From: Catajapyx aquilonaris
Lineage: Eukaryota
Direction: 5' to 3'
NCBI GenBank assembly: GCA_000934665.2
Contig: JYFJ02004407.1
Span: forward strand, 1-32,396
DNA length: 32,396 nucleotides
The notes beneath the pieces are model-generated. The model ran no database searches, had not been told where the DNA came from, and saw only the letters and a list, made by a program, of their open reading frames with translations. Position numbers and translations under genes: made by a program. Below, in pieces: positions 1-32,396 of the stretch; positions within the stretch are counted from its first letter, which is position 1, and each line of letters opens with the position of its first letter.

Positions 1-28
1 GGGCGTTTCCCAGCTACTTTGGGTCCTA

Positions 29-2210
29 CTAACATGATGTGCATAGTGGTTTCCGAATAACACGCCGAAAGTTTTTTTTTTGTTGCGCTGTGTTATCCGC
101 AAGAAGCACCACGTCATCCGCAAATTGCACAAACCGTATGTCCTTCGTGTTAGGGGTAAGAGCGACTCCCGGCACACCACTTTCATTCAGCCAATGTGCT
201 AAATCTGATAAATATAAATTAAATAGAAAGGGGGATAATGGTTCACCCTGGAGGATTCCACGATTTATCTGGATTGGGGAAGTATTATCATCCTCGCTTG
301 CTATACGTGCTGTAGCATATATGCTCCTTATCACTGCTAACAAATTATCCGAAGGTATCACACGAGCAAGCATGGCAAACATTATGTCATGCGGGACTGA
401 ATCGAATGCCTTGGCCAAGTCTAAAAATATTGCATATAATTTCCCACCTGGCCGACTCAATTTTTTATTGACCAGAGTATTCAGCACAAAAACCTATTCA
501 AGGCAGCTATATCCCGACCTAAATCCCGCCTGTTCCTCAGGGATGATGGCCTCACCGTCACACCATTTCGTTAACCTCTTCAGTACCATTGAGGTGAGGA
601 TTTTCAGTGCGTTATTCACTAAAGAAATCGGCCGATAGTTTGACGGGACGTCTTCCCCCCCTTTAAAAATAGAAATTACTTTGACCTCGGTCCATGCCTC
701 GGGAATAGTCCTTGTCGCCATGATCTTGTTGTACAGTTGCAATAATCTGGACTGTAGCCTTACAGATCCCAATTTGTAGAGGCCATTCGGTATATTATCT
801 AGTCCTGGCGCCGAGCCAGTTTTGAGTCGTGAGATTGCCGATAATAATTCTACTTGGGAGAAAGGAGCATCCAAAATTGGGTGAGCATTAGGCACTAATG
901 TTATCATCGGGATCACTAGACGTATCCTATACAAGTCCGTCAAATATTCACCCCAACCTCGTAGATCCGGTCGCCTGGGTTCCACCTTGTATAGATTACT
1001 CCGTATCACCTTCCAAAATACCTGGGGATCTCCACGTTGCAATAATAGGTTTGCCAAAACTGTTGAATGTAGCTTTTGTTTCGCTTTTATCTGGTTTTTA
1101 TATGCCCGTAGGCTTTGCACATAAGTCAATCTATCAACCGGGTTCCCCGTGCGACACCATTTTTTTATGTATTTTCCCAAGCCGCTTTTTGGACAATTGT
1201 AAATCCTCGTCGTACCAAGGCGCATATTTGATTTTTTGGCGGGGGCGTACAATTACCCCCACCTTCCGCAAGTAGCCTGTAAGCACCGCCGTGAGTTCCC
1301 TTTGTATCTCATCCACCGCTATGTCCTCCAAGGACGAATCCACTCCCATAACAACAGTATCAATCTCCTCCGGCGTAATTAAAAATATCTTACTCTTCAA
1401 ACATATTTCAGCGGGGATTGGTGGCAACGTTAAAGTTTCTACTTCCCTCATAATTGCAACTACTGGTAAATGATCTGAACCCGGAATCATCTCTACCCTA
1501 AAATCTTGTATACAATGAAGGAGAGGAGTTTGCAACATGTGATAATCAACTACACTTCTCCCTTGTGCTGACTGGAACGTGAATCTCCCTCTCTGGTCTG
1601 AATATGAGGAGCCATTTAGTACCGTCAACGCAAATTTATCCATTAATTCCGTTAATTGCTTCCCTCGTTTATTCAAAGTAGTATCTTGGGACATTCTTTG
1701 CTGAGTTAATTGAGGGTATAATGGGGGAGGGGGAAAATTGGCCTCGGCTATCCGTGCATTAAAATCCCCGGTGAGCATAATCGCATATCCCATGGCCGAT
1801 AGCCTCTCCAATTCGTCCCTCAGCCTTCCCATTTCCCCTTCAAATCTACCATCCGGGGGGAGATAAATTAGTCCCAAAATCGTCTTTACTCCAAAGAAAC
1901 ATTCTATTTTCACCAGAATTGACCAGTTTGACGACCACACTAACTGGGGGGTCAATTTTTTATATACATAAACCATGAGGCCACCCGAAGGCCGTCCTCT
2001 CTTTAACACTTTTGTTGCAAGAACCTGATACAATACATAATCACTTGCCCTCGAATTAACCCTATTATCTAATAGCCATGTTTCAACAAAGCCACACCAA
2101 TACAAATTTGGATGGGATGTTAATAATTCGAAAAAAAGTTGGGATGTGTCTGAACCTCGCACATTCCATGAGATAATAAATCCCAAATCGGTAACTGGCT
2201 GACCAATCTC
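29..2210 (-). pseudogene. LINE ORF2 (APE endonuclease + reverse transcriptase), disrupted
   Basis: APE motifs SWNVRG, ETW, GDFNA, VVDY, SDHLPV. RT motifs APGLDNI, NYRPISL, QAGFR, FLDLAKAFDSV, GILQGEPLSPFLFNLY, FADD. Disablements: an extra base in the T7 run at 1160-1166, an in-frame TAG at 494-496, and loss of frame near the T run at 72-81. Confidence 0.93.
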
Positions 2211-3473
2211 TCAATTCTTTGTTTTATTGGGTTTCTTTGCTGGCTGGTACACCGTCGGTGACACTGAGATACCTCTCTTGGACCCTACACCTTGTGCCGC
2301 CGAGTGCTTGGGCAGGGGAACCAGCGATACTTCATCCGTACTCAAAGTGAAAGCCTTCCCATCTATCATCGCTCGATCATAATTTATAAACGCCGTTTTC
2401 CCCTGCCCCCTCGCCTCAGCAACAAAATTCCATAACTTCGCCCGTATTTGCCGTGTTTGCCAAGAGTAGTCCAATGACACTTTAATCTCCTTGGCCGGCT
2501 TGTCCCTAATCATGCCCCAGAGATAGATTCTATCCCTATAATCCAATAATTTGATTATTATTGGCCTGTATGACTGCGTTGGTCGCCCCTGGCTTGGATT
2601 TTGACCACCCTTAAATTGGCCTATCCTGTGCGCCCTTTCAATCACTGGCCTATAATCATCCGTGTACCTGTGACACTTATCGAGTAAAGTCGGGAGGCAA
2701 GTGTCACGGGAAGGGGGAATAAATATGGAATCAAGAGTAATGTGGGAGAACAGAATGTATTGACGTAAACGACTCAATAGTACCAAGTATAAGGAGGGGA
2801 GGAATAGGTGATGGTGGTGGAGGATTGGGAGGAGAGAAGGAGGATGGGTGGTAACTGGATGGGGATCAAATCCAGACTGCCCCAAAAAGGAGCAGGAGAC
2901 ATAGGGGTCCAAAAAAGCCAGGGGGAGGGGGAGGGGGCGAGGTCAAGGGAGGACAGTCTTTTTTAGGGGGGAACCGTTGGGCAGTTGGGCAATCAGTGTA
3001 AGTTTGAGGGAAAGTTTTTATGGGAGGTATAGGAGCGGGAATTGGCCTAAATGGTGTGGGGCAATATAGGGGATGGTTTGGATATGGCAGGGTCGTATGT
3101 ACAAATGGACTGTTTTAGGATGGGTGTATTGTAGGAAGGGAGAGCAAGTGCTGGGGTAACGGAATACCGTTACATACCAACCATAGTTCTTACACACTTC
3201 GTGAATCTTGGCCGTCAGCGATGCATAGTTCTCTCTTGGTAATTCTTCGATCCCATGGAACACCAGGTTTGAGCGTCTTGATCTGTCTTCCAGGTCTCGC
3301 ACCTTCAAGGCCAGCTCGCCAACTTCCTCCCGCAATGATTGAATACTGGATTCTTGAATTTGAAGCTTCTCCTCCAATAATGTTGACACCTCCGTCTTCC
3401 AGGCCTCCAATTTGCAAGTAATCCTATCCTCCATCGCCCTCAAAAGGTCTTTAATCTCCAATACCGAGGCCAT
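2211..3473 (-). CDS. LINE ORF1 nucleic-acid chaperone (L1 transposase_22/RRM-like); join(3473..3178, 2667..2211) = 250 aa
   Basis: The upstream part has a coiled coil and LEDRSRRSNLVFHGIEE. The downstream part has IERAHRIG...RPIIIKL...KVSLDYS...IDGK. Both halves are in the same frame and join as KNYGW-YTDDYRPVIERAHR once 510 nt are removed. Confidence 0.85.
2669..3174. mobile_element. Solo-LTR-like insertion (506 bp) with 4-bp TSD
   Basis: Termini TGTGAC...GTTACA (TG..CA with a short imperfect inverted repeat). Flanked by TACC at 2665-2668 and 3175-3178. Abrupt purine-rich composition shift. Interrupts LINE ORF1. Confidence 0.8.
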
Positions 3474-3949
3474 TGTACCGCTCGGAACAGGACAGTATCA
3501 AACAAGGTCCAAATTAGTAATGGCCTTCAGCAATTAATCACACCCTATACGAGATACTGGGGTATCACTGCTCACCTTAAATATGGGTAGGGCGCTTGGG
3601 TGTTCACTACAAACACTCAAGGGTCTTTTCCCAAGCGCCCGGCTTGCCCAATTTGATGCGGTAAGTAGTCGACCTTGGTCGCTGAGACGCTTGCAAGGAA
3701 CGTGCTGTCTGCTCGAGCTACAGTTGGGAAGTGGTTTCTAAATATTGGGCTTATTGAGCGCTCTAGAAAGAAGTATAGGGTTTTTTCTTCTTCAAAATAA
3801 CACACTACTTACTGCTCCTGTCTGCTTTTGTATTAAATCATCTGCCTGAATTTCTTCTGCAGTTACTACACTTTCACAAGGTCTTAATGTAGGTGTTGTC
3901 ACTAGACATTTAATCCCTCTCCGACCTCATATGCTCTCCGTTCTTGCGT

Positions 3950-4620
3950 TACAAGTAAATGTTGGATTATACTCATGTTATGTCCACGTTGTAGATAACT
4001 GACCTTTTTAACTAACATGAAGTGATCATTTCAATATACGGAATAATTATCAGCATTGAAATGTGCGCTCATCTCTTAATCTTTCGTGGGTATCATTCAT
4101 GTCGCGAGGAGAAAATGAAATATGGGGAAATGAGGCATAACTGTGCAGAATGGAAATTTTGGTTTTATAAACGGTTGTAGAGTTGGGAGGACTTGCAGGA
4201 CGTGTCAGATGGTCGTAGAAATTACCTCACTGAGTGTAGTAAGGTTGTGTTTAACTCTATTTGACACTTTTTGACTTGTGGACAGATATTCTGACAGCCC
4301 GCCTACATTTTCCATTTGAATTTTTGACGGGGACATAACGTAGGCTTGCTAAGTATTGTAATGCAGGGCCGTCATTATGCGTGTTCCCATTTCGTCTTAT
4401 ACTGCCTGGGGTTGTGTTTATTAGCTCATAATGAGAGTTGGGTTACTCGTAAAGAACGATACATATGTTAGTACAGAAAAGGTACATATTCATATACCGA
4501 CACAGATATCCGTTACGTCAATAATACTCCTCCGGACATCTCAGCCCCACCTCCTTCTCGTCTGCTTCTGCTAGTAGGTCTTCTCGTCCAAACTCGTCCA
4601 AACATCCTGGTTCACATTTG
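3950..4620 (-). pseudogene. Very degenerate PIF/Harbinger-like transposase remnant
   Basis: Scattered minus-strand motifs in the expected order: RVWTR..SR.RREG, ALQYLAS, FPH. Many stops and frameshifts. Confidence 0.25.
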
Positions 4621-4994
4621 CACCTTCAACCACTAACTGATAGCGAATGAAATAGGCCGCAACACTTCTCTCACTCTTCTCATTTTGTTTCGGTTTACTT
4701 TCAGCATCGTCGTCATTTTTTTATTGCTTCAACACATCTTAAGTAGGTTTGTCCACTAGCGCTTTTGCGGACATTGCTCTTGGCATTCCAGACATTGTTT
4801 TTGAGAGTGCTTCAGGGATTGGCCACCATATCGCCACCATAATTATAAAATGGATCGACACTAACTGCTGATATCCAAACCTAGAACCAGAAGCCCATAC
4901 AGCTCAAATGTATTTTATTAAGCAGCAGAGGCCATTATGTCCTTCATTTTCTTCCGCTGCTCTTTCTGTTCCTCTGACTGTGGCTTTTTCAGTT

Positions 4995-5490
4995 GACCCT
5001 TGAAGGCCAATTCACACAGGCCGTCGACCGGCAATGGCTCTCGTGACTTTGTGGATGACCCTACAGGCCGCACTTTTGTAGACCCCAAACAAATCTACCA
5101 CAAACTATAAGGTTCCCGTTGCATAATATCTTAACGCCAACAGCAGCTGGTTGATTGGCCACAAGCTTTGGTTGTAATCTGAAGGAAACTCCAGCAATTT
5201 GTGTCCCAACTACGGTGTAGACTTTTAGAGCAGCTTTGCTCCAGGGGTGCAATGCCACGTTGGCGTGGTCTTCCGCACTTTATTAATTATATATAACTGT
5301 ACCTCAGACAACAAGATAAGTACAGTTGCCTTGCTGATGCGGAATCTTGCCCTAAAGTGGTCCTCCTCCGTAGTCTCAAATTTTCCATGTACACCTTGGG
5401 AGTGTGGAAAATATTCCAATTTTCTAGCATCAGCCACTCATCTTCGTCTTCCGAGCTGCTGCTCTGTGGCCACAAGGCAGTTGCCATGGC
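4995..5490 (-). pseudogene. PIF/Harbinger (HARBI1-like) transposase N-terminal fragment
   Basis: Acidic N-terminus SSSSEDEDE, then DHFRARFRISKATVLILLSEV, then the HTH segment PINQLLLALRYYATGTL*FVVDLFGVYKSAACRVIHKVTRAIA. Contains stops and frameshifts. Confidence 0.8.
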
Positions 5491-5520
5491 AAGAGGAAAG
5501 CTTCTTGTACCATTTACTTG

Positions 5521-5650
5521 TACAGGGTGTTTCAGAGTCACAGGTCAAGCGCGCGCGAGGGGGTGGGGAAAAATCGTAGGTGGCGACAACCCCGGTCGGT
5601 TTGATAAAACAATTAGAAATACCACAGTAATCAATTTATTTATTACGCTC
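5521..5650 (+). mobile_element. Possible Tc1/mariner-type terminus
   Basis: TA followed by CAGGGTGTTTC, a typical mariner-like TIR start. No partner end identified; right boundary arbitrary. Confidence 0.3.
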
Positions 5651-8600
5651 GTACGGCTTGACGTCACATCCTTTATGTTCGAATTGACTGGCGTGGACTG
5701 TCAGGTGCTGCATGGGTTGAACCTGGTTGAACGGCTTTGTAGCCTTGCGGTTTGCACTGAAAAAGGCGCTACCATGCTATACCGGCAGGGTACTGTACAA
5801 AGTAGTACTGTGCAGTAGAGTGTACAGTACCCTGCCAGTATAACAGAGTCCTCATTGTTTTGTCTTCGACATGTCCAACTCCTCTCAACTCCCTGCGTCG
5901 TCCTAGAGTTTTGTTGGACACTATACTTTTAATGTGTCGTGAAGCATATTTGCATTAAATTTCCGTGATATTTAGCCGTCGCGTAATTTATTCCCACGCT
6001 GCATCCAGACAGCTTCCATCGACATGGTCTGGATCTGAAAATTTCCAGGTCAAAGCGATCGCATGTCTTTGTGAATATATCGTAACGGACATCTTGAAAT
6101 TTACCTTATGCATTAGATTTGTAGGTGTAGGAGGAAGGCCAAGAAACTGTCTGGTTATAAGATAATGCGAAGGTGGGCAGACCCAAGGACAGACCTACCA
6201 CCCCATTTTCCATTTATCCATCTGTATAGCAGGGAGGGTGGTTTTACATTTGAAGACTGACAACCCTGGAGTACATGCAACTCTGCTATTCATTATGATT
6301 AGAGAGCGACGACAAAAATCATTATTATTATTACACAGCTATGTAATATTGCTGTCACACCTAACAAAAGTGACAGAAGCCGATGTTGGAGAAATAATAT
6401 TACACTGGAGGCGCATGTTATACTGAGCTGAAGTGAAGGCGTGGCGGACCCAAGATGGCGCTGCATATACTGTACGTATAGCTGCAGTGTCAGCCTACTT
6501 GTGGGGCGTGGGCTACCTGCCTGCAGTGGTTTATAGACGGCTAGAGATTATTGTTATGCATATTCATTATTGTTGTGGTGGTTGTGTTTCTCATTGTTGA
6601 TTAATATGTTTGGTTATTATTATCTAGAACTGCAGACCATCCACCCAATCACGGAAAGTATCCATCGCAATGATCCCGCTCCAGAAACCCAGCAACACTT
6701 GCCCCTGAAATTCAAGTGTAAACCAATTGGAAGTAAATGTACTTAAAGAATGAGCAAAATTATCTGATGATGTCGAGTTATTCCGTTTATTATCGAACAT
6801 AATGAAATATTTTCTTCTTAAGTGTTACGGAAACTTAAGTTTATCTGGCGCATGTCATCATGTGTTACCGTATGAATAATTATCTAGAATTTCAAGTGGA
6901 AGATCTCCTCAGCCATGTCGAACATTGCCATAGTCATTCTGTTTGGTCGAATTTTCCACTTGCATAAGATGAACAACAGGACATCTTCATCCCCTTCGAT
7001 AGATCCGTCCGCATGAAAATCACTTGGTTATAATCCCCAAATGTGCCGTCGCGGTCCCTGATGTCCAGTATGTCTGTGCGGTGTTAAGTAATCATCATTC
7101 GGGTGATCAGGACCACACTTAGTCCAGAGAGTTGTTCATCCGGTGTGAAGATACTTAGTGACAGTTTGCAACTATTGGTAACCTGGCAGCTGCACTGGGG
7201 CATCCCGTTGATACCGTTAATGTTGCTTAGGGAAAAAAGCAACCTTTTCGTCTACAATAAAATCCATCTTCTCGTCCTTCTGCGTCAGATGCTGCCTTAT
7301 ATGGAGCTGTGTCTGCATATTCGTAGCTGCATGTCTTCCGTTAGACATATTACAATTTGATGTATTTTATCCAAGCCCTTTATTGTACCCTACACATGTA
7401 AGTGTAATTAAACATATTTTATAATTAGATTTGCATAGAAGTCTATTCGCCTGGTTAGTTTCCTATCCCATTATTTGTAGGATATCGGCAGACATCAAGG
7501 AAACTCCAACCTCATATTGAAAGTTGCAAAAATTTCTAAGGTCACCTCACGAATGGGGACGAAATAGGTGAGGCGTCTTACTCTCTTTCGGCCGGATGGA
7601 AGCTTGTATGGTATGGCTCCTGTTGTGTCACCCTGCACCATTCATATCTCTGCTGATACATTTCCTGGCCTGCATAGTGGTGTAGTTGTGGATATGGACA
7701 CATACTGTTAGGTTTGCACTAAATTATCCTTGTGCAAATGAAGGCCAGTTATTAGCTTTAAGCGAAAGACCTTATTCTTTGGGCTGTGTCATGCGTTTCT
7801 GTCATGCGTTTCCTAAAAAAAAATGTAAGTAGGTCATCACCCTGCAAGTTCATGTCGAGGTGTAGTTGGATCTGGGTGCGAAGCAGAAGTCCCTGAGAAT
7901 CCCTGCATATAAGCACTCGACTATGTTCAAGATCGCAATTTGTGTGGGAGGACAAGCAATAGCAAACTTTAAAACGTCTCTCTCTGTATTCAACCGGTGT
8001 TACGAAACTACACATCCTTGCAGTTTGTTTGTGAGACCTGCAGAAGTATGTCCCTATTTGTTGAGATAATTTTTCTTTCAGTGAAGATTATTGCATGCAT
8101 TAACAAGCTTTAACTTCCTTCAGGAATAGCATCCAGGTGATCCACAAACTATCCACAGTTGGATCTATAATACAAGAGGTGTGAGCAAGAGCAAACTTTT
8201 CACTTTAGTAAAAAAAAAATCAACGAGGAATATTACGAGGAATAGTGCTGGGTTCCTGCTAAAAATACTACAGATATCCTCTTTCATTCCTTCCGTTTGA
8301 TGCGTCATGTACATTACATTTGTGGATGAGATCCACTTGTTTGTGCAAGTGTTTCCAAGTACAAGTGTCCGCTCTAGAGAGTGTGAGTGGGTAATATTTG
8401 CCTTATTCGCCACACACCTTATGCCACTGTTGCTCCATAATAATTGTTTGGAGGTATTTCACCTGGAAGTCGTGGTACACCATCAACAACACATCATCTT
8501 GACCAAGTGTGGTTCTTCAGCGACGAAGTGCCCCAGATAACCTGCACAGTCGCCATTTTCAGATGATTCAATGTCCGGCAAATTCCGACATATTATCTCC

Positions 8601-8934
8601 ATAATTTGGGTTTGCACAACTGTCTGATAATTATGAAGGTTATTATTTTATTGAATAGCGTGAGCATTCAGATTATATTGACCATATTAGCCCTTGGCGA
8701 TAATCACGTTGAACTTGTCGCCGTTTGCACCATGCGACGCTGGGTCTCTGGACAGTAGGAGCAATTGACAGTTGCCAATATTGTCAATCTGGCATCTACA
8801 CTTACGGTTCCGGAAAGGGGATCTATCTAGTCCTCCTTACCTACAGTTCTTGCCGCGAGCAGCAGTCAATAGTTGTTATGAGTAATGTCGAAAGCAACTG
8901 TGGCGATATTTGTCGTAACGTGTATTGACTAAAC

Positions 8935-9285
8935 CGGATCGCAATTGCTGGGAGGAGAGGAAGGGAAACACGTGTGTATCCTTACTAAATATACTGTAAC
9001 ATGGTCAAGATAATCCTGTGTGATGCAAGGCAAAATCCGCATGATTGGCGCGTTGTTTGGTTTCTCCAACTGGTTCATGACCATGATGCAGCCATTTGTG
9101 GATTCGAGCGGCGCGACTTGAATGACAAGTTGTGTGGTGTTTGTCATAATGTCACATCCAGATGTGTGTATATGATGTGAATTACGTGTCATGGGTTATT
9201 TGAACCATCACGTTCAGCCGTGTGCGTTGCAGCTTATTTGGTTTGTGTTCTTTACATAGCATACAGTTCCGGCGCATTGTTTGCG
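8935..9285. repeat. Diverged direct repeat, copy 1 (partner ~10660-10965)
   Basis: Collinear shared blocks: ATTGCTGGGAG..AGGAAGGGAAACACG, AATATACTGTAACATGGTCAA, GCAAGGCAAAATCCG, TTTGTCATAATGTCACATCCAGATGTGTGTA, GGTTTGTGTTCTTT.CATAGCATAC. Confidence 0.85.
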
Positions 9286-10659
9286 TAATAATCATGTTTT
9301 AATTGTGCTAAGGAGCCATTACATGAGAGTTGGAGGTGTCGTCTCTACTGTGCTTTCTGTCCAGCGAGATCTTGTGACTTCATCAAATCACCGGCGTGGG
9401 ATCTGATAGCAATATGTAACATCGCACCGCCTTCACAGCAGGTTTTGCTACAAGCGGTTTTATTCTGGGTTTAGAATAATGCTGGTTGGTGAAATTGTAT
9501 ACGTCACGTGCATGAAAAGTTTGAAAAAGATTTCAACTTCATCAACGAGTGATCTCAACACGTCCACCCATTCTGGATACTCGTGTTAAAAGTTGCCTTT
9601 AATTGTAACCCAAAAGTTACCCCATTTGAAAGTTAGTCAGCGGTGTCGCTGAAATGACATTTAAAAACCCTTTGAAGCAAGAGAATTCCATCTAGTGGCA
9701 TACAGTATTTACTTCAGTCTCATGTACGAGTATGTAAGTTTCCATGTTAAAATGTGCTCCCTGGCAGATAAGAAATGTGTTAGTAGATGCACAGGGAAGT
9801 AAGCACATATTTTGAATCAATGCAATGTGGCTGTAATAAACTTAGTGTACCTGCATGTCGGTGTGTATGCATTACTTACAGGTCGCAACGACTTGAATAC
9901 GTCGCAAGTGTGTTCATATAATGTCGGTGTATCTTCTAACTGCTGCTTCTCTTTAGCAACAATTATTAACAATGCCTTGTGAACCCAGTGGCCTGAAGTG
10001 CCACATGAATACCCATATTCACATGATAATCATAATGTTAGTGTGAGATTCTGGCACTTACACCCTTAATGAGGAAATGCCCCATGGCAAATATGACTGT
10101 CTTGTTTCGTCACATTTGGCCTTCAATTTTTATTATAAAGCTCAGTGGTATACATTCACTACTATTGCATCTCCCCAAGTGTCATGATTGTGTGTTGCAT
10201 CTGCCAAGTCATCATCACCAATCATTTCCACTCTTCAAGTGTTCCGAAGAATCTTGATATTGTGAAGACATAGGGTGGGCATAATAGTAATGCCATCGAG
10301 TAGTGTAGGAGGGTCTGGCATCTCCTACCATCCAGATCTTTGTGGTAGTGTCTGTTTCGTTTACTGTAGTAATGGGCGCATAGTACTCTTAGGTCACCAC
10401 AGCGGGCATGGTTATTGTCATTCTGTGATGTATCAACTTCTGTTGTCAGTTGCAAGGTTTTGCTCACGTCCTTGGTTCGCCTAGATGGGACCCACAATGT
10501 CTCGAGCCAGAATACTGTACCTGGGTACGTTGTTACCTGAATACCCTTGGTTATATTGACTCCCACTCACTCAAATAAACAAGCAATCCTCTTCCCTTAT
10601 ATGCAAGTCTGATAGAGGTGAAAAATGTCAAATGTATAACTATGAATATATTTGACTTA

Positions 10660-10965
10660 CAGGATCGCCATTGCTGGGAGAAAAGGAAGGGAAACACGGA
10701 ATATACTGTAACATGGTCAAATCCAGTCTGGCGCAAGGCAAAATCCGTATCATTGGCTGTTCAGTTTTTCATCGCTGGGAATGAGGTGATAATGCAGCCA
10801 CTTGAATATCAAGTTTTGTCATAATGTCACATCCAGATGTGTGTAGGAAGTAAAGTAGGCCTATGTGTCAATACCATACTTATTTTGATCTTCACGTTCA
10901 GACGTGTGCGTCGCGGCTCCATCTGGTTTGTGTTCTTTGCATAGCATACGGTTGGCCAATTGTTT
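10660..10965. repeat. Diverged direct repeat, copy 2 (partner ~8935-9285)
   Basis: Same collinear blocks as 8935-9285, with indels. Confidence 0.85.
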
Positions 10966-13900
10966 GCTCCTGTGTAGTGTGTGCCCAGGTGAAAATGTGA
11001 GCCTTGGCAGATATAATGCAACGTCGCTATGACCACTATAGTATCGTTCTCTTTTCTGAGCAGGGTAATTGTCCTGAACAGGTTTTACCACTCTGTCAAT
11101 AAGCCTTGTGGATATTGGACGTGTTCTTGTCTTGTACCATGTACACATTATTGTACCTGGTTTGTATGCTCATGCAAGATGACTACTTGGATATTCGATC
11201 AGTTTGTTTATGGCTCGAATTTTGTAATTAGAAAGGAGACTTCCACAGTCAGTACAGTTTCCTGCTGGCGCGTGCCTCTATAATTGCATCTTTTTGCTGA
11301 GTTGTTCTTGGCCAGAGATATCCTCCTCTTCACTCCCAATCTGTGTCAAGGTATAAGGCATGAGATGTTTGAATTATTATTGCCTTTTCAGTCTTCACCG
11401 GTCTTGAATGGGCCTTCCTTCTTTTTGTCAGTATGTGCAGAGGCGGTTTTACATAGTAGCACATGTAGCACGTTGTCACGAAGCTTACTATGATAGCCCC
11501 AAATTTGGCATCTGAAACAAGCATAAATCGACATACCAAATGTGCTTTTCTTAGAGAATTCTTTATTCTCACCACTTCACAAACAACATTCAGGCGAAAG
11601 GATTATACCACTCCAAAGGTTTTCACATTTAGTAGGAGAGGTCAATGGACGGCTGGGTAGGTAGAGCTAACAAAAATCAACAGGCCTGAATCACTTATCA
11701 TATTTAGTAGACGCAGTATTGTGACCACGCCGATCATCAAAAACGGAGTGGGAAATAATAAAACAATGGGGCAACACGCCACAACGCATTCACCTTCACT
11801 TTCACTTTCCGATAAGCAACACTCTCGCCTTGAATGAGCTTCACCCAAAACGAAGTAATCCTCCCAACGGTCCTGGAATCATTGATCGACGTCGAACAGT
11901 TTTGCGGTGTAAAACCAAGTCGCACTTGATCGCACCACAGCTCCGAATCCACAGAGTCAAAACTCACACCCCGCACAATAGCAAAAGGGGAAGGTCGCTA
12001 TTAGGTGACAACAGGCGCGTACAATTTTCCCACGCACTGTCAAAGAGGGGGAGGGGGGGGGGGNGGGGGAAGGGGTCACAATTTAGCGGCAGTCGAAGTG
12101 TGCCACATTACTACGCAACACTACAAAAGCCGCGAAAAGTAAACTTCGGGCTACCGTAGGACCCCACCCGTTGCCCGTACGAGACCAAACACTCCGTACA
12201 ACTCCAGGGCGCAATTATAACAGTGGCTCCAACGTAATCCGGGCACAACCAGCCCCGTTGGAGGAAAGCCACTCACTGCCCGTGCAAGGACAGCCCACCT
12301 CACAGCAAAAAAAAACTTATCGGCAACGCATTCCTTATCAAAGCAAGTCCGTGGGACAAACCGTCAAATGTCACACGTGACACACGTGCTACAGGCCCCG
12401 CGCTGATGCTATTATAAATTTGTCATTAAGTATTACAAATTATCTTGCATAGTACATTCGGACAATATAATGAAGATTTATTTGCTTGAGTGCGGGATGA
12501 AGTTTAGATGGAGACAAAATGGTCTGGAAGTATAGCTGTGCGGGTTTCACAGAAACTGGGGGGCTAAATCAGTGGCGGATATACTGTACTTGGCAGGGGG
12601 GGCCCAGTCCGGGGCCCATCTCTCCCACAGGAGGTTGAAGGCAAAAATTTTGGGACATAAAACCGGCCTGGTTATCTTTCCGCGCCAGAGGGAAATCAGG
12701 TGCCTTCAATTAGGAATTCCGACTTCTGGTCGAGGCCGAGGCCGAAGGTAACTGTGCAATAATGTATAGTATAGTTACTGTGCACTGTACACTGTGCAAG
12801 GCAAGAAATAAGAAGTCACTGAGGTTGTTGGAGGCCAACTGGATGGCAATTTTTTAATGCATTTTTGGGGGGTCATGCTCTATGTAATATTGACAACCCT
12901 GTGTACATCTTGAGGGTTCATCATCCGGTATCAAGCCTGAAAAATCTCGTAGGCCCCGTACTTATGCACAGTGCAGAGTGCACACAGGGCCATACACTTC
13001 TTGTGCAGGCACGCTACTGAACAGCAGAGCTAGGTCTGTAATTATTATTATTATAGTGGTTTTACTCGGATTTCATAATGTACCCACGCAGCGTAATATG
13101 TGTCAACTATTATTACCTCAATTCCTCTTGTTCTTCGTATGTCAAGAGGGATGTTATTCCTCAAGCCAGGTACAGCAGAAAATCAACATGTGAATTTTAT
13201 GTCAGGTACATATAAGAGTACATATTCAGGCCTATAGTATATCATCAGGGGATGTTCTTTGCCACTTTAAAAAATGCCGTTTACTTAAAAACTGTGGTTT
13301 CTAGAAAATATGTGATAACATATTTGAAACAGACGCCAAAACAAAGTGATAAAAATTGATGTGTTTGCAAGTGTCTATGCTCGGAGACTGCATTGATCCT
13401 AATAACTACAGTATATGATGCAGGATTATTTTAGTTGGAGTGTGAATACTTCTTGTGAAGTTTTGCAAGTAAGAGTTTAAATACAGTTCAAAATTTGTAC
13501 ACAATTGAACTCCTGTTAAACACGCCTAAATTAATGAATTTAATTAAATATCCCTTAAATCTTCAGTAGAGTTATTGCTGTCCCATCAAGTCTAAGCTAT
13601 ATATGGAGATTTAGCATGCTGGGAACCATATGAAAGCTTTACTGGAAAGCAATACTGGAAAATGTGACAGAATTAGTCAAAGGTTAGGAAAATTTTCCCC
13701 TACTTATTTTATGTATGCCTAGTTAGGTTTTCAGTCTATGCGATTATCATTGTCCAAAGTCATCTCAATCGCGTGTCTACATCGAGTCGCCAGCTAGTTT
13801 GCGTTCATTATGTGTTCAATTCTGCGCAAATAGTGTTATTTTCTTGTTGAATTTGTGCATTGCAATGAGTGTCGTATACTGTGTAGTCTTTCTATAATTC

Positions 13901-14117
13901 TCTGCCGCTTAGATTCATGAACATCGTAGCTGTAACATGGGGCCTAATAAGCACATCTAATATAAATCTACGTGGAAGTCAAATTGAAGTCTCATGTTGA
14001 AAATATGAATCATAATGTTCATAATCATCGTTGTGATACACGTGTACCGTATCCATCGAAATACTGTATAGATAGAGAGGGTAGGTGCTGCCACCTGTCT
14101 GCAGACGGACATTCCAC

Positions 14118-14157
14118 TGCGCATGCGCTCTTCCTTGGCGTCCTTCAGCCATCTTGG
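14118..14157. promoter_or_regulatory. Candidate promoter motifs upstream of the Sin3A-like gene (NRF1/Ewg-type and YY1/Pho-type)
   Basis: TGCGCATGCGC at 14118-14128 and GCCATCTTG (CAAGATGGC on the minus strand) at ~14148-14156, about 440 bp before the ATG. Motif match only. Confidence 0.3.
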
Positions 14158-14431
14158 ATTTTCCCCCCGACTTCCCCTCTTTGTCTCTGTCTGGTCTCTG
14201 GTGGATCATCATCATCACACGCCTAGTCTTGTCCTGTTCGCCACAATAAACGGAGAGGAGAGCGGATCCAGAGAGAGAGACCATCCAAGGAAGGAGGAAG
14301 AGGTGCGATAATAGCACAGGACCAGGTCAGTTTGGTGGGAAGGGTCAACTTTACAGTTAAAATTGGCGTGAGTTATTGCAAAAGCAATCCTGCTGTACAG
14401 CTTCTCATTTACTACTTATTGCCAGCTATTA

Positions 14432-14485
<54 letters not shown>
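14432..14485. repeat. (AAT)18 microsatellite
   Basis: Perfect trinucleotide run read directly from the sequence. Confidence 0.97.
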
Positions 14486-14486
<1 letters not shown>

Positions 14487-14569
14487 TTTATTAACGTCTG
14501 GGGTTGTTTCCCCTTATGACGGAGAGAACTTGCCATCATTGATAATATTATCTAAAAACAGTGTCCACT

Positions 14570-17500
14570 ATGAAGCGGACTGCTGATGAAGATCCAGAGA
14601 CCACTCCTCATGTGTCTTCCACTGTCACTGTTGCGATGGACACATCAGAAGCTGTTGATGCAGTTCAGGGGTCCCCTTCGAGTCCACCAAACCAACAGTC
14701 CCTGACTTATCCAGGTGATCCAGGACAGGATGGAGTGGCAGGCAGTGTGGGGTCACCACCACCATCTATGCCAACCCAGCAGTGGGATGATGATGCATCA
14801 GGTGTCAGCAATGGTAGTGCCCACGATGGTCAGCCGCAGTTCAAGCGCTTGAAAAGTGATGAAGCCTTGGCCTACTTGGAACTAGTCAAGTCCACGGTTA
14901 GTTACCAGCCGCAGTTGTACAATGACTTCTTAGACATCATGAAAGCCTTCAGTGCTCAGTCAATCGGCACAACAGGAGTTATTAAGCGTATCTCGAGCCT
15001 TTTTCGACATCACTTGGAGCTGATTGTTGGCTTCAATGCTTTCCTGCCCCATGGTTGTAAGGTCGAAGTTCTGCCTGGAGAAAAGATGATCGTGACCATG
15101 TCTTCTGAGACCAGAGTGGTGCCCATTCCAACTGGGTCTCCACACACTGACCACATCCAGCTTCCAGTTGTTGCTGCAACCCCACCAGAACTAGTAGGCA
15201 GGGCAGCTCATCCGGTACACAATGTTGTGCCGTCTGTTGGAATGTCACCAGCAACATCGCCTCAAGTTCACCCACATGAATTCAACATTGCCATCCACTT
15301 TGTGAACAAGATCAAGACCCGGTTTAGAGGGCAGCCAGACAAGTACAAGCAGTTCCTACATGTACTTAACAATTACCAGAAGGAGCAGCATAAGCTGACG
15401 GAGGGTGCTGCTGCGTCTTCACTTCCAAGTAAGCATCAGTCGGAGGCAGAAGTGTACTGGCAGGTTTCCAAATTGTTCGATAACCAGGAGGATTTGCTGC
15501 AGGAGTTTTTGCAGTTCTTGCCTGATGCTAGCAGTTACACAGCATTTTCTGGTGAGAGCTTCAAAGGGGCAGCTGTGAAAAACCCAGTGGTTACGGTTGC
15601 AAAACTACCAGTTTTTCCTAGAGCACGTGCCGTGGCAAAGTCGAGGATGTCGCCAGTCATGTCGTTGGCTGAACCTGGAAAGCATGGCTCCTCACTTGAC
15701 AGTTCGTTTTTTGACAAGGTTCGTCGTGCAATCAAGTATCCCAAGCATTACGAGAACTTTCTGAGATGTCTGGACCTCTACGACGAACGGGTTTTGTCAC
15801 AAGAAGAATTGGTGCAGCTGGTGACACCATTTCTGGGCAATTTTCCTGATCTGTTTAACTGGTTCAAAGACGTCTTGTATTGCCCCAGAAGGGACACCCT
15901 GCAGGTTAATCCCATACCCATACAAGTTGCTGAGTGTTATGGAGCATCTAGCGACTCTGACCATGAGGTTGACTACTCCACATTGAATTGGATTGATGGC
16001 AGCTATCGTGTTCTCCCAGAAAGCTACGTTCATCGAAAGTGTTCTGGCCGCACCAGCCTTTGCAATGAGGTTCTGAATGACACTTTAGTTTCTCTTCCAT
16101 CATATTCGGATGATTCCACTGTAATGAGCTGTCGTAAAACAGAGTATGAAGTTCACATGTACAGAGTTGAAGATGACAGATTTGAGCTGGATATGATGCT
16201 TGAGACTAATGCAGCAGCTATTGTCTCTCTGGAGGCAGTGCAGAAATTGATGTCACGTATGACTCCAGAAGAGGTTGAGCAATTCACACTTGACGACTGT
16301 CTTGGAGGCACCTCGCCAACTATAAATCAGAGGGCCGTGCGTCACATATACGGAGAGAAAGGCCCTGATATTATTGTGGGCCTAAAGATGAATCCGCATT
16401 TTGCCATTCCAATCGTCTTACAGCGTCTGAAGGAAAAGGATGAGGAGTGGCGTGAATCACAAAGAAGATTCAAGAAGGACTGGCGTGAGCAGATGGAGAA
16501 GTACTACCTGAAGTCGCTGGATCATCAGGGTATTAACTTCAAGCAGAATGACATGAAGGTCCTAAAAAGCAGGAGCCTCTTAGGGGAAATAGAGGCGCGT
16601 TATGATGAAAGACATGATGAGGAGGCCGATGATGATGAAGTGTCGGAAGGTCCTCATCTTGTGTTGGATTACCAAAACAAGAGTGTCACTGACAATGCTG
16701 CAGATCTTATCCTGCATTATGTGAAGCGGCACCATGGGATACATCCTGAAATGAAGCAGAAGATCAAGCAGTTGTTGCGACGAGTAGTGCCCGAGGTGTT
16801 CTTAGAACCAGGTCAGAAGATGGATGAAGATGCGCCTAATGTTGATGATGATTGTGCCCCAATTACTGACACCATGTCGTTCAATGATAGCTACAAGATG
16901 TTCATGGGGTGCAAAAACTGGTACCTTCTACTTCGATACCACCACATACTATGTGAGAGGTTGATAACCATGCAGCAACATGCACTGCAGATTGCAGAAG
17001 AGGAGTCTCGTGAGCGCATGATTCGACGCGAATCTACTGCTATTGCTCTACGATTGAAGGAGCTGGGAAACTTACCTGTTGATGAGTACGCCAGCACCTT
17101 TCTAGACTTGGTCAAACATATGCTTGAAGGAGTAGTTGATGAGGACACTTATGAAGACACGTTACGTCAGATGTTTGGCATCCACGCGTACATTGCATTC
17201 ACCTTGGACAAAGTTGTAGGCAATGTTGTGCTTCAACTTCAGCACATTGTAAATGATGAGAGGTGCATGAGGTGCATGGAAGCATTCTCTCTAAACCGTG
17301 GTTGTCATGAGGCATTGTACCAACGTCGTGCTCAGAAGTTGATGCCCAAAGAAAATTGCTTTTGCATCAAAGTCTACCACCACAAGTGTCTCATAACGGT
17401 GGAGCTTCTGGTTGAGGAACAGAATCCAGTGAGAATGGTTCCAAATTGGTCGTCGTATGTTGAGCAGACCACTTTTCCACAGCCATGGAAGGAAGTCCTG

Positions 17501-17959
17501 ATGATGCACAGTCCAATATTTTTGCCACGCAACCGACGCTCTTGGCCTGCTGCAGCAACAGCCGGTGAGTCAGAAAATGTTCCAAATGTAGCTGATAATG
17601 TAAATAATGTTTCATTCCCCTTTTAAGTCGCAGATAACAAGGCAGTGAAGGAAGTGGCCAGTCATGATGACTACATGTACAAGAGGAACTCACTCCGTCG
17701 GGGACGTGAAGGGCATCCCAGACTATCCCGCAGGATTGATGCCCGTTTCCATCATTGGCACTGGAAGTGGTCCAAGGCCAACGTGAGTCGCCGGCAGCAT
17801 GTGCAGACCGAAGACTGGATGATGGGCAGGGGATATGGCCAGATCCGGACCTGGGCCAACAGATGTGATGACCTGTCACGCCCACCTTACCGGGAGTACA
17901 AACGCTACAAGGTTGAGAGGCAGCCTGCAAAGGAACAATCCAAGGAATCAGGAAAGTAA
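14570..17959 (+). CDS. Sin3A: Paired amphipathic helix protein Sin3A-like co-repressor, probable retrocopy; open 14570-17626, conserved C-terminus continues in frame to 17959
   Basis: MKR start. PAH1 (YNDFLDIMKAF..QSI.T.GVI.R.S.LF..H.ELIVGFNAFLP), PAH2 (EFNIAIHFVNKIKTRFRGQPDKYKQFL), PAH3 (FFDKVRRA...YENFLRCL). HDAC-interacting domain (SYRVLP...KCSGRT.LCNEVLND, RVEDDRFELD, EKYYLKSLDHQGINFKQND). Sin3_C region (YEDTLRQMFGIHAYIAFTLDK). After the TAA, DYMYKRNSL...RF..W..KW still resembles the Sin3A C-terminus. Confidence 0.93.
17565..17633 (+). other. Candidate short phase-1 GT-AG intron containing the in-frame TAA (ends 17627 or 17633)
   Basis: Donor CCG|GTGAGT, branch-like CTGAT at 17592-17596, pyrimidine tract TTTCATTCCCCTTTT. 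Acceptors AAG (63 nt) and CAG (69 nt) both preserve the frame. Confidence 0.5.
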
Positions 17960-18807
17960 TGGCCAAGTGATGGCGATGGAGGCTCAAAGTCTAAGGAGGA
18001 GGAAGAAGAGAAGCAGTATGAGTGAGATATTTTGGTGGGCCATTGGACAAGGTTTTTGTTTTTTAAATTTCCTTTCCTAGGTATCAATATTTATCCGCTG
18101 ATTCTTTTAGTTTTCATTTTTTATTTTCATGTGTTAACCTCCATTAATGTGAAGGCAGATTTAAAATAGTTGAAATCATGGAAAAATTTCATGTCACCGC
18201 TGCAATTGTCTATTCATTCCCAGTGTAGCAGTCGGTAGTAGTTGTGTCGGAATTAAGAGGAGGAGACCCTGTTTTAATTTTTAAAAGTCAATCATGCTTG
18301 GTGTGTTTTTAAAATAATTATACAGAATATTACTGATCCAATTTTTAAAGGCTGAACCAGTTAAAATTTCAGTTTATGAGGAAGAAATGTGGACTTTGTC
18401 TCACTATCTTTTGAAGGAGAAATTACAATGAGTTTACAATCTCACTGTGTGATTTATTTGAGTATGTATTTGGAAACAATAGGGTCAGCCAGCTGTCATT
18501 TTTTTCGTGCACGATACATGTCCAACCTGTATGAAACTGTAAGATCAGTACTGGAAATAAATTGTGGGAATTAGCACACAAACGTGTCTCTTTGTTTCAG
18601 TTGCCTGGGCCTACAAACTTCTCTCAGAAATCTATTTGCTCCTGATATTCAATACCTAATCCACCTTTGTTTGTCCACCTCTTGCTCCATGCCGTGCAGG
18701 ACCCAGCCAAAATATGTAAAGAATAATTGGAAGTGACAATCTATTTAATTTTAAGAGGGATTTTATTGCAAGCAGCTCACATTACATGCGTACATATACT
18801 GTCAACA

Positions 18808-18870
18808 TACAGGGTGTCCACAACGAACCTCCCTAGTTTCCAAGAGCAATACAAAAGAGAAATGCAGAGT
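18808..18870 (+). mobile_element. Possible Tc1/mariner-type terminus
   Basis: TA followed by CAGGGTGTCC; no matching end seen. Confidence 0.3.
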
Positions 18871-19919
18871 TATTTAAAGTTTTTGTACTGAAAACAACTG
18901 TGGTGGGCAGCAGGACATCATCTTCCTGGCGGTGATGCCATCTCATCTATAGGTGATGGAGGACCACCAGGCGGTAGTTTTCAGCTGTGAAAAAAAAAGG
19001 AATAAAATTAGATCACATATAATTATCAAACAATGGTATGTAAGTTGTCATTAGATGGCACGGTAGCACTTGGCATGATAATTCTTTCCCTTATAGGGAC
19101 AGTTGGATCAGGTCATACACATGCAATCATCAAGATTGAGTAGTGCTAATTGTTTGCCACAATTTAAAGCCCCCATTAAATCTGATTTCTTTGTGCATCT
19201 GACCTGGTCCAACTGTCTGAGGGAGGGGGAAGTTATTTAAATTAGATTTAATGGAAATTAAAAATTTGCATAGATTATTAGTCTGTTATATTTATTTGTG
19301 AGAAAATTTGACTTTTAGTTTTATTTGTGCATCAGTTTTGCATCAGGGCTGTTGCATGAAGGCTGACTGATGGATGGAGGTTCAATCAGTTTCGCATGTC
19401 CTATTAAATGCAATAAACTGTACTTACCCGAACATGTGGACTTCAGTGTCATGCACATTCCAAACTCGCATAGCTCCTTGCTTCCCAGCTGAGGCATGTG
19501 AGGATTGGTTTTTTCCCCCCATCACACTGATGAGAGGATGGACCTGCGTGAAAGAGAAAATAAAATATTAGTGTCATAATTCATCTGAGGGTATACCAAG
19601 ATAAAGATTGGGTTCATTTGGAAATAATTTTGTTACACTTCCAGTGATCTCACTTTGGGGCATTGTTAGCAGGCATATCTAAATGTTACTACCGCAGGTT
19701 CCAGCACCATTTACGGCTTCATTTGTAAACATCTGAAAATGGTTCCGCTGTGCTTGCTCATAATCAACAACTAAAACTTGCACCTAAAAACAATGGTCTG
19801 ACAAAATCCCCACACATTGCTTATGATATGAGTCATATTGGTCTGTGCAGCTTCCTGTGAGATAAGATCCTCTGATCATTTGGTCTGACCTTCAACCATG
19901 TGCTTTTCCAGCATGTGGT

Positions 19920-20115
19920 AATTAACCTCATATTTCTCTACTAGAATGCGCCCCTCATTATTAAAACGCACACATTCTCCTCAGATGCGCGGCCTCAGGA
20001 TGCGGCCGCCAAAAGCCCTATCAGAGGGCAGAAATGAATGCCCAGTTACAGGGAAGAGCAGTTCCAATGATTTGATACGCCCTGCACCAATGAAGAAAAA
20101 AGGAAAATCAGGACT
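19920..20115 (-). pseudogene. DNA transposase fragment, Sola-like
   Basis: IKSLELLFPVTGHSFLPSDRAFG matches the F.V.GHSFLP.DR.FG motif of Sola-type DDE transposases. The frame breaks immediately afterwards. Confidence 0.55.
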
Positions 20116-20619
20116 TTCAACACTGCAGCTAGCATTAATGATGAAACAATAAGCCATCAGATTTTTTCCTAACAACTTTCCAAACAGAGTGAGGAACATA
20201 TTCAAATATTGGATTTGTACCGTACGGTTCAAGAAGCAATAGTTTGATGCTACAATAAACCAGACAAAGCGACAACTTTTCCCGTTCAGATTACTATGCA
20301 TTGGTTCAATCAAAATTCTAAAAAATGATAGTTCACTGGATTTATACTGAACAAGCTCCTAGAACCTACAATTAGCCCCCCCAAAATATGAGCGACCAAC
20401 AGTGTTCATTTCAGGCAAATCTTCGTGCAATTTCACTGATTAATAATAGCCTGGAATTATTAAATATTACGCTACTTAAATCTAGTGACTGGGTCGAAAG
20501 TAACGCCTAATTACCAGAGGAACAGGCAGGGTTTAGACCAGGGATATGTTGCTTATTCTATAATAAAAGTGTACCATTCGTTTGATCAAACCATAAATAT
20601 CAGTGATGTAAGAGGAAGT

Positions 20620-20927
20620 GGTCAATGTTCCTCATGTCATGCGCGGAAGGCAGGCAGGCTTCTTAGGGAGGCCACGTCCAGGTTGTGGACTTGCTCTTGG
20701 AGAAAGAGACAGGGCTGGAGGAGAAGGGACAAGATGATCGGACCCCACTCCACTGGGCGGCATGGTGCAGCCAACCAGAAGTGGCTCGCATGTCCAAGGG
20801 AGCGGACTTGTCCGTCATAGACAAGGATGGGAAGGCACCCCTTGACCTCGCAGAAGAGAAGGGATATGATTGTGTCACCAAACTTTTGGAGGTATTTACA
20901 TGGGGAGTTTATCACAGTTTGGCCTAG
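20620..20927 (+). pseudogene. Ankyrin-repeat fragment or isolated exon
   Basis: LDLLLEKETGLEEKGQDDRTPLHWAAWCSQPEVARMSKGADLSVIDKDGKAPLDLAEEKGYDCVTKLL, about two ankyrin repeats. Upstream frame is broken. Confidence 0.75.
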
Positions 20928-21149
20928 CTAGCTCAATGTCTACATGAAGAACAGCAATTGAGAGTTGTCTTTACTTAAAAGGTAATTGCATCACTTCATC
21001 TGATTATTTATTTAAATTATTTTTTGAGTTAGAAAAATGCCTTTTTTGTGTTGTAGATCCATTCTAGACTAGTCCTACAACAGTTGGTAGAACATTTTTA
21101 CAATACCTACATTGAGTTAACTACATTGGCGTAAGCCCAACGGAAGGTA

Positions 21150-21600
21150 CATCACCCCGGAGGTGCTGGAGCGACCGTTCCAGCGGATGGGGATAGACTA
21201 CCTGGGCCCCTTTTCCTAAAAGTATGAGTGAGCGGAAGTACATTGTCCACCTTTCAAATTATGTGGAAGCCAGGACCACGGTTTCGGCGTCCACAGAAGA
21301 AGCCCGTGCCTTCTTGCAACAGAGGGCCTTCAGGCGGCACGCCATCCCTGAAGTGGTAATCAGCGATAGAGGAAGCCATTTCGTGGCAGAAGTTTTCGAG
21401 GTACTGCTGCAACAAATGGGCGTGCGGCAAGTTAGAACAGCACCCTACCACCCCCAGAGTAATGGTGTGGTGGAACATTTCAACAGGACTCTTATCTGCA
21501 ATACTGGCGAAGTACTCCGTCCAGCAAGACGACTGGGATGAGCATGTGGCTGCCGCGGTGTGGGCGTATAACTCATCGACTAAATCTCCGTACGAACTGG
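21150..21600 (+). mobile_element. Ty3/Gypsy integrase core fragment
   Basis: RPFQRMGIDYLGPF, RHAIPEVVISDRGSHF, TAPYHPQSNGVVEHFNRTL, DWDEHVAAAVWAYNSS. Contains stops and frameshifts. Confidence 0.9.
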
Positions 21601-21709
21601 AGAAGAGAGCTGCTAAGCTGAGAAGGCAGGAGGTCAACAAGACGGCCATGGCATCACGGCAAGCAGAACCCCCTGCCTACCAGGAGGAAACGATCCCGAG
21701 GAACTTTAT

Positions 21710-21830
21710 AAAACTCGGGCTCTTTAGAAACTCGCCCGAGTTACACATGGATGTTACTTTCAAGACCGTCCCACAAACATTGAAACAGCTCTTCACAGTG
21801 CACGCAGCCGACACGGACAACCACGTAAGT
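21710..21830 (+). mobile_element. MULE/Mutator transposase fragment
   Basis: LFRNSPELHMDVTFKTVPQTLKQLFTVHA matches the MULE DGTFK.VP..F.QLFT.H motif. Followed by a GTAAGT donor-like site. Confidence 0.7.
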
Positions 21831-22559
21831 GATATGGAGCCCATATAGACCTACCGTCTTTGTCCTAACTGACTTAACTCCCAATAGAAAACAAGTTTCG
21901 TATTAATTACAGGGTATGTGGAAAAGCATGACTATTACGTAGTCATGGAATCATGTAAAATGAAACGGGAGTCACACGTTGAAATAATAAATGCTGTTGT
22001 GCATGGACTATACGTACGTTACATCAATTCACCTGCAATATTTAGTAATTGATTAACGGACCAAAAATTACCATTCTCAATCACGAGTCAGGTCGACAAC
22101 TTTGCGTATGCTAGGGGGTATGGTGGAGAAACCTTTTTTTTTTGCACTTAATTTTAAGGCCAGCACAATTCCATTGTTACATGAGCTGTACGTGTTCCTG
22201 AATGCAATAACTAAATGTTCTGACGATTCAATATACATATGACATATTTCAAATTGTGATTTGAACTATTGCTTTATCTATTATTACTGTATTCGCAATT
22301 CTTTCTTTGCCGGAAAGCAGCAGACCTACACCCTGACAATGAGCGAACAGGACATGTAAGTAGGACGCCTGCTACCTCCCCATACAGCAGTCTCCGTCCA
22401 AATCCCTACCCCTCAGGTTTCTATCAAACAATTTGACGAATTGAACCAATAATTTCCGAGACTATTATCACCTCTTCCGGAAAGGGAACCACCAGCCAGG
22501 ACTTACGACTCTTTAGTAGCAGCAATTCAATACAGTCAATTCCAATCCATCGAGTTGGA

Positions 22560-23132
22560 TCCTTCAAAAAAGGTGCCAGGTGATTGTACACAAACAATCC
22601 ATGGTTTTATGACCATACAACAGGTATACGTGTGGACCAGTAGCGGACCTCAACATCTACACAGCACACAACCACACCCTAAAAGCCATTTACTGTGGAA
22701 CAACATGTTATGGGGTAAGGAGCCAAACAGCGTAAACATTTTGAAGAAGACGAAACGGTCTTCAGAGAACTCCTCTGGACACTTTTTTTTCCCCCGGAAG
22801 GAGCATCTGGTTGATAGCCCCAGTCTTCACAGCATTTTCAGGATCAATTTCAGAAGATATCATTGGGGGATACCTTATAGGTAGGTAACACTGTAACGAC
22901 ATGTGCATATTAATAACAAGATAATAATTAAAGAACACGAATATAGTAGCATTCTTTATCATTTGCATCCTCACCCCTTATTTTAATTCCAATTAGGAGA
23001 CAGTGGATATCCAATTGAACCATATCTGATGACACCAGTACGGAATCCATCGTCAGCAGCGGAAGTAAAATACAACAAAAGCCATTCCCGTAGTGTTGTT
23101 GAGCGCCTTTTTGGTCTCCTGAAAAGGAAGGT
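22560..23132 (+). pseudogene. PIF/Harbinger transposase C-terminal (DDE) fragment with retained intron 22881-22996
   Basis: Removing GT(22881)..AG(22996) gives GYLIGDSGYPIEPYLMTPVRNPSSAAEVKYNKSHSRSVVERLFGLLKRK. An upstream PG.DCT remnant is also present. Confidence 0.85.
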
Positions 23133-23134
23133 TC

Positions 23135-26100
23135 CTGCTCAACAGATCCCATTGTTCTGTGGCCCTAAGACAAAAATTGTGACGATATTTATATTGCATC
23201 ACTTAAGAGCACCGTCAATTACTTCACAGAGACTTTGACATTTTTTCTCCAACACCAGAAACATTAACAATTATTCACCTAAGGTGAGGAGCATAAGCAT
23301 ACTCCTAGCATACCCACCTTGTGAGAAAGAATTATGAACATCATTATTTTGCAAGGAAAAAGTGCTGGTCTAGCACCCCAGGCAGCACAAAAAAACGGCC
23401 CATGATTGGCACGATATTGGCCCATGGTCGCGAAACTGGGCATAGCTTGGCCGATCTAGCCGGTCTACGGCCAATGTCGGCCCTAAAACGGCAGCCGATC
23501 TAACCCCGATGTGACTCTCAGAAAGCAGTGTGGATGCCGAGGATACATTCCCTCAACGAACTACTTTGTAAAGAAGCCATGGCCGATCAAGATCAGATCC
23601 AGGCAGTGATGGCAATGAATTGCAGCATAAATGATACGTTGTTACCACTGATGCAGTACATGAAGGATGAAGTGAAGGCCACCAAGGACGACACGGCAGC
23701 CGTCAAGAGGTGGACGGAAAGTTGTGGGTAGGCTACAGAGGACAGGGTGAGCCGGTCGCTCTGAAAAAGAAAGTAAAAAGGACAAACCCCTGCAACGGGG
23801 ACAAGCGGGGGGGCAAGCAGAGGAAGGGCCTGGCCAATTGCACCCCTGGCCTCGTAAAAGTGGTATTGGCAACTAATTGAGTGTTTGAACTGTAAATAAA
23901 ATTTCAATTTCAACCATCGACTCCTCAGTTCTACAGCAGTTGTATACGATTTTGATCCCATGACTAGCATTTTGTGTATCAGTCTATGTCCTGGACTGAT
24001 TCTGCCTTGAGGCAGGACGCTGGCCTTCAAGTGTCACAGTAGACAAATAATCCTTCTTTCAGACGAAGGACACAACATCAACGAGACATATATCATAAGG
24101 ACAAAAGTAATTCCTATCAACAGACTCCCATTGTTATGTGGCTCTAATATACGTAATAAAAATTTGCAAAGATGGAGCAATAACGGATACTAGTGCGCTG
24201 ACTCAAATATTTCCTGGAATTACACTGAGTCACTTATTATCATCTTCGCATTAAGCAGGCCGACTCGCGGTTTATGCACGTCGATTAAGTCCTCGTAAAA
24301 CAGGCGCATAATGAAAACATACACAGATCATGTCATACAATAATTTGTGCGAGCAAGGTGGCAGCTCTACATGAAGAACATGACGACATATTGGTTATTA
24401 GTAACTAATAGCCAAACCTTCTACTTGAGAAGCGCTTCTTTGACAAAATCATGATATGACCCTTTTCGACTTTGTACTTTTGAAACTGTTGTCATTCTAG
24501 CATACGCTGATATGTTGACAAGAATCAGCACAATTGGAAGAATTTACCTTCATCCTCATGGTGTACAGAGGGGCCATTTTAGACTCGACAGGAAAAACCC
24601 CATAATTTCTGCACCGTGTTCGACCTAGTGTTTCCATAAGGTGATATCGTCCAGAAGAAAAGGATGATAATTAACCACAAATTTCGCAGAACATCTTGTC
24701 ACAACACTTCAAAAACACGTGAAACACTACTGAATGAGCCCTTCAACCACAACGAGACATAAATATCATAAGGACAAAAGTAATTCCTATCAACAGACTC
24801 CCATTGTTATGTGGCTCTAAGCCTAAAATTGGCACAACTTTTATATTGCATCACTTAAGAGCACAGTCAAATTATTTCAGAGATGTTGACATTTCTACAC
24901 ACAAACCGACAAATTCATCTAATACTTTAGTTAGACTCTCCAAGGGAAGGATAAAGCAGGTGCCATGCGAACCAAGTAGGAACATGAACCCAAGACCTGT
25001 ATCCTGGATTGTGTGTGGCGCATCATTGTTGTCACGACATGACTTGCCCAATAAACATCTGAAAAACCACTAGCAAAAACGATAGTGGGTTTCCGATCAC
25101 TCAAAACCTGTTCAACCCAAACCGCAACAGCCATTTTTACAATCCTGTTCACATACACAATAATGGTGTGTGAAAAGGTTTTACACACAGGAATGCCTGA
25201 TACAGCACTGAAAATGGATCGAAGATGACGATGAGAGAAGCTTTGCACAAAATAATAATATTGGTGGGTTATGAACTAGACAGGTACCAGTATCTGCGCT
25301 CACATGATTACGTCAGACCGCAGGGGGCCACATTTGCAAGAACATTGTGTTAACACTTGTAACTTGTACCAATGGTGTCTTCAAGTGACAGACACACTGC
25401 TTTTATACAAAAATCAGGTAATGTACCTCGCTAACATCAGCGACATCTTCGTGGAGAAGGTATGTCTCATAGGGACATTTAGTATCCTTGTAGTGCTTGT
25501 GCACCAAATGAGGAATGCTGAAGGTGTGGCGTCAGGCCCAAGTGGCAAAACATAAAATAATATCTGATGTAACGACACATTCCGTTGTTCACACCAACAA
25601 TACATGAACAATCAAGCACCAACTGCGACAAATACCTCAGAGCGACAGGCTATTTATGCAACTTCAAAATGTGTACAATCCTCATATTGTCGCTCTTGTG
25701 GAATAAATTCAAATCCATTTAACTTTTAAGTATTCAATGTATTGATTTGTACCATTACTGCAATCCAGAAAGTACGTTCTACGGATTACTAGGTTCGCCG
25801 GGAAGTCTTGCACAACAAGCACCTGAATGATTCTCATATTTCGAATACGACGACGGGAGAAGCTTTGCACAAAATAATTTGAGGGTTATGACGAGCCACA
25901 CAAGTACCGGTGCCTCGCTACTGCTCAGCACGCTCCCGCGCACCACGACTACTGACGATTGCATACACCATGGTTACATAAGGCCGCAGGGGACCACATT
26001 TACAAGTAACTTACATTGTGTTAGCATGAAATTGTACTTGTTACACCAATGGTGTCTGGAAGAGAGGCATGACATGTAAGTTCATAAGTTGAAGAGTACA

Positions 26101-27770
26101 TGTAGCATATAATAAGTTGCTTAAACATCCAGAAAATCCGAGTTTGGAGGTTACATGTTGAAATACTTGACATTTATTCACATGCAGATGAGCAGCACGG
26201 ACTGCAAGATAAATGTGTGCACGATAAGGCCCGAAAAGGACAATAAAAATGAGTACACGGACGCAACTAAACTCCAATTACAGAGCAGTAAGAAAACACA
26301 ATGGAAGTCTACAGACTGGCACGACATCAGATCAGGGCGTGTAGTATTCACTTTATGAACAACGCTGTGCGGAACCAAGCCAATGATGCTATACCCTCAC
26401 CTGGCGACCTGGGTAACAAAAAAATGTAGTATGATTGTGATTGGAAACTTGAGGGCCTTTTTTTTAAAAAAAATGCGTCGGATGCTACTAAAAAATCACA
26501 ATTGCATGGCAGAGACAAGGTGTCCCCAGGGAGACATATGACAACTTACGCCTTTTTGGAAATAACAAGAAAGACTATCATTAGTTTAGCAGATGAATGC
26601 CCCACCACACAGTCATCTACTTCCTCCTCCGACGTCGACCTCGTAATAATAATATATATTAATTTTGACCGACACATTGTTGAATGATATACAATACCAT
26701 GCCAATCCTGCAACCAGAATTAAATCTATTGGTGTACACAATGGTAAATAATAATCCACTAACTCAACACAAAACTACTTACTGACTTTTCGTCAGACGA
26801 GTTCATTTTATCGCCTTTTTCATATGCTTTTTGTAGTACTGTATAATAATCAACCAGTCATATTATTATCACCTTACGTATGACATTTATAGAGCACTAT
26901 TTCAGTATGAACGGTTCGAGTGGCGGACTGATTCATGCCAATGTGTCTATTGATTTTAACTCTTTCCGGCTTTTCAGTAATGCCATTTGAGCTTCTCAAG
27001 TGATCTTGCATTAACAGGCATTATTTTATGGCTTAAAATGTTGAAACGACGCGACGAGATGTCGCGTGAGACCTACAAAATGCATGAGAAAAAAATCACA
27101 CACGTGTACCTCGTTCGGTTTGGCTGCCTGCTTAAAAGGCATTTGATTTCAGTGATCTACGACCTGGTAGTGATCTAAATTCTCCTAGGATTCCAGTCAA
27201 GAAACACTACTATTATACTGTACAACTGAACAGTTAGAAACATGTAAATGCGAACTGGAATAATTAACAAAGGCAACCAGCATGCCATGGTTTATTTCTT
27301 CCGAATATTAGATAAGTCCAAGCGATAGTGTTGCATTGTCGTGACCCGCCGATGGGGTCCAGTCAGCGACCTGTCCAACAACATTTGTATCGTAAAAGGG
27401 GTTGGACATCTGCTACCTTTCATGATATGAGGAAGAACATAACTTTTTCACATGAGTCACAGTAATAGCAAAATAATAACAAGCAAATGAGAAGGAGCTT
27501 TCTGGGTTGATACTTCCGAAAATGTTGTCATTCTAAAATACTCTTACATATATGGTCACAACACGTGAAACACTATACTGACATGACAAAGATAATAACC
27601 ACTCCGACACATATACAATAATGAAACAAGTAATTAATGCTCAACAGACCTTCATTGTTCTGTGGCCCTATACGCCAAAAATTGTCAACACTCATTTCAC
27701 AGAGATTTTGACATATTTATATTCAGCACCAGAAACATGACAAATTCATCAAATGGGAAAGGCATGCTTA
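23135..27770 (-). mobile_element. Scrambled, repeated fragments resembling a Crypton-type tyrosine recombinase
   Basis: Recurrent minus-strand block translating MQYKYRHNFCLRATEQWDLL (~23135-23270; variants ~24085-24148, 24765-24895, 27630-27740). Second block KCPYETYLL...NTMFLQM...NH..R..TG...FVQSFSHRHLRSI (~25210-25510; variant 25850-26060). Reading requires frameshift correction. Confidence 0.35.
24678..27770. repeat. Tandem duplication unit, copy 1 (~3.09 kb)
   Basis: Starts CAAATTTCGCAGAACATCTTGTCACAACACTT and ends GAAAGGCATGCTTA. Collinear and highly similar to 27771-32174; several ORF-track peptides occur twice. Confidence 0.93.
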
Positions 27771-27802
27771 CAAATTTCGCAGAACATCTTGTCACAACAC
27801 TT

Positions 27803-28702
27803 TGTGACAGAACTGGCTGAGAAGATTTCATCTCGAGAATAGTATTCTTCACATACTGTAAACTATAAGGGTGCTCAAAAACTCGCGGAAAGTCGGCAGG
27901 TAGCCTGATAGGACTCGCAAAACTAATATAGGGATGTGGAAGTAGTTTTGGGCTAACTTGCATAGTTTTTGCGTGCGACGCCTTCAAGATTTCGGCAGTT
28001 TCATGACGTCACATCCGCCTTGAGGCCCCCATTGCGTCATCATACATGTTGTTGTGGCTGTTGCCATTGTCACTGATTATTGGTGCGAATATTGTCAACT
28101 GTGATTGTTGAGAAATAAACAACGGTATCTGTGGCCAGTCGACACCTCAATTGCCAGACTGAAATCGTAGTTTATTTCTCAACAATCACAGTTGACAATA
28201 TTCGCACCAATAATCAGTGCCAATGGCAACAGCCACAACAACATGTATGATGACGCAATGGGGGCCTCAAGGCGGATGTGACGTCATGAAACTGCCGAAA
28301 TCTTGAAGGCGTCGTACGCAAAAACTATGCAAGTTAGCCCAAAACTACTTCCACATCCCTATATTAGTTTTGCGAGTCCTATCAGGCTACCTGGCGACTT
28401 TCCGCGAGTTTTTGGGCACCCTGTATACTGACTGTATTCTTTCCGTATAACTACCCGACCTTGATACTCCTACGTCACCTTGTATACTGTAGCATTCCCA
28501 CCATCCTTTGCGCTTGTACCCTTTAAAAGCCCTGGTGCTCCACACCTCGAGGCCTTTGGTCGTCCTTCTGGGAGGCCACTGGCCACGCCACTTCCCTTCC
28601 TACCTTTACTCTTTAACCTCTCACCCATTATAAGTGAACAGATTATTAAAAAGGATATCTTGATATGAACCCAGTTTGTTTATGTTCCACCATTCGGTGA
28701 CA
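27803..28702 (+). mobile_element. Possible LTR-like segment (~340 bp net) interrupted by the fold-back MITE
   Basis: Begins TGTGACAGAACTGG and ends CCATTCGGTGACA (imperfect inverted ends, TG..CA). Contains TATA-like TTTAAAAG and ATTAAA. Absent from copy 1. No TSD found. Confidence 0.35.
27868..28423. mobile_element. Fold-back MITE of Tc1/mariner type
   Basis: 27868-28120 is the reverse complement of 28170-28423 with about 4 mismatches. Termini (C)AGGGTGC are flanked by TA on both sides. Non-coding. Confidence 0.93.
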
Positions 28703-31287
28703 TAAAGTTTCTGGACTCATAAAGAAGAAACAACAGTCGCAGTACCACATGTTTCTTCTGGTCTTGTGTTCTGGCACGTCGGACGTGGGACGTCGGACTT
28801 GAAGACGGATGTAGGGTTTAAACCTGTACTTCCCATTAACCCCAAAACACGTGAACCACTACTGAATGAGCACATCAGACGACGGACACATCCACAACGA
28901 GACATATATCATAAGGACAAAAGTAATTCCTATCAACAGACTCCCATTGTTATGTGGCTCTAAGCCTAAAATTGGTACAACTTTTATATTGCATCACTTA
29001 AGAGCACAGTCAAATTATTTCAGAGATGTTGACATTTCTACACACAAACCGACAAATTCATCTAATACTTTAGTTAGACTCTCCAAGGGAAGGATAAAGC
29101 AGGTGCCATGCGAACCAAGTAGGAACATGAACCCAAGACCTGTGTCCTGGATTGTGTGTGGCGCATCATTGTTGTTACGACATGACTTGCCCAACAAACA
29201 TTTGAAAAATCACTAGCAAAAGCGATAGTGGGTTTCCGATCACCCAAAACCTATTCAACCCAAACCGCAACAGCCATTTTTACAATCCTTTTCACATACA
29301 CAAAATGGTGTGTGAAAAGGTTTTACACACAGGAACACAGCACTGAAAATGGATCGAAGATGACGATGAGAGAAGCTTTGCACAAAATAATATTGGTGGC
29401 GGGTTATGAACTAGCCAGGTACCAGTGTCTACGCTCACCATGATCACATAAGACCGCTGGGGACCACATTTGCAAGAACATTGTGTTAACACTTGTAAAT
29501 TGTACCAATGGTGTCTTGAAGTGACAGACACACTGCTTTTATACAAAAATCAGGTAATGTACCTCGACAACATCAGCGACATCTTCGTGGAGAAGGTATG
29601 TCTCATAGGGCCATTTAGTATCCTTGAAGTGCTTGTGCACCAAATGAGGAATGCTGAAGGTGTGGCGTCAGGCCCAAGTGGCAAAACATAAAATAATATC
29701 TGATGTAACGACACATTCCGTTGTTCACACCAACAATACATGAACAATCAAGCACCAACTGCGACAAATACCGCAGAGCGAAAGGCTATTTATGCAACTT
29801 CAAAATGTGTACAATCCTCATATTGTCGCTCTTGTGGAATAAATTCAAATCCATTTAACTTTTAAGTGTTCAATGTATTGATTTGTACCATTACTGCAAT
29901 CCAGAAAGTACGTTCTACGGATTACTAGGTTCGCCGGGAAGTCTTGCACAACAAACACCTGAATGATTCTCATATTTCGAATACGACGACGGGAGAAGCT
30001 TTGCACAAAATAATTTGAGAGTTATGACGAGCCACACAAGTACCGGTGCCTCGCTACTGCTCAGCACGCTCCCGCGCACCACGACTACTGACGATTGCAT
30101 ACACCATGGTTACATAAGGCCGCAGGGGACCACATTTACAAGTAACTTACATTGTGTTAGCATGAAATTGTACTTGTTACACCAATGGTGTCTGGAAGAG
30201 AGGCATGACATGTAAGTTCATAAGTTGAAGAGTACATGTAGCATATAATAAGTTGCTTAAACATCCAGAAAATCCGAGTTTGGAGGTTACATGTTGAAAT
30301 ACTTGACATTTATTCACATGCAGATGAGCAGCACGGACTGCAAGATAAATGTGCGCACGATAAGGCTCGAAAAGGACAATAAGAATGCGTACACGGACGC
30401 AACTAAACTCCAATAATTACAGAGTAGTAAGAAAACAGCAATAGAAGTCTACAGACTGGCACGACATCAGATCAGGGCGTGTAGTATTCACTTTATGAAC
30501 AACGCTGTGTGGAACCATGCCAATCCTGCAACCAGAATTAAATCTATTGGTGTACACAATGGTAAATAATAATCCACTAACTCATCACCAAACTGCGTAC
30601 TGGCTTTTCGTCAGACGAGTTCATTTTATCGCCTTTTTCATATGCATTTTGTAGTACTGTATAATAATCAACCAGTCATATTATTATCACCTTACGTATG
30701 ACATATAGAACACTATTTCAGTATATGAACGGTTCGAGTGGCGGACTGATTCATGCCAAGGTGTCTATTGATTTTAACCTGTTTTAACTCTTTCCGGCTT
30801 TTCAGTAATCCCATTTGAGCTTCTCAAGTGATCTTGCATTAATAGGCATTATTTTATGGCTTAAAATGTTGAAACGACGCGACGAGATGACGCGTGAGAC
30901 CTACAAAATGCATATGAATGAAATCACACACATGTACTACCTCGTTCGGTTTGGCTGCCAGCTTATAAAAGGCATTTGATTTCAGTGATCTACGACCTGG
31001 TAGTGATCTAAATTCTCCTAGGGTTCCAGTCAAGAAACACTACTATTATACTGTACAACTGAACAGTTAGAAACATGTAAATGCGAACTGGAATAATTAA
31101 CAAAGGGAACCACCATGGTTTATTTCTTCCGAAGATTAGATAAGTCCAAGCGATGGTGTTTCATTGTCGTGACCCGCCGATGGGGTCCAGTCAGCGACCT
31201 GTCCAGCAACATTTGTATCGTAAAAGGGGTTGGACATCTGCTACCTTTCATGATATGAGGAAGAACATATTAACTTTTTCACCGAAG

Positions 31288-31554
31288 TTTGGTTTGGTTT
31301 ATTTGGAAGAAGCCAAAGCAACTGTGGCTATCTGGCTATAAGAAGAAGCAAAGGTGGGAGAGATGGAGAGAGAAACGAAGAGGAAAAAGAAGAGAGGAAA
31401 GACTGGCATCTCTCTTAGTCGGTCTCCTATCCCAAAGACCTGTCCGGCTTGGGTGGCCCTACCAGTAGACGAAGCTACCGCCGGTATAGCTCTTGGGGTC
31501 ATGGGAGAAACGCAAACCCCACCACCACGATAAGGTGGAGATACCATCGGGGGG
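31288..31554 (-). mobile_element. Short non-autonomous RTE-derived retroelement (RTE 5' UTR + pyrimidine tract + CCAAA-repeat tail)
   Basis: 12-bp TSD TTTTCACCGAAG at 31276-31287 and 31555-31566. The 5' sequence CCACCTTATCGTGGTGGTGGGGTTTGCG...GAGCTAT...GGTAGGGCCACCCAAG..GGACAGGTC resembles the conserved 5' end of RTE-clade elements such as BovB/Expander. 3' tail AAACCAAACCAAA. Confidence 0.75.
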
Positions 31555-31561
31555 TTTTCAC

Positions 31562-31837
31562 CGAAGCAGGTTGGCATAGTGGATAAGGCGTCCGACTGCT
31601 AATCGGGAGGTCCTGGGTTCGAATCCCGGGGCCGGCAACTCTGACCGTGGTTTTCTGTGGTTTCCCACGGTCCTTCCAGGGAAATTCCGGAGTTGCTTCC
31701 GTAATTAATAGGCCACAGCCGCTTCCTTCCGTCCCTATCCTATCCCAAAGAGCGCAGTAAAATGAAAGCAAAGAGTTCCAGCCAAAACAAACTTCCCCCC
31801 TAAAGAGCCGATGGCTCATAACGGGGTATGAATTATT
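31562..31837 (+). mobile_element. tRNA-derived SINE with a Deu/Nin-like conserved body
   Basis: A box TGGCATAGTGG, B box GGTTCGAATCC, anticodon-like arm TCCGA-CTGCTAA-TCGGG. Body GGTTTTCTGTGGTTTCCC...CCAGG.AAAT...TAGGCCAC.GCCGCTTCCTTCC. ATT-rich tail. 16-bp TSD ATATTAACTTTTTCAC at 31267-31282 and 31838-31853. Empty site in copy 1 at ~27439. Confidence 0.9.
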
Positions 31838-32396
31838 ATATTAACTTTTTCACGTGAGTCACAGTACTAGCAAAATAATGACATGCAAATGAGAAGGAGC
31901 TTTCTGGGTTGATACTTTCGAAAATGTTGTCATTCTAACATACTCTTACATAATTATATGGTCACAACACGTGAAACACTACTGACATGACAAAGATAAT
32001 AACCACTCCGACACACACACAATAATGAAACAAGTAATTCATGCTCAACAAGAATTCATTGTTCTGTGGCCCTATACGCCAAAAATTGTCAACAAGCATT
32101 TCACAGAGATTTTGACATATTTATATTACACACCAGAAACATGACAAATTCATCAAATGTGAAAGGCATGCTTATTAATTCGTCTGCATCACCCCAGAAA
32201 TGTTTTACAGTAATTTAAGTGTTTTCTGAATAAATCTATAATATTAAAATGCTTGCGGAGCGCGGCCGAGCCCTCTGATTGGTCCGCCCCCGTATTGTTG
32301 CCGCCACCTCCTCCCATTGGCCCCCGTCCATTGTTGCTGCGTCGTATCCATGGCGCATTGTTACCACGACGCCTCCGATTGGCCCCCGTTCCGAGC

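Follow-up and report, generated by a model that had tools for sequence, protein, structure and literature searches.

An LTR insertion with intron-like borders inside ORF1 of a defective LINE copy in Catajapyx aquilonaris

Introners that recruit splice sites from a target-site duplication were reportedly described by Huff et al. 2016. Families that take the 5′ splice site, the 3′ splice site, or both from the target duplication were described by Gozashti et al. 2022 (PMC9860276). A larger survey by Gozashti et al. 2025 presented 1,093 introner families, in which about 12% of the confidently classified ones were LTR retrotransposons, and reported functional introns derived from solo LTRs of a Copia family in the grass Panicum virgatum (PMC12130899). 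As far as the text of that survey goes, the documented examples of the route from LTR to intron come chiefly from protists, fungi, and a single grass, and its supplementary datasets may list animal cases (PMC12130899). LTR or solo-LTR introners and splice sites derived from target-site duplications are already published, and the mechanism put forward in a preliminary description of the locus considered here is a known one. The statement made there, that co-option of target-site duplications is known mainly from DNA transposons, is out of date in view of these LTR families and solo-LTR introns. A further related system is that of the human L1 SpIREs, which embody the idea of a spliced LINE RNA that is copied back into DNA (PMC5860796).

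The present locus lies in a 32,396-nucleotide stretch of DNA from Catajapyx aquilonaris (contig JYFJ02004407.1; the whole stretch analysed is called the window below), in which an LTR interrupts ORF1 of a LINE. It resembles the LTR and solo-LTR introners in that an open reading frame is interrupted by an LTR with splice-like bounds and is restored on its removal. However, an introner family is defined by many copies that are spliced out of host genes, whereas here a single candidate copy lies in a dead LINE, and the solo-LTR introner described in the text of that survey is a grass Copia family, not an animal one. As in the introners that recruit their sites from the target (PMC9860276), the donor GT and the acceptor G would be contributed by the target, and excision would be scarless, with the length of the mRNA unchanged. 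Most of those families are DNA transposons, whose target preference has been demonstrated and whose splicing is annotated, whereas the present locus offers candidate borders. With the SpIREs it shares the idea of retrotransposed spliced LINE RNA, but SpIREs, as reported, use cryptic sites of the L1 itself and lose L1 sequence (PMC5860796), whereas here the divergence between copies argues that the empty-site copies are sisters of the filled one. An introner is also expected to lie in a functional host gene that is selected to splice; the host here is a LINE with a frame change and a stop in its ORF2.

The insert occupies positions 2669..3174 on the minus strand of the window, is 506 bp long, and has the termini TGT...ACA, its sense strand being the minus strand. 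It is bounded by two copies of a GGTA duplication on the same strand, the upstream one at 3175..3178, which gives the G/GT of the putative donor (a slash marks the candidate boundary), and the downstream one at 2665..2668, whose first G completes the CAG of the putative acceptor. The donor-side junction on the minus strand reads ...TATGGTTG/GTATGTAACGG..., with the G at +1 located at 3177, and the acceptor-side junction reads ...AAGTGTCACAG/GTACACGG..., with the AG ending at 2668. The wider junction letters on that strand are AAGAACTATGGTTG/GTATGTAACGGTATTCC at 3190-3161 and CGATAAGTGTCACAG/GTACACGGATG at 2681-2656. On re-reading, the junction letters, coordinates, TGT..ACA ends, and GGTA duplication given in the preliminary description were all found to be correct. 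The longer termini, TGTAAC...GTCACA, match in inverted orientation at 5 of 6 positions. A small perfect palindrome, GTAACGG-TATT-CCGTTAC (3156-3173, minus strand), lies within the first 20 bases of the LTR. The composition of the insert on the minus strand (C 197, T 151, A 105, G 53) amounts to 69% pyrimidine, in line with the earlier remark that it is pyrimidine-rich on the sense strand of the LINE. No further copies of the insert were found within the window, where the best other blastn match spans 18-29 nt with an E value of at least 0.57.

The hypothetical GT...AG unit runs over 2668..3177 on the minus strand, is 510 nt long, begins with GTATGT and ends with CAG, and lies in phase 2, inside a Trp codon (TG/G). 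Excision of 3177..2668 in silico yields HEVCKNYGWYTDDYRPVIERAHRIG (KNYGWYTDDYRPVIERAHRIG) and a single open frame to the stop at 2213-2211, so that the claim that removal of the 510 nt exactly restores the frame of ORF1 as it was before the insertion holds. On read-through, the first in-frame stop inside the LTR is encountered at 3018..3020 on the minus strand, within an open reading frame spanning 3018..3497; this end of the unspliced frame had been described previously, and was confirmed by the ORF map and by translation.

The nature of the insert was addressed with public sequencing runs. Five runs of one organism were available for 2300-3600, of which X1-X4 are DNA from one sample and X5 comes from a second study, and none of the five is catalogued as RNA; contigs of X1, X2, X3, and X5 were aligned to window positions 1-5000 at 85% likeness, and X4 was left out. 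In contigs that match the insert, the similarity to the window breaks off exactly at 2669 and 3174, and the bounds of the repeat unit are, therefore, those deduced from the duplication. Beyond 2669, one contig each of X1 and X2 continues on the minus strand with AAA and then TGGCGCCCAACGTG, which equals the first 14 of the 18 letters of the tRNA-Lys1,2 primer-binding site (PBS) as printed in PMC1084362. Before 3174, one contig each of X2, X3, and X5 carries a purine-rich tract (polypurine tract, PPT) that consists of an A-run, GAGGGGGAG, and one T. A PBS after one copy and a PPT before another form the signature of the two LTRs of a full-length element, and the placement of PBS and PPT sets the sense strand of the LTR as the minus strand, the same as that of the LINE. 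The insert is, thus, a true LTR of an LTR retrotransposon, and its earlier designation as LTR-like can be made firmer, with PBS and PPT adjoining the same sequence in other contigs. A DNA transposon and a SINE were also considered as sources of the insert, and both were rejected on account of the PBS and PPT neighbours.

The X5 contig (1064 nt) matches 2741-3174 over 434 nt with 0 differences before it continues into internal sequence, and an X3 contig of depth 181 matches 2825-3174 (350 nt), also with 0 differences. Summed depth over the LTR bins ranges from 160 to 318, compared with 29-37 on the unique flank at 4526-5000, which points to several near-identical copies of the LTR, although depths added up over contigs should not be read as a copy number. 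The PBS motif has 0 matches within the window with up to 2 mismatches allowed, and no tRNA-Lys gene was called there, the only tRNA called in the window being a tRNA-Ser(GCT). Gypsy-like and BEL/Pao elements use tRNA-Lys and produce duplications of 4-6 bp. The insert resembles a tRNA-Lys(1,2)-primed LTR of the Ty3/gypsy or BEL/Pao type in its TG...CA ends, 4-bp duplication, PBS and PPT, and multi-copy state, in a comparison that covers the termini, the duplication, and the adjoining motifs.

The host of the insertion is a frame in two parts, both on the minus strand. The 5′ part (3179..3473) starts with the ATG at 3473-3471 and encodes a coiled coil and the start of an RRM (RSRRSNLVFHGIEE), and the 3′ part (2211..2667) encodes the remainder of the RRM and a C-terminal domain, ending with the stop at 2213-2211. 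Directly downstream on the same strand lies ORF2, with an apurinic-type endonuclease part at 1137..2210 (PF14529, 1.5e-07; PF03372, 7.5e-05) and a reverse transcriptase part at 32..1252 (RVT_1, 8.3e-06 and 2.9e-18). Searches of the two ORF1 halves alone against Pfam, at E values up to 10, gave weak coiled-coil matches only for the first half and none for the second, searches of both halves against PDB sequences gave nothing meaningful, and a word-indexed protein search with the second half gave 0 matches. An exhaustive HMMER search with the second half recovered 190 relatives at E values up to 0.001, none better than 1e-10. Among 14 longer relatives that were scanned, two reached the cut-off of PF02994 (Transposase_22, an L1 RBD-like domain). 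One relative, P0016, carries PF02994 at residues 171-251; residues 40-91 of the ORF1 5′ part align to its residues 139-187, and residues 9-109 of the 3′ part align to its residues 215-307 with an E value of 5e-19. The two halves are colinear on P0016, in the right order and with the right spacing, and their alignments straddle the PF02994 domain.

Because endonuclease and RVT_1 domains follow downstream, and because a relative with PF02994 aligns colinearly with the two halves, the host frame can be identified as a LINE ORF1 of the type that combines a coiled coil with an RRM. It precedes an EN-RT ORF2 that is likewise encoded on the minus strand, and the LTR lies inside its RRM-coding part. 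The product resembles a Type II LINE ORF1p in its position directly upstream of the EN-RT ORF2 and in the colinearity of its halves with relatives; it differs in that neither of the halves found in the window reaches, by itself, any Pfam or PDB match. The LINE copy in the window is dead. As noted in the preliminary description, its ORF2 is disabled, since the frame changes between 1137 and 1252, such that the reverse transcriptase frame is not the endonuclease frame, and an in-frame stop interrupts the reverse transcriptase part at 496-494. Near-identical contigs depart from the window at just these lesions, with one base fewer at 1160 and other letters at 496 and 497.

Several further observations concern the extent of the LINE. 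Upstream, across window positions 3508-4525, contig depth exceeds the unique level until a unique contig starts at about 4525, and the 5′ untranslated region of the LINE may extend for about 1 kb ahead of the ORF1 ATG at 3473. In a diverged LINE contig, 103 bases are skipped at 3363-3467. At the other end, the reverse transcriptase frame on the minus strand runs into an A10 run and then into a very high-copy repeat (window 1-96). Summed contig depth over window positions 1-167 is about 10,000, compared with about 30-37 on unique sequence, and many different continuations begin at 93-96. The repeat at window 1-96 is probably an abundant element, SINE-like or of another kind, which adjoins the LINE or cuts it short.

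The remainder of the window holds other features. An uninterrupted frame of 1026 codons at 14546-17626 (plus strand) has matches to the Sin3 domains PAH (three times), Sin3_corepress, and Sin3a_C, with E values down to 3.7e-46. The Sin3 gene is usually split in animals, and this intron-free stretch may represent either one very large exon or a processed copy. Many colinear blocks (families D1-D15), with 93-98% identity, make up a tandem duplication of about 4.1-4.4 kb at 24732-32180. An inverted repeat at 27868-28422, present only in the first duplication unit, has 265-nt arms that are 97% complementary and lie 25 nt apart, and looks foldback or MITE-like. The tRNA-Ser(GCT), called by ARAGORN at 31566-31637 (plus strand), lies inside the second duplication unit, with no twin called in the first, and could be a gene or a tRNA-derived repeat. 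The window contains a single N, at position 12064.

The GT...AG borders of the insert follow arithmetically from the TGT...ACA ends of the LTR and the GGTA target. When an element that ends in TGT...ACA makes a 4-bp duplication, any target of the form GGTN, AGGT, or NAGG yields an exactly removable GT...AG unit. Such tetramers make up 1015 of the 32393 in the window on one strand and 1002 of 32393 on the other (3.1% in each case); on the sense strand of ORF1 taken without its insert, they account for 43 of 774 (5.6%). About one insertion in 20 to 30 would, therefore, show exact GT...AG borders. The caveat of the preliminary description, that the arrangement may be fortuitous, is the favoured reading, and the locus is, with good probability, an ordinary, recent, nested insertion of a solo LTR in a dead LINE copy, with splice-like borders that arose by chance.

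According to this explanation, a tRNA-Lys(1,2)-primed, retrovirus-like LTR retrotransposon inserted itself into one LINE copy, within the RRM-coding part of its ORF1 and in the orientation of the LINE, yielding the 4-bp GGTA duplication as an integrase normally does. One LTR is left in the assembly, presumably through LTR-LTR recombination, and reads as a solo LTR. The target happened to be GGTA, which gives the junctions G/GTATGT and ACAG/GTA and a GT...AG unit that corresponds exactly to the LTR plus one duplication, and the insert in effect truncates ORF1 at the stop 53 codons into the LTR. No internal region lies between the LINE flanks in the window as assembled, and a solo LTR that originated by recombination is the presumed state of the locus. 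Given the frameshift and the stop in ORF2, removal of the insert is neither favoured nor opposed by selection, and the insert appears to have no function; the resemblance of its borders to splice sites is probably a coincidence.

The first alternative is that the insert is really spliced, at least partly, at G/GTATGT (3177) and CAG/ (2668), and represents a newborn LTR-derived intron in a dead element. This reading draws on the GT...AG borders, the phase, and the exact restoration of the frame, as well as on the pyrimidine-rich body of the insert. Splice strength was judged by simple consensus counts. The donor, TTG/GTATGT, agrees with CAG/GTAAGT at 6 of 9 positions; three sites between 3497 and 2211 reach this score, and GTATGT with G at -1 is the only one of them inside the first ORF1 part. 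A YTNAY-like TTTAC is found 17-18 nt before the CAG, and neither AATAAA nor ATTAAA occurs in the LTR on the minus strand, where the one-off variants AATACA (twice) and CATAAA were found. The lack of a canonical poly(A) hexamer is in favour of splicing; on the other hand, an LTR in the sense orientation normally has its own promoter and termination signals. The acceptor at 2668 is preceded by a weak tract, with 56% pyrimidine in the preceding 18 nt, and it competes with an AAG at 2676, 8 nt upstream, and with a CAG at 2877. Both of these have tracts of 72% pyrimidine, and both would shift the frame, with introns of 502 nt and 301 nt, respectively. By these counts the splice signals appear mediocre, with a weak acceptor and better-looking rivals, and splicing at the exact pair 3177/2668 seems possible but is favoured by no measured feature. 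The GT...AG borders and the restored frame of the preliminary description hold, and its "precise spliceosomal intron" is at most a candidate intron. There is published precedent in the solo LTRs that are reported as functional introns in Panicum virgatum (PMC12130899), and in introners described as drawing the 5′ site, the 3′ site, or both from the duplicated target (PMC9860276). However, the host copy is non-functional, so that even real splicing would have no selected role, and genuine splicing of the insert is considered unlikely.

The reality of the insertion was assessed on the empty site. X1, X2, and X3 each yield one contig, with a depth of 77-99, that joins 2664 to 3175 and skips exactly 510 bases, with 4 ambiguous letters at the joint, corresponding to the duplicated target, that fit on either side. 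A second, more diverged empty-site contig, with a depth of 17-24, joins 2665 to 3176. The ends of the DNA joint read CT..AC on the plus strand when the cut is moved by 3, which corresponds to GT..AG on the minus strand. In X5, which has only 2 contigs on the stretch, no joint was found. The comparison with other LINE copies that had been proposed previously has, thus, revealed near-identical DNA contigs that lack exactly these 510 bases, and, as the empty site is present as DNA, the insertion and its 4-bp duplication are real.

It could nevertheless be argued that the arrangement is an artefact of assembly, in which a full-length element was collapsed to one LTR, or in which the sequenced haplotype has no insertion, a short-read assembler having merged two identical LTRs or threaded through a repeat. 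LTR copies with 0 differences over hundreds of bases do exist, including full-length ones with PBS and PPT. No contig among the matches listed bridges 3174/3175 or 2668/2669, and the DNA runs contain only 0.68-0.74 of the sampled words of 2300-3600. However, the perfect 4-bp duplication matches the empty-site joint with its 4 ambiguous letters, as a true integration gives, and, even if a full-length element had been collapsed, the insertion itself would be genuine, with its site and borders unchanged. An artefact is, on this evidence, very improbable.

The empty-site contigs also bear on the history of the filled copy. The LINE flanks differ from them by about 1% (8 in 596, 5 in 368, 7 in 713, and 3 in 285), and a second version of the empty site is roughly 8-10% diverged. 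The differences from the window lie, for example, at 3336 and 3416 upstream of the insert and at 2526, 2345, and 2297 downstream, and the empty-site contigs are free of the ORF2 lesions of the window copy (around 1160 and at 496/497). Because the LTR shows no difference from its other copies but the flanks differ by about 1%, and because the ORF2 lesions are absent from the empty-site contigs, the empty copies look like sisters of the filled copy, and not like descendants of a spliced RNA. A much broader proposal is that the LTR family prefers GGTN-type targets and regularly makes scarless, spliceable GT...AG units, forming an animal LTR-type introner whose inserts LINEs shed through spliced RNA; this is very improbable, and the one other genomic flank of the LTR among the loose ends listed is not GGTA.

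Very improbable, too, is the proposal that the empty-site copies descend from the filled copy through a spliced and retrotransposed RNA, which would have purged the LTR in the manner envisaged in the preliminary description: near-identical empty-site LINE copies do occur as DNA, and retrotransposition of spliced LINE RNA is reported in humans (SpIREs, PMC5860796), but the LINE copy seems to predate the insertion of the LTR (0 differences over 350 and 434 nt of LTR, against about 1% in the flanks), the empty-site contigs lack the ORF2 lesions, the second, 8-10% diverged version is far older than the insertion, and a source with a broken ORF2 would need trans-mobilisation.

With a chance nested insertion of a solo LTR as the preferred reading, the locus indicates that GT...AG borders alone are weak evidence of the birth of an intron. 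Since DNA copies of the empty site exist that are about 99% identical to the filled one, RNA joins of 3178 to 2667 alone could not prove splicing; in hosts that are themselves multi-copy, junction reads speak for splicing only once the private letters of the filled copy have assigned them to it. Were the insert shown to be spliced, it would provide an animal case of an LTR becoming an intron at the moment of integration.
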